Assembly: GCA_963712425.1 (NCBI GenBank)
Contig: CAVQHW010000004.1
Span: 308,390-372,389, forward strand
DNA length: 64,000 nucleotides
Source of the DNA: an uncultured Actinomycetota bacterium
GTDB lineage: Bacteria; Actinomycetota; Actinomycetes; JAHEKZ01
Direction of reading: 5' to 3'
The position numbers and the translations under genes were made by a program. Below, piece after piece: positions 1-64,000 of the stretch. Numbering within the stretch: the first letter of the stretch is position 1; every line of letters begins with the position of its first letter. The notes under the pieces are model-generated. The model was not told the origin of the DNA. It did no database searches and saw only the letters and a list, made by a program, of their open reading frames with translations.

Positions 1-180
1 CTCGGCAACGAGCCATTCATGGGTACGTCTGACGTTCGTGATCCGAGACTCGAGTTCAGCGACACTCGGTGCGTCGTACTCGAAGGTGGCGGTCGAGTGC
101 TCGACGAAGTACCCATAGATCTCGGCGCATGCCGGCGCGTCATCTGTTGCGTTGGCGACACGAACGTCGCAGTTGACCAT
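1..180 (-). CDS. GNAT N-acetyltransferase, phosphinothricin acetyltransferase/YncA-like (5' part, runs off the window edge)
   Basis: Hand translation from ATG at 180: MVNCDVRVANATDDAPACAEIYGYFVEHSTATFEYDAPSVAELESRI...WLVAE. The IY..V..S.ATFE..P pattern is typical of the PAT/YncA family. Not in the ORF track because it is truncated. Confidence 0.8.
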   Translation of the reverse strand, partial: MVNCDVRVANATDDAPACAEIYGYFVEHSTATFEYDAPSVAELESRITNVRRTHEWLVAE

Positions 181-182
181 CG

Positions 183-605
183 CTACTCGATGGTGAGCTC
201 AATCGGCACTGCCTTCAGCGCCTGACTCACAGGGCAGTTCTCCTTTGCGTCGTTTGCTGCGGCCGCGAAGCCCGCTGCGTCTAGACCAGGAACGTCACCG
301 CGTAGGAACAGCCGGATCGCGGTGATCCCCGTGCCGGGGGTGAAGTCGACCTCGGCACGGGTGTTCAGCGACGTCGGTGGGGTGCCCGCCTTGGCGAGAG
401 CGCCAGACAGAGCCATCGAGAAACATGACGAATGAGCTGCCGCGATGAGCTCCTCGGGGCTGGTTTTCCCACCCGGTGTCTCTGACCTCGCGGACCAGCT
501 CACGGCTTGGCTCCCGATCCCGCTTGAATCAAACGTCACCTCGCCCGATCCGTCGAGCAAACCGCCCGTCCAGTCGGTGTGCGCCTTGCGTGTTGTCGTC
601 GCCAC
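183..605 (-). CDS. osmC: OsmC family peroxiredoxin
   Basis: W.G.L..GSG N-terminus, SPEELIAAAHSSCFSMAL and AKENCPVSQAL motifs with two Cys. GTG start at 605 preceded by AAGGGAG. Confidence 0.92.
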   Translation of the reverse strand: MATTTRKAHTDWTGGLLDGSGEVTFDSSGIGSQAVSWSARSETPGGKTSPEELIAAAHSSCFSMALSGALAKAGTPPTSLNTRAEVDFTPGTGITAIRLFLRGDVPGLDAAGFAAAANDAKENCPVSQALKAVPIELTIE

Positions 606-725
606 GGGATCTCCCTTGCTCGTCGTACCGCTCAATGCGGGAAACACCCTTTCTATCTGCCTCGTGCCAGCAGTGCACGCTCGGATCGCGAGTGTGGGCA
701 AGGTCAGCGTCATAGGGTGAGACAG

Positions 726-1283
726 ATGGAGCGGCAGTGGCGTGGAGTTGTCTTTATTGCGACCAGTGTTGACGGGTTCATCGCGCGGGACAACGACGAC
801 ATTGGTTGGCTTACCGATCCCGACTCAACCATCAGTCACACGGCTGAGACAGGGGATAGCTCGGCCGGTGACTACGACGCGATGCGCAAGCGCGTTGACC
901 ACCTCGTGATGGGACGCGGAACTTTCGAGAAGATCCTGACGTTCGACGAGTGGCCTTTCGACAACATTCCGGTCGTGGTGCTCAGTACCTCGCTACCGCT
1001 GGACACCGACCCTCGTGTCACCGTGGTGCGCTCTGTCGCCGAATGCGTCGAACTGCTCGACGAACGGCGATCGACGGGCGTCTACATCGATGGCGGCAAG
1101 ACCATCCAGGCGTTCTTGGACGCCGATCTCGTTGACGAGATCACCATCACCCGAGCCCCGGTACTGATCGGATCGGGAATCCCGCTCTTCGGGACGCTCG
1201 GTAAGGATGTCCAACTGTCTCTGCAGGCGGTAGCAGCCAAGGAGGGGTACCTACACGCCCGATACGAGGTTGTGCGCAAGTAG
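726..1283 (+). CDS. Dihydrofolate reductase/RibD C-terminal-like family protein
   Basis: FIATSVDGFIA, LVMGRGTFE, YIDGGKTIQAFL, DEITITRAPVLIGSGIPLF motifs. ATG at 726 lies 7 nt after a TAGGGT -10-like hexamer. Confidence 0.9.
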   Translation: MERQWRGVVFIATSVDGFIARDNDDIGWLTDPDSTISHTAETGDSSAGDYDAMRKRVDHLVMGRGTFEKILTFDEWPFDNIPVVVLSTSLPLDTDPRVTVVRSVAECVELLDERRSTGVYIDGGKTIQAFLDADLVDEITITRAPVLIGSGIPLFGTLGKDVQLSLQAVAAKEGYLHARYEVVRK

Positions 1284-1298
1284 TGTGCTCAGCTGCCG

Positions 1299-1754
1299 TC
1301 ACGGCGCCAACTGCCGGTTCCTCTCCGACCAACACGGCCCATTGACCGCCCAGCCAGCAATGTCGCCAGCCAATTGCTGCACATCCGCGCCACTCGGGGG
1401 TTGGCGGACGGGGGTGACCGACACTCCGTGCTTTGTGTAGAGGCAACTCGACATTGCCACATCTCTGAGGTGTTCGTCGGTTGTCATCTCGTCGGAATAC
1501 CACCTGACAACAACCGGAACACCGTTCACATCGCAGTGGGCTGTCGCGGAGTCTTGAGTGCCGGTGACTTCATCGCAGTCCCAGGCATCTCGCACGGCGG
1601 AAGCGAACTCGTCGCTGGAGTTCACCGCTGGAAACTCTCCATCTCGCGAAGACCACAACAAGGCAGTAGCGGCTAGAACAGCCAGCACGATGCCTAGGAC
1701 TACCCAGGCGGGTTCAGATGCCCACCCAGCCTGGCGCTGACGGTCTCCCTGCAT
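1299..1754 (-). CDS. Hypothetical membrane-anchored or secreted protein
   Basis: 151 aa ORF with an N-terminal hydrophobic segment (WVVLGIVLAVLAATALLW) and 4 Cys. AGAAGGAG RBS upstream. Confidence 0.6.
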   Translation of the reverse strand: MQGDRQRQAGWASEPAWVVLGIVLAVLAATALLWSSRDGEFPAVNSSDEFASAVRDAWDCDEVTGTQDSATAHCDVNGVPVVVRWYSDEMTTDEHLRDVAMSSCLYTKHGVSVTPVRQPPSGADVQQLAGDIAGWAVNGPCWSERNRQLAP

Positions 1755-1768
1755 GCCGGCTCCTTCTT

Positions 1769-1796
1769 ACCGCCGATAATCGACATTATGTCAACT
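1769..1796. other. dif: dif site (XerC/XerD chromosome dimer resolution site)
   Basis: ACCGCCGATAA-TCGACA-TTATGTCAACT, an 11-6-11 arrangement. The XerD arm resembles E. coli TTATGTTAAAT and the whole site matches the actinobacterial GCCGATAA-N6-TTATGTCAA pattern. It is intergenic. Confidence 0.88.
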
Positions 1797-1841
1797 CATG
1801 GATGACGTCCCAGGTCCCCGCGCTCTCGCAGGACTGCCATC

Positions 1842-2398
1842 ATGCGCCCCATGCCCCTGACGAACCCCTGGCTGGCTGAGCCGACGCCAAATGGGGCGTT
1901 GCCCAGAGAGTTCCTCGAAGAGCGAATCCTGAATCTGCTGTCGTCGCAGAACATGGCCGTGATCGCAACCGTCAACTCGGACGGATCGCCCTCAGCAACG
2001 CCGGTGCGTTACTTCAGCCTTGGGCTCGAGACCTTCTACAGCAGCTGGAACGCGTCCAAGAAGTCCCGCAACCTGCAACGAGACCCCCGTGTATCAGCGG
2101 GAGTCTTTGCTCCGCTGGTCGGACTGGCAAGCAGTCGTGGAGCCCAACTCTTTGGCACTGCCCGGACCCTCGAGCGAGACGATCCGGCGGCGGAGCCCTA
2201 CTGGGAAGCCTTCCCCTGGCAAGGCTCCCACCTGACCCAAGGACGCCGCCTCGACGAGCCTCCACCGATCCCCTGACGGTGATCACGCCTGATCGGATCC
2301 TCTATACCGAGCATTGGCTGCGTCGCAGCGGCTACGCGCCACGACAGACCTGGGTGTCAGGCAGTGGATCCCTCGAGGCACATCCGGCGTCACAATGA
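1842..2398 (+). CDS. Pyridoxamine 5'-phosphate oxidase-like FMN/F420-binding split-barrel protein (frameshift near 2265)
   Basis: AVIATVNSDGSPSATPV and SKKSRNLQRDPRVS motifs. The ORF stops at 2276, but another frame continues TDPLTVITPDRILYTEHWLRRSGYAPRQTW to TGA at 2396-2398. Confidence 0.75.
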
Positions 2399-2402
2399 AC
2401 CG

Positions 2403-3518
2403 ATGACCATCGCGCTGACGGAGGACGCCAGGCTGACGTTGCCCCGCGAACTCGTCATCGGACGAGTCGTGATGATTGCGTTCTTGTCGGTGTTGCTCCT
2501 CCGTGAGTTCGCCTCTTTCGGCGGCTCCTCCGCTGCCGAGAGGACCTGGATATCAGTTCTCCTCGTCGCATTGGCTGCCGGGTGGATCTGGTTCTGGTGG
2601 CGTCTGGCTGCTGGATCGGCGACAGTTGCGATCGCCGTGGCCCTGACTCTTGTGGTCGTGCCCGCGACCGCCATCGTGGCACTGAACCCAATAGGGGTCT
2701 TCCCGTTCTACTACGCCGTAATTGTCGCTGGTGCCGCCTACCCCTGGCGAACCGGCGTCCCGCTTGTGACGCTGACCTGCGGATTGACCTTCGTCACTTG
2801 GACACTCGTGGCCGACGGTGCGCGTGGCTGGGAGGTACTACTCATCACCGCCCTTTTTGGCGGTGCTGCCATTACCGTGCGGCGATTCGTGGCATCACAG
2901 ATTGCACTCAACCAGAGCCAAGAGGCCATCCGGCTCTTGGCTACCAGCGAAGCCCGGGCGGACCTTGCACGTGACTTGCACGACCAACTGGGACAGGAAC
3001 TGACCGTGGGGGTACTGCAGGCAGAAATGTTGGTCAGCGACCTTTCCGAGTCCTCCCCCGCAGTTCGGGACCGCGCGGCGCTTGTGCTGAGCGCCACACG
3101 ACAGGCACTCCTGTTGATGCGCGAGACGGTGTCGGATGCAAGAGCTCCGCGCGTTGGCGATGAGTTGTCGGCCGCCAAGACGCTCCTCGCCGCCGCTGGT
3201 GTGACCTGCGATGTCAGCGTCGAGTGCTCGATCGACTCCGTGCGAGCCGAAACGGTGCTCGGTTGGATCGTCAGAGAAGGTGTCACCAACGTCCTGCGAC
3301 ACAGCGGGGCCCATCACTGCCACATCGACCTCACGCGCATCGGGGACGCTTTCGTGTTGACCATTCGCGATGACGGAGACGGTACGACCAGCACCGGACC
3401 AGGTTCTGGCCTGGCCATCATGGAACATCGTCTGACAACCGTTGGAGGGGCGCTGAGCGCTGAACGCACCGATGGGGGCGGCTTTCGCCTCGTTGCCACA
3501 GTGCCGGTAGTCGCATGA
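2403..3518 (+). CDS. DesK-like membrane sensor histidine kinase (HisKA_3)
   Basis: About 5 TM helices, H-box ARDLHDQLGQ, N-box REGVTNVLRHS, G-boxes DDGDG and GSGLAIM. Confidence 0.92.
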   Translation: MTIALTEDARLTLPRELVIGRVVMIAFLSVLLLREFASFGGSSAAERTWISVLLVALAAGWIWFWWRLAAGSATVAIAVALTLVVVPATAIVALNPIGVFPFYYAVIVAGAAYPWRTGVPLVTLTCGLTFVTWTLVADGARGWEVLLITALFGGAAITVRRFVASQIALNQSQEAIRLLATSEARADLARDLHDQLGQELTVGVLQAEMLVSDLSESSPAVRDRAALVLSATRQALLLMRETVSDARAPRVGDELSAAKTLLAAAGVTCDVSVECSIDSVRAETVLGWIVREGVTNVLRHSGAHHCHIDLTRIGDAFVLTIRDDGDGTTSTGPGSGLAIMEHRLTTVGGALSAERTDGGGFRLVATVPVVA

Positions 3519-4120
3519 TTCGCGTCCTGTTGGCGGAGGATCAAACGCTCTTGCGAGCGACCCTGGCTGAAGTTCTGTCCAGAGATCCGGACCTTGAGGT
3601 CGTCGGTTTGTGTGGTCGCGGCGATGAGGTACTTGCCTTGGCCGAGTCGACCAGTCCGGATGTTGCCGTCCTCGACATCGACATGCCAGGACGAGACGGG
3701 CTAGATGTGGCGAAAGAGTTGGCTCAGAGTCTGCCGCTAGTTCGCGTTCTGATTCTCACAGTGTTTGCGCGACCCGGTTACCTTGCGCGTGCGATGGACA
3801 ATGGGGCACTCGGCTTCCTTCTCAAGGACACGCCACCTGCTGAGCTCGTTGAGGCGATCCAACGCACGGCACGCGGAGAGCGAGTCATTGACACGTCTCT
3901 CGCGCTGTCAGCGGTCTCCCGCGGGGCCAGCCCGCTGACGGAGCGTGAGAGCGAGGTACTGGCGCTGACACGGTCAGTTGAGTCAACGGCCGAGTTGGCA
4001 TCACGCCTTCACCTGTCCGAAGGAACGATCAGAAACACGCTGTCGAGTGCGATGGGCAAGCTGCATGCAACCTCACGCAGCCAAGCAGCGCGGATAGCCG
4101 AAGAGGCAGGCTGGCTGTGA
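3515..4120 (+). CDS. DesR/NarL-family response regulator (REC + LuxR HTH)
   Basis: MIRVLLAEDQ, LDIDMPG, GFLLKD, LTERESEVL, HLSEGTIRN. ATGA overlap with the kinase gene. Confidence 0.95.
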   Translation: MIRVLLAEDQTLLRATLAEVLSRDPDLEVVGLCGRGDEVLALAESTSPDVAVLDIDMPGRDGLDVAKELAQSLPLVRVLILTVFARPGYLARAMDNGALGFLLKDTPPAELVEAIQRTARGERVIDTSLALSAVSRGASPLTERESEVLALTRSVESTAELASRLHLSEGTIRNTLSSAMGKLHATSRSQAARIAEEAGWL

Positions 4121-4149
4121 CATGACTCTTGTCATGGCCAAGTCATGAC
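4121..4149. promoter_or_regulatory. Inverted repeat CATGAC-tctt-GTCATG plus a further GTCATGAC; candidate DesR-type operator
   Basis: Perfect 6-4-6 palindrome at 4121-4136 and a second palindrome at 4142-4149, between the regulator and the downstream gene. Confidence 0.5.
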
Positions 4150-4195
4150 TCGTTGACCTGGTGTCGCACGAAGCCCAGTACCTACCGTCGACAGT

Positions 4196-5641
4196 GTGAC
4201 GCTCACTGCCCCACCAGCCACCCAGTCAAGCCCGCTAAGCGCTCGTCGCGCGTCGCACCTCGCCGTGGTTATGTGCCTAATCTGTGGAGTCGCGTTTGCT
4301 GTGCTCTTTCACGACGGCATCGGAGGCATCCGAGTATCGCTTTTCATAGCCATCACGGTCACCGCGCTCATCGTCGTGGGCCGCCCGATCTTGCCTGAGC
4401 AACTCTTCGTGCTTGGTGCCTGTCTCTTCCTCGCATCGTCCTGGGCGCTGCGGACTAGCTGGTGGGTGCTGATTCCCAGTGCCGCGGTCCTGGTCGCCCT
4501 CGTCCCTGCTGCCAGTCTCATCCGATCGCACTCGCTCTTTAACCTCTCCTGGACATTCGTCGCGCGATGGATCGGCTGGGTAGTAGTGCGCGTACTGCCC
4601 ACGACTCCCCGTTGGCTGATCCTTGGCGCGGGAGAGTCCGTACCCGCCGTCGAGGCCCAACGCGCTCTCAGGTTCCTCAAGTCGATCATGCTTGCCGCAC
4701 CAGTGGTGGCCGTCTTGGCCATCCTTCTCGCTGCGGCAGATCCGCTCTTCGCAGCGGCTTTGACGCCGGACATGTCACTCACGTCGGTCGGGACGTGGTG
4801 TCTTCTCCTCATGGTCGGAGCGTTCATCATCGGGTGCTTGCTGCATCTGGACGCCACTCCCCTCTCGGTGACCCATCGCTCGAGCATTTCGATCGGTCGG
4901 ACAGAGGCGCTCGCGGTGCTCACCGGAGTGAGCGTTGTCTTCGCTGGGTTCGTGATCGTCCAGGTCATGGCTGCCATTGGATTCGGAAAGGAGACGCTGG
5001 CCGCTCAAGGATTGACCGTCGCCGAGTACGCACGATCCGGCTACTTTCAACTCTTGGCCGTCGTGCTCCTGACCTCGGTCGTCCTCATAGGTCTGGACAG
5101 TCTGCGCGGTGGCAGTCGTCAGACGCACATCAGCGAACGAATGCTCTCAGTTCTCATCGTCGTCCTCGCGCTCGCCATCGAAGCCGTGGCGATACAACGC
5201 CTGCTTCTCTACGTCGACACCTTCGGATTCACGATGCTGAGGCTCGCCTGCCTTGCTGGAGCGGCGTGGATGACGGTCCTGCTGTTGCTGATTGGCGCCT
5301 CGGTGGTCGGGGTTCGACCAAAGAACAACTGGCTGCCAGGCGCGGTGGGGATCGCCCTTGTGGTGACCGTCCTTGGTTTCGCGGCCTTCAACCCAGAGGC
5401 GTACGTCGTTCGATACAACGTCAGCCACACCTCCCCCTCGGGTCTCGATATCCCCTACCTCGCTTCCCTCTCAGATGATGCGGTGCCCGAGCTGGTCGAA
5501 TCCCGCGAGCAACTCACTGCTGTCCAATCCGCCGAACTCACCGATCTCCTGTGTGACCGGCCGAGTGCCCCGACAGGCTGGGCCAGTTGGAGCTACAGCC
5601 GCGTCACGGCGGCAGAAGCTTTGGAGCAGATCTGTCTTTGA
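4196..5641 (+). CDS. DUF4153/DUF4173 family multi-pass membrane protein
   Basis: About 12 hydrophobic segments with LAAADPLF, AEYARSGYFQL, RLLLYVDTFGFTMLR and YLASLSDDAVP motifs typical of this family. Confidence 0.8.
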   Translation: MTLTAPPATQSSPLSARRASHLAVVMCLICGVAFAVLFHDGIGGIRVSLFIAITVTALIVVGRPILPEQLFVLGACLFLASSWALRTSWWVLIPSAAVLVALVPAASLIRSHSLFNLSWTFVARWIGWVVVRVLPTTPRWLILGAGESVPAVEAQRALRFLKSIMLAAPVVAVLAILLAAADPLFAAALTPDMSLTSVGTWCLLLMVGAFIIGCLLHLDATPLSVTHRSSISIGRTEALAVLTGVSVVFAGFVIVQVMAAIGFGKETLAAQGLTVAEYARSGYFQLLAVVLLTSVVLIGLDSLRGGSRQTHISERMLSVLIVVLALAIEAVAIQRLLLYVDTFGFTMLRLACLAGAAWMTVLLLLIGASVVGVRPKNNWLPGAVGIALVVTVLGFAAFNPEAYVVRYNVSHTSPSGLDIPYLASLSDDAVPELVESREQLTAVQSAELTDLLCDRPSAPTGWASWSYSRVTAAEALEQICL

Positions 5642-5643
5642 CT

Positions 5644-5684
5644 AATGGTTGCCCTGGAGTAACCGTTGCTGTACGGTAACCATT
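5644..5684. promoter_or_regulatory. Inverted repeat AATGGTTGCC...GGTAACCATT; probable ArsR autoregulatory operator
   Basis: Arms at 5644-5653 and 5675-5684 are 9/10 complementary and overlap a TACGGT -10-like hexamer directly before the ArsR ATG. Confidence 0.5.
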
Positions 5685-5685
5685 C

Positions 5686-5991
5686 ATGAGCGCAGAGCAG
5701 ATCTTCGATGCCCTAGGTGATCCCACTCGCCGCCAGATCTTGCAGGCCCTCTCGTCGGGGGCTCAGCCGGTCGGTGAGCTGGCACAGCGCCTGCCCGTGC
5801 GGCGTCCGGCGGTCAGCAAGCACCTGCGCGTGCTCGAGGGAGCCGGCCTCGTGTCATACGAGACGTCAGGGACTCGGCACCTCTATGCGCTCGCCCCCGA
5901 GGGATACGTCGCAGCACAACAGTGGTTCGTAGAGACCTGGGACACGGTCCTCGGTGCCTTCGCCGCTCACGTCAATCAGGAGGAGTCATGA
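5686..5991 (+). CDS. ArsR/SmtB family transcriptional regulator
   Basis: FDALGDPTRRQIL and AVSKHLRVLEGAGLV winged HTH. Confidence 0.92.
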   Translation: MSAEQIFDALGDPTRRQILQALSSGAQPVGELAQRLPVRRPAVSKHLRVLEGAGLVSYETSGTRHLYALAPEGYVAAQQWFVETWDTVLGAFAAHVNQEES

Positions 5992-6432
5992 GCACCCTTG
6001 CCCCCGTTCGGCGACAGATCGTGGTCAACGCCACTCCCCTGCGGGCGTTCGATGCTTGGACGCAGCAGCTGGCGGCATGGTGGCCCTTTGCCACTCACAG
6101 CGTGTACGGCGAAGGGTCAACAGCGACTTTCGTCGACTGGGCGACTCATCGAAACCGGACCCGACGGATCGACCTGCTCGTGGGGAACCGTGTCGACATG
6201 GCAACCAGGTGAGCGACTCGTGATGACGTGGCACCCCGGTCACGACGAAGACGCAGCAACCACCGTCGACGTGACGTTCGAATCTGCCCCGAACGATCAG
6301 ACCCTGATCACCTTGACGCACACCGGCTGGGAGAACCGCGCAGACGCGACCAGCGCCCACGACGACTACAGCACAGGTTGGCCTGTCGTCATGGGGCGAT
6401 TCGTCGACCTGTTGGGTGGCACTGCTGCCTAA
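5988..6432 (+). CDS. SRPBCC/AHA1-START domain protein (frameshift near 6138)
   Basis: MSTLAPVRRQIVVNATPLRAFDAWT...WWP in one frame joins GRLIETGPDG...WGTVSTWQPGERLVMTWHPG...LTHTGWE...GWPVVM in another. AGGAGGAG RBS. ArsR-SRPBCC pairing is common. Confidence 0.85.
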
Positions 6433-6441
6433 GGTGGGCCC

Positions 6442-6936
6442 ATGCCCTGGGCCATCGTCGACATCGACGGCGTTCTCGCAGATGTCCGACATCGGCTCGA
6501 GTACGTCAGCAGCAGACCGAAGGATTGGGACGGGTTCTTCGCCGCGGCACCCCGCGACGCGGTACTCCCCCAGGGTCTTAAGCGCTGCCTTGAGTTAGCC
6601 GCTGCGAACACCGTCATTTACCTGACCGGACGCCCCGAACGATGCCGCACCGACACCGTCGAGTGGCTTCGGCTGCACGGGTTCCCCGACGGCGACGTTG
6701 TCATGCGCCCAGATGTCGATCGCCGGCCCGCACGCTTGTTCAAGCTCAACCAGGCTCGTCGCCTTGCCCGACGTGACGATGTTGCTGTCATCGTTGATGA
6801 TGATGAAGCAGTTGTTGACACACTGCGCGCTGAGGGATTCACCGTCGAACACGCAACCTGGATGCATGAAGCGGCGGCAGACGACTCAGAGCAGTCAACG
6901 CTCTTCGACGCACAGGAGCGCGAAGGACGTACGTGA
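6442..6936 (+). CDS. HAD-superfamily phosphatase (PNKP 3'-phosphatase/LNS2-like)
   Basis: Motif I VDIDGVLAD, motif II YLTGRPE, MRP...K, motif IV VDDD. Confidence 0.8.
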   Translation: MPWAIVDIDGVLADVRHRLEYVSSRPKDWDGFFAAAPRDAVLPQGLKRCLELAAANTVIYLTGRPERCRTDTVEWLRLHGFPDGDVVMRPDVDRRPARLFKLNQARRLARRDDVAVIVDDDEAVVDTLRAEGFTVEHATWMHEAAADDSEQSTLFDAQEREGRT

Positions 6937-7553
6937 TGGGCTACTACGGCGACCGCGTTTTGCCGCGAGTGATCGACAAGGTGTGCGGCGCCAAGTCTTC
7001 CGACCCACTGCGACAGCGAGTTTGCGCGACTGCGCACGGCGACGTCATTGAACTCGGGTTCGGTTCTGGGCTGAACCTGCCGCACTATCCGGACGCCGTC
7101 CGTCGTGTCGAAGCGGTCGAGCCGAACGATGTTGCTTGGCGTTTGTCGACCAAGCGACGTCAGGCATCCAGGCTGGAGGTCATGCGCACCGCTCGAGATG
7201 CCCAGCGGTTGCCTTTCGGAGACAACCAGTTCGACGTTGCCGTGAGCACCTGGACCATGTGCACGATCCCCGACATCGACACAGCGCTCGTCGAACTGAG
7301 GCGCGTCCTGAAGCCCGACGGCAGGTTGCAATTCATCGAGCACGGGCTAGCGCCTGACCTCAACGTGCAACGCTGGCAACACCGCTTCGAACCAATCCAG
7401 AAGCGAATATCCGGCGGATGTCACCTGACCCGGCAGATCACCGAGCTCATCGAAGCGGCCGGCTTCACGCTCGTTGAAGTCGAGAGGTTCTATGAAGACG
7501 GCGCTCCACGCTTCTTAACCGCCGAAACCGTCGGTGTTGCCGTATTGAACTAA
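6933..7553 (+). CDS. Class I SAM-dependent methyltransferase
   Basis: VIELGFGSGLNL, LPFGDNQFD, LRRVLKPDG and GGCHL motifs. Confidence 0.9.
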   Translation: MMGYYGDRVLPRVIDKVCGAKSSDPLRQRVCATAHGDVIELGFGSGLNLPHYPDAVRRVEAVEPNDVAWRLSTKRRQASRLEVMRTARDAQRLPFGDNQFDVAVSTWTMCTIPDIDTALVELRRVLKPDGRLQFIEHGLAPDLNVQRWQHRFEPIQKRISGGCHLTRQITELIEAAGFTLVEVERFYEDGAPRFLTAETVGVAVLN

Positions 7554-7556
7554 CCG

Positions 7557-8612
7557 TCAAGCGACCCAGCGAACGATGGCTCCGAATGTTCCAGAAGCCG
7601 ACTCACTCGCGGGCAGCAATGACTTGCGCAGCAGTGACACCCGCGTCCCGCGCAACAAGAGCTCGGTCGACAGTCGACTCCGCCTCGTGAGTTTGCGCCA
7701 CTCCGTCGGATAGTTCGCGACGGTGCCTGCGACGGCCGCGTCCACCGCAGCGACCGCAGACTGGAAACCGACCGACAGACCTTCGCCCGTCAGCGCGTCG
7801 ACGTAACCAGCCGCATCGCCGACGAGCATCACCGGGCCCAGGCCAGGCGATACCGATCGACGCCGCAGCGGCCCTGCGCCCGTGATGCGGCCCACCCGCT
7901 CGGCGCCGCTCAGACGATGCTGAAGCGCCGGGAACTCTGCGAGCCGTTCGTCGAAGGATGCGCCGGTACCGCCCAACATCGCCACCCCGACGAGGTCCTC
8001 CCCCAACGGAGTGACGTACGCCTCGGCCTCAGCCGCCCAGTAGACCTCCACATCGGCCGACCACGGTGCAACCCGGTAATGCGCGACTAACCCATAGCGG
8101 GTCAACTGCCCTCGACGCGCGTCGCGACTCGTGGCCGAAGCGTCGAGGCCAAGGCACTTGCGAACCGTCGACCCGATGCCGTCGCATCCGAGCACGACGT
8201 CGGCGCTGATGACCTCACCGTCGTCGGTGGTGACCGACGACGAAGACGTTCGAGGTTCAACGTCAACGACCTTGGTCGTCTTGACGGAAACTCCTTCGCG
8301 CTGAGCCGCTTTCCGCAGCGCTCGTACCAACTCCGTGCGTCGGACACCGAGCCCGCGCTCACCGCCCAGGTCAGCGCGAGCCTGCCGACGTCCGTTCGCG
8401 TCGAGATACCGAATGCCGCGAAACTCGTGGCCCTCTGGATGCACATCGACTGACCGCAGCAGCTGGACGGCGGTCGGCATGAGCCCCTCGCCGCATGCCT
8501 TGTCGCCATCGCCGCGACGTGCCTCGAGCACCGTCACCTGGACGCCGCGCCGCGCCGCCAGAACTCCGGCGAAGAGCCCAACAGGGCCACCACCAACGAC
8601 GAGAAGCTGCAC
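7557..8612 (-). CDS. FAD-dependent monooxygenase/oxidoreductase, SrsC-like
   Basis: VVGGGPVG Rossmann motif, KACGEGL, GCDG, LVGDAAGYVDALTGEG. Third gene of the type III PKS operon. Confidence 0.88.
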   Translation of the reverse strand: MQLLVVGGGPVGLFAGVLAARRGVQVTVLEARRGDGDKACGEGLMPTAVQLLRSVDVHPEGHEFRGIRYLDANGRRQARADLGGERGLGVRRTELVRALRKAAQREGVSVKTTKVVDVEPRTSSSSVTTDDGEVISADVVLGCDGIGSTVRKCLGLDASATSRDARRGQLTRYGLVAHYRVAPWSADVEVYWAAEAEAYVTPLGEDLVGVAMLGGTGASFDERLAEFPALQHRLSGAERVGRITGAGPLRRRSVSPGLGPVMLVGDAAGYVDALTGEGLSVGFQSAVAAVDAAVAGTVANYPTEWRKLTRRSRLSTELLLRGTRVSLLRKSLLPASESASGTFGAIVRWVA

Positions 8613-8617
8613 GATGG

Positions 8618-9154
8618 CTACCTGTTACCCACACCGGTATCGAGCATCACCAGTGCTCGGTCTTCAGCGGTGATTCTGGTTCGCATCAGAACGGCGTTGC
8701 ACACCGTGAACACCGTCGCAGTCACCCATGCGGTGTGCACCAGCGGAAGACACACACCCTCGGTGGCGACCGCGACGTAGTTGGGATGACGGGCAAACCG
8801 ATAGGGGCCGGACGTGACGCGTCCGGCACCCGGAACAACGACCACTCGGGTGTTCCACTGTGGCCCAAGAGTTCGTATGCACCACCAGCGCAGACCTTGT
8901 GCGAGCAAGACGCCGACGAACATGACCCACCCCAGCCAGGGGTAGAACGCCCGACTCAGCACAACCACCTCGACAACCGAACCGACGAGCAAGCCGACAT
9001 GCAACAGCACCATCGCCGGGTAGTGCCCGCCAGCAACCTCCACTCCCCCACGAGCCTTCGCCCACGCGATGTGACGCTGCGAAACGATCAACTCAACAAG
9101 TCGCTCAGCACCCACCGCCAGAATGAGTACGACGAACCAAGCCGTTGACGACAT
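8618..9154 (-). CDS. Isoprenylcysteine carboxyl methyltransferase family protein, SrsB-like
   Basis: ERLVEL, HYPAMVLLH, LG.WNTRV, GPYRFARHPNY and RITAED motifs. Membrane protein. Confidence 0.9.
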   Translation of the reverse strand: MSSTAWFVVLILAVGAERLVELIVSQRHIAWAKARGGVEVAGGHYPAMVLLHVGLLVGSVVEVVVLSRAFYPWLGWVMFVGVLLAQGLRWWCIRTLGPQWNTRVVVVPGAGRVTSGPYRFARHPNYVAVATEGVCLPLVHTAWVTATVFTVCNAVLMRTRITAEDRALVMLDTGVGNR

Positions 9155-9157
9155 CGT

Positions 9158-10243
9158 CTACCACCGCAGCAGTACGAGCTCAGCGCAGAATCCTGGGCCC
9201 ATGGCCACGAGCATGGCCCGCTGGTCACTGCCGGCCGGTATCCGTCGCAGCGTGCGTCCCAGCACATCGAGCACGGACGCCGACGAAAGGTTTCCCACTT
9301 CGCCGAGCGAGGCCCAGGTGTCTTGCGTTGCCGACTCAGGCAGGCTCAACGCGTCTTCAAGCGCAGTCAACACTTTCGGCCCACCTGAGTGAGCCACCCA
9401 GATCTCGATGTCGTCACTGCTCAGTCCATGACGCCCGAGATGGTCGGCGACAACCCCCTGCATCTCGGACTCCACGAGACGTGGAACGTCCGGCGACAAC
9501 ACCACCCGAAGGCCCGACGAACCGACGTCCCACCCCATGACTCGCTCGGTGTCTTCAAACAAGTGAGCGTGCGAACTCACGACGCTGGGCCCTGTCAGAC
9601 CCATTCGCTCAGCGCGTCTGTCTCCAACTAGGACCACTGCGGCGGCACCGTCACCGAACAGTCCGGACGCCACGATGTTCGCCATCGATGTGTCGTCATG
9701 CTGCAGCGTGAGCGAGCACAGCTCGACGCTGACCAGGATGGCAACACCGTCAGGGTCACCGCGCAACAGATCTGCCACTCGGGCAATGCCTGAGGCGCCG
9801 GCGACACAACCGAGGCCCACAAGGGGTAGCCGACGCACATTCGATCTCAACCCAAGGATCGGCACCAACCTCGCGTCGATGCTGGGGACGGCGACGCCTG
9901 TCACCGTGGTCGATGCGATCAGGTCAACGTCAGTAGCACTCAAGCCAGCAGCGTCAAGTGCATCTGCCGCTGCTCGGGCTGCCAACGGTGGAGCTTCCCG
10001 CAGAAACACATCATTCGCCTTGCCGAAGTTGTCGAGGGTCTCGTATTCGGGAAGCGACAGAACCAAGTGCCGTGCACTCACCTGCGTCGCGTCGTGCGTC
10101 CTCGCGACGACATCTGCCAGCGACCGGCCCGAGCCGCCACTCTCGTGACGACGAACAATCAACTCAGAGAACGCGGTCGTGATCTCACTCTGCGCATAGC
10201 GGTGCTCGGGAAGGGCCGTTGCGGCAGACACGATCACAGGCAC
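9158..10243 (-). CDS. Type III polyketide synthase, SrsA-like alkylresorcinol/alkylpyrone synthase
   Basis: Catalytic triad Cys (GLGCVAGA), His (HSGGPKV) and Asn (GNLSSAS), plus LFGDGAAA and MGPGF. Confidence 0.93.
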   Translation of the reverse strand: MPVIVSAATALPEHRYAQSEITTAFSELIVRRHESGGSGRSLADVVARTHDATQVSARHLVLSLPEYETLDNFGKANDVFLREAPPLAARAAADALDAAGLSATDVDLIASTTVTGVAVPSIDARLVPILGLRSNVRRLPLVGLGCVAGASGIARVADLLRGDPDGVAILVSVELCSLTLQHDDTSMANIVASGLFGDGAAAVVLVGDRRAERMGLTGPSVVSSHAHLFEDTERVMGWDVGSSGLRVVLSPDVPRLVESEMQGVVADHLGRHGLSSDDIEIWVAHSGGPKVLTALEDALSLPESATQDTWASLGEVGNLSSASVLDVLGRTLRRIPAGSDQRAMLVAMGPGFCAELVLLRW

Positions 10244-10887
10244 TACTGCATCCTGGCACCTTGGCCGCTGGTTCGCGCTCTCTCGACCAGGCAGGATTCG
10301 GGAATGGCCCGCTCTGACCAGTCACCATCTGACGGCGTGTACCTGTACTGGATCCCCCTGGGCGCCGGTAGCTCGTTCCCCGTCGTGCGCTGGTCTGGGG
10401 CGGCGTACGAATCGGTGGTCGCTTGGCGCGAGCACCGTAACCGCCACGCGCTGTTTCACGCAGCACTTGAGATCTACCAATCCGCTACTCGCTACACCCT
10501 CGAGATGACGCCGGCGTGGGGTCAGCCGCCAGGAGACCGAGGCGTTGTGACGACCGGCCCTGTGGGCCTGCGCGCACTCGGAGCATCGCGGCTCTTCCGG
10601 TACGAGGTGCGCTGTTGGCCGGACGGCGAGATTCCCGACCTCTCGTACGCAGTCGGAGGCGCTCAGTTGCTCGCTTCGCCGTCAGACACAGCAGCGGACG
10701 TCCTACGGGCCGTACGCACGGTGCCCGCTTTCACCTGGGGTCGCGATGTTCTCCGAGTGGGCGACATGTGGAACTCGAACTCAGTGGTGGCATTCGTACT
10801 GGCCACGTCGGGGGTCGACGTGGACACGCTTCACCCACCTGCAGCTGGCCGGGCACCAGGGTGGAACGCCGGGATCGTGGCAGCAGG

Positions 10888-13800
<2,913 letters not shown>

Positions 13801-13829
13801 CGGGGCCTCCAGAGCGATGAACCGGGGCT

Positions 13830-14024
13830 CCCCCTCTGTCATCTGCACCTGAGAGGTTCACAGCGTCACCCGGAGCTGCTGGGCGATCCTGCTTGCACCG
13901 TCGGTGGGGCGTGAGCCCACTTTCCAGAGGCGCCTCACCCAAGCGGTCCGGGGGCCTGAGAGTTTCTGGGGAGAATTGCTCCTTCGGCGTCCTCACTGGT
14001 GGTGAGGAACTCTTCCGCCGGGGT
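13830..14024 (-). promoter_or_regulatory. Tandem glycine riboswitch
   Basis: Minus strand aptamer 1: GGAAGAG...CGCCGAAGGAGCAA...AAACTCTCAGG. Aptamer 2: CTCTGGAAAG...CACCGACGGTGCAA...AACCTCTCAGG...GACAGAG. Directly upstream of gcvP. Confidence 0.93.
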
Positions 14025-14056
14025 TCGTCGGCTCCCTCAGTCTACGACTAACGCGC

Positions 14057-14671
14057 TCAACTGGCGCCACGAGCGCGGCGACGGGCCGCGAGTTCGTCAG
14101 CCGGGTGAGCCTCGGCGTCGGCATCAGCTTCTGGCCGTTCCCACGGCAACTCGGCGAGTGAGCCCTCGACCTCACGCCAAACGCGTCCCACCGCGATACC
14201 GAAGACTCCTTGGCCACCCTGAACGAGGTCGACCACTTCGTCGGCGCTCGTGCACTCGTAGACCGAGGCGCCATCACTCATGATCGTGATCGTCGCCAGG
14301 TCGTCGATGCCACGCTCGCTGAGATGCTGTGCGGCCGTGCGAATCTGCTGCAGCGAGACGCCGGTGTCGAGCAGTCGTTTGACGATCTTCAACACCAACA
14401 CGTCGCGGAAACTGTAAAGACGCTGGGTGCCTGACCCATGCGCGCCGCGAATGCTGGGCTCAACCAATCCGGTGCGCGCCCAGTAGTCGAGCTGGCGGTA
14501 CGTGATGCCAGCAGCAGAACATACGGTCGGGCCGCGGTAGCCAATGTCTTCTGGGAGCGCCCGCACCTCATCGGTGAAGAGCAACCCCTGCTGGCCGGCA
14601 GCCTGACGAGCAGCTTGCTGCTTTGCGACATCTTGACGACCGTCCTCAGCCGTCGGCCCGCTACCCGTCAC
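14057..14671 (-). CDS. MerR family regulator (Rv1830-like)
   Basis: GYRGPTVCSAAGITYRQLDYWARTGLVEPS, QRLYSFRD and GQGVFGIA. Syntenic position. GTG start after GGAGGAGAGG. Confidence 0.9.
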   Translation of the reverse strand: MTGSGPTAEDGRQDVAKQQAARQAAGQQGLLFTDEVRALPEDIGYRGPTVCSAAGITYRQLDYWARTGLVEPSIRGAHGSGTQRLYSFRDVLVLKIVKRLLDTGVSLQQIRTAAQHLSERGIDDLATITIMSDGASVYECTSADEVVDLVQGGQGVFGIAVGRVWREVEGSLAELPWERPEADADAEAHPADELAARRRARGAS

Positions 14672-14820
14672 TGCGACCTCTCCTCCCACCGCAGCGCCCA
14701 AGCCGGACGCGTCGGGCCGGTGGCCCGGGGAAATACACGCCTGGAGTTACCGCGGTGTGGGATGAACGCTAAGGGCAGCCCCGAGGGCGGTCAACGCACC
14801 TCGCCGTCGACACGCCGAGA

Positions 14821-14872
14821 CAAAGTCTCAGCCTAGGGTCGACCCCACTCAACCCTCAGGTGAAGGTCGAGG
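14821..14872. promoter_or_regulatory. Two FtsR/MerR-like operator palindromes
   Basis: TCAACCCT-caggtg-AAGGTCGA (14849-14870) and CAAAGTCT-cagcct-AGGGTCGA (14821-14842), upstream of the Rv1830-like gene. Confidence 0.6.
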
Positions 14873-14873
14873 C

Positions 14874-15401
14874 TTAGGACTGGTCGGGGGTACCGAAGTC
14901 CTCAGGCGAGATGCCCTCGAGAAACTCGCGGAATCGCTCGACCTCACCCTCGCTCGGCACAGCCGTTTCGCCATCGGCAAGATCGTCGGCGAGCTCGTTC
15001 TCGTCATCGTCTGGCAGGGCAATTCCTGCCTCGTCGAGCACCTCAGGGGCGGCCACCACTGGCGCATCGACCCGCAGCGCGAGCGCGATCGCGTCGGAGG
15101 GCCTGGCGCTGATGGTGCGCCCACCGTCGAAGACCAGTTCGGCAAAGAACACTCCGTCAGACAGATCGGTGATCCGCACCTCGACGAGCTCATGCCCAAG
15201 GCCGGCAACTACATCGGCCAGCAGGTCGTGGGTCAGCGGACGGGCCGGTTCGACACCCTGTTGCGCGTAGGCAATCGCCGTCGCCTCTACCGCGCCGATC
15301 CAGATCGGCAGGTAGCGCTCACCCTCACGTTCGCGAAGCAGCACGATCGGCTGGTTGGTCGGCATCTCAACTCGGACGCCCACCACGTCAACTGGCTTCA
15401 T
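14874..15401 (-). CDS. Bifunctional nuclease family protein (DUF151, Rv1829-like)
   Basis: LPIWIG..EA.AI, RPLTHDL and ARPSDAIALALR. Confidence 0.92.
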   Translation of the reverse strand: MKPVDVVGVRVEMPTNQPIVLLREREGERYLPIWIGAVEATAIAYAQQGVEPARPLTHDLLADVVAGLGHELVEVRITDLSDGVFFAELVFDGGRTISARPSDAIALALRVDAPVVAAPEVLDEAGIALPDDDENELADDLADGETAVPSEGEVERFREFLEGISPEDFGTPDQS

Positions 15402-15444
15402 GGTCGCAGCCTACCCCCGCAAGCGGGGCCCTGGCCGGTTCTAC

Positions 15445-16206
15445 TCAGGTGCGCAGATCAGGGCCGAGCTGTGCCTTCACCAGGGCTGCATGCAAGCGAA
15501 CGCTCAGCGCCGCCAACGACCGCGTCGCCTCTTCTGCACGACCGCGAGCGTCAGCCCCACGCCCTCGCAGCAGCGGCGTGACTACCTGCTCGATCAGCCC
15601 AGCCTCGCGGTCGGCCGCGGCCTTGAACGAACGTAGGTGACGGGGTTCGATGCCGTACGCGGCCAACTCACCGGCCGCCTTGGCGACGACGACGGCGTCG
15701 CCGTTGAACTCCTTGTTGCCAGACCGCCCCGCGATCAAGCCAAAACTGAGCAGCGCCTCGAAGAGGTTGGCGTCGATCTCGGCTGCCTCCATCAACTCAG
15801 CCTTCGAGAGGCGAAGGTCAGCGCCGTCGCGAGCGAACTCATCGGTTTCTGGGTACTCGCTGCCGCGGACCACAGACACTGGTACGCGCGGAGTTGCTCC
15901 CGGTGCCGCCGGCGGCTCGAGGCCACGGTCCATCGCTTCGAGGTGCTCACGAATCACCTTGAGCGGCAGGTACTGATCGCGCTGCGCGCTGAGGATGTAG
16001 CGAAGGCGCTGTACGTCGTCTGGAGTGAACTTGCGATAGCCGGACGCCGTGCGCTGCGGCTCGATGAGTCCCTCAGATTCGAGGAACCGGATCTTCGAGA
16101 TCGTCACGTCCGAGAAGTCTGCACGCAGCTTGCCGAGAACTTCGCCGATGCTCATGTAGGCACTGCTCGATGCGCCACTTCGCTGCTGGCGTGCGGCCGG
16201 GCTCAT
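15445..16206 (-). CDS. ftsR: MerR family regulator FtsR (Rv1828-like)
   Basis: MSIGEVL...F.DVTISKIRFLESEGL..PQRTASGYRKF, LPLKVIREHL and GIEPRHLR. Lies between the FHA and DUF151 genes. Confidence 0.85.
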   Translation of the reverse strand: MSPAARQQRSGASSSAYMSIGEVLGKLRADFSDVTISKIRFLESEGLIEPQRTASGYRKFTPDDVQRLRYILSAQRDQYLPLKVIREHLEAMDRGLEPPAAPGATPRVPVSVVRGSEYPETDEFARDGADLRLSKAELMEAAEIDANLFEALLSFGLIAGRSGNKEFNGDAVVVAKAAGELAAYGIEPRHLRSFKAAADREAGLIEQVVTPLLRGRGADARGRAEEATRSLAALSVRLHAALVKAQLGPDLRT

Positions 16207-16753
16207 GCGTCGGCCCCTGATTGCTCGCCTGCCTGGTCTCCCCCAGATAGGTACAGCAGGCGGTACTTGCCGATCTGCACTTCGTCACCGCTGACCAATA
16301 TGGCGTCGTCGATGCGGCTGCGGTTGACGTACGTGCCATTGAGGCTCCCCATGTCACGCAGTCGAAAACTAGAACCTTCGCGGCTGAACTCGACGTGATG
16401 GCGCGACACCGTGATGTCGTCGAGAAAGATGTCGCTGTCTGGGTGGCGTCCAGCCGTCGTTACGTCGGCATCGAGCAAGAACCGCGCTCCGGACGCTGGC
16501 CCTCGGCGAACCACGAGCAGTGCCGTCCCTGCGTTCAACTGCTCGATGACTGCCTGATGGGGAGCGCCCTCTACTGGTTCGACCTCAGCCGCGTCCGCGT
16601 CGGCCCCGTCGCCTCCGAGGTTCAGCATCGACGTCGACTCGACCGCGGTTTCGGCGCTTCTCGAGCGATCCGGCTGCAGACTGCGGCCGCACGCGGCGCA
16701 GAACCGGGCACCGTGTCAGGGGTGTCGTGTCCGCAGTGGGGACAGACCGGCAT
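16203..16753 (-). CDS. garA: FHA domain protein GarA/OdhI-like with N-terminal zinc ribbon (frameshift near 16715)
   Basis: FHA core GRHPDSDIFLDDITVSRHH...GSLNGTYVN. The upstream frame gives MPVCPHCGH, which joins GARFCAACG...VESTS (resembling the GarA ETTS phosphosite). Confidence 0.85.
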
Positions 16754-16841
16754 GACGCCTCCAGGCGAGTAAACGTAAGGCTCGAGTGACAACCTCACGA
16801 CCCAGCCTAAGGACCGAGGCGACGTGCCGCGTCACCACGGT

Positions 16842-16865
16842 CAAAGGTTCAGGTGAAGGTTGAGG
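16842..16865. promoter_or_regulatory. FtsR/MerR-like operator upstream of garA-ftsR
   Basis: CAAAGGTT-caggtg-AAGGTTGA. Shares TCAGGTGAAGGTYGAGG (16/17) with the site at 14856-14872. Confidence 0.6.
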
Positions 16866-16920
16866 GTCTCGAACCTAAGGCTTCAGTGCTGGACGGTCAA
16901 CCGCCGCGACGCCCTGATCG

Positions 16921-17304
16921 TCAGGCGGACGCCACGTGCGCGGCATAGCCCGCGGAATCGATCAGGGTGTCGATCTGGCTCGCGTCCGCGAGCTCGACCT
17001 GCACCATCCATCCTTCGCCGTAGGGGTCGGCATTGACCACCTCGGGGGTGGCTCCGAGCCCCTCGTTACACGCCGACACCGTTCCGGTGACAGGGGCGTA
17101 AAGGTCGCTGACGCTCTTGGTCGACTCAACCTCGCCGCAGGCATCGCCAGCGGCTATCGAGGCACCGACCTGGGGCAACGACACGTACACGATGTCGCCG
17201 AGGGCATCCTGGGCGTAGTCGGTGATTCCGAACCGGACGGTGGTCTCTGAGATCACTCGAACCCACTCGTGATCGGTCGTGTACTTCAGGTCCTCCGGGT
17301 ACAC
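16921..17304 (-). CDS. gcvH: Glycine cleavage system H protein
   Basis: LKYTTDHEWV, GITDYAQDALGDIVYV, lipoyl-lysine motif VESTKSVSD, NADPYGEGW. Confidence 0.96.
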   Translation of the reverse strand: MYPEDLKYTTDHEWVRVISETTVRFGITDYAQDALGDIVYVSLPQVGASIAAGDACGEVESTKSVSDLYAPVTGTVSACNEGLGATPEVVNADPYGEGWMVQVELADASQIDTLIDSAGYAAHVASA

Positions 17305-17391
17305 CGGTGCCTCCGTTGGTAGCCCTGATCGGTCGCCGGGTCGAGCCTAGTCTGTGTCACGCCTGATCACTGGGTGGGACTCACTGGCTCA

Positions 17392-18103
17392 CTACTCGGC
17401 CGCGGGGATCTGTAGGGATTCCCGGCTCGTCACGATTCCGTTCGCGCCAGCCTCGCGCACGCTTTCGAGAACGCCGCCCGGAAAGGACAGGCCAGTGGCC
17501 AGGGTGTCCGGCGGCCCGATCGCCTCGATCACGTAGGGCGACCGCACGACGGTGTCCCCCACGACGATGCCATCGGCGGAGTCAACGATCGCGGTGGTGA
17601 CGACGATCCGTTCCCCATCAACTGCGATCGCTTCGGCACCGGCGTCTCGCAGCTCTTGCACCGCGTCCAGTAGGTCGGACGCCTGCAGCACACCGTCTCG
17701 ATCTGTGATCGTCAGGATCACGCCTGGACCGGTCACTGCCGTCGAGCCGGCCAGGATCCGCAGCGTTTCGACCCGCTCTCTGGTGGCTTCTCCGTGCGGC
17801 CTGCGCCTGATCGGCGCCGGACTCGAGGTCAGACAGAGTGGCACGCAGTCGCACCTCCTCCGCGCTCAGCCGTTCGCGCTGCGCGGAGAGGTCGTCGAGG
17901 ATGCGGACCAAGTCTGAGGTGCGGGCCGCCGCTAACGCGTCCTCCTGGGTAACCCGCACCTGTGCCGCGACTCCGAAGCCCAGACAGAGCAAGAGCACCG
18001 CGGCGATCCACTGGCCCCGCGAGGGTCGCCGCGTCAGCGCCGCGCGAACGGCGGCCCATCCGGTGGGTCGCGACGCTTCTGGTTGAGACTCGGGCTGGCT
18101 CAT
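17392..18103 (-). CDS. DUF881 family protein (frameshift near 17795)
   Basis: N-terminal TM helix and coiled coil in one frame. V.GPGV.LTITD, ELRDAGAEAIAVDGERI and PYVIEAIG in the other. Confidence 0.85.
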
Positions 18104-18105
18104 GC

Positions 18106-18438
18106 TCAGGCGTGAAAGAGCTGTCGACGGATGGCGGCTGCGTTGGCGAAGATGCGGATAGAGAACACGACAACGACGCCGGTCGACAGCTGGGCACCCA
18201 CGCCGAGCTGGTCGCCAAGGAACACCACGAGGGCCGCCACGAACACGTTGCCGATGAACGAGATCACGAAGACTCGATCATTGAACACCCCTTCGAGCAG
18301 GGCTCGGCTCGCGCCGAAGACCGCGTCCAGAGCCGCCACCACGGCAATCGGCAGATATGGCAGCAGGCCAGCAGGGACGGTGGGCTGCAGGATCAACCCC
18401 AAGGCCACCCCCAGAATCAACGCCAACAGTGCGATCAC
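18106..18438 (-). CDS. Small basic protein (DUF1290/Sbp)
   Basis: YLPIAVVAALDAVFG, FVISFIGN, GDQLGV and RIFAN.AAIRR. Sits between two DUF881 genes. Confidence 0.9.
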   Translation of the reverse strand: MIALLALILGVALGLILQPTVPAGLLPYLPIAVVAALDAVFGASRALLEGVFNDRVFVISFIGNVFVAALVVFLGDQLGVGAQLSTGVVVVFSIRIFANAAAIRRQLFHA

Positions 18439-19271
18439 TTGGCCCCGCCCTCCTCGGCATAACGCACGCTGAGATCTGCCCGGCCGGGTACCGAGATCTC
18501 CTCTTGCGAACTGACGTCGACGCCGATGCCGTACGCGGCTTCGAGGCCGGCGAGCTCGGTGCGAGCAACGCTGCTCTCAAAGGTGTCGGGCAACGAGTCG
18601 GGCCCAACTGCTGACACTTCGTATGGCGGCGTCAATGGTCGAAACCCCACCAGCACGGCCTCACCAGCTGATCGGATCGGCGACAGCACGGTGACGCGTT
18701 GCCCGTTGACCGAGACTGCCTCAGCGCCCGACGCGAAGAGGCCGTTGACGACCAGCTGAATGTCAGTGTCGAGAACGCGCGCGAGGTCTGGCCCACCATC
18801 ACCAGCAGGCGTGGGTGGCCCGTCCTGCAGCGTGATGATGACGCCTGGGCCTGTGACAGTCGCTCCCCCGACGGATGCCTCCAGTTGCTCGGCTTGCGCA
18901 GCGAGTTCTTGATCCGCATCGGTGCCTGCGAGGCCGTCGGTTCGCACTTGCTCGACCTCGGTGGCGAGCCCATCAATCTGGTTCTCAAGGTTCGTGAGGG
19001 AGTTGGTGGCGTCCTGAACCCTCTCCGTGAGGTCTGCGCGGGTTGAGCCGTCTGACGGCGCTCCGGCGCGTACCTGAAGGATCGCGGCGACCACGAGGAA
19101 GGAGAGCAAGCCGACGAGCACAGCGATCGCTACGGAATGTCGGACGCCCTTCGCTGGCTCGGCCGCGGACTCCGCTGCACGACGGTAACCGGGATCCATC
19201 GCGTCATCGACCAAGCGCTGCAGCAACGACAACGAGGCATCGGCGCCCTTGACTGGAGTTGGCGCGCTCAT
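18435..19271 (-). CDS. DUF881 family protein
   Basis: DPGY, TM helix, VTGPGVIITLQD, VLDTDIQLVVNGLFASGAEAVSVNGQR. ATG at 19271 overlaps the pgsA2 stop. Confidence 0.88.
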   Translation of the reverse strand: MSAPTPVKGADASLSLLQRLVDDAMDPGYRRAAESAAEPAKGVRHSVAIAVLVGLLSFLVVAAILQVRAGAPSDGSTRADLTERVQDATNSLTNLENQIDGLATEVEQVRTDGLAGTDADQELAAQAEQLEASVGGATVTGPGVIITLQDGPPTPAGDGGPDLARVLDTDIQLVVNGLFASGAEAVSVNGQRVTVLSPIRSAGEAVLVGFRPLTPPYEVSAVGPDSLPDTFESSVARTELAGLEAAYGIGVDVSSQEEISVPGRADLSVRYAEEGGAK

Positions 19272-19867
19272 GCAGCGACATCCAGACGTCGACCCTGAAG
19301 TACTGCGGAGGCCTGCTCGGCGTACAGGATCGCCGACCACCAGTAGATGCCCGTGCCCCAGATGATGAACGCCCAGGCCAATGGTGTGGCGATGTCTGAC
19401 ACCACGCCATCACCAGTGGTCAGGAAGAGGGTCGGCATGCCGTACAGCAGGCACAAGGTGGCGGCCTTGCCGACGTAGTGGACCGGTAACGGTGGTACTC
19501 CCCTCCTGTTCACCACGAGCTGGATCACGCCCATGACGACGTCACGCAAGACGAGAATGGCCACAAGCCACCAAGGCACGATATCTCTGACGGCAAGGAC
19601 GAGGATCGTGCTGATGATGAAGAGTCGGTCTGCCATCGGGTCAAGAATCTGACCAACGCGGCTCATCATGTTGAACCGTCGTGCGATGACGCCGTCGAGC
19701 CAGTCCGTGAGAGAGCTGATCGTAAGGATCGCGAAGGCCCATCCGTCGGCCTCTGGCACCAGCGCTACCCAGATGAAGACGGGTATGAGGACCAACCGCG
19801 CCATCGACAAGACGTTGGGAATGGTCAGCACGTCTGACGAGACGTGCTCGTCCGGTTGATCAGGCAC
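19268..19867 (-). CDS. CDP-alcohol phosphatidyltransferase (PgsA2/cardiolipin synthase-like)
   Basis: TIPNVLSMARL and the signature TDWLDGVIARR...SRVGQILDPMADR. Confidence 0.92.
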   Translation of the reverse strand: MPDQPDEHVSSDVLTIPNVLSMARLVLIPVFIWVALVPEADGWAFAILTISSLTDWLDGVIARRFNMMSRVGQILDPMADRLFIISTILVLAVRDIVPWWLVAILVLRDVVMGVIQLVVNRRGVPPLPVHYVGKAATLCLLYGMPTLFLTTGDGVVSDIATPLAWAFIIWGTGIYWWSAILYAEQASAVLQGRRLDVAA

Positions 19868-19910
19868 GCCTACCCCCTACCTGCCCCTGGAGCGCCTTCG
19901 GCTCCTGTCG

Positions 19911-20669
19911 CTAGAGGACAGCCTGCAGGAAGCGGCGCGTCTCGTCATTCTTGGTGTGGTTGAACAGCTCGTCAGGGGTTCCCTGCTCAAGGATGTTCCC
20001 CTCGTGAAAGAAGCACATACGATGAGCGACTTCGCGGGCGAACCCCATCTCGTGCGTGACGACGATCATGGTCATGTGCTGCTCGGCCAGCTTGCGCATG
20101 ACCTCCAGCACATCGCCGATGAGCTCGGGGTCGAGCGCTGATGTCGGCTCATCGAAGAGCATGACGTCCGGTTCCATGGCCAGTGCCCGCGCGATGGCGA
20201 CCCGCTGCTGCTGACCGCCCGAGAGGCGAATCGGGTACTCGTCTGCCTTCTCACCGAGGCCCACGCTGTCGAGCAGGGCTAGGCCCTTTGTCCGTGCTTC
20301 CTTGGAGGATTCGCCCTTGACGCGCACCGGGGCTTCGATCACGTTCTCGATGACTGTCATGTGCGGAAAGAGATTGAACTGCTGGAAGACCATGCCGGCC
20401 TTGATTCTCAGCTGACGGATGCGTTCGCGTTGATTTCGGGTGCGATGCCCGCCCTCTAGCCGAATCCCACTGACCTCGATCGTCCCGGCCGTCGGGTCCT
20501 CGAGGAAGTTGATGCACCGCAGCAGCGTGCTCTTGCCGCTGCCGGATCGGCCCATCACGACGACCACCTCGCCGCGGTCGACCTCGAAGTCGACGCCCTT
20601 GAGCACCTCGAGCCCACCGAACCGCTTGTGTAGGCCCTCGACTTTGACGACTGCTTCTGTTGCCATCAT
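19911..20669 (-). CDS. Polar amino acid ABC transporter ATP-binding protein
   Basis: Walker [45 protein letters not shown] and VTHEM. Confidence 0.95.
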
Positions 20670-21629
20670 CAGTCCCCTAACCCCCCGAACCGTGCGGGCG
20701 CCCACTGGAACCGAGCGCCGATGTGGAGACGCCGGGTTGGGTCGCCCCCACCGCCGCCGAACCAACGGTTCTTGCGCTCGACTGGCACGGAGCGGTCGTA
20801 GCCCTTACCAAGTCGACGCTCAAGCCTGGCCTGGAAGAAGGTGAGGATTCCGGTGAGGATCCAATAGATCATTGCGGCAAGCAGCAGCGCCTCAAGTTGC
20901 TTGAAGTCCGCTTTGCCGACCAACTGCGCCCGTCGGAAGACCTCTGCGTTCTCGATCGTGACGCCGAGAAAGCTGACCAAGGCGGTGTCCTTGATCATCG
21001 CGATGAACTCGTTGCCAGTCGGAGGGATGATCACTCGGATGGCCTGAGGCAGGATCACCCGCCGCATGCGCAGCCGGAAGCTCATACCCAGCGCCTCGGC
21101 AGCCTCGGTCTGACCGCCGCTGACCGATTGGATACCGGCGCGGAAGATCTCGGTCATGTAGGCGCCGTAGTTCAAGCCAAGGCCGATGATTCCAGCTTGG
21201 AACACGGTCAGTGTGAGGATGTCCGTCAGTTCTGGGTTCTCGAGTCCGATACCAATCTGCGGCAAGGCCAGGTAGATCAAGAACAGCTGAACGATCAGCG
21301 GTGTCCCGCGAAAGAACGACGTATAGAAGCCGGACAGCCCGTAGAAGACCGGGTTCTTCGACAACCGTCCGAGTGACCCAATGAGCGCCATGATGCACGC
21401 CAGGACGATCGCGCCGATGGACAGGAAGACGGTCCAGATAATGCCCTTGGAGACGAACTTCGCCTTACCGCGAATCCACTCGATATCAAATCCAGCAGCG
21501 AGGAACAGCCACGCAATCAGCGCTGTGATGACATAGGTAGACGACCGCCAACTTAAGCCGGAACGGCACCCTCGCACTCGCGAGCGAAAGTCGCTCCATG
21601 ACGCCCAACGGGGCATCGTGATCGGTCAT
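20669..21629 (-). CDS. Polar amino acid ABC transporter permease (probable frameshift near 21535)
   Basis: [31 protein letters not shown] and ILPQAIR. Likely true start MTDHDAPLG at 21629 is in another frame. Confidence 0.88.
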
Positions 21630-21640
21630 TGGGCGACCGA

Positions 21641-22563
21641 TCACTCACTGTTGGAAACGGTCAGGTCCTCTCCGTACCACTGCATCGACATGTCAGAGAG
21701 CGTGCCGTCGTCGTGCATCTCCTCGATGATCTCTCCCACAGCATCGGCCAGAGGCACGCTGTCAGCGGAAGCCTGCTTGTCGAAGGCCGCAGCCAACGGC
21801 TCGTAGAAGAGGGGGTCGCCCACGATCTTGATCGGCTTGCCCTTGTCAATGGCTCCCTGCAGGGTCGGCGTCGCTGACATCGCCGCGTCCAACCGCGCAC
21901 CGTCACCGAGAGTCAGGTCTTGGATCGCGGTGGAGTCTGTGTCGTAGCCCTTAACGGTCGCGTCGTCGATGACGAAGTCGAACGAGTACTCGGGGATGTT
22001 CAGCGTTCCGTTGACGAAGGCCTCATACGTGCAGCCGCTGCAGACGCCAATCGTTTTGCCGTCGAGGTCTGTCTCGGTGTCGACGATCGTGGTGTTGTCC
22101 GCGTGAACCGCTACTGATGCCGGCGTGAAGTAGTAGGCAGGCGTGAAGTTGAGCACCTCAGCACGCTCTTCGGTGACGGTCATGGAGCCGACCGACATGT
22201 CCCAGCGGTCGTTCCAGCCACCGGACGTGATGATGTCCCAGCTGGGCTCCTCCCACGCGATGTCGACACCGAGCCGGTTGGCGATCTCGGTCGCGACGTC
22301 GATGTCGAAGCCCTCGTACTCACCGGTTTCAGGAACAAGCGACGACTGCGGTGGGTAAGCCGGGTCGGTCGAGACTGTGATGGTCCCCTCGTTGCAGACC
22401 TCGGCCAGCAGGTCGTCACCTGAGGTATCTGCGGACTCGCAGGTGGTGCCGGAGGCCGCCGGCGCGTGTCAGTGTCGCCGCCATCGTCGTCACCGCAGGC
22501 GGCGAGTCCGAGGGTGGCCACAGCGATAAGGGCTACGGCAGAGAAGGTGCGACGGTATGACAC
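21641..22563 (-). CDS. Amino acid ABC transporter substrate-binding lipoprotein (frameshift near 22465)
   Basis: Lipobox LGLAAC after GTG at 22563. A shifted frame continues DLLAEVCNEGTITVSTDPAYPPQS...GFDIDVA...SMTVTEER...PAYY. Confidence 0.88.
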
Positions 22564-22729
22564 AGGTGCCTCCGAGAGAAACGTTCGACCACACTGGCTG
22601 ACCGGCACGCTACCTGTCACCAGCCCAGGGTCAAGACCAACTGAGCCCCATGTCGGTCACGGTTTGGGCACTAGGGGCCGCGGCCCTGCCCGGAATGCCG
22701 AGTTGCCACTTGCCAGATAGCGTCCAGTA

Positions 22730-23404
22730 ATGGCTCCCCCCAGACCGCGCATCGAGGCGACACCCAACGGGCCCTACCGCCTCACTGGAGTGAGTCGGAT
22801 CCGCTGGCGAGAAAAGGTCTCCACCCCTCAGGGCGAGCCCATCACCTGGCGTGACGTCGAGGTGATCGCCGACGGCGACGAGGAGTACTGGCTCTGTCGC
22901 TGTGGAAACTCGCAGAACAAGCCATTCTGCGACGACAGTCACCTGCGGGTTGGCTTTGAGGCGACCGACGCTGCTGACCCCACTCCGCGTGCTGAGCGAG
23001 CCAAAGTAGTAGGCGGTGGCCAGGTCCAGTTGGTCGACGATCGCAGCATCTGCATCCACACCGGCTTCTGTGCCACCAAGCAGACGAACGCGTGGAAACT
23101 TGCCAAGAGCGAGTTGGACGCGTCCGGCAAGACCCAGCTTGTGGCTATGGCACATCAATGCCCGTCGGGCGCGATCTCGGTGCTCGTCGACGGCGACGAA
23201 GTAGAACCCGAGTTGCCAGTCGAGGTCGTGGTCGTACCGGATGGTCCGCTGTGGGTCACAGGCGGTGTAGAGGTTGTTCGCTCTGACGGGACCCCGCTAG
23301 AGGTTCGCAATCGCGCAACCGTCTGCCGGTGCGGTGCGTCGGATTCGAAGCCGCTCTGCGACGGCTCACACGCCAAGGTGGGCTTTACCAGCCGACCTTC
23401 CTAG
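22730..23404 (+). CDS. CDGSH iron-sulfur domain protein (CDGSH + divergent 4Fe-4S/DUF1271 + CDGSH)
   Basis: LCRCGNSQNKPFCDDSH, CIHTGFC...CPSGAI and CRCGASDSKPLCDGSH. Confidence 0.9.
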   Translation: MAPPRPRIEATPNGPYRLTGVSRIRWREKVSTPQGEPITWRDVEVIADGDEEYWLCRCGNSQNKPFCDDSHLRVGFEATDAADPTPRAERAKVVGGGQVQLVDDRSICIHTGFCATKQTNAWKLAKSELDASGKTQLVAMAHQCPSGAISVLVDGDEVEPELPVEVVVVPDGPLWVTGGVEVVRSDGTPLEVRNRATVCRCGASDSKPLCDGSHAKVGFTSRPS

Positions 23405-23479
23405 ACTTTCCCGTGTGCGCCTCGGTCTCGCAATATGCTCCGTGCAACACCACCTGCGAGATTGGCTAGGCCAGCAGAA

Positions 23480-26069
23480 GTGACATCGACACCCGACGCT
23501 CGTATTCGCACGCCTGATCAGCGACTGCGGGTCTTCGTCTCGTCCGCGCTCGAAGAGTTGGCAGACGAACGGGCTGCCGTGAGGCGAGCCGTTGAAACCC
23601 TGCGACTGACCCCGGTCATGTTCGAGCTGGGAGCTCGTCCGTACCCGCCAAGGGCGCTCTACCGCGCCTACTTGGAGCAGAGCCACGTCTTCCTCGGCAT
23701 CTACTGGCAGTCGTACGGCTGGGTGGCACCTGACGAGGACGTCTCAGGGCTCGAAGACGAGTACCGGCTCTCTAACGAACACCCCCGGCTGGTGTACATC
23801 AGGCGTCCGGCTGACGAACGACACGAGCGACTCGACGTGCTGCTGCGTCGCATCGAGGCGGACGACCAAGCGTCCTACCGGCAGTTCTCTCACACTGACG
23901 AGCTCGAGCGGCTCGTGCAAGACGACCTGATGGTGCTGCTGACCGAGCGATTCGAAGCAGGCGACTCGGCGTCCGAGGTGGTGCCGCGAAAGCCGGCGAC
24001 CGAACCGCCGGTGCCCATCACACCGATCGTGGGCAGGGATCGCGAGGCGGCAGAGATTCAGCGCCTGCTAGAAGGTGGCTGTCGCATCCTCACCCTGCTC
24101 GGTCCTGGCGGAGTCGGTAAGAGCCGGCTGGCGCTGGACGCCTGTCAGCCGCCGAACCCAGCATTCCCAGATGGCGTGGCGTTCGTCGCGTTGGAGCAGG
24201 TGGTCGATGCCTCCGATGTGATGCGTGTTCTCGTGAATAGCGTCGGCGCTTCGGTCGAGGGAGCACAACGTCCCCTGGACGTCGCCATCCGTCATTTGTC
24301 CGAACGACGAATGCTGCTGCTTATCGACAACTTCGAGCAGGTGCTCGAAGCCGGTGCAGATCTCACCACTCTGTTGGAGGCATGCCCGGGAGTCAGCGCT
24401 GTCCTCACGAGCCGTAGACCCTTGGGGGTGCGCGGCGAGCACCAGTTCGTGGTCGAACCGCTGCCGCTCCCGTCAACTTCCCCAAGCGTCGGCACCGCAA
24501 ACGAGGGTGTCGCAGCCGCCAACGACTCACCTGCAGTCGCACTATTCGTCGACCGAGCACAGCGGGTGCGTCCGGGGTTCGCACTCGATGATGACAACGC
24601 GGACGCCGTCGTCGAGTTGGTACGGCGCCTTGATGGGCTCCCCCTCGCGATCGAGCTAGCTGCGGCACGAACGAAGTTGCTGGAGCCCCATCAGTTGCTT
24701 GAGCGGTTCGAGCGGGGCATTGCCGGGGACATGTCCGCTGGGCATGACGTCCCCGCTCGCCAGCGAACCTTGCGCGCGACACTGGAGTGGAGCAACGCGC
24801 TGCTCACGCCAGCCCAGCAGACACTGCTTGCGCGGCTCAGCATCTTTGCCGATGGCGCAACGCTCGACGCCATCGAGTACGTGTGCGCCGGTGACCCAGT
24901 CGTCGATGTGGTCGAGGATTTGTCTGCCCTGCTCGACAACGGCCTCCTTCGCACCGATCGGCAGCGGGTCGAGGGCCAACCACGGTTTGTGCTGTTGTTG
25001 ATCGTCCGTGAGTTCGCTGCCGAGCAACTCGTCAGCCACGGCGAAACCGCAAGTGTCTCCGCGAAGTTCCTCGACTGGGCCATCGAAACGGCCGCGCTCG
25101 GTGATCCGCTCGTGCATCGCGACGCGCCGACTCGGTGGCCCGAACTACTGGTCGAGGCACGCAACCTCCGCCTAGCGGCGCAAATGCTGTTGGACGCAGG
25201 TGACTGGAGAGGTTTCATCAAGGCTCGCCGGCGGGGTGTTTCACTGGATCTATCGATTCGGTGACATCACCGTTTTCGCGGGGTGGGCTGAGCGTGCCCT
25301 CGCACTGTGCGGCGACCCTGCGACCAGCGAGGACCCCGTCGCGGCAGCAAGACTTTGTGCGGTGGTGTCATGGTCCCGCTTCCTTCTCGGGGACGTGGTC
25401 GGGTCGATTGCGGTGCAGGAACACCTCGACATGGACGTCGTCGCGGCGTCCGACCCGGCGTACGCCGCGCTGCTTCTTCAGCAGAAGGCGCTCGCCCTCC
25501 CGCTGAGGGATCGTGCCAACGAGGCACGAGAGGCTGCGGAGCGTTCTCTCGCGTTAGCGGACAGCGCGAGCGTTGATGCGCTGCGTGCATACAGCCATTC
25601 GTTCCTAGCCAATCTCGACCTCATCGAAGGTGAGTTCGAGTCGTCTGAGCAACACAGCCAGAGCTGCCTGTCGATTGCCCACGACGCCGGCCTCCACTCG
25701 CTCGCCGGCCAGCAGTCGGCCATGTTGGCGCTGGTCGAGATTGCCCAGGGACGCCTCGAGGACGCGCGAGGACACCTCTCCGCAGCGCTTGAGGTCGGCA
25801 GTCTCGAAGGCAGTCAGCTCGACGCGGCCGTCTTACTCGCACACGCCGCCGTCCTTGCCGCGGCAGAGGGAAATCCGAGTGACGCGGCACATCTTCGAGC
25901 TGTCGCCGACGCAACCATGACTCGGCTGGGGCTCGCTCATTGGCCGATGCTGGAGGCAGCACGCGCGGCAGCCATGGGCGATGCACCGCCTTGGGATGAC
26001 GTGGTGGCCAGCACCGAGATCCAGAACGCTGATCCTTGGGAGGAACTCGCCAAGGCGCTAGAAACGTAG
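23480..26069 (+). CDS. DUF4062 + STAND/NB-ARC-like ATPase + helical repeat protein (frameshift near 25222)
   Basis: DUF4062 N-terminus LRVFVSS..EL..ER...GLEDEY, Walker A GPGGVGKS, Walker B LLLIDNFE, GLPLAIELAA. ORFs 23435-25264 and 25200-26069 overlap and join into one protein. Confidence 0.82.
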
Positions 26070-26107
26070 TCGTTGCGGGAGGAGTAGTTACCCAGTCGAC
26101 GCGGACC

Positions 26108-26170
26108 TTCCGTCGCGGAGGCGACAGTCCGTCTGTCACCGAGATGACAGACGGACGTTCGGCGACGGAA
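26108..26170. repeat. Nested inverted repeat (operator or RNA stem-loop)
   Basis: GTCCGTCTGTCA-ccgaga-TGACAGACGGAC (26127-26156) is enclosed by TTCCGTCGC (26108-26116) and GCGACGGAA (26162-26170). Confidence 0.7.
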
Positions 26171-26220
26171 CACGATGGATCCAAGAGGCATACACCATCG
26201 CAATCCTCAAGGAGCCAATC

Positions 26221-26787
26221 ATGACCCCGTCATTCAACGCCACGGCCCGTCGCAGCGGAGTAACGCTGGCTGCAGCGTTCTTGCTCCTCGGATTGCTTGG
26301 GGGCACAGCCTCGGCTTTCTCATATTGGAAATCAGGCTCACCAGGAAACGTCAACAACAACGGGATGGCGGGCATGAATCTGACAGTGATGGATGGGGGG
26401 CGAACCATTCAAGAGTCCCCCGCCTACGCCAACCGAGACCAGAGGGTGTGCATCACCACTCGATTGTGGTCGGTCGTCTATGCCGGAGCTGGAACGTCTG
26501 ACTCCCCATTTTGGAAGATCAACCGACAGCACCAGCGCTGCGGCACAATCTCTGCAGCTGCGACGTCCATCCGTGACAACGGGGTCTACTTCCCCGACCT
26601 GAACCCTGGCACCTTCTACGCCGTCGACGTGGTGGTGAAGTGGAGATTGCTCAATGGAGCGGAGATCGGCTCCATGACGATGGACTGGAACGCCGCCGGC
26701 GACTACATCTGTTCCCAGTCAACCTGGCGCTGCAGCACCGGGCATGTCAACTGGGGCAGTCGCGATGCCTTCATCACCTTCAACTGA
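26221..26787 (+). CDS. Secreted hypothetical protein
   Basis: AAGGAG RBS, signal peptide ending GTASA, 4 Cys, Trp/Asn-rich. Followed by a strong hairpin. Confidence 0.75.
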   Translation: MTPSFNATARRSGVTLAAAFLLLGLLGGTASAFSYWKSGSPGNVNNNGMAGMNLTVMDGGRTIQESPAYANRDQRVCITTRLWSVVYAGAGTSDSPFWKINRQHQRCGTISAAATSIRDNGVYFPDLNPGTFYAVDVVVKWRLLNGAEIGSMTMDWNAAGDYICSQSTWRCSTGHVNWGSRDAFITFN

Positions 26788-26805
26788 ACAGACGGGGCGA
26801 ACCTC

Positions 26806-26841
26806 CCAACCGAACGGGCCGACCCCGGCCCGTTCGGTTGG
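26806..26841. terminator. Intrinsic terminator-like hairpin, possibly bidirectional
   Basis: Perfect 16-bp stem CCAACCGAACGGGCCG-accc-CGGCCCGTTCGGTTGG between the convergent secreted gene and tRNA-Pro. Confidence 0.7.
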
Positions 26842-26989
26842 TGGTTGCGCGTGGTCGACCTTCGTCGGCTCTCCGGTACTGAGTGAGGCCAGTGACCAAC
26901 CCGGGTGCATCTGGGACGGCTAGCGCCATCACCTACAAATTTTGACGCTGTCCTGTCTGGCCCCCCGCTTGTGACCTGCTGCTCTTCTG

Positions 26990-27063
<74 letters not shown>

Positions 27064-27136
27064 GTGCCCCTAAGGGCTCGCCAACCCTAACGCAACGACA
27101 CCGCTCAACCTGAATCGGGCGCCGCACGTCTAGGGG

Positions 27137-28084
27137 TCAACGCACTCCTGGTTCGTCGATCGTGAGAGTGCGCGCGTCAGCGTCAAGGGTCGCGTCGACG
27201 CCAAGCGGAATCGATGCCAAGTGGGGTCCATGGCCCAACGGCAACCCGTACAGAACTGGTACTCCCAGCGACGCCAGGTGAATGTCGAGAACGTCCTCGA
27301 GCGATCGGTCCTGCACAACGTCGGGATCTGGCTTGCCGCACCCATGCAGATCACTGACCACAACACCCGCAACCCGTTGTAGCACTCCGGCGTGATGCAT
27401 CTGCCAGAACATGACGTCGAAGTCGATCGCCTTGAGGTCGACGTCCTCAATGACCAGAATGCAGCCGTCGAGCTCGAGTTCGTACTCGGTGCCCATCAGG
27501 TGGTTGTACGTATAGAAGTTGCCACCGATGATCGGGGCGGTGACGCGGCCGCCGCTCAGCGGTCGCAGGTAACCGTCGTCCGGGCGCTTCGGGACGTTGC
27601 CCACTCCCCCGTCGGTGAGCGCTTTGATCGCTGAGTCCAGCGTGAATGCTTCGCGGTCAGCCGAACCGAACGAGCCAAATCCAGGCCCCTGAAAGCTGCA
27701 CAGCCCACTCTTCTTCAGGAGGGCAGCGTGAAGGTTCGTGATGTCGCTGAAACCCATCATTGCCTTCGGGTGCGCCGCCACGAGCTCGTAGTCGATGAGC
27801 GACAGCATCTCGATCGCACCGACGCCGCCCCATAGGCACAGGATGACGTCAATCTCGTCGTCTTCGAACAGCGCATGCATGTCATCGACGCGACCTTGTG
27901 CCGGCCCTGCGACATAGTCATGCCTGGCCCACACGCTGTCGGTCAATCGCACCTCGTAGCCGCGTGACTCGAACCACTCGACGGGACGCAGAACATCACT
28001 GCGGTTCTCATACGGGCCGGACGGCGCGAACACACCAACGGTTCCGCCTTCAGGAAGCGGACGCCCAAACTTGGTTGCTCTCAT
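27137..28084 (-). CDS. LD-carboxypeptidase / MccF-like peptidase (S66)
   Basis: APSGP, triad Ser (GFSDITNL), Glu (IEDV) and His (LGHG), plus GGN and IPLG. Confidence 0.9.
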   Translation of the reverse strand: MRATKFGRPLPEGGTVGVFAPSGPYENRSDVLRPVEWFESRGYEVRLTDSVWARHDYVAGPAQGRVDDMHALFEDDEIDVILCLWGGVGAIEMLSLIDYELVAAHPKAMMGFSDITNLHAALLKKSGLCSFQGPGFGSFGSADREAFTLDSAIKALTDGGVGNVPKRPDDGYLRPLSGGRVTAPIIGGNFYTYNHLMGTEYELELDGCILVIEDVDLKAIDFDVMFWQMHHAGVLQRVAGVVVSDLHGCGKPDPDVVQDRSLEDVLDIHLASLGVPVLYGLPLGHGPHLASIPLGVDATLDADARTLTIDEPGVR

Positions 28085-28110
28085 AGAGCGCAACCCTACG
28101 GGTGAAGCGA

Positions 28111-29458
28111 CTACTTCCTGCGCTTCTCGCGCACCTTCATGGTGACGTGGATCGGCGTTCCCACGAATCCGAACTCTTCGCGTAGGCGCCGTTCAATGAA
28201 TCGTCGGTAGCCCGACTCCAGGAAGCCAGACGTGAAGAGCGCAAACGTTGGAGGCCTGGTACCGGCCTGCGTCGCGAACAGAATGCGCGGTTGCTTGCCG
28301 CCGCGCACCGGGTGGGGGTGCTCGGCCACCAGACGTCCCAGGAACGCGTTGAGCTGAGACGTGGGCACGCGTGATGACCACCCCTCCAGCGCGGCATGGA
28401 GTGCCGGTACCAACTTCTCCATATGGCGCCCTGATGCCGCGGACACGTTTACCCGCGGCGCCCAATGCACACGCAACAGTTCGCGCTCGATCTCCTTCTC
28501 GAGGTAGTACCGCCGCTCATCGTCCATCAGGTCCCACTTGTTGTAGGCGATGACCAGCGCTCGCCCTGCCTCGACCACCATCGACAGGATGCGGGTGTCT
28601 TGCTCGCTGATCGGTTCACTCGCGTCGATCAGACACCACCGCGACTTCGGCCTTCGCCAACGCAGACTTTGTACGCAGGCTTGCGAAGTACTCGCTCCCG
28701 CTTGCCTCATGCACACGTCGACGGATGCCGGCAGTGTCCACGAACCGCCACTGCTCACCGCCGAGGTCGATGAGTTCGTCTACTGGGTCGACGGTCGTGC
28801 CGGCCACTGAGTCGACGACCACCCGATCTTCATCGGCCAGACGGTTCAGCAGACTCGACTTGCCAACGTTGGGTCGTCCGAGCAACGCCACCCGATGCGG
28901 GCCACCTTCAAGCGATACTGCCTCCGCTTCGTCTGGCAGCGCAGCAACAAGCGCGTCGAGCAGGTCTCCCGAACCACGTCCGTGAAGTGCCGAGACCGGA
29001 TAGGGCTCACCCAGCCCCAACGACCACAACGAAGCGGCCTCGAGCTCAGACCGCGCGTCGTCCACCTTGTTGGCAGCTAGGACGACGGGCTTCTTTGCAC
29101 GACGAAGCACCTGCACGACGGCCTCGTCGGTGTCGGTGATTCCGACCTCTGCGTCGACCACAAGCATGACGGCGTCAGCAGCTTCGACCGCCATCTCTGC
29201 TTGTGCAGCCACCCGTTTGGCGAGCCCTTGCGCGTCTGGCTCCCACCCGCCGGTGTCGACCACCACAAAGTCGCGCCCACCCCACGCTGCGTCATAGGCG
29301 ACCCGGTCGCGCGTGACCCCCGGTCTGTCCTCGACTACCGCCTCGCGCCGACCAAGGATTCGGTTCACCAACGTCGACTTGCCAACGTTTGGTCGTCCGA
29401 CCACTGCTACGACCGGCAGCGAGACGTCGGTGAGCGGAGCTTCTTCGAAGTCGCTCAC
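28111..29458 (-). CDS. der: Ribosome biogenesis GTPase Der/EngA (frameshift near 28635)
   Basis: Two GRPNVGKS P-loops, DTGG/DTAG, NKVD/NKWD, KH-like C-terminus. Split over ORFs 28616-29458 and 28111-28758 by one extra base in GTGGTG(T)CTGATC. Confidence 0.93.
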
Positions 29459-30156
29459 GATGTGACGTAGGTGGGGATGCGCTGCCGGACGAGGGCGATC
29501 ACTGCGTCAATGACTTCGTCCAGACTGAGCGAGGTCGAGTCGATGAGCACCGCGTCGTCGGCCTGAGTGAGGGGCGACAACTCGCGCGTCGAGTCTTGTC
29601 GATCGCGGTTACTCAACATCTCGGCAGTGCGCTCGACCGTGACCCCTTGGGCTCCTGCCAGCTCGGCGGTGCGCCGTTCGGCCCGCGCTTCTGTCGTGGC
29701 GACCAGGAAGACCTTGACTGCTGCGTCGGGGGCCACGACGGTGCCGATGTCTCGACCCTCGACGACGACCGGCCCGCGCTCCATGATCTCTCGCTGGATT
29801 GCCACTAGCCGGTCACGGACCTCTTTGACTGCACTCACGGCGCTCACCGAGGTCGTGACGTCGACGTCTCGGATCTCCGCGCTCACGTCGTTGCCGTTCA
29901 CGTAGACCGCGGGTGCCTCAGGGTCGACCGAGATATCGAGCGTCGGCTCGTCTACTCGCTTGCGGATGGCGTCCGCATCGTCGACGTCGACGCCCTGACC
30001 GATCAGCCACCAGGTCAAGGCCCGGTACATCGAGCCGGTGTCGACGTAGTGCCAGCGGAGCCGCTGGGCGACTGCACGGGCGGTACTCGACTTGCCAGAT
30101 CCGGAGGGGCCGTCGACGGCGACAGCGACGAGCGCGCCGGTCTCGTCGTGAACCAT
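29455..30156 (-). CDS. cmk: Cytidylate kinase
   Basis: [35 protein letters not shown] and RDRQDS. Confidence 0.95.
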
Positions 30157-30264
30157 GTCGACCTCCTCGGCCTCCCGTCTGGACGTGCCTCAGCACGGAA
30201 GCCCAGGTGTGTCTAGTTGTGCGGTCGGCAGAGGGTACCGGTTAGGTGGGCAACACGTCGCCTT

Positions 30265-31356
30265 CTAGTGGTGGGACCAGCCGTCCTGCTGCAGTGCCTG
30301 AACCAGCGCCTCAGCCTGGCCCTGATGGACGGACAGCTCGATGATCCCCACCGGGTGACCCGGTGCGTGCTCAAGAGAGATGTCTTCCACGCTGGCACCG
30401 GCTTTGGCCACTGTGGTGAACAGGCGGGCGAGCGCCCCCGGCTCGTCGGGGATCAAGACAGGGACGACGGCGTACTCGGTGCGAGGGGCACCGTGTTTAC
30501 CTGGGATCTGTTGCTGCCCCTGTCGTCCGGCCAACAAAAAGCGCTCTATCGTTTTGTCGACTTGTTGGTTTGCCGACTCTGTCGAATCGGTGGCGGTCGC
30601 TCGGAGTGCCGCAGCCAACTCCGCCAGGTCGTCGGCCAACCGTTCGACCAGTGGCGCGATGTCGTCGGCGTTGCCCCCGAGGATGTCGACCCACAACCCC
30701 GGGTCTCCCCCCGCGACGCGAACGGTGTCTCGTAACCCTTGGCCGGCGAGCATCATCGCGACCTCGTCAGCTCCGCGAAGCTGACCGGCCACGGCACATG
30801 CCGCAACGTGTGGCAGATGCGAGACGAGCGCCACCGCCGCGTCGTGTCGCTCTGCGTCGACGTACACCGGGTCGGCTCCACAGTCGCGAACCAGCTGTTC
30901 GACGACGCCGACCCGATCGGCCTCGGAATCGCTCGAAGGACACAGTGCCCACGGTCGCGCGTCGAAGAGGTCGGCTTGAGATGCAGCTCCACCGGAGCGT
31001 TCCCGCCCAGCCATCGGATGACCCCCGACAAACCGATCCGAAATGCCCAAAGTTTCAGCGTGTAGTTGAGGTTCAGTCTTAATGCTCGAAACATCACTGA
31101 CTGTCGCCTGTGGGAAGAGGTGTGCCACGTTCTCCATGACCTCTCGCAGCGCACGCGGTGGCACAGCGAGCAACACGACGTCCGGCTGACCGTCGATCCA
31201 CCCACCCTCACCAGCTCCCAGCTCTGCTGCCAGGGACTGCGAGGCGGCATCGCGGTCAGCGATCCAGACCCGCCATGAGGACTTCGCCAGGGCGAGCCCC
31301 ACCGAGGTGCCCAACAGCCCCGCTCCGACGATCTGCAGGGAACGCCCCTCGGTCAT
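30265..31356 (-). CDS. tyrA: Prephenate dehydrogenase with ACT domain
   Basis: IVGAGLLGTS, DVSSIK, GGHPMAGRE, HDAAVALVSHLPH, and a C-terminal ACT domain (PDEPGALARL). Confidence 0.93.
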   Translation of the reverse strand: MTEGRSLQIVGAGLLGTSVGLALAKSSWRVWIADRDAASQSLAAELGAGEGGWIDGQPDVVLLAVPPRALREVMENVAHLFPQATVSDVSSIKTEPQLHAETLGISDRFVGGHPMAGRERSGGAASQADLFDARPWALCPSSDSEADRVGVVEQLVRDCGADPVYVDAERHDAAVALVSHLPHVAACAVAGQLRGADEVAMMLAGQGLRDTVRVAGGDPGLWVDILGGNADDIAPLVERLADDLAELAAALRATATDSTESANQQVDKTIERFLLAGRQGQQQIPGKHGAPRTEYAVVPVLIPDEPGALARLFTTVAKAGASVEDISLEHAPGHPVGIIELSVHQGQAEALVQALQQDGWSHH

Positions 31357-31712
31357 TGAGCGAGGTCCTGTCGCAGTACCTCTGCCCCGCGGAGGTAGAT
31401 GTGAACCACCTCAGAGCGAGGGCGGTCGAGTTCGGCGTGGGCCATCACCCGCACCACCCGAGGCAGGGCGCCCTCGACGTTGAGCTCTTGGGCGCAGATC
31501 AGCGGAACGTCACCGATCTCCAAGGTGCGAGCCGCGGCGGCGGGAAAGGCGCTCTTCAGGTCGGGGGTGCTCGTGAAGATCACACTCACCAGATCGTCGA
31601 TCACCAGCCCGTTGCGATCGAGCATCGCCGAGAGCAACTCGACCACCGCCGCCGACATCTCGGAGGGGTCGTCGGCCTGCAGTTGGGTCGCTCCCCTGAC
31701 GGCTCTGATCAC
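31353..31712 (-). CDS. aroH: Chorismate mutase, AroH class
   Basis: RAVRGATQL, FTSTPDL..FPAAAAR and HIYLRGAEVLRQDL. Confidence 0.93.
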   Translation of the reverse strand: MIRAVRGATQLQADDPSEMSAAVVELLSAMLDRNGLVIDDLVSVIFTSTPDLKSAFPAAAARTLEIGDVPLICAQELNVEGALPRVVRVMAHAELDRPRSEVVHIYLRGAEVLRQDLAQ

Positions 31713-31980
31713 GCGCGCCAGACTAGCGGCACCTCTCCTAAGCGAAGATTCGACACGGCGCTAAGTCGACTTATCGAGGTTCGCGATGTCGACATTCACG
31801 AACTCAGAAAGCGCGTGAGATACACCATCGGTTTGTCGACTTGCGGTGGCAAGTATCAGTCGAACGATGCCGCTCACGCGGACAATCGAGACCCGAGCAC
31901 CTCTTCGTCCACCCACAGAAACGCTGGTCGGCTTGTCGACAACGCAGACCGCCAACGCGCGCGCGTAGCCCAGCTACTGC

Positions 31981-32739
31981 TTATCGCTGAGTCGACAAAT
32001 CAACTTCATCAAGCAGTCGGCCCAGCTCCGCGCCGGTGATCCGACGTGCGTCTCCTGGCCGCAATCTGCCGAGCCGGATCGGTCCGAACTGCAGCCGCAC
32101 CAGTTGGCGTACCGGGTGCCCGACGTGGTCCATCAGGCGACGCACGACGCGGTTTCTTCCGACGTGCAAAGTGAGCTCGATCTGCGCTCGATCGCCGGAC
32201 TGATCGATCACCCGAACCGAGTCGAGTGCGACCGGGCCGTCGTCGAGCTCGACCCCGGCCCGCAGTTGAGACACCACCTCACGCCCGATGGGACCCTTCA
32301 CGACAGCCCGGTACACCTTGCGCACCCCGTACGAGGGGTGGGCCAGCCGATGAGCGGCCTCACCGTCGTTTGTCAGCAGAATCAGGCCCTCCGTTTCGAC
32401 GTCCAGCCGACCCACGTGGAAGAGCCGCTCTGAGCGGTCAGCCACCAGATCGCCCAGACTGGGACGGCCCTGCTCGTCTGCCATCGTGCTCACCGTCCCC
32501 AGCGGCTTGTTGACGGCCAGAAACACCTGACCCGACGCGACGGGTATCCGCTCGCCGTCAACGCGGATGACGGCGGTCTGAGGGTTCACCCGCATCCCCT
32601 GGACGCGCACGACAGCGCCGTCAACGGAGACCCGTCCCTCCTCGATGAGTTGCTCGGACGCCCGGCGACTGGCCACGCCGGCGTCCGCCAACACCTTCTG
32701 GAGGCGAATACCCTCAATGTTCGGTTTAGAGTTAGTCAC
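31981..32739 (-). CDS. rluB: 23S rRNA pseudouridine synthase with S4 domain
   Basis: RLQKVLADAGVASRRASE, NKPLG, VGRLDVETEGL and GRNRVVRR. Confidence 0.92.
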   Translation of the reverse strand: MTNSKPNIEGIRLQKVLADAGVASRRASEQLIEEGRVSVDGAVVRVQGMRVNPQTAVIRVDGERIPVASGQVFLAVNKPLGTVSTMADEQGRPSLGDLVADRSERLFHVGRLDVETEGLILLTNDGEAAHRLAHPSYGVRKVYRAVVKGPIGREVVSQLRAGVELDDGPVALDSVRVIDQSGDRAQIELTLHVGRNRVVRRLMDHVGHPVRQLVRLQFGPIRLGRLRPGDARRITGAELGRLLDEVDLSTQR

Positions 32740-33368
32740 AACTCGGCTTCAAGTGTCTCAAGATCAGGCAGGTAAGGCGCCAGTTCTGGGAGCTCATCGA
32801 GGGACGTCACTCCGAGCCGCTCGAGGAAGTACGTCGTCGTGCGGTAGAGGTGGGCGCCGGTCTCACCGTCGAAGCCGGTCTCTTCGACCAGCCCCCGCGC
32901 CAACAAGGTGCGCATGACGCCATCGACATTGACGCCGCGCACCGCTGAGATCCGCGCGCGTGACACCGGCTGTCGATAGGCCACGACCGCCAGCGTCTCG
33001 AGGGAAGCCTGGGTAAGGCGGGCCTGCTGACCGTCGAGGATGAACTTCTGCACCACCGCGTCGAACTCGGGGTTGCTGTAGAACCGCCATCCCCCGGCAA
33101 CCTCTCGCAACTGAAACCCGCGGCCCTGGTCGCGGTACTCGGTGGCAAGTTCTGCGCAAGCCGCCGCCACATCGTCTTCTGGACGTTGCAGCACCTGCGC
33201 CAACATCAGGGTGCTGACCGGCTCATCGACGACCATCACGATGGCCTCGATCGCTGAGGCTAGATCGAGGTCGCTCACGGGAGTGTCGGCAGTGGCGTCA
33301 TCGTCGACATCGACAACCACTTCAACCGTGTCGACCGGCTCCTCAACCGCGTTCTGTTCGCTGGTCAC
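32736..33368 (-). CDS. scpB: SMC-Scp complex subunit ScpB
   Basis: RGFQLREVAGGWRF, LTQASLETLAVVAYRQPVSR and YRTT.YFLE. Confidence 0.95.
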   Translation of the reverse strand: MTSEQNAVEEPVDTVEVVVDVDDDATADTPVSDLDLASAIEAIVMVVDEPVSTLMLAQVLQRPEDDVAAACAELATEYRDQGRGFQLREVAGGWRFYSNPEFDAVVQKFILDGQQARLTQASLETLAVVAYRQPVSRARISAVRGVNVDGVMRTLLARGLVEETGFDGETGAHLYRTTTYFLERLGVTSLDELPELAPYLPDLETLEAEL

Positions 33369-34375
33369 GATCCCTCGCTCATGTCTGATTCGGCTGTCTC
33401 AACGTGGTCACTTGCGTCGTCAGGTGGCTCTGCTGGGCTCTCCTGAATCTCTGGATTCCCTTGATCCGCCTGGCCTTCTGGGTTGTCTTGTTCGTCGAAC
33501 TCGTCGTGCAGGTCGAGGTCTCCCTCTGAGGTTCCCGTCCAGCGGACTGTCAGCTCGGCCAGCGGCTGCACCTGGTCGAAAGCGACAGCACCTTCGCGGA
33601 ACAGTTCGAGCAACGCTAGGAATCGTGCGATCACCGTGACGGTGTCTGGGGCGTCCGACACGAGGCCACGGAAACTGGCAGTGCGTACCCTGCGCAAGCG
33701 GTCAACCAGCAATGCCGCCTGCTCTTTCACGCTGACGGGTGGTGCGTGAACGTGACTGATCGACACTTCAGGGATCGGCTTAGGCGCCAGTGCCTTGGCA
33801 GCGAGGAGCGCGAGACCGTCGGGCCCCACACCCAGCAAAACCTCGGGCAGCAGCGAGGCCAGGTGCGGTTCGAGACCCACCACTCGGGGATGGCTCTTGC
33901 TGGCCACCCCCATCATGCGGGCCAGTTCGGCCGCAGCTGTCTTGTAGGCGCGGTACTGCAGGAGTCGGGCGAACAACAGGTCGCGCGCCTCAAGCAGAGC
34001 GAGGTCTTCTTCGTCTTCGACGTCTGCTGAAGGCAGCAGCCGTGCGGTCTTGAGATCAAGCAGGGTTGCTGCAACCACCAAGAAGTGGGTGGTCTGCTCA
34101 AGGTCCCACTCTTCACCCACGGTCTTGATGTACGTGATGAACTCGTCGGTCACCGTGCCGAGTGCTACCTCGGTGACATCCAACTTGTGCTTGGCGATCA
34201 GGCCGAGGAGCAGATCAAACGGGCCCTCGAACACCGGCAGACTGACGTGAAACCCGCTCCTGGGCTCTGTCGGGGGTTCTGCAGTCCCCTGGCCGTCACC
34301 CACGCCTCCGGCGGCTGCGTCGCTGGGGGCACTGGTGGCACCCGGGTCGGGAGCCTCGGCCGTAGTGGAGGTCAC
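33365..34375 (-). CDS. scpA: Segregation/condensation protein A (kleisin)
   Basis: FEGPFDLLLGLI, FLVVAATLLDLK..RLLP and RFLALLEL. Confidence 0.94.
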   Translation of the reverse strand: MTSTTAEAPDPGATSAPSDAAAGGVGDGQGTAEPPTEPRSGFHVSLPVFEGPFDLLLGLIAKHKLDVTEVALGTVTDEFITYIKTVGEEWDLEQTTHFLVVAATLLDLKTARLLPSADVEDEEDLALLEARDLLFARLLQYRAYKTAAAELARMMGVASKSHPRVVGLEPHLASLLPEVLLGVGPDGLALLAAKALAPKPIPEVSISHVHAPPVSVKEQAALLVDRLRRVRTASFRGLVSDAPDTVTVIARFLALLELFREGAVAFDQVQPLAELTVRWTGTSEGDLDLHDEFDEQDNPEGQADQGNPEIQESPAEPPDDASDHVETAESDMSEGS

Positions 34376-34405
34376 GGCCGAACGGTAGCCGAGCCACGCC
34401 CAGGG

Positions 34406-34885
34406 TCAGGCGTCCAGGCCCTCACGGAGCCGCCTGGCGAGGATGCTCGCCTCGCCCTTGGCTTGCAGGTCTGCCACCACCACCGCGACCGCCTCGCGGA
34501 CGATGCGGCCACGGTCGACCTTGATACCGAGATCCCGGTACAGGGTGGACTTGGCGTCGTCGAGGTCAACCAGCTCGTCCGAGGACAGGTAGACGGTGAT
34601 CTTCTCGTCGTGCCGTTGCCGGCCGGAAGGCGCACCGAGTGCCTGCCGTGCGACGCGGGTACTCAGCGACTGTCGACCTCGACCTGCACTTGAGGGTGAG
34701 GTTGAATCCCCCGCTGGGGACTGAGCCTGTGGAGATTGCTTGACACTGGCTCGCTTGGCGTCGGCTGCGCTCGTCTTCTTCGCCTGCTCTGACTTGTCCG
34801 CCTCGGACGCCTCGGCCAGCGCGGCTGACGACGAGGTAGTCCGGAAGAGTTCGTTGGCGCCTGGAAGGGATGCTCGACGGCTCAT
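34406..34885 (-). CDS. Conserved actinobacterial protein between parA and scpA (possible ribbon-helix-helix DNA binder)
   Basis: MSRRASLPGANELFR N-terminus and GRQRHDEKITVYLS...VDRGRIVREA. Translationally coupled to parA. Confidence 0.78.
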   Translation of the reverse strand: MSRRASLPGANELFRTTSSSAALAEASEADKSEQAKKTSAADAKRASVKQSPQAQSPAGDSTSPSSAGRGRQSLSTRVARQALGAPSGRQRHDEKITVYLSSDELVDLDDAKSTLYRDLGIKVDRGRIVREAVAVVVADLQAKGEASILARRLREGLDA

Positions 34886-35754
34886 CGACCCAGCACCTCC
34901 TGGGCCAGCTGCCGATAGGCGGCCGCACCGGCCGACTTCGTCGCGTACGACGTGATGGGCTCCCCCGCCACGGTGGTCTCAGGGAATCGCACCGTGCGAC
35001 TGATCACGGTATGGAAGACCCGTTCGTCGAACGCCTCGACCACCCGGGCCAAGACCTCGCGGCCATGCGTGGTCCGACTGTCGTACATCGTCGCGAGGAT
35101 GCCATCAAGTTCAAGTTCAGGGTTAAGCCTTTCCGTCACCTTTGAGATGGTGTCAATCAAGAGGGCTACCCCGCGCAGTGCGAAGAACTCGCACTCCAGG
35201 GGAATGATCACCCCGTCTGCGGCCGTCAGCGCATTGACCGTCAGGAGCCCGAGGGACGGCTGACAATCGATCAGCACGTAGTCGTACTCAGGCACCACCG
35301 ATGCGAGACCTCGACCCAGAGTCTGCTCGCGGGCGACCTCGCCGACCAGCTGCACCTCGGCCGCGCTCAGGTCGATGTTGCTCGGCAACAGGTCCATGCC
35401 AGGCGTGTTCGTCTTGAGCAAGATGTCTTCGGCCTCGATCCCCTTGTCCATCAGCAGGTTGTAGACCGTGCGGTCAAGCTCGTGCGGGTTCACCCCCAGC
35501 CCCACCGACAGCGCCCCCTGCGGATCGAAGTCGACCAGCAGCACCTTCCGGCCGAACTCGGCCAAGGCAGCGCCCAGGTTGATCGTCGTCGTGGTCTTGC
35601 CGACGCCGCCCTTCTGGTTGCACATGGCGATGACGCGAGCCGGCCCGTGCTCGACCAGCGGCTTGGGGATGGCGAACTCTGGCAGCGGACGCCCAGTCGG
35701 CCCGATCTGCTGGTCGCCCTGCATGGCACTCCCTGACGCGGGAATTGTCGACAT
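34882..35754 (-). CDS. ParA/Soj family ATPase (Rv1708-like orphan ParA)
   Basis: Deviant Walker A NQKGGVGKTT, VDFDPQG and IDCQPSLGLLT. No adjacent parB. Confidence 0.93.
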   Translation of the reverse strand: MSTIPASGSAMQGDQQIGPTGRPLPEFAIPKPLVEHGPARVIAMCNQKGGVGKTTTTINLGAALAEFGRKVLLVDFDPQGALSVGLGVNPHELDRTVYNLLMDKGIEAEDILLKTNTPGMDLLPSNIDLSAAEVQLVGEVAREQTLGRGLASVVPEYDYVLIDCQPSLGLLTVNALTAADGVIIPLECEFFALRGVALLIDTISKVTERLNPELELDGILATMYDSRTTHGREVLARVVEAFDERVFHTVISRTVRFPETTVAGEPITSYATKSAGAAAYRQLAQEVLGR

Positions 35755-35893
35755 AACCACTGATCTCTAAACCTCTCCGGAGACTTCACGACAAGTCGTC
35801 GGGCACTCTAGGCGCCCGCGACGACGCGAGGCAAGATCGAGCCCGAGTTGAGGGTGCGCTCGTGACGTTGCAACGACTCAGACTGCAGTCTGA

Positions 35894-36853
35894 TCAGGCG
35901 CGTGCCCGCGGATGAGCCGCGGCATACACCTCGCGCAAAGAGTCGACGGTGACCAGCGTGTAGATCTGCGTGGTCGTGACCGAAGCGTGGCCCAACAACT
36001 CTTGCACGACGCGCACATCGGCGCCGCCGTCAAGCAGGTGCGTTGCGAAGCTGTGGCGGAGGGTGTGCGGAGAAACGTCACCACTGATGTTGGCGCGCTC
36101 GGCAGAGGTACGCAGCACCGTCCAGGCGCTCTGCCGGCTGAGGCGTCCACCGCGACTGTTCACGAACAGGGCGGGGCTGCCGTCGCCTCGGACGGCGAGG
36201 TCAGGACGCCCGCGCACAAGGTAGGCCTCGATCGCTTCTGAGGCATAGCGACCGACAGGCACTACCCGCTCTTTGCCGCCCTTACCCCGAAGCCGCAAGG
36301 CACCCTCTTGTTGATCATGGTCATCGACGTCGAGGCCGACCGCCTCAGAGATGCGTGCTCCGGTGCCGTACAGCAGCTCGAGGAGTGCCCGGTCTCGCAG
36401 TTCTTTCGGGGTCCGGCCGTCACCAGCGGCAGCCAGCAGCGCCTCAACTTGGTCGATCCGCAGTGCCTTCGGTAGGCGACGTGGCGGAGCGGGCGGTCGC
36501 ACCGCGGCTGCGGGGTCGACCGCGCTCAGCTCTTCGAGCACCGCAAAGCGGTGAAACCCACGAACTGCGACGACGGTACGGGCGGCCGACGAAGGGGCCA
36601 GCGGCTGATGCTCCGAGTCGCCCTCGCGGAGTCGTCCGAGAAAGGCAAGAACGTGCCCCTCGGTGACCTCGTCAGGTGAATGAACCCCAACCTCGGTCAG
36701 GAACGCCTGATACCGGGCAAGGTCACGCCGATAGGACGCCAGCGAGTTCTTAGCCAGCCCTCGCTCAACCGTCAGATGCGCAACGTATTGGCTGAGGGCC
36801 CCGGCAATGGGAGTCGCCACCTCGGGTGTCGCCTCGTTGCTGGCCATGCCCAT
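35894..36853 (-). CDS. xerD: Site-specific tyrosine recombinase XerD
   Basis: [17 protein letters not shown], catalytic R (GARISE), K (GKGGK), HxxR ([10 protein letters not shown]), H (LGH) and Y (TQIYT). Canonical position after pyrG/NUDIX. Confidence 0.94.
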
Positions 36854-36886
36854 GAATCGACCCTAGCCAGCGAGACCCACGGAATG

Positions 36887-36918
36887 GGTGAGGCCCCCAC
36901 CGCAGCGGGGGCCTCACC
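36887..36918 (-). terminator. Hairpin after ald
   Basis: 12-bp perfect stem GGTGAGGCCCCC-N8-GGGGGCCTCACC just downstream of the ald stop. Confidence 0.65.
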
Positions 36919-36934
36919 TACGTCGACTGAAGGG

Positions 36935-38050
36935 TTAGCTCAGCAGGTCGTCAACCGGGACGGTGGCCATGCCAAAGGCGTCGGCAACCGCGTCATAGGT
37001 GATCTGCCCCTGGTGGGTGTTGAGACCGGGACGCAGGGCGGCGTTGGCCCGGAGTGCTTCGCGCCACCCAAGGTTCGCCAGCTGAACCGCGTACGGAAGC
37101 GTCACGTTCGTCAGGGCGTACGTCGACGTGTGAGGCACCGCACCCGGCATGTTGGCAACGCAGTAGAAGACAGTGTCGTGCACCTTGAACGTCGGATCCG
37201 CATGCGTCGTCGGACGCGAGCCCTCAAAGCACCCGCCCTGGTCGATGGCGATGTCAACGAGCACGGCACCGGGCTTCATGCGCGTCACGAGCTCGTTGGT
37301 CACCAACTTCGGTGCCTTGGCCCCTGGGATCAGGACAGCGCCGATCACCAGGTCAGCCTCTGAAACCTCTTGCTCGATGGCATAGGAGCTCGACATCAAC
37401 GTCTGCAAGCGCCCCTGGTATACCCGATCGATCTCACCGAGTCGCTTGGCGTTGATGTCGAGAATCGTGACGTTGGCCCCCATGCCGACGGCGATCTGAG
37501 CAGCGTTGAGCCCAGATACTCCACCACCGAGCACGACGACCTTGCCGGCTTTGACGCCTGGCACCCCGCCCAGCAAGGTGCCTCGCCCACCGTTGGCCCG
37601 CTGCAACGTCGCGGCACCGACCTGCGGGCCCATGCGACCGGCGACCTCAGACATCGGCGCCAACAGCGGAAGGGAGCGATCGGGAAGCTCGACCGTCTCG
37701 TAAGCGATAGCAGTGGTTCCCGACGAAAGCAGCGCATCGGTGCACTCTCGGGACGCCGCAAGGTGCAAGTACGTGAAGAGCACTTGCTCTTTACGCATGC
37801 GGTGATACTCCTCGGCGATGGGCTCTTTGACCTTCAAGATCAGATCGCCAGCTGCCCACACATCGTCTGCAGTCGGAAGAATGGTGGCTCCGGCCGCAAC
37901 GAACTCGTCGTTCGTGATGGACGACCCCACACCTGCGTCGGTCTCGATGAAGACCTCGTGACCGTGGCGGGAGAGTTCATGGACACCGGCGGGAGTAATG
38001 GCTACCCGGTACTCGTGGTTCTTGACCTCGCGAGGGATGCCAACCTTCAC
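36935..38050 (-). CDS. ald: Alanine dehydrogenase
   Basis: KVGIPREVKNHEYRV, KVKEP, FTYLHLAA, LLAPMSEVAGR, DQGGC and YCVANMPG. GTG at 38050 after AAAGGA. Confidence 0.96.
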   Translation of the reverse strand: MKVGIPREVKNHEYRVAITPAGVHELSRHGHEVFIETDAGVGSSITNDEFVAAGATILPTADDVWAAGDLILKVKEPIAEEYHRMRKEQVLFTYLHLAASRECTDALLSSGTTAIAYETVELPDRSLPLLAPMSEVAGRMGPQVGAATLQRANGGRGTLLGGVPGVKAGKVVVLGGGVSGLNAAQIAVGMGANVTILDINAKRLGEIDRVYQGRLQTLMSSSYAIEQEVSEADLVIGAVLIPGAKAPKLVTNELVTRMKPGAVLVDIAIDQGGCFEGSRPTTHADPTFKVHDTVFYCVANMPGAVPHTSTYALTNVTLPYAVQLANLGWREALRANAALRPGLNTHQGQITYDAVADAFGMATVPVDDLLS

Positions 38051-38202
38051 GGCTATCAACGTCCTTTTGTGACCATGGGCTGGCCCATGGAACAACCAGA
38101 GCGTGCGGGCACTGCTGTGACTGGCCCGTCGCACCCCCTCGGGTCGAGGGGCGCCCGGAGTCTATCCGAGGGTGCCTCGCCCACCATGTGGAAGGGCGGA
38201 GG

Positions 38203-38871
38203 TCACAGCCCCGACAGCGCTGGGCCCGACAGAGCTGGGCCCGACCACACGGGGCCTGGCCAGGGATGGTCAGCCGGCAGCAGTCCACTCCACTCTGCCT
38301 GCTGGGCCCGCGCAGTCGCCAACAGCGCGACGACAGCCAGCGAGTTACGGACTCCGCCAGCCATGACCCGCTCGACCGCGACCTCGAGATCGACGGACCG
38401 GACGACCAGATCTCGCTCTTCGTCGGTCGGTTCGGGACGAAGTGCCGGGTCGACGTCAGCCAGGCCGCGCGCCAAGAACACCCGTACGGCTTCGCTGCTC
38501 ATGCCGGGCGAGGGGTACACGTCGATGACCGTGTGCCACGTCGACGCGGTGAGCCCCACCTCTTCGATCAGCTCGCGCTTCGCCGTGCGCAAGGGAGACT
38601 CCCCCGGTTCGTCAAGCAACCCGGCGGGGATCTCCCACAGCTCGGCAGCCACTGGGTGCCGATACTGGCGAATCAGGGTGACGCGATCCTGGTCATCGAG
38701 GGCGACGATCCCGACTGCACCCGGATGCATCACGAGGTCTCGCGACACCACTGTCTCACCGTCAAGGCGCACCCGGTCGGTCGCGATGTCCCACTTCGCG
38801 GCTTGCAGCCGTTCCGTGCGCTCAAGCACTTCGCGTGAGCCAGGCAGATCAACCAGCGATTCGTCGCTCAC
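38203..38871 (-). CDS. NUDIX hydrolase (ADP-ribose pyrophosphatase-like)
   Basis: HPGAV, RQYRHP, Nudix box PAGLLDEPGESPLRTAKRELIEEVG and SPGMS.E. Confidence 0.92.
   Translation of the reverse strand: MSDESLVDLPGSREVLERTERLQAAKWDIATDRVRLDGETVVSRDLVMHPGAVGIVALDDQDRVTLIRQYRHPVAAELWEIPAGLLDEPGESPLRTAKRELIEEVGLTASTWHTVIDVYPSPGMSSEAVRVFLARGLADVDPALRPEPTDEERDLVVRSVDLEVAVERVMAGGVRNSLAVVALLATARAQQAEWSGLLPADHPWPGPVWSGPALSGPALSGL
38210..38254. repeat. 3 x 15-bp tandem repeat in the NUDIX 3' end
   Basis: CCCGACAGCGCTGGG, CCCGACAGAGCTGGG and CCCGACCACACGGGG encode a (GPxxS)n tail. Confidence 0.7.
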
Positions 38872-38875
38872 CACA

Positions 38876-40573
38876 TCAACCGACGGACGCCGCGTCCTCG
38901 GGCGCTGGGTTGCTTGCGACCTCCAGCAGCTGCACCTGCTCTGGTTTGCGTTCGAGGGCAGCGGCGACCAGCCCAACGAAGAGCGGGTGCGCTCGAGTCG
39001 GACGCGAGCGAAACTCTGGGTGCGCCTGCGTGGCCACGTAGAACGGGTGTACATCGGTTGGCAGCTCGACGAACTCGACCAACCTGCCGTCTGGTGATGT
39101 GCCGGCGACGCGGAGCCCAGCAGACTCGAGTTGCTCGCGGTAGTCGTTGTTGACCTCGAAGCGGTGTCGATGCCGCTCTTCAACGTAGGGCTCGCCATAG
39201 ACCTGACGAACCAATGTGTCGTCACCCAATTTGGCCGGGTACAAACCGAGCCGCATCGTGCCGCCCATGTCGCGTTCGCCGGCCACCACATCGCGTTGGT
39301 CAGCCATCGTGGCAATCACCGGGTAGGGCGTCGAGTCGTCGAACTCCATCGAGTTCGCGTCGGTGAGCCCCGCCACATTGCGGGCGAACTCGATCACCAT
39401 GCACTGCAACCCGAGACACAAGCCCAAGGTCGGGATCTGGTGCTCGCGGGCGTAACGAAGCGCCCCGAGCTTGCCCTCGATCCCCCGAACCCCGAACCCT
39501 CCCGGCACACACACGGCATCGACACCGCTCAACTGCCGCGCTGCATCGTCGGTGGTGACGCAGTCGTCGGAAGTCACCCACTTGATGTTCACCCGCGCAT
39601 CGTTGGCGAAGCCACCGGCGCGAAGCGCCTCGGTCACTGAGAGGTAGGCATCGGGCAAGTCGATGTACTTACCCACCATGGCCACGGTTACTTCATGTGC
39701 CGGCTTGTGGACGCGGCGGAGCAGCTCGGCCCACTCGGTCCAGTCGACGTCGCGGAACGGCAGGCCGAGCCGGCGAACCACGTAGGCGTCCAATCCTTCG
39801 CTGTGCAACACCTTGGGGATGTCGTAAATGCTCGGTGCATCAACAGCGGCAACGACCGCCTCGTCATCGACGTCGCACATGAGGCTAACTTTGCGCTTGA
39901 TCGACGTTGGTACTGGTCGATCAGCTCGCAAGACGATGGCATCGGGCTGGATACCGATGTTGCGAAGGGCTGCCACCGAGTGCTGCGTCGGCTTGGTCTT
40001 CAACTCACCCGACGGGCCGATATACGGCAAGAGCGACACATGAACGACGAAGGTGTTGTCGCGTCCGACCTCGTGGCGAACCTGACGGACGGCTTCAAGG
40101 AATGGCAGTGACTCGATGTCACCGACGGTGCCCCCCACCTCGGTGATGACCACGTCGACATCACTGCTGGCCATGCGCCGGATCCGCGCCTTGATCTCGT
40201 TGGTGATGTGCGGAATGACCTGCACGGTGTCGCCGAGGTACTCCCCGCGCCGTTCCTTGGCGATCACTGCCGAGTAGACCTGGCCGGTGGTGACGTTGGC
40301 CGAACCCGCCAGCTCACGGTCGAGGAATCGTTCGTAGTGCCCGATGTCGAGGTCGGTCTCTGCGCCGTCGTCGGTGACAAACACCTCTCCGTGTTGGAAA
40401 GGGTTCATGGTTCCGGGGTCGACGTTGAGATAAGGGTCGAGCTTCTGCATCGTGACGCGGAGACCCCGTGCCTTCAGCAGGTTGCCGAGGCTGGACGCGG
40501 TGAGCCCCTTACCGAGGCTGGATGCCACCCCACCTACGACGAAGATGTGCCTGGTCGAATGCACGCCGGCCAA
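38876..40573 (-). CDS. pyrG: CTP synthase
   Basis: [32 protein letters not shown], glutaminase motifs GLCLGLQ and HPE. TTG start. Confidence 0.97.
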
Positions 40574-40666
40574 TGGGGGCTCCCGTGGTAGTTCCCGAAT
40601 GGGCTGGGGGCGGTTCGAGAAATCGACAACGGACTCTCAGCAACCGATCCACGGGAGGCCAGACTA
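40574..40666 (-). promoter_or_regulatory. pyrG promoter and leader with an SD-occluding stem
   Basis: Minus strand: -10 TAGTCT (40661-40666), then GGCCTCCCGTGG. CTCCCGTGG is perfectly complementary to CCACGGGAG (40580-40588), which contains the SD. Confidence 0.65.
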
Positions 40667-42841
40667 TCAGCCGCTCAGGGGCTCCGGGAGTTCGCCACGC
40701 GAGGGGTCGTAGCCCACCGGTGCCGTCGGCTCGGGCTCTTCATCGTCAACCTGGATGCACCTCACGACTACCGCCACTGCCACGGGGATAGCAAGGGTCG
40801 CAGCCATCGCGGGGATGGCAACCCCAGAGTCATTGACCAGTGCCCCGACCACCCCCAGCACGAGGACAGCAAACAGGCCGGCTCGGAGCGTGGGCACTCG
40901 GACGAAAGTCCAGGGCAAGAGACCGCTTGGTCGCCGAACGAGGAAGGCCAGGAACACCAGGACCAGGGGCACCATCAAGGTCAGGACGCTGTTCGTCAAC
41001 AGTGAGAGGTTCGCTTCGAGTTTTCGCTGGACGATCACTAGCGCGTCGCCGTCAATCACCGACTGCACGAAGCGACCGAGGTGTGTGCGGCTGTCCTCGG
41101 GGCGCAGAAAGTCGACCGTCGCAATCACGACAACCGACAAGACTCCGGCGGCTAGAAGCCCGCCGAATCGCAGCAACGACAACCGTCGACCCGTAGCAAG
41201 GATCAGCAGCGTGCCGAACGCAGGGACCAACGCGATGACCCCGCCGAAGTCACTACCTAAGAACGGGGCGCCATCGATGACGATCGCAGCAAGCCCCATG
41301 CCGATGACCACCCAGGTAGTCGTCTTCACGGACCTTCCGGACACCAGGGCAGCCGCAGCGAGCAGCATCGCCGTACCGAAGATCGCGAAAGCAAGGTTGC
41401 CGAACCCGACGAATCGACCGGCCACGATCGGCGAGTAGCCGGCAAGGCTCGCGAGCTGCAGCTGGGCTCCTGCCACCAGGTCGCATACCAGGACGATCGC
41501 GGTTAAGCCGGCCACCACTCCTGCTGGTCCGAACGGATGGCTGCGCCACGGGCCGGCGAAAGCGATGGCGGTGAGTGTTGCCCCCGACAAACTGATGGCT
41601 ACCAGAAGCGATGGCACGGGATGCTCGGCCTGCCACCACGGCAGGACATTGGCCAAGTAGGTTGCGGCTGGCCCTGCCGCTGCGGCGACGGCCACGACAT
41701 GGGTGAAGCTGAGGACACGCGACCTGGTGCGGTCACGAGGGTGGCGTCGAAGGATCACGAACGCACCGAGATACAAGATCGCCTGCAGCAAGACCAACAG
41801 TCCGAAGAATGGCGGCGTCAACTGGCCTTGCACATCAGCCTGTTGAGCGAGCTCACCGAACCATGTCACGCGGTCATCAACTCCGGCTGACGTTGAGCGC
41901 ATCGGTTGGTACGGCATCTGCGACGGTGCCGCGATGCCCAGTTGCTCGAGCACCGTCGGAGCGACGTCTGACAGCTGGACGAACGGCGCACGTCTGGTTG
42001 ACCCACTTTCGAGGACACCACCGGTGAAACCAGGACCATTGAGCAGTGCGAAATGCAGTTGCGCACGTTCCTCAGGTAGGTCGGAGACCCCGAGCACCAT
42101 CAACAGTGAGTTCCTCGGACGCATGGCGTCGATCGACTCGACGGTGCCATCGAGCCCAGACATCTCACCGAGCCGTCGCTCCGACGACAGCGGTGGCACA
42201 CCAACGACCGAGAGCGCACAGTCACGCAGCGAGCTCGGCGTCAGCGAAATGGGATCGTCGATCCACTTGGTCACGTAGCCGTTCTCGTCGGCGGCACCCA
42301 GGGCGCTGCCGGGTCCGGTGGCCAACGCGCATTCGGCGTTGTCTCTCAGGGTCTGTCCCAGAAGCCCAGGAACGGCATCAAAGGTCAGCGACTCGTTCTC
42401 GGCAACGACGGCCGACCACCGGTCGACGCGCGCGCCGCCGTCATCCTCAGCTTCCACCTCCGGCAACGGAGGACAACCGTCCTCGATGGGTTCGACTGGC
42501 ATCGGAAACCTGGCCCGGTTGCCAGTGCCCAGCTGCACCCAACCATCGGCGGGGCAGGTGCGGGAGCGAGCTGAACGGGTACTCATCTGCCCGAGAGCCG
42601 AAACCTCAGACAACTCCCACAGGTACGGCGTCCGCTGCGCATCAACGTCAGTCCATCGCAGCCCTGGCACGCCGACGACGATCACCGACGGCTCGCGGAG
42701 TTTCACGGTCTCTGCCTGCGGTGTCGCGGCAGCGGCGGGCGCCACGACACCGACCATCAGCGCCATCGACGCAGCTATCACGGCAACCGCGGCTATACCG
42801 GTCCGCGCGCGAACCCCGATCAGAGCAACGAACGTCAACAC
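40667..42841 (-). CDS. Large membrane protein: extracytoplasmic alkaline-phosphatase-like core plus ~11 TM domain
   Basis: Signal-like N-terminus, VIVVGVPGLRW and VQLSDVAPTVL..LG segments, then many TM helices with GRFVGFGN, GSDFGG, THLGRF and NDSG motifs. Confidence 0.75.
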   Translation of the reverse strand: MLTFVALIGVRARTGIAAVAVIAASMALMVGVVAPAAAATPQAETVKLREPSVIVVGVPGLRWTDVDAQRTPYLWELSEVSALGQMSTRSARSRTCPADGWVQLGTGNRARFPMPVEPIEDGCPPLPEVEAEDDGGARVDRWSAVVAENESLTFDAVPGLLGQTLRDNAECALATGPGSALGAADENGYVTKWIDDPISLTPSSLRDCALSVVGVPPLSSERRLGEMSGLDGTVESIDAMRPRNSLLMVLGVSDLPEERAQLHFALLNGPGFTGGVLESGSTRRAPFVQLSDVAPTVLEQLGIAAPSQMPYQPMRSTSAGVDDRVTWFGELAQQADVQGQLTPPFFGLLVLLQAILYLGAFVILRRHPRDRTRSRVLSFTHVVAVAAAAGPAATYLANVLPWWQAEHPVPSLLVAISLSGATLTAIAFAGPWRSHPFGPAGVVAGLTAIVLVCDLVAGAQLQLASLAGYSPIVAGRFVGFGNLAFAIFGTAMLLAAAALVSGRSVKTTTWVVIGMGLAAIVIDGAPFLGSDFGGVIALVPAFGTLLILATGRRLSLLRFGGLLAAGVLSVVVIATVDFLRPEDSRTHLGRFVQSVIDGDALVIVQRKLEANLSLLTNSVLTLMVPLVLVFLAFLVRRPSGLLPWTFVRVPTLRAGLFAVLVLGVVGALVNDSGVAIPAMAATLAIPVAVAVVVRCIQVDDEEPEPTAPVGYDPSRGELPEPLSG

Positions 42842-42845
42842 GTGA

Positions 42846-43979
42846 TCACTTGCTCACCTGGGGTTCGCAGACAGTGTCGTATGCATCGAGGACTCGCTCG
42901 ACGGCTTCGTTCTCATCGGGCCAGTTAGCCGCAAGCGCACGGGCACGATCGGCTCGGTCTCGCGCGACTTCAGGATGGTCCAGCACATCTCGGATGGCGG
43001 CGGCGAGTGCGTTCGGATCGCGCGGAGGGACAAGGAGCGCCTCTGACCCAACGAGTTCAGGGATGCCTCCTACCGACGTCGCCACGACAGGCAGGCCCGC
43101 AAGAACTGCTTCCTGCACCACCAGCGCTCGTGCCTCCCACACGCTCGACAGCACGAAGACGTCGGCCGCATTCATCAGGTCGGCAACGTCTGCTCGTCGT
43201 CCCAGCATGCGACTGCGAACCGCCAGTGACCCCGACAGTTCGGCTATCGAATCCGCGTCTGGGCCATCGCCAGCAATGACGAGCACGGGCTGCGGAACCC
43301 GCGACTGCAGTTGTGCCATCGCGGAGAGAAGGGTCGGGTAGTCCTTTTGCCCATGCAGCCTGCCGACCGCGAGCACCATCGGTTCGTCGCCGACCCCGAT
43401 GGCCTGCCGCACCTCATCCCGAGCTGCCTTGACAACAGCAGGTGTCGGCGCCGCAACAGCTCCGAGCTCGGCACGGCCGCCGAGGGCAACAGCCCGTTCG
43501 ACCAGATCAGTGGACGCCCCGAGGTTCAGGGTGGCTCCGCGCGCGACCGACTGCTCGACCCGGTGCATCACCTGCCCTCGAACACCACCGTCGAGCACCT
43601 GGTTGTGCCACGTCACGACCAAGGGAACCGACGCGCGACGCACCCCGGCAACCGGCCATGCCGCCCCCGCTCCTGCGCTCAGGGCGACGAGCCCGGCGCG
43701 AAATCCGTGGGCATGAACCACGTCGGCACCGCGGACCCACCTCGCCACCTGACGAGCCACCACAAGATCCTTCGGCGAGGGCGTCACGCCGATCGCGGCT
43801 TCGACGAAGCGTGCACCGGTACTCGCGAAGTCGAACACTTCGTCTGCCTGGGCGGGCGCGGCGACCACCACCCGATGACCGCGTGACACCAGACCGAACG
43901 CGAGCGATCGGACGTGCTGCCCGATACCGCCGGTGCTCGTACCGAGAATGAGCAGTACCCGCCGAGGTTCACTCGTCAC
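42846..43979 (-). CDS. Glycosyltransferase family 4 (GT-B)
   Basis: GGIGQHV, VVHAHG, VTWHN, VGRL..QKDY and SVWEARALVVQEA..AGLPVVAT.VGG. Confidence 0.92.
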   Translation of the reverse strand: MTSEPRRVLLILGTSTGGIGQHVRSLAFGLVSRGHRVVVAAPAQADEVFDFASTGARFVEAAIGVTPSPKDLVVARQVARWVRGADVVHAHGFRAGLVALSAGAGAAWPVAGVRRASVPLVVTWHNQVLDGGVRGQVMHRVEQSVARGATLNLGASTDLVERAVALGGRAELGAVAAPTPAVVKAARDEVRQAIGVGDEPMVLAVGRLHGQKDYPTLLSAMAQLQSRVPQPVLVIAGDGPDADSIAELSGSLAVRSRMLGRRADVADLMNAADVFVLSSVWEARALVVQEAVLAGLPVVATSVGGIPELVGSEALLVPPRDPNALAAAIRDVLDHPEVARDRADRARALAANWPDENEAVERVLDAYDTVCEPQVSK

Positions 43980-45615
43980 TGTCCACCACAGCCTTGCGCC
44001 GCGACCGCATGCGCAACAGCGTACGAGCCGACGATGGATCGACGAGCAGAACCACACCGCCCACGACGAGTGCCGATACCAAGCCGACCAGCGCCGTCTG
44101 AAGCAGGGCCATGGCAATCGAGGTGCTGTCGTCAAGGAGCGTGTGGCCAAGCCAACCGACGGCTAATGCCGCGAGACCAGCGCCAAGAGTCAGCTTCGCC
44201 ACTCCTGCCACGGCTTGAGACCCCTCCACACGCACCACAGTGAGCACGAGGATCACCGCAGCCACGACGAGCCCAGCACTGAACCCGACCCCGATGGCGC
44301 GAGCCACCTCGGCCGCGTCGCTCGCCTCGCGAACGAGCACCCATGCCACGACGAGCCCAACAACCCAACCGGCCACTGTTCCTGCCGCCGCAAGCGGAGC
44401 CTGGTGAGAGGCCGCGAGGACCCGGACGAGGTGCCCTTGCACCCCGTAGGCAAGGACGCCAGGAGCGAGCGCGACCAAGAAGGTGGCGAGTGGGATCACA
44501 GCCGGCTCACCTGGCGCGCCTTTGAGCATGATCGATGCCAATGGCACAGATGCTGCCGCAAGACCCGCGGCGCCTATCGCAGATACCCCAACGACTGCAC
44601 GCAGGCTCACAGCAGTCGCACGCGCCGCACCGTTGCGGTCGTTGCGCGCGTGGAGTGTCGATATTCGTGGAAAGGTGCTGGTCGCGATGGGAAGTGCGAG
44701 AACTGACCACGGAAGCAGGAAGATCGTCCATGCCAAAGCAAAGATGAGTGCGCTGCCCTCGCCTCCATAGACGTTGCTCCAGCGGATCGCAGCCGCGTAG
44801 GCGACCCACTGCGATCCAACGACGATGGCTCCGCTCCACGCGAGCGTCCCCGCCTGCATCGCCTGGCCAGCAGGAAAGTGCAGCGTAGGAAGCACAATGA
44901 GTCGCGCCCTAACCAGCGCTGGTATCTGCACCAGCAGCAACACGACAACGCCCAGCGTGGTACCGCCGGCGAGGACCCAGAACTCGGCGTCCGTCAACGT
45001 GCCAAGCGATCGGTCAGGTCCGGCCATTTCGGCGTAGACGAGGTAGCTGCCAATCACGACCAGACTCGAAATGGCCGGCGCGACAGCTGGCGCAAAGAAG
45101 CGATGGTGCGCCTGCAAGGCTCCCTGCGCGATCACGGTGGCGCCGTACACGGGGATCTGTAGCAAGAACACCCACAACATCTCAGTGGCGACCATAGAGG
45201 TGTCGCTGGGACAGTTCGCGGTACTCCCGAGCAGCAGGTCGATGACCCACCCTGATGCGAGGTACATCACCGCCGTGATCGGAACTAGCAACAGCAGCGC
45301 CCAGCCATGAAGTGCCGCGGTCATTTCACGTACCCGCTGATGGTCGGTCTCGCGACTGCGGGCAATCAGTGGCACAACAACTGCAACTAGTGCTCCACCG
45401 ACCACAAGTTCGTAGACGATGTTGGGTACCGCATTTGCGGTGACATAGGCCGTGCTCAGGCACGTTGTACCAAGGGTCTGTGCAAGAAAGACAAACCGTA
45501 GGAACCCGATGATGCGAGCCACCACGGTGATGCCAGCGATCAGCAGGGCAGCGCTGACCCAGCTAGGAGTTCCCTGCGCGCTCGCTTGCCGAGCGTCGCC
45601 CTCGGCGCTGCTCAT
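43969..45615 (-). CDS. MurJ/MviN-like lipid-linked precursor flippase (MOP superfamily)
   Basis: ARIIGFLR, AYVTANAVPNIVYELVVGGAL and LPWSVLALPIATSTFP. About 14 TM segments. Confidence 0.87.
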   Translation of the reverse strand: MSSAEGDARQASAQGTPSWVSAALLIAGITVVARIIGFLRFVFLAQTLGTTCLSTAYVTANAVPNIVYELVVGGALVAVVVPLIARSRETDHQRVREMTAALHGWALLLLVPITAVMYLASGWVIDLLLGSTANCPSDTSMVATEMLWVFLLQIPVYGATVIAQGALQAHHRFFAPAVAPAISSLVVIGSYLVYAEMAGPDRSLGTLTDAEFWVLAGGTTLGVVVLLLVQIPALVRARLIVLPTLHFPAGQAMQAGTLAWSGAIVVGSQWVAYAAAIRWSNVYGGEGSALIFALAWTIFLLPWSVLALPIATSTFPRISTLHARNDRNGAARATAVSLRAVVGVSAIGAAGLAAASVPLASIMLKGAPGEPAVIPLATFLVALAPGVLAYGVQGHLVRVLAASHQAPLAAAGTVAGWVVGLVVAWVLVREASDAAEVARAIGVGFSAGLVVAAVILVLTVVRVEGSQAVAGVAKLTLGAGLAALAVGWLGHTLLDDSTSIAMALLQTALVGLVSALVVGGVVLLVDPSSARTLLRMRSRRKAVVDSDE

Positions 45616-46451
45616 GACGAACGACGGCCCAGCCCGTCCAAGAACCGCAAGGGCGGAGTCTGCTCGATCAGCTGAGAGAAGCTGACGCGCTCGCTCAAGA
45701 GCGTCAACGCGCTGAGCGCGGCCAGCGTGGTGAACAGGCTGCTTCGGCTCATGGACGCCGCCGCGCCAACGCCCCATGCGGCACCGAGCGCGTTGGCGCC
45801 CGTGTCCCCCAACATCGCGCGTTCTGCCAGGTCATCGCCGATAGTCGCGGCGACGGCTCCGACCGGGCCAGCAACCACTGTGCCGAACCCGCTGCGTCCA
45901 CCGGCCGTTTCACTGACCAGCGGAACTGCGGACGCGAGCAGGAAGGCTTTCGAAGCTCGACCAGGACGCAGGTCAAGGAGGTTTGCCATGTTGGCCGAAC
46001 CTGCGACGACGCCACCGGCGAGGATGGCATCGACCACTCCGCCGCGCCCCCGACGAGCGGCCGCCCCTACCAGTAGGCCCGTTGCCATCAAACCGAAGAG
46101 CTTGACCGATCCTGTGGTCACGGTGCCGCTTCGCAGTTCACCAAGGTGGCCTCGTAAACCCTTAACGTCAGTGGCGCCCGTGAGGTCGTCGAGCGCGCCG
46201 AGAGCAGACGCCGCGGCGATTCCGGCGAACGCCGCAGAACGTGCCCCAGCGGGCTCACATGGCGCAATCAACAGACTGGCCAGTGCTCCAGCGGCCACCG
46301 CTGGGCCTTCCGCCAAGGTCACAGGTTCGCCGCGGTGGTTCGTGCGTTGCCATCGTTCCGCAGAGCTGCTCTGCTGGATGGCGGTGTACGTGCGTCGTGC
46401 GACGAAGCCTCCGACTGCCGCACTAGCCAATCGTCGCAGCACCGTCAGCAC
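45612..46451 (-). CDS. MraY/WecA-like polyprenyl-phosphate phosphotransferase (PNPT-like)
   Basis: RTNHRG, LGALDDL (DD motif), ANMANLLDLRPGRA (compare NxxNxxDGxDG) and MLGDTGANALG (compare FMGDTGSxxLG). Confidence 0.75.
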   Translation of the reverse strand: MLTVLRRLASAAVGGFVARRTYTAIQQSSSAERWQRTNHRGEPVTLAEGPAVAAGALASLLIAPCEPAGARSAAFAGIAAASALGALDDLTGATDVKGLRGHLGELRSGTVTTGSVKLFGLMATGLLVGAAARRGRGGVVDAILAGGVVAGSANMANLLDLRPGRASKAFLLASAVPLVSETAGGRSGFGTVVAGPVGAVAATIGDDLAERAMLGDTGANALGAAWGVGAAASMSRSSLFTTLAALSALTLLSERVSFSQLIEQTPPLRFLDGLGRRSS

Positions 46452-46453
46452 CG

Positions 46454-47371
46454 TCAGCCCCGCGGCAACGGGTCGGGAGCGGGGCCGTCTGACCCTTCGC
46501 CGGTTCCGTAATGGCCGACACCGCCAGCGATCTGTTCGGCAAGCGCGGCGATCGTGACGGTCACACCGTTGGCGGTCTCGAGTCGGTCCTCACTCGAGAT
46601 CACTCCATCGATGTCCGACGAACGCAGAACCCCAATCACTCCCGACGATGCGTCGCTGCCGGCCGGTGCACTGAGAACTGTGCCAACACCGGCCTCGTCG
46701 AACGCTGCCAGAAGGGGTACGACGAACCGATCCGCATTCTCGACCGAGCCGTCAGGCCCGATCACGATGGCGGTGTCTGCCCGTACCACCTCGTCCTCGT
46801 CCGCCGAGATGAAGCCTTCGCCTTCAAGAGCGATCAATCCGTCGACCCCCTCGAGGGTGACTTCACCAACCCCTCGCTCATCCTGCGTGAGGAGTGCCTC
46901 GGCGAGTACTTGACTGGCAAGCTCGTATGGCTCTTCATCTCTGCCGGCGCGCTCAAACCCTTCAGCGACGCGAGCCAAGACTTCAGCCTGGTCGGGGTCA
47001 GCCCACGCCGGTTCGATGGTCACTCGCTCGGCGACCTCGCCGCTCGCCGCATTGACGGCGTCTTCGACGGCATCAACGTGGTCCCCGTCAGCGTCCGGTA
47101 GCACGATGAGTGTCGTCACATGTGTTGTGAGCAAGTCTTCGATGAGCACCGGTTGCGCGATCTCGGCAAACCGCTCGTTGTAGTCGAGCTCTGAGCGCAA
47201 TGCCGACACTTCGTCTTGCAGCTCGACCTTCTCTTGGCCCAGCTGCTCAGTGCGGTCCTCAAGGAACCCGCTGATGTCGTCCTTGAGTGGCCCAGAACCC
47301 AGCACGATCCCGACAGCCAGTGCCAAGAACACTGCCACCATCGATACGACGTGGTAGCGGAAGTCGATCAC
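46454..47371 (-). CDS. steB: SteB / MctB (DUF3186) family protein
   Basis: IDFRYHVVSMVAVFLALAVGIVLG N-terminus, coiled coil, C-terminal GHYG. Follows steA. Confidence 0.88.
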   Translation of the reverse strand: MIDFRYHVVSMVAVFLALAVGIVLGSGPLKDDISGFLEDRTEQLGQEKVELQDEVSALRSELDYNERFAEIAQPVLIEDLLTTHVTTLIVLPDADGDHVDAVEDAVNAASGEVAERVTIEPAWADPDQAEVLARVAEGFERAGRDEEPYELASQVLAEALLTQDERGVGEVTLEGVDGLIALEGEGFISADEDEVVRADTAIVIGPDGSVENADRFVVPLLAAFDEAGVGTVLSAPAGSDASSGVIGVLRSSDIDGVISSEDRLETANGVTVTIAALAEQIAGGVGHYGTGEGSDGPAPDPLPRG

Positions 47372-47411
47372 GTTGCCGTCCGTTCTGTTGCGTGTGGGTC
47401 GGCGTGGCTTG

Positions 47412-48584
47412 TCACCCGGTAACCCAGAACACCAGGTCGTTCCACCAGGACTCGACGAGGTCAAAGAAACTGCGACCGGCAGTCGTGGACACCATGGCGA
47501 CAATCAGCGCCGCCATCCCTGCTGCCAAGAGCAACACCAGCTGCCACGTAGAGATTCGGCTGCGATAGAGCCGGCTGACACCCTTCGCGTCGATGAGCTT
47601 GCCGCCGACTCGTAGTCGCGTCAGGAAGGTACTCGCCATGCCAGCGCGACCCTTGTCAAGAAACTCCACCAGTGTCACGTGGCTGCCGACCGCAACGATG
47701 AGTGAAGCGCCCTTGTCGTCAGCCAACAACATGGCGACGTCTTCGCTCGTGCCGGTGGCGGGAAACACGATCGGGTCGACACCGAGCGCCTCGACTCTCT
47801 CCAGGCCAGGCGCGCGACCGTCGCGATACGCGTGAACGACGACCTCAGCTCCAGCACTGAGCGCCTCGTCAGACACCGAGTCCATGTCACCGACGATGAG
47901 ATCAGGTCGATACCCCAACTCGAGAAGCGCATCGGCGCCACCGTCGACGCCGATCAGCACCGGTCGGTACTCGCGAATGTAGGGCCGAAGCGTCTGGAGG
48001 TCTTCTTTGTAGTGATAGCCGCGAACGACGATCAACACATGACGATCGTCGATCTCAGTCGCAATGTCAGGGACGCCGACTCCGTCGATCAGCAGGTCAC
48101 GCTCTTGGCGCAAGTACTCCATCGTGTTGCTGGCGAACGCTTCGAGCTGCACGGAGAGCCCTGCGCGGGCTTCCTCCATCGCCTGCTTGACGATCTCGGC
48201 ATCGAGCAGTTGGCCCTCGGCGACGACGACACCGTCGTGCATCAGTCGGTCACCGTCGAGGACGACGGTGTCACCGTCTTTCAACCGCCCGAAGACGTCA
48301 GGACCAACGTCGTCCAAGATGGGGATGCCAGCTTCGACAAGTATTTCTGGGCCAAGGTTCGGATAGCGGCCGCTGATACTGGCCGAGGCGTTGACCACGA
48401 CAGCAGGCGCACACGACACCAAGCCTTCGGCAGCTACTCGATCGATGTCGAGGTGATCGATGACGGCCACCTCGCCGGCACGCAGCCGCTTAGTCAGGTC
48501 CTTCGTGCGCTTGTCGAGGCGGGCAGCACCATTCGGCTCAGGTCCATCAACCGGAGCCGAACGTCGCAAGAGGGAAAGGCGCAC
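47412..48584 (-). CDS. steA: Cytokinetic ring protein SteA (thiamine pyrophosphokinase-like domain)
   Basis: DKRTKDLTKRL, SISGRYPNLGP, IGVDGGADAL, FLTRLRVGGKLIDAKGVS and a C-terminal TM helix. Confidence 0.92.
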   Translation of the reverse strand: MRLSLLRRSAPVDGPEPNGAARLDKRTKDLTKRLRAGEVAVIDHLDIDRVAAEGLVSCAPAVVVNASASISGRYPNLGPEILVEAGIPILDDVGPDVFGRLKDGDTVVLDGDRLMHDGVVVAEGQLLDAEIVKQAMEEARAGLSVQLEAFASNTMEYLRQERDLLIDGVGVPDIATEIDDRHVLIVVRGYHYKEDLQTLRPYIREYRPVLIGVDGGADALLELGYRPDLIVGDMDSVSDEALSAGAEVVVHAYRDGRAPGLERVEALGVDPIVFPATGTSEDVAMLLADDKGASLIVAVGSHVTLVEFLDKGRAGMASTFLTRLRVGGKLIDAKGVSRLYRSRISTWQLVLLLAAGMAALIVAMVSTTAGRSFFDLVESWWNDLVFWVTG

Positions 48585-48638
48585 CCCGTCATCCTGCCAG
48601 AGGGACGCCTCGTCAACCCGTCACCTAGCGGTGCGCGT

Positions 48639-49683
48639 TCAGTTCTGAAGCAGCACCGCGTCAACGCCCACCGTGGGCCGAGAGTCTGGGGATCGATTGA
48701 CAATCGTTATCGACGCGCCCCGGTCGATCGGAAGCTTGCTTGCCCACACCACTCGAGCCGGCCTCCGCTCCGCAGAGTACAGATTCACGGTGTCCACCAA
48801 CCGCCCGTCAACGAGGACGTCGGCTCGACCCCTACGAGGCCCAGTGCTCGTCACCCACCCGACGGATCGGCCCTCGACGCGTGACGCGGATGCGATCGCC
48901 GGCTTTTGTGCTGACCCACTCAGACCCGTCAACGGCTGCGGCGTCACGCGAGAGCTTCCAGCCATCAGACCGAGTGATGTCGCGCCATGCCACCGGTGCC
49001 ACATACCCATCACGCGGAGTCTTCGCCACGCGACCAACGCCATCGACAAGCCAGATCCGCCATACCAACTCAGAGCGCGGGGCCATCGTGAAGTCGAAGT
49101 GGGTGCGCGACGGTGACGTGCTGTAGCAGCACTCGGCGTTGGGCCCGAACCTCACCTCGGTGATGCCGGTCCCCTCGTCAGTTCCCGTCCACGTGAAGCG
49201 CATCGGATAGCCGTCTTGCGTCACAGGTCCGGGACGCAACAGCAGGCGCGGGAAGGACGTGAACACCGGCGAGACCTTGTCGACAACAACGTCCAGTGTG
49301 TGCGTTGACGTTCGTCGATTGCCTGAGGCGTCGATGGCGACAACGCTCACCTGATGCGTCCCCTCGGGAACGTCAACGCGCTTGGTGACCGTGGTGTAGC
49401 CGACCCCCTCGGTCACGATGCGATGGACAGCTCCATCCAGCATGACTTCGTACGTGACAGCCGACTCTTCATCAGTCGCCGTCTGCCACGTGATGTAGAT
49501 GTTGCTGTAGGGGGAAGCAACGGAGTAGCCGGTTTGGTAGTCCCCCAGGTCAGGAAGGATGTCGAACACACCAGGAGGGGTCGTGTCATCGCCAGCCGCC
49601 GTCGCTGGAACGGCTGGCCATGCGGCCAGCAGCATGAGGGTGCCTAAGGCACCCGTCAGCCACCGCGCTCTGGCTCCCGCCAC
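48639..49683 (-). CDS. Secreted beta-sandwich (FnIII/Ig-like) protein (frameshift near 48885)
   Basis: Signal peptide ending PATAA, DTTPP...ITW.TATD...YEV...VVAIDASGN FnIII-like pattern. A shifted frame continues VEGRSVGWVTSTGPRRGRADVLVDG...VDAVLLQN. Confidence 0.75.
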
Positions 49684-49825
49684 GAATTGGCCCTCCCCTT
49701 GGGCGACGTGACCCCCTCGACCACGCCTGCCGTTCCATGGTGAGTGGCGGCCGTCGACCGCATCGGAACACCGCAGCAACAGCACCCGAATGGCTCAACC
49801 GGACAAAGTGGACGCGACGCTGGCC

Positions 49826-51532
49826 TCAACTCGACTGCCGCGCCACCTCGAGCAGCTCTTCAGCGTGTGCCTGACCGCTGGATGACTCCGACAGTCCTGC
49901 CAGCATCCGCGTCAGCTCTCTCACCCGCTCGCCCTGATCGAGCTCACGAACTCCGCTGGCAGTGACGCCCCCAGATGTGGACTTCTCGACGAGCCAGTGG
50001 CGATCAGCAAAAGCTGCTACTTGCGGCAGGTGCGTAACGACCAGCACCTGACGTGATCGTCCGAGGCGTGCCAAGCGCCTACCTACTTCGACGGCAGCTG
50101 AGCCGCCCACTCCGGCGTCCACCTCATCGAAGACGACCGTCGGCACCGGGTCGGCTCCAGCAAGGACCACCTCGATCGCCAACATGACTCGTGACAACTC
50201 ACCACCACTGGCACCCCGGTGAACCGGTGAAGCAGGCGCACCCGTGTGGGGCCTGAGCAAGAAGCTCACATCGTCAAGCCCGGACGCCGACGGCACATGC
50301 TCGACCGCGTCACTTGCGTCACTAGCGCCGCGGCGAGTCATGAGCACCTCGAAGGTCGCATCTGGCATTGCCAGTGACGCGAGTTCACCCGTCACCCCGT
50401 CAGCCAATCGGATCGCCGCTGCCGCGCGCTGGGCGCTCAGGTCACGCGCCACTCGCACCCAACCGTCCAATGCCTGCTGCAGCTCGGATTCGAGTTCGGC
50501 GAGGCGGTCATCGGTGCCCGTCACCACTTCGAGCCTCTTGCTCGCATCGGCTGCCCAGGCCAGCACCGTGCTCAGCTCAGGTCCGTACTTTCGCTGGAGT
50601 GCCGAGATCGCAGCACGCCGCTCCTGCACCTCTGCGAGCCGAGCGGGGTCGGCTTCGACGCTGCTGTGATAACTGTTGAGCTCGCTGGCCAGGTCACTGA
50701 CGAGGTAGCCGAGGTCTGCCAGTCGACTCGCCATCGCGTCGAGGGTGGGATCGTGCGCTCGAACGGCGTCCAGCAGCGGTTGCAGCTCGCCGACTTGCTG
50801 CGAAACCGACCCATCGTTCTCAGCCAACTGCAACGCGACAGACAGGGCCGCCTGCTTGAGCTCGACGGCATGCGCCAAGCGCTCTTCCTCAGCCAACAAC
50901 TCGGCGTCTTCGCCTGGCTGCGGGGCCACGGCTCCGATCTCATCGAGGCCAAACCGCAACAGATCAGCCTCGCGCCGGTGCTCTTGCCGAGCGGCGACGA
51001 GCTCGTCTCGTTCAGAACGCAGACTTCGCCAGCGTTCAAACTCACTGGCGACCGTGCCAGCCAAGTCGGTGAGATCACCGAACCGATCGAGTAGTTCACG
51101 CTGGTGGGACGCCGACACGAGTCGGCTTTGGTCGTGCTGTCCGTGGATCGCGACGAGCTCGCTGCCGACGTCAGTCAGCGCCCCGATCGGCACCGGTGCA
51201 CCACCCAGCGCAGCGCGCGAGCGGCCACTGGCCGCGACGGTGCGCACCACCGTGAGGGTGGAGTCGTCGTCGAGATCACCGCCGGCGTCCACCACACGAG
51301 TGACCACGTCTTTGCGGTCACCGACATCGAGAAGAGCCGTGACGCGAGCTCGCTCGGCCCCCGAGCGGACCATGTCGGACGAGCCGCGAGATCCCAGCAA
51401 CAGCTGAAGGCTGGACACCACCATCGTCTTGCCAGCGCCGGTCTCGCCGGTCAACACGGTCAGCCCTGGACCCAACTCGAGCTCAGCGGTGTCGATGACG
51501 CCGAGACCAGTGAGGGCCAGCGAGGTGATCAC
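49826..51532 (-). CDS. recN: DNA repair protein RecN
   Basis: TGETGAGKT, IHGQHDQ, ASGGELSRVMLA, FDEVDAGVGG and VTHLPQVAA. Confidence 0.96.
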   Translation of the reverse strand: MITSLALTGLGVIDTAELELGPGLTVLTGETGAGKTMVVSSLQLLLGSRGSSDMVRSGAERARVTALLDVGDRKDVVTRVVDAGGDLDDDSTLTVVRTVAASGRSRAALGGAPVPIGALTDVGSELVAIHGQHDQSRLVSASHQRELLDRFGDLTDLAGTVASEFERWRSLRSERDELVAARQEHRREADLLRFGLDEIGAVAPQPGEDAELLAEEERLAHAVELKQAALSVALQLAENDGSVSQQVGELQPLLDAVRAHDPTLDAMASRLADLGYLVSDLASELNSYHSSVEADPARLAEVQERRAAISALQRKYGPELSTVLAWAADASKRLEVVTGTDDRLAELESELQQALDGWVRVARDLSAQRAAAAIRLADGVTGELASLAMPDATFEVLMTRRGASDASDAVEHVPSASGLDDVSFLLRPHTGAPASPVHRGASGGELSRVMLAIEVVLAGADPVPTVVFDEVDAGVGGSAAVEVGRRLARLGRSRQVLVVTHLPQVAAFADRHWLVEKSTSGGVTASGVRELDQGERVRELTRMLAGLSESSSGQAHAEELLEVARQSS

Positions 51533-52500
51533 GGGGGCGGCTCGCTCACGTCGAACCCTCGGTGGGCGTCGGCGTCGTGGCCGTGGTCGGCTTCGCTGCT
51601 TCGATCCACGGTCCAGCCCTGCACGGGTAGCCCGAACTTGGCGACGAGACGCTCGGTGAATGGGGTCTGCTCGAGCCTGGCCAGCGGCACTGCCTGCGGG
51701 CTGCGGCGTACGGACACCTGTGCACCGGGAGGCAGCTCTACGCTGCGGCGTCCGTCTGCTGATAGCACCGCAGCAGCGCTCATTTTCAGTACGTCAATGC
51801 TGATCACCGACGACGGCGCGATGACGAGGGGTCTGGCGAAGAGCGCGTGCGCCGACAAGGGCACGAGCAACAACGCGTCGACATCAGGCCACACGACCGG
51901 TCCCCCTGCTGAGAACGCGTAGGCCGTTGATCCGGTCGGCGTCGCGCACACGACACCGTCACACCCCCAGCGAGAGAGCCGCCGGTGGTCGACTTCGACA
52001 CCGACTTCGATCATTCGAGCGGGAGATGCCTTCTCGACGGCGATCTCGTTGAGCGCCCACAGCCGGTGTGCCACGACGCCGTCGATCACGACGTCGGCCT
52101 CGACCGCGACCCGCGACTCGACGGTGTAGCGGCGATCGACGATGTGTTGGGCTACCCGGTCGAGGTCGTGTTGCTCGGCTTCTGCGAGAAACCCGACCCG
52201 CCCGACGTTGATGCCGAGCAGTGGCGTGCTTTGCTCTCTGGCCAACTCGGCACCACGCAGAATGGTTCCGTCACCGCCAACGACCACCACGAGTTCGACC
52301 GGTGTTGCACCGTCCCACCCCTGGACGTCAGGGATGCCGAGTTCCTGGTCCTCTGGAGCTGGAGCAAGAACGGCGATGCCCGCGTCCTGTAGCCGTTTGA
52401 TGACACGCCGAGCCGTATCAGTCGCTGATTGGCGCCCAGTATGGGTGACCAGCAGGATGCGACGGCCAGGCATCCCAGCCAACCCAGCCTTGGACGTCAC
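51529..52500 (-). CDS. ppnK: NAD kinase
   Basis: GGDGT, GINVGRVGFL, NE and TPTGSTAYAFSAGGP. Confidence 0.95.
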   Translation of the reverse strand: MTSKAGLAGMPGRRILLVTHTGRQSATDTARRVIKRLQDAGIAVLAPAPEDQELGIPDVQGWDGATPVELVVVVGGDGTILRGAELAREQSTPLLGINVGRVGFLAEAEQHDLDRVAQHIVDRRYTVESRVAVEADVVIDGVVAHRLWALNEIAVEKASPARMIEVGVEVDHRRLSRWGCDGVVCATPTGSTAYAFSAGGPVVWPDVDALLLVPLSAHALFARPLVIAPSSVISIDVLKMSAAAVLSADGRRSVELPPGAQVSVRRSPQAVPLARLEQTPFTERLVAKFGLPVQGWTVDRSSEADHGHDADAHRGFDVSEPPP

Positions 52501-53300
52501 GTCGGACCCTCCTCGATCGCTCGCTCCAGCGCTTCAGGATTGAGCGGGGGTGCATCACGCTGTAACCACAGAAAGTACTCGACATTGCCAGCTGGGCCTG
52601 GGAGCGGGCTCGCGGTGACGCCACGTGCCCCGAGGCCATACCCCTCCGCCGCTTCCGCGACTGAACCGACAGCGTCTCGGCGTTGAGTCGGGTCTCGGAC
52701 TACCCCGCCGGATGGCAGCCGCTCCTTGCCGACCTCGAACTGTGGCTTCACCATCAGCAGCAGATCCGCCTCGGCAGTGGCAATTCGTTGCAAAGCAGGG
52801 ATGACGAGCTGCAGTGAAATGAAGGACAGATCGGCAACGACGAGGTCGACGGGCCCGTCGGTGACCTCCAGGCTCACGTCGCGCACGTTGGTGCGATCGC
52901 GGACCAGCACTCGAGGGTCGTTCTGTAGCCGCCACACCAGCTGGCCGTAGCCCACGTCGACCGCCACGACCTCACGAGCGCCCTCAGACAGCAAGACATC
53001 GGTGAACCCGCCCGTGCTCGCTCCAGCGTCCAGGCATCGACGCCCAGAGATGCGAAGCCCTTCCGGCATGAAGACACGAAGGGCTCCGAGCAGTTTGTGT
53101 GCGCCGCGTGAGGCAAAGCTCGGGCCTTGATCTGCCTCAGCGACCACGATGGCTGCACTGTCAGCAACCTGAGTCGCGATCTTGTGGGCCACGATGCCTT
53201 CGACCCTGACGCGCCCGGACGCCACAAGGTCACTGGCGTCCTGCCGTGATCTCGCCAGCTTCCGGCGCACGAGCTCACTGTCGAGCCGACGCCGAGTCAT
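52497..53300 (-). CDS. tlyA: TlyA rRNA 2'-O-methyltransferase
   Basis: S4 domain RLD.ELVRR, SRGAHKL, DAGASTGGFTD, DLSFISL, KPQFE and GNVEY. Confidence 0.96.
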   Translation of the reverse strand: MTRRRLDSELVRRKLARSRQDASDLVASGRVRVEGIVAHKIATQVADSAAIVVAEADQGPSFASRGAHKLLGALRVFMPEGLRISGRRCLDAGASTGGFTDVLLSEGAREVVAVDVGYGQLVWRLQNDPRVLVRDRTNVRDVSLEVTDGPVDLVVADLSFISLQLVIPALQRIATAEADLLLMVKPQFEVGKERLPSGGVVRDPTQRRDAVGSVAEAAEGYGLGARGVTASPLPGPAGNVEYFLWLQRDAPPLNPEALERAIEEGPT

Positions 53301-53308
53301 GCCGTCGC

Positions 53309-53674
53309 CTAACCGCCGCCGAGTGTCTGCGCGTCGGCCGGGCCCGCGGGGTCGCCATGCTCGCCTGGCTCGCCTGACTCCACGGCGGTGTCGGCCACGG
53401 TGTTGTCGGCCATGGTGGCGGACAACTCGCCCAAGACCTGCTCATAGACCGCGGGGTGGTCAGAGACGGGACGCTCACCCAGCCCTTCCAGGGGGGCCAA
53501 CGCCCGATCGATGTCTGGGGCCCCGGTCGAGATCACTCCAAGGTCCAACTCTGACTGCTCATCAGCGCTGAGCTCTGCCCCCGGGGCGCGGCTCGGGGCT
53601 GCTGGAGTCGGGGTCTGAGCTTCCGGGGCCGGCATTTCCGGGATCTGGGCTGGCCGGATCGGTTCGAGGGTCAC
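53309..53674 (-). CDS. Small acidic hypothetical protein upstream of tlyA
   Basis: TGAPDIDRAL..L..L...PVSDHPAVYEQV pattern resembles small proteins found at this locus in actinomycetes. Confidence 0.6.
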   Translation of the reverse strand: MTLEPIRPAQIPEMPAPEAQTPTPAAPSRAPGAELSADEQSELDLGVISTGAPDIDRALAPLEGLGERPVSDHPAVYEQVLGELSATMADNTVADTAVESGEPGEHGDPAGPADAQTLGGG

Positions 53675-53683
53675 GGGCTCACG

Positions 53684-54106
53684 CTAGCGCTCATCGCGGG
53701 CTGAGCGGGCGCGCAGGGTGGCACGCACGTGCTCCAACTGTGCGGCGTACTCGGGCCGGTCGGGTCGCATCGCGACAGCCAGAGCCAAGTGTTCGGCCGC
53801 TTCTGCGAATCTGCCCTGGCGTGCCAATGCCATACCCAAGCCCAAGTGCGCGTAGTCGTCGTCAGGGGCACGAGCCACCAAGGTGGCGAAATCGGCTTCA
53901 GCTTCTGAGTACTGTCCGGTCGCCAGCCTGGCGCGTCCCAACGTCTCTCTGGCGTGTGGTGAATCTGGCTCCTGCGCACTCACGCGAGCTAACAGTTGGA
54001 CAGCGGCTGCGGCATTGCCCTCGTCGAGCAGTTGGCATCCTCGGCGGTACCAGTCGTAGAGGTCACCGCGCGGTCCAGAATCCAGCCCAGAATCGCCTGC
54101 GTTCAC
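53684..54106 (-). CDS. Tetratricopeptide repeat protein
   Basis: YDWYRRG, ARETLGRA...GQY.EA and PDDDYAHLGLGMAL...G...EA TPR pattern. Confidence 0.85.
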   Translation of the reverse strand: MNAGDSGLDSGPRGDLYDWYRRGCQLLDEGNAAAAVQLLARVSAQEPDSPHARETLGRARLATGQYSEAEADFATLVARAPDDDYAHLGLGMALARQGRFAEAAEHLALAVAMRPDRPEYAAQLEHVRATLRARSARDER

Positions 54107-54149
54107 TCTCCGATCGTACGTCGAGCCCAGGTGTCGGATCGGTGAGTGC

Positions 54150-54524
54150 TCACTGATCTGGGTTCTTCCGGTCTCGGCTCACGCGACTCACCTCGACGTC
54201 GTATCGACTGCGGGGCCCTTGCGGTGAGCGCCAGAATCGCCGACGCAACGAACCTTCGACAGCCAGGTGGTCACCCTCAGCCCACGAGAGCGAACGCCGG
54301 CGCAACCCGGCGCTCCACACCGTGCAATCGATCGTGTCAACCGTTGCCTGCGCCGAGCGAGGCCCTCGGCGATCGACGATCAAGCGAAAGGTGACGACCT
54401 CGTCGCCGCTGGGCAGCGACCGCGCCTCTGGCTCGGCTGCGAGCCGACCTCGGAGGCGGACCTCGTTCAACGACCCACCGCGTCGTCCAGCTGCCGCCGA
54501 ACGTTTGGGTGCACTGCTTGCCAT
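54150..54524 (-). CDS. Single-stranded DNA-binding protein paralogue (OB fold, no acidic tail)
   Basis: NEVRLRGRL...PE.R.LPSGD.V.TFRL, DTIDC.VW and VEGSLRRRFW. Confidence 0.85.
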   Translation of the reverse strand: MASSAPKRSAAAGRRGGSLNEVRLRGRLAAEPEARSLPSGDEVVTFRLIVDRRGPRSAQATVDTIDCTVWSAGLRRRSLSWAEGDHLAVEGSLRRRFWRSPQGPRSRYDVEVSRVSRDRKNPDQ

Positions 54525-54690
54525 GCACTCACTCCTCTCGTGGCGCAGAACGCCGAACAGATGTCCTGGCTGGACGGTCGGCGCTCCATCTCGGGCAGGA
54601 GGATGCGGCCAACTGAGGGAAGTGCGCGACTAGTTCACGCCAATGGTGGACAACCGATGCGATGTCCGCTTTGGGGACAAGTCGGTGTTG

Positions 54691-54719
54691 TAGGCTTTTC
54701 CCACTTTGCAGGTGGGAAA
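54691..54719 (+). promoter_or_regulatory. -10-like TAGGCT followed by palindrome TTTCCCAC-N7-GTGGGAAA; candidate repressor site
   Basis: Perfect 8-7-8 inverted repeat at 54697-54719, about 45 nt upstream of the TauE-like start. Confidence 0.55.
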
Positions 54720-54763
54720 TGCCCCCTCTGTGTCGGCTCCCAGATCACCCGAGGTCGCGCTCC

Positions 54764-55846
54764 ATGAACACCACCTTCGAGCTCTTCGGCGGCTTCGAGC
54801 TCAACGCCGGACTTCTGGTCGCCGGCATCATCGTCGGCTTTGTCGTGGGGCTGACGGGTATGGGCGGGGGTGCGTTGATGACCCCAGCCCTCATCCTCTT
54901 CTTCGGCGTCGATCCGCTCACTGCGGTCAGCAGCGACCTGATCGTCTCGCTGTTCATGAAGCCGGTTGGCGCCGCCGTTCACCTCAAGCGCGGCACGGTC
55001 AACCTCACATTGGTCAAGTGGTTGATGATTGGCTCAGTACCCGCCGCTGTTGGTGGGGTGCTGATCATCACGTCGATCGGCGAGAGTGCAACTGTCGAGA
55101 CGTTCATCAAGATCGCCCTCGGCGTTGCCCTGCTCTTGTCGGTCGCCACCATGATCGGCAAGGCGCTGGTGTCGCTACGGCAGCACTACCGCGACCAGGC
55201 CGCGGGGGTAGTCGCCCGGTCGGGCGCCTCGGTCTTTGGCATCGCCGTCAAACCAGTTCCCACGGTCATCATCGGGGTGCTCGGTGGCGTCGTGGTCGGT
55301 ATGACCTCGGTGGGCTCTGGATCCTTGATCATCGTCGGCCTGCTGCTGTTGTACCCCACGCTTCGCGCTGGTGACCTCGTCGGCACCGACCTGGTGCAGG
55401 CGGTCCCACTCGTCGGCGCGGCCGCCCTCACTTACATCCTGCTGGGCCAGTTCCACCTCGATGTCACAGGTTCGCTGCTGCTCGGCGCGCTACCCGGTGT
55501 CTACGTCGGCGCCCGGGTGTCCTCGCGGGGCCAGGCCGGCATTGTTCGGCGAGCGCTCGTCCTCGTGCTCTTCGCCAGCGGTCTGAAGTTGGTCGGGCTG
55601 TCCCCCATCGCGGTCGGCATCGCAGTGCTGGCCTTCGTGATCATCGGCCCGGTCGTGTGGGCTCTGGTGCGCAGCACGAACGGCTTCCAGCACGGGCCCC
55701 AGCGAGACCCCGACGTACCGCTCTGGCGACTGGTCTGGGCATCGGCGAGCGGGGTGCCTCCCCGCTACCAGGGTTCGTCGATCACCGACGATCCGAGCCC
55801 GGATTGGGGTCGCGAGAAGTCCGCGGCCGACCCACTGCTGAGCTAG
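54764..55846 (+). CDS. Sulfite exporter TauE/SafE family protein
   Basis: VGLTGMGGGALMTP, VGMTSVGSGS and LVGTDLVQAVP. Multi-pass membrane protein. Confidence 0.9.
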   Translation: MNTTFELFGGFELNAGLLVAGIIVGFVVGLTGMGGGALMTPALILFFGVDPLTAVSSDLIVSLFMKPVGAAVHLKRGTVNLTLVKWLMIGSVPAAVGGVLIITSIGESATVETFIKIALGVALLLSVATMIGKALVSLRQHYRDQAAGVVARSGASVFGIAVKPVPTVIIGVLGGVVVGMTSVGSGSLIIVGLLLLYPTLRAGDLVGTDLVQAVPLVGAAALTYILLGQFHLDVTGSLLLGALPGVYVGARVSSRGQAGIVRRALVLVLFASGLKLVGLSPIAVGIAVLAFVIIGPVVWALVRSTNGFQHGPQRDPDVPLWRLVWASASGVPPRYQGSSITDDPSPDWGREKSAADPLLS

Positions 55847-55865
55847 GGATCTCGCTAGGGATCTC
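55842..55865. repeat. 2 x 12-bp tandem repeat GCTAGGGATCTC
   Basis: Exact duplication spanning the TauE stop, with a degenerate continuation to about 55885. Confidence 0.6.
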
Positions 55866-55879
55866 GCAGGGCGATCTGG

Positions 55880-56689
55880 CTAGGGCTGACTCGCGTCATC
55901 GGCGATAGCCGACACGGACGCCGCGCGTTCTGCCGCGTCCGTTGCCGAGTTGCCGTCTTCCTCGGCCACTCTGGCAAACCACTGCTGGCGCTTCCTTGTC
56001 ACGGCCGACCCGCTCGAGAGCGTCGGCATAGGCATAACGCAGCCGGACGATCGAGTGCTCGCTGGCAGCGCCAGCGCGCCTGAGGGCGGGATCTGCTTCG
56101 AGCAAGACCACGGCGCTCTCGTGCTGTCCGAGGTCAGACCGCGCTCCGGCGACGACGATCAATAGCTCGCGTGCGACCTCAGGTGGTAGCCGCTGCGCCT
56201 CGGGAGTGGCAGCCAGTTCGATGGCACGTTCGGGTCGGCCCAGGCCACGCTCGCAGTCGGCCATCAAAGGCAGGTGGTGCTGGTCGCCACTGAGCCGGCG
56301 GTATGCACGCAGTTCGGTCAGGGCGGCCTCGTAGTCGCCGCAGGCGTACGCCGTGAGCGCGCACGCCTCGCGAACGGTCGCTACCCGTCCTGCCACCCGG
56401 CGGGCTTCGTCGGTGTGCAAGCGCGCTGCCTCGGGGTCGTCATCGATGAGCATGCCGGCAGCTGCCAGGTGGGCCCCCACCTTCTCGGCGATGGCCTTGG
56501 GCAGTGAGCGAAGCGAGGCTCTGGCCTCTCGATCGAGGTCAAACCAGCTGATGTCCTCCGGGATGCTCGGCCCCTGAGGGCGAGCCGTCCGCGAACTCTC
56601 TGACCTCGGTCGATCTGACCTCGGCGATCTGACCTCGGACGATCTGACCTCGGTCGATCTGACCTGGGACGCTCTGATGCGGTGGCCAT
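55880..56689 (-). CDS. TPR-like conserved protein downstream of rrn (Rv1691-like); two apparent frameshifts (near 56624 and 55987)
   Basis: ATG at 56689 (MATASERPRSD...), core LRSLPK..AEKV..HL.AAG, MADCERGLGRPERA and RLRYAYADAL. The shifted tail QWFARVAEED...TDAAER ends at TAG 55880-55882. Confidence 0.8.
56599..56677. repeat. About 5 x 15-bp tandem repeat TCTGACCTCGGNCGA encoding (RPRSD)n; one unit is 14 bp
   Basis: Units start at 56599, 56614 (14 bp), 56628, 56643 and 56658. Confidence 0.85.
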
Positions 56690-56760
56690 CTGGCCGCCTC
56701 TCTGGTGTTGACCAATCTGGTGCCTGTCGAACTGCTGCAAACAAACCTGCCCTGGAAACA

Positions 56761-56794
56761 CCAATGAGGGGCCACCGAAGTGGCCCCTCATTGG
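56761..56794 (-). terminator. rrn operon terminator
   Basis: 15-bp perfect stem CCAATGAGGGGCCAC-TTCG-GTGGCCCCTCATTGG followed by TGTTT on the minus strand, just after 5S. Confidence 0.85.
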
Positions 56795-56801
56795 GAAAAA
56801 T

Positions 56802-56919
56802 GTCCGGCGGCGTCCTACTCTCCCACGCAGTCTCCCACGCAGTACCATCGGCGCTGAAGGGCTTAGCTTCCGGGTTCGGAATGGGACCGGGCGTTTCCCC
56901 TTCGCTATGGCCACCGAAA
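56802..56919 (-). rRNA. rrf: 5S rRNA
   Basis: TTTCGGTGGCCATAGCG...CCATTCCGAACCCGGAAGCTAAG...GCCGATGGTACT...GAGAGTAGGACGCCGCCGGAC. Ends are approximate. Confidence 0.95.
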
Positions 56920-57012
56920 CTCTATGGAGTTATGCCAAAGCCTAAGAAAGGCTCCCGACCGTAACTCGGGAACCGCACAGTGGACGCTGTATCACACGCA
57001 AATCTGGGTAAG

Positions 57013-60136
<3,124 letters not shown>

Positions 60137-60593
60137 ACATTGACCACAAAAAAAATTTGTTTGGATGCTCGCGTCCACTGTGCAGTTCTCAAGGTACGGG
60201 CGGTGCACGTGCGCGAGTCCTCGTGTGCCGTGACGAGCACGGTCGTGCGAGGGCGTACGTGTCCTGGCCGGCGCGAGCTCACTGCCACCCGTAGGGCAGG
60301 CACCAAACTCGACGGACCGAAGGTCAGACACTGGCGAGCACCCCAGCGCCACGTGATGTGGTGCGGAGGTGCTCGACTGGGCCCGAACCCTCAGGACCCA
60401 ACAGCGTGTCAGATGTCGTCGCGACTCTCGAAGTTCCACACGACCGGCAAGCCGGACGTAGTACTGACTCGAGAAAGGGTCAGACACCCACTCAGCGATG
60501 TTCCACCCATGAGCAACCTCGGTGGGACATATGCCCACTCAAAAGGCTCTGGACGCCATTATCGGAATTCACCGATAAATGACGCCAGGTGCT

Positions 60594-62117
<1,524 letters not shown>

Positions 62118-62338
62118 AAACCTTTGAGTTTGCTGTCGGCTGGCACCGACAGCTAGATCCCGCGACCATCTGGAGTCAGATGATCGGTTCTCGTTAGTTT
62201 TGCTCGCATCCGTCGGACGGGGCCGACGTCACGAGCGCCAAATAATTTGGCATCGCTGTTTGACACGCTGTTGAGTTCTCAAGGTTCGTGCGCGCACTGA
62301 ACTAGGCCGTTTCCGGCTGTTTTCAGGGCAACCACGGA

Positions 62339-62367
62339 AGGCTATCACGCCTACCGAGGCGGTCCAA
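62339..62367 (-). promoter_or_regulatory. rrn promoter, proximal
   Basis: TTGGAC-17 nt-TAGCCT. The conserved leader motif CTTGAGAACTCAACAG lies downstream at about 62268-62283. Confidence 0.65.
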
Positions 62368-62552
62368 ACCGAGGTCACCTGAGTGACGACGGCCCCTGTC
62401 CGGGGTGATGAGCGATCGTGGATCGCTCATCAGTGAACCGTTGCTGCAGACCACCGGAGTGGTCGTTGTATGAAGCCCACCCGACCGGCCACACGACCAT
62501 GCGACGGCGAGTCACACGCGTTTGCGTCCGTTCCTCGAAGGAGGGCTCGTGA

Positions 62553-62581
62553 ACACTAGACAGGTCGCTGCGGCGGGTCAA
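62553..62581 (-). promoter_or_regulatory. rrn promoter, distal
   Basis: TTGACC-17 nt-TAGTGT, a housekeeping sigma consensus. Confidence 0.7.
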
Positions 62582-62627
62582 ATCGGGGCCAGCATGTGAC
62601 TCAGGGACTGGCTCAACTCGCCCCTGT

Positions 62628-63899
62628 TCACACCACCTCAACGCCTGCCAACGACCGCTTGCCGCGTCGCAATACCAGCCAACGGCCGTGCAACAAGTTG
62701 TCGGCAGATGGACGCCATTCGGCATCAGCACACCGTTCGTTGTTGACGTAGGCACCACCCTCGTCGATCGCACGCCGAGCAGCTGACTTGCTCGCGGACA
62801 GCTCGGTGGCGACCAGAAGGTCGACGAGAGTGGGCAGCTCACCGGCGGGCACCGTGACGTGCGGTGCCTCGCGCAACGCAGCTCCCAGAGTCGCTGGCTC
62901 GACGTCAGTCAACGCACCGCGTCCAAAGAGAGCGGCGGAAGCCGCCTCGACCTGAGTCGTCTGGTCTTGACCGTGAACCAGGGTGGTCAGGTCTTGTGCG
63001 AGGGCTCGCTGTCCGGCACGCAGATGCGGGCGTTCGGTCGTATCAGCTTCCAGTTCTTCGATCTCGTCTGGTGCCCGGAACGTCATGCGCCGCAACAACG
63101 CCGGAACGACTGCATCTTCGACGTTGATCCAGAACTGGTAGAAGGCGTATGGCGAGGTGAGCTCGGGGTCGAGCCACAGCGCGCCACCTTCAGACTTGCC
63201 GTACTTCGTGCCATCGGCCCTTGTCAGAAGCGGCGTGGTCAACGCATGCACGTGATCACCAGTGACGCGGCGAATCAGATCAACTCCGGCTGTGATGTTG
63301 CCCCATTGGTCGGAACCACCGATCTGCAAGGTGCAGTCGTTCCGGCGGAACAGCTCGAGGTAGTCGTGTGATTGCAGCAGCTGGTAGCTGAACTCGGTGT
63401 AACTGATGCCTCCGGACGCCAATCGCGCCGCCACGGCCTCGCGGTCAAGCATCCGATTCACGGGAAAGTGCTTGCCAATGTCGCGGAGAAACTCGATCGC
63501 CGTCAGAGACTGCGTCCAGTCGAGGTTGTTGACCAGTTGTGCAGGGGCTGAATGGCTGTCAGAGAAGTCGAGGTAGCGCTCAAGCTGCTGCCGGATGCGC
63601 TCGACCCAGCCAGCCACCACGTCCGGCGAGTGCAGTTGGCGTTCTCCGGACATGCGCGGGTCACCGATGAGCCCGGTGGCCCCACCCACCAGGCCGAGGG
63701 GTCGATGCCCGGCGTCCTGGAATCGCTTCAAGGTCAGCACCTGTAGCAAGTGACCCGCGTGCAGGCTTGGTGCGGTCGGATCAAACCCGCTGTACAAAGT
63801 GCGGGATCCACTCTGGAAGTGCTGAGCCAGCGCCCCTAGATCGGTGCTCTGCGCGATGAGTCCTCGCCAGCTGAGGTCCTCGATGATGTCTACGGCCAC
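62628..63899 (-). CDS. tyrS: Tyrosine--tRNA ligase
   Basis: [15 protein letters not shown] (HIGH), [16 protein letters not shown] (KMSKS) and C-terminal S4 domain LRRGK. Confidence 0.97.
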
Positions 63900-63903
63900 G
63901 TGT

Positions 63904-64000
63904 TCATCCTGGCGCATGGGGCGTCTGCTTCCTCGCGCGACTGACCGAAGCGGAGGTGGACAACCACCAACGCCACGGGCGATCTACCTCGTGCCTGATA
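63904..64000 (-). CDS. 3' end of a probable DNA-3-methyladenine glycosylase (MPG)
   Basis: Hand translation ...[31 protein letters not shown]. The PWRxW...VS tail and position upstream of tyrS match mpg-tyrS synteny. Confidence 0.6.

Follow-up and report, generated by a model that had tools for sequence, protein, structure and literature searches.

In Mycobacteriales, the final stage of cell division is under the control of SteAB. Wzx/MurJ-dependent pathways for lipid-linked glycans, and three-part systems of the GtrA/GtrB/GtrC or CsbB/GtcA/YfhO type that glycosylate at the outer face, combine a transferase that works on a polyprenyl carrier at the inner face with a flippase and a polytopic transferase at the outer face. 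SteA-SteB has been described as a regulator of RipA/RipC cell separation in Corynebacterium glutamicum (Cg1603/1604) and mycobacteria (Rv1697/Rv1698-MctB) (PMC6705760, PMC12977500). The C. glutamicum protein CgSteA is stabilized by GDP or UDP and has a pocket that resembles nucleotide sites, and the cytoplasmic ligand of SteA is presented as an open question in the available portion of the 2026 structural paper (PMC12977500). Neighboring genes of the types described below (PNPT, MurJ, GT4 or 724-aa) are not mentioned in the available portions of these two papers, and MraY appears in that of PMC6705760 only as a dcw gene. In Clostridioides difficile, the available portion of PMC12548448 reports a cluster, CDR20291_1053-1057, that is essential and whose knock-down leads to chaining and short, swollen cells, and lists a murJ paralogue with the PS-II wall polymer genes. 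Here we analyze an actinomycetotal locus in which steAB is followed by four further genes. On balance, we favor the reading that it is one local form of an old gene set, conserved in Actinomycetota, in which SteA-SteB is encoded alongside the enzymes of a pathway for lipid-carrier-linked sugars, working as outlined in the last section.

Six genes between recN and pyrG

The window, by which we mean the whole 64,000-nt stretch of DNA that was analyzed, covers positions 308,390-372,389 of contig CAVQHW010000004.1 (assembly GCA_963712425.1) from an uncultured Actinomycetota bacterium (JAHEKZ01). It includes six close-packed genes, all on the minus strand and flanked by recN and pyrG, in the order steA, steB, a gene for a short 279-aa PNPT-fold protein, a MurJ-like gene, a GT4 gene and a gene for a 724-aa membrane protein, followed by pyrG. 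An initial sequence-only reading had described co-oriented genes with gaps from overlapping to 40 nt, and both the open reading frames and the junctions agree with it. With the likely start codons, 40 nt separate steA from steB and 2 nt separate steB from the PNPT gene, whose stop codon overlaps the MurJ start as ATGA; MurJ and GT4 overlap by 11 nt, a 4-nt gap lies between GT4 and the 724-aa gene, and 93 nt lie between the latter and pyrG. A pattern scan found fewer terminator-like sites than expected from shuffled sequence (4 compared with 7.4), and an Rfam search of the six-gene row returned zero matches. No polymerase, ligase or LCP gene is present within the row.

The first two genes are adjacent, co-oriented and above their family cut-offs. 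SteA (47412..48584, minus strand) is a TPK-like, cytoplasmic protein with a C-terminal TM helix that matches PF12555, PF04263 and NF040608 (526.8 bits, cut-off 150), and its TPK-like DGG...GDxDS residues show no variation among 30 orthologues. The open frame of steB (46454..47371, minus strand; MctB family) extends to 47503, with the PF11382 match (233.2 bits, cut-off 25.6) beginning at residue 46 of this long frame, and a start-codon survey favors GTG 47371 as the likely start of a 305-aa protein. The locus shares with the SteA-SteB loci of C. glutamicum and mycobacteria the same family models, the TPK-like pocket residues and the recN...pyrG context.

The MurJ-like gene (43969..45615, minus strand; likely start ATG 45615) encodes a MOP flippase that scores 159.1 bits against PF03023 (cut-off 27.4) and 143.8 bits against the TIGR01695 equivalog, below its cut-off of 235.55, compared with 356.2 bits for the genome's other murJ. 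This housekeeping murJ sits on another contig, while mraY adjoins murF elsewhere in the genome (TIGR00445, 279.1 bits) and a wecA-like gene is also found elsewhere, so that separate housekeeping mraY and murJ, which the sequence-only reading had asked to be confirmed, do exist, and the MurJ-like gene is not the only murJ of the genome, a result that would have spoken against that reading. Judged by these scores, the MurJ-like gene is most plausibly a second, divergent MurJ-family paralogue and not the housekeeping MurJ. The GT4 (42846..43979, minus strand; likely start GTG 43979) is a predicted cytoplasmic GT-B protein above the cut-offs of PF13579 and PF13439 in its N-terminal half and of PF00534 (110.2 bits) and PF13692 in its C-terminal half. 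It reached no NCBIfam equivalog, and the solved structures closest to it are BshA, MshA, PimB' and PglA-type GT4 enzymes (E 1e-16 to 1e-8).

Recurrence with steA across Actinomycetota

We surveyed a phylum sample of 201 genomes (steA above cut-off in 106, absent in 95) and a class sample of 151 (113 with steA, 38 without), all of which are kin and not independent observations. The PNPT family occurs in 99 of the 106 steA-positive genomes of the phylum sample, compared with 3/95 of the steA-negative ones, and in 79/113 compared with 1/38 in the class sample. It lies on the same contig within 15 kb of steA in 90/106 genomes of the phylum sample, downstream and co-oriented in every one of the 90, and on the steA contig in 74/113 genomes of the class sample, again always downstream in the same orientation, at a median distance of 1050 bp. 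Distances within 3 kb are seen in 61/106 and 73/113 genomes, respectively; the gene was not found in a Mycobacterium-type group. The short PNPT is therefore the near-constant third gene of the Actinomycetota steAB operon, with MurJ, GT4 and the 724 family as facultative members. The sequence-only reading saw these genes as extending steAB; among the Actinomycetota sampled, including the genome studied here, steA-steB-short PNPT is instead the usual arrangement, and steB followed by pyrG, as in the SteAB organisms described so far, is the exception. The well-studied mycobacteria and corynebacteria appear to have lost this old and widespread gene set. Its presence after steAB in most Actinomycetota sampled indicates that the model organisms studied to date show a reduced form of the SteAB system.

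The remaining genes do recur with steAB in other genomes, as had been expected, but not as one fixed unit of four. The 724 family is present in 78/106 steA-positive and 4/95 steA-negative genomes of the phylum sample, within 15 kb of steA in 32, and at 50 of the 78 loci with a 724-family gene none of the other module genes is nearby. Only 10 of 19 hand-picked PNPT-bearing loci also have MurJ, GT4 or 724, and many have PNPT alone. Since many steAB-PNPT loci are without MurJ, GT4 and the 724-aa gene, the supposedly complete assembly line is not a conserved unit, and minimal steAB-PNPT loci leave the flipping and use of the product unexplained. Where the genes do assemble, their order varies by lineage with membership kept (PNPT-MurJ-GT4-724 or MurJ-GT4-724-PNPT).

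Natural fusions were found among the same families. P0314 has the architecture MurJ-724-GT2-724 and is represented by three full-length sequences, which occur on 4, 4 and 1 contigs, respectively; the architecture is 724-GT2-724 in P0294 and P0302 and GT4-724 in P0180. Among 28 longer PNPT relatives, 10 contain a SteB domain, 11 MurJ and 2 GT4, and P0389 joins the C-terminal half of SteB to a complete PNPT, although each of these PNPT fusions was seen once, on a single contig, and could result from a frameshift or from gene calling.

Such neighborhoods could also arise from frozen synteny, with the four genes having no functional link to SteAB and making a secondary wall glycopolymer or lipoglycan of an ordinary kind that is unconnected with cell separation. 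The row tlyA-nadK-recN-steA-steB-...-pyrG is conserved, with tlyA, nadK, recN and pyrG holding their places phylum-wide without a common function, and lasting adjacency alone is weak evidence because most genes of this row are functionally unrelated. The separate location of most 724-family genes agrees with this account, as does the 724-family paralogue of the same genome, which lies beside a GT2 on a different contig. We nevertheless regard it as distinctly unlikely, given the near confinement of PNPT to steA-bearing genomes, the overlapping or close-packed junctions and the SteB-PNPT fusion calls. If the C. difficile cluster, in the portion of PMC12548448 available, is homologous, the link also holds in another phylum and genomic context.

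Two uncharacterized membrane-protein families

The third gene (45612..46451, minus strand) encodes 279 aa with 9 predicted TM helices. Its AF2 model (pLDDT 92) retrieved only MraY/DPAGT1 chains at Foldseek ranks 1-38, with rank 39 at E 0.5, and VIA gave Z of 18.3-23.2 for 18 MraY/DPAGT1 entries (next best 5.6), with superpositions at an rmsd of 3.1-3.8 Å across 233-255 of the 279 residues. The MraY/WecA fold proposed from the sequence is thus borne out by PNPT structures at Z 18-23, even though the protein has no Pfam or NCBIfam match at E<=0.01, does not reach the PF00953 threshold, and belongs to a family in which 4 among the 120 homologues listed carry PF00953. Between TM1 and the final cytoplasmic loop (residues 1-274 of the model versus MraY 20-341) the fold is that of MraY/WecA/DPAGT1, whereas the short PNPT has about 275 aa compared with about 360 aa and does not have TM10.

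The three signature regions quoted earlier, GALDDL (85-90), ANMANLLD (153-160) and MLGDTG (213-218), are all present and coincide with the most conserved positions of the family. The motifs that the short PNPT shares with MraY/WecA/DPAGT1 are DD, NxxNxxD and GDxG, including the Asp of the latter. The DDxxK/G motif after TM3 is present; its D88 and D89 do not vary in 32 sequences and line up with the DD pair in the MraY and WecA-like proteins encoded by this genome. M-L-G-D216-x-G, the counterpart of GDxGS with the Mg-binding Asp, is invariant and aligns with FMGD of Escherichia coli MraY. In NxxNxxDGxDG, N154, N157 and D160 are kept, and the position of the second Asp, which is essential in WecA/MraY, is an invariant P163 (D-L-R-P-G-R). 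The His-rich motif of the last cytoplasmic loop (HHH in MraY, HxHH in WecA) is absent; that position reads TPPLRFLD..GLGRR compared with QHLHH in the genome's WecA-like protein and LQHHFE in its MraY, with L-D-x-L-G-R-R replacing the His motif in the family. Other features unlike MraY/WecA are a new invariant R-x-N-H/Y-R-G, G-H102, K117, R165 and K168. Across 19 orthologues of 28-56% identity, G98, H102, G114, K117, N154, N157, D160, P163, G164, R165, K168, M213, L214, G215, D216, G218, G223, G227 and D272 are invariant and D88 and D89 nearly so, a pattern that indicates strong constraint on the family. With Pro163, no His-rich loop, no TM10 and a score below the PF00953 threshold, the short PNPT may not be a canonical phospho-sugar transferase.

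These departures could instead mean that the short PNPT is a non-enzymatic subunit of SteAB, a sensor binding polyprenyl phosphate or a lipid precursor, and that MurJ, GT4 and 724 form a separate wall-glycan cassette lodged there in some lineages. Such a sensor would suit the loss of the second motif Asp, the His motif and TM10, the minimal steA-steB-PNPT locus as the commonest form, the SteB-PNPT fusion calls, and the more divergent SteA of PNPT-less genomes (in the class sample, 30/34 score <=482 bits without PNPT and 76/79 >=490 bits with it). However, D88, D89, N154, N157, D160 and D216, which correspond to the Mg/phosphate site, and the new basic and His residues on the cytoplasmic face are all invariant or nearly so phylum-wide, a pattern more typical of an active site, and the PNPT-MurJ and PNPT-GT4 fusion calls connect PNPT with the other pathway genes. 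We therefore consider the sensor account unlikely and keep to a PNPT that takes part in a sugar pathway.

The last gene (40667..42841, minus strand) encodes the 724-aa protein, for which the AF2 model (pLDDT 88) predicts a signal/anchor helix, an extracytoplasmic alkaline-phosphatase (AP) fold at ~50-320 and an ~11-TM domain at ~324-701. VIA aligned the ectodomain (residues 49-320) with ENPP, iPGM and sulfatase structures at Z up to 19.9, and for the 50 entries listed the AP-fold core gave Z 15.4-19.9 over residues ~49-320. The modeled AP-superfamily fold and TM count agree with the phosphatase/sulfatase-like extracytoplasmic core and ~11 TMs described from the sequence. Likewise, the quoted polar-loop motifs GRFVGFGN (475-482), GSDFGG (529-534), THLGRF (586-591) and NDSG (670-673) are present and coincide with the most conserved positions of the family, and a conservation map places its invariant polar residues mostly in the membrane domain. 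The suggested GT-C, WaaL or LtaS-like membership found no support in the family searches. The protein has no Pfam or NCBIfam match; no GT-C/WaaL/Wzy-like family is among the 12 families listed at E<=1 over 33 members of the 724 family, leaving the membrane domain without a named-family match, and the Atlas gave unnamed clusters only. LtaS/EptA/PbgA (YejM) share an AP-fold ectodomain on a polytopic anchor and are among the fold matches, but their order is reversed, with an N-terminal 5-TM anchor preceding the AP domain in the LtaS/EptA-type architecture, which we rejected for this protein, and metal ligands are not evident here.

A catalytic AP domain would make the 724-aa protein a transferase of the LtaS/EptA/GPI-ethanolamine-phosphate type, moving a phospho-substituent from a lipid donor to the wall glycan. 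LtaS, LtaP and PbgA/YejM among the matches to this AP-superfamily fold speak for such a role, as does the order of anchor, ectodomain and many TMs, which we take to resemble that of eukaryotic GPI ethanolamine-phosphate transferases. Against it, residues 45-330 contain no conserved His, the position of the first metal-binding Asp is Pro59 (V-P59-G in strand 1), and the sole candidate nucleophile region is T95-C96-P97, both positions being mapped by motif and not by residue-level superposition. In addition, invariant polar residues cluster mainly within the membrane domain, the Pfam matches to PF01663 (3/33 members) and PF16347 (8/33) are weak and sub-threshold, and PF04987 is not among the 12 families listed. 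We thus judge a phospho-transferase role to be very improbable. The short PNPT family (4476 matches among 8000 candidates scored) and the 724 family (3060 representative clusters) are both large, uncharacterized families of membrane proteins.

A proposed pathway and its relation to known systems

The PNPT fold, the second MurJ paralogue, the recurrence with steAB and the natural fusions make it reasonable to read these genes as one pathway. In our favored reading of a lipid-carrier-linked sugar pathway, the short PNPT would transfer a phospho-sugar from a nucleotide sugar onto polyprenyl phosphate, the presumed carrier, at the inner membrane face, the GT4 would add a further sugar, and the second MurJ-type flippase would carry the lipid-linked product to the outer face. 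There, at a putatively septal site, the 724-aa protein would use the product on a presumed acceptor by means of a conserved Asp/Arg/His/Lys cluster in its membrane domain, with the phosphatase-fold ectodomain serving as a binding module and not as a metallo-enzyme. Of the pathway first suggested (PNPT, GT, MOP flippase and outer-face membrane protein), the gene content and the folds are retained, while its character as a complete line is not, and the undecaprenyl carrier, short glycan and septal acceptor proposed with it are putative. The pathway would be coupled to SteAB: the SteA nucleotide pocket may sense the donor or product, and in this way septal wall hydrolysis may be coordinated with the glycan. 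A constrained MraY-like gene after steAB, often with a flippase, a GT and a large membrane protein, offers a concrete and testable candidate for what SteA senses.

A further-reaching idea, which we hold only tentatively and think rather doubtful, is that an ancestral septal glycan system has SteAB as its regulatory head. If so, SteA would bind, as its UDP/GDP-type ligand, either the nucleotide sugar that serves the short PNPT as donor or the nucleotide that this protein produces, and SteB and PNPT would be in physical association within the membrane, a picture suggested by the fusion calls. RipA-type hydrolases would be freed only during synthesis or export of the lipid-linked glycan. Mycobacterium-type lineages would have dropped the enzymatic arm and kept a re-tuned SteAB, and the 724 family would represent a new class among outer-face transferases of polyprenyl-linked glycans.

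Our literature search found no paper characterizing the steAB-PNPT-MurJ-GT4-724 module, in line with the earlier statement that no characterized product is known. In comparison with Wzx/MurJ-dependent and GtrA/GtrB/GtrC-type systems, the locus follows the same logic, with which the fusion of GT2 and GT4 domains to 724-family proteins agrees; unlike them, its outer-face protein belongs to no named family and the module is tied to a cell-separation regulator. The C. difficile cluster is apparently related to the SteAB-PNPT module. In the available portion of PMC12548448, CDR20291_1053-1057 encodes a 373-aa 'pyrophosphokinase', a 291-aa exported protein, a GT2, a glycosyl transferase family protein with 274 aa and a DUF3866 protein, which we liken to the genes here by annotation and size; that cluster has GT2 and DUF3866 where the present locus has MurJ, GT4 and the 724-aa protein.

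The six-gene row and its genomic setting

The minus strand of the window carries, in order, tlyA, nadK, recN, a gene for a 317-aa secreted Ig-like protein, steA, steB, the gene for a 279-aa membrane protein (45612..46451), a MurJ-family gene, a GT4 gene, the gene for a 724-aa membrane protein (40667..42841), pyrG and a NUDIX gene. SteA scores 526.8 bits against NF040608 (cut-off 150), SteB 233.2 bits against PF11382 and the MurJ-like protein 159.1 bits against PF03023; the GT4 satisfies four GT4 models, and the 279-aa and 724-aa proteins have no match at E ≤ 0.01 in Pfam or NCBIfam. With the most plausible start codon assumed for each of the six genes, 40 nt separate steA from steB and 2 nt steB from the 279-aa gene; the MurJ-family gene overlaps the 279-aa gene in an ATGA, the GT4 gene overlaps the MurJ-family gene by 11 nt, and 4 nt lie between the GT4 gene and the 724-aa gene. 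A 93-nt gap sets pyrG off from the row. Terminator-like sites are not in excess in the row by a simple pattern scan, and Rfam gave no match. Open reading frame, family and motif checks bear out the gene row and the motifs reported in the earlier sequence-only reading.

The 317-aa protein (48832-49785, minus strand), between recN and steA, has weak Ig-like (Big_13) matches; of 78 public loci retrieved with a profile of the 724 family (homologues of the 724-aa protein), only the two closest, L006 and L007, gave a tblastn match to it. Long plus-strand frames of 276-431 aa at 42046-43341, 45727-46557 and 47832-48884 lie antisense to the GT4 gene, the 279-aa gene and steA, respectively; their translations, rich in Arg, Ser, Pro and Ala, resemble those of the spurious frames that are common in GC-rich DNA.

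Outside the window, the genome (2.72 Mb in 6 contigs, 91% complete) has a mraY adjoining murF (TIGR00445, 279.1 bits), a wecA-like gene and a murJ that passes the TIGR01695 equivalog model at 356.2 bits (cut-off 235.55), a model against which the window copy reaches 143.8 bits. Separate housekeeping mraY and murJ genes, which the sequence-only reading had wanted confirmed, are both present. The genome's own mraY, wecA-like gene and murJ rule out that the row consists of housekeeping duplicates, and no window gene is a housekeeping copy. The genome has five NlpC/P60 matches, the best of which (C2:290259-290555) falls in a 447-aa open frame that lies downstream of the housekeeping murJ (C2:287446-288822, on contig C2) at a distance of about 1.4 kb; the product of this frame may be a RipA-like partner of SteAB.

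The short PNPT-fold protein and the 724-aa family

The MraY/WecA fold expected for the 279-aa protein was found. Modelled by AlphaFold2 from 32 homologues, it reaches a mean pLDDT of 92; Foldseek ranks 1-38 are all MraY or DPAGT1 chains, with rank 39 at E 0.5, and VIA gives Z 18.3-23.2 to 18 MraY/DPAGT1 entries, the next fold reaching 5.6. The VIA superpositions align 233-255 residues at an rmsd of 3.1-3.8 Å, with model residues 1-274 spanning MraY residues 20-341. By sequence, a search of the PDB with the single protein gave no match at E ≤ 10, and the profile of its homologues (the PNPT family) gave a marginal match to E. coli MraY (E 0.088). In an alignment with the genome's own MraY and WecA-like proteins, it retains the N-terminal P...G motif, DD (D88, D89), N154, N157, D160 and G-D216-x-G; Pro163 replaces the second Asp of DGxDG, L-D-x-L-G-R-R stands in place of the His-rich loop, and the chain stops short of TM10. 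The family is not decaying. Sampled across different families of the phylum, 19 orthologues (28-56% identity) share 19 invariant positions, H102, K117, N154, N157, D160, P163, R165, K168, D216 and D272 among them.

The 279-aa protein is a short, divergent PNPT-fold protein, which at best works like a PNPT. It misses the Pfam threshold and two tests for defining, catalytic PNPT motifs; because these tests fail and PNPT chemistry is putative, a non-enzymatic role is a live rival to the PNPT-like one.

The model of the 724-aa protein (pLDDT 88) has an alkaline-phosphatase-superfamily fold at residues ~49-320, with Z up to 19.9 to ENPP7, iPGM and sulfatases; the structure matches of this ectodomain, which fills the Foldseek and VIA lists for the whole model, also include LtaS and PbgA/YejM. 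Across 33 homologues the domain has no conserved His, and it reads V-P59-G at what we take, by motif only, to be the place of the superfamily's first metal-binding Asp. It is the ~11-TM domain that holds the invariant polar residues of the same 33 homologues, namely D454, R476, N482, D531, D577, H587, R606, K607, N670, D671 and S672. For this domain, a Pfam scan of the 33 members at E ≤ 1 returned weak, scattered matches only, and an Atlas feature search returned unnamed Actinomycetota clusters with no usable named match; neither excludes any family. A PDB search with the single 724-aa sequence found no match at E ≤ 10, and the family profile matched iPGM marginally at the DVAPTVL stretch (E 0.03).

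The 724 family is large, with 3060 representative clusters at E ≤ 0.001. The window's own genome encodes a second full-length paralogue on the plus strand (C3:513985-516024; L103:8881-11031), 36% identical over 676 residues. Adjoining it in divergent orientation is the gene for a 268-aa GT2 (L103:8089-8895, minus strand), a pairing that parallels the family's fusions with GT2. Loci L032, L042 and L044 have two tandem 724-family genes between GT4 and pyrG (at ~10 kb and ~12 kb), and representatives of ~1500 aa with two membrane-domain stretches, such as P0247 and P0254, look like fused tandems.

Neighbourhoods of steAB across Actinomycetota

The co-occurrence with steAB predicted for other genomes was recovered in two samples, whose members are kin and not independent. 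In the phylum sample (201 genomes, that of the window included; PNPT family counted at E ≤ 1e-10), steA exceeds its cut-off in 106 genomes. Of these, 99 have the PNPT family, as do 3 of the 95 without steA; the family lies on the contig of steA within 15 kb in 90/106, downstream and co-oriented in all 90, and within 3 kb in 61. PNPT is missing from seven of the genomes with steA: the whole six-member family f4 (5.6-7.5 Mb) and one further genome. The 724 family occurs in 78/106 steA-positive versus 4/95 steA-negative genomes; in 32 it lies no more than 15 kb from steA, co-oriented in 31. Recomputed by hand without six genomes flagged as unpublished (G018, G174, G048, G082, G148 and G088), the PNPT figures are 93/100 present, 85/100 within 15 kb and 60/100 within 3 kb, and those of the 724 family 73/100 present and 27/100 within 15 kb. 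Since at most 12-16 candidates per genome were scored for the PNPT profile and at most 5 for the 724 profile, genes may have been missed.

The class sample (151 genomes) has steA in 113, with PNPT in 79 of these and in 1/38 steA-negative genomes. PNPT is on the contig of steA in 74/113, downstream and co-oriented in all, and within 3 kb in 73, the gap having a median of 1050 bp. When the flagged G229, G240, G233, G227, G213 and G222 are left out, the counts are 76 present, 72 on the same contig and 72 within 3 kb, out of 107. SteA scores at most 482 bits against NF040608 in 30 of the 34 genomes without PNPT (the four exceptions either have steA close to the end of a contig or come from assemblies 70-82% complete) and at least 490 bits in 76 of the 79 with it, a split that holds once fragmentary assemblies and partial matches are set aside and that is confounded by phylogeny.

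Among 20 loci hand-picked at one or two per family, nine read steA-steB-PNPT-pyrG and four steA-steB-MurJ-GT4-724-PNPT-pyrG; three have GT4, 724 and PNPT with no MurJ detected, two, close relatives of each other, read steA-steB-PNPT-MurJ-GT4-pyrG, and one has MurJ then PNPT. The f4 locus reads steA-steB-pyrG, which would be the mycobacterial and corynebacterial order as the sequence-only reading described it. All six genes occur in 18 of the 78 public 724-family loci, at least one of PNPT, MurJ and GT4 in 27, and pyrG as the sole additional gene in one. The other 50 (Nocardiopsis, Actinomadura, Spirillospora, Glycomyces and others) have none of these genes, and neighbour clustering with Pfam scans showed no known partner that recurs among them; a gene often seen downstream there has no relation to the 724 family.

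The constant unit is steA-steB-short PNPT; MurJ, GT4 and the 724-aa gene belong to one functional neighbourhood with it but are optional there. A complete assembly line is not what is conserved beside steAB: PNPT is near-constant there, and in 9/20 loci it stands alone.

Fusions, SteA and known systems

We looked for fusions in 12 long 724-family relatives. P0294 and P0302 have a 724-GT2-724 architecture, P0314 is MurJ-724-GT2-724 and P0180 is GT4-724; the remaining eight are without a Pfam match. P0314 is represented by three full-length sequences (on 4, 4 and 1 contigs) and P0294 by two. A SteB domain occurs in 10, MurJ in 11 and GT4 in 2 of the 28 longer proteins related to the short PNPT; in P0389, the C-terminal half of SteB precedes a complete PNPT. 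Four PNPT fusions that we looked up are each a singleton on one contig and could be artefacts. Fusions and re-ordered but retained adjacency tie MurJ, GT4 and 724 to one another and to PNPT.

A PNPT reaction consumes a nucleotide sugar, and the steAB neighbourhood therefore offers a candidate for the ligand of SteA, which may be linked to a putative nucleotide-sugar chemistry of the short PNPT. GDP or UDP is reported to stabilise C. glutamicum SteA, whose conserved pocket, to which that work assigns no ligand, is described as resembling those where thiamine pyrophosphokinase and CstII bind nucleotides (PMC12977500). At steA, genomes of family f13 (e.g. G150, G176, G006 and G021) have open frames of 941-1015 aa whose length suggests SteA-SteB fusions; such fusions are on record for Nocardioidaceae (PMC12977500).

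In C. difficile, CDR20291_1053-1057 are listed as essential and of unknown function (PMC12548448, Table 2). A 274-aa glycosyl transferase and a 723-aa membrane protein that the same paper lists as essential are candidate homologues of the short PNPT and the 724-aa protein. Literature searches on SteA/SteB and on the C. difficile cluster, supplementary synteny figures of the SteAB papers (which may show these neighbours) not covered, yielded no characterisation of the module. The six-gene row is a real, conserved and uncharacterised envelope module. Its pathway logic is of an already-known kind, on which the short PNPT, the family of the 724-aa protein and the link with a cell-separation regulator are novel variations; the chemistry is putative.
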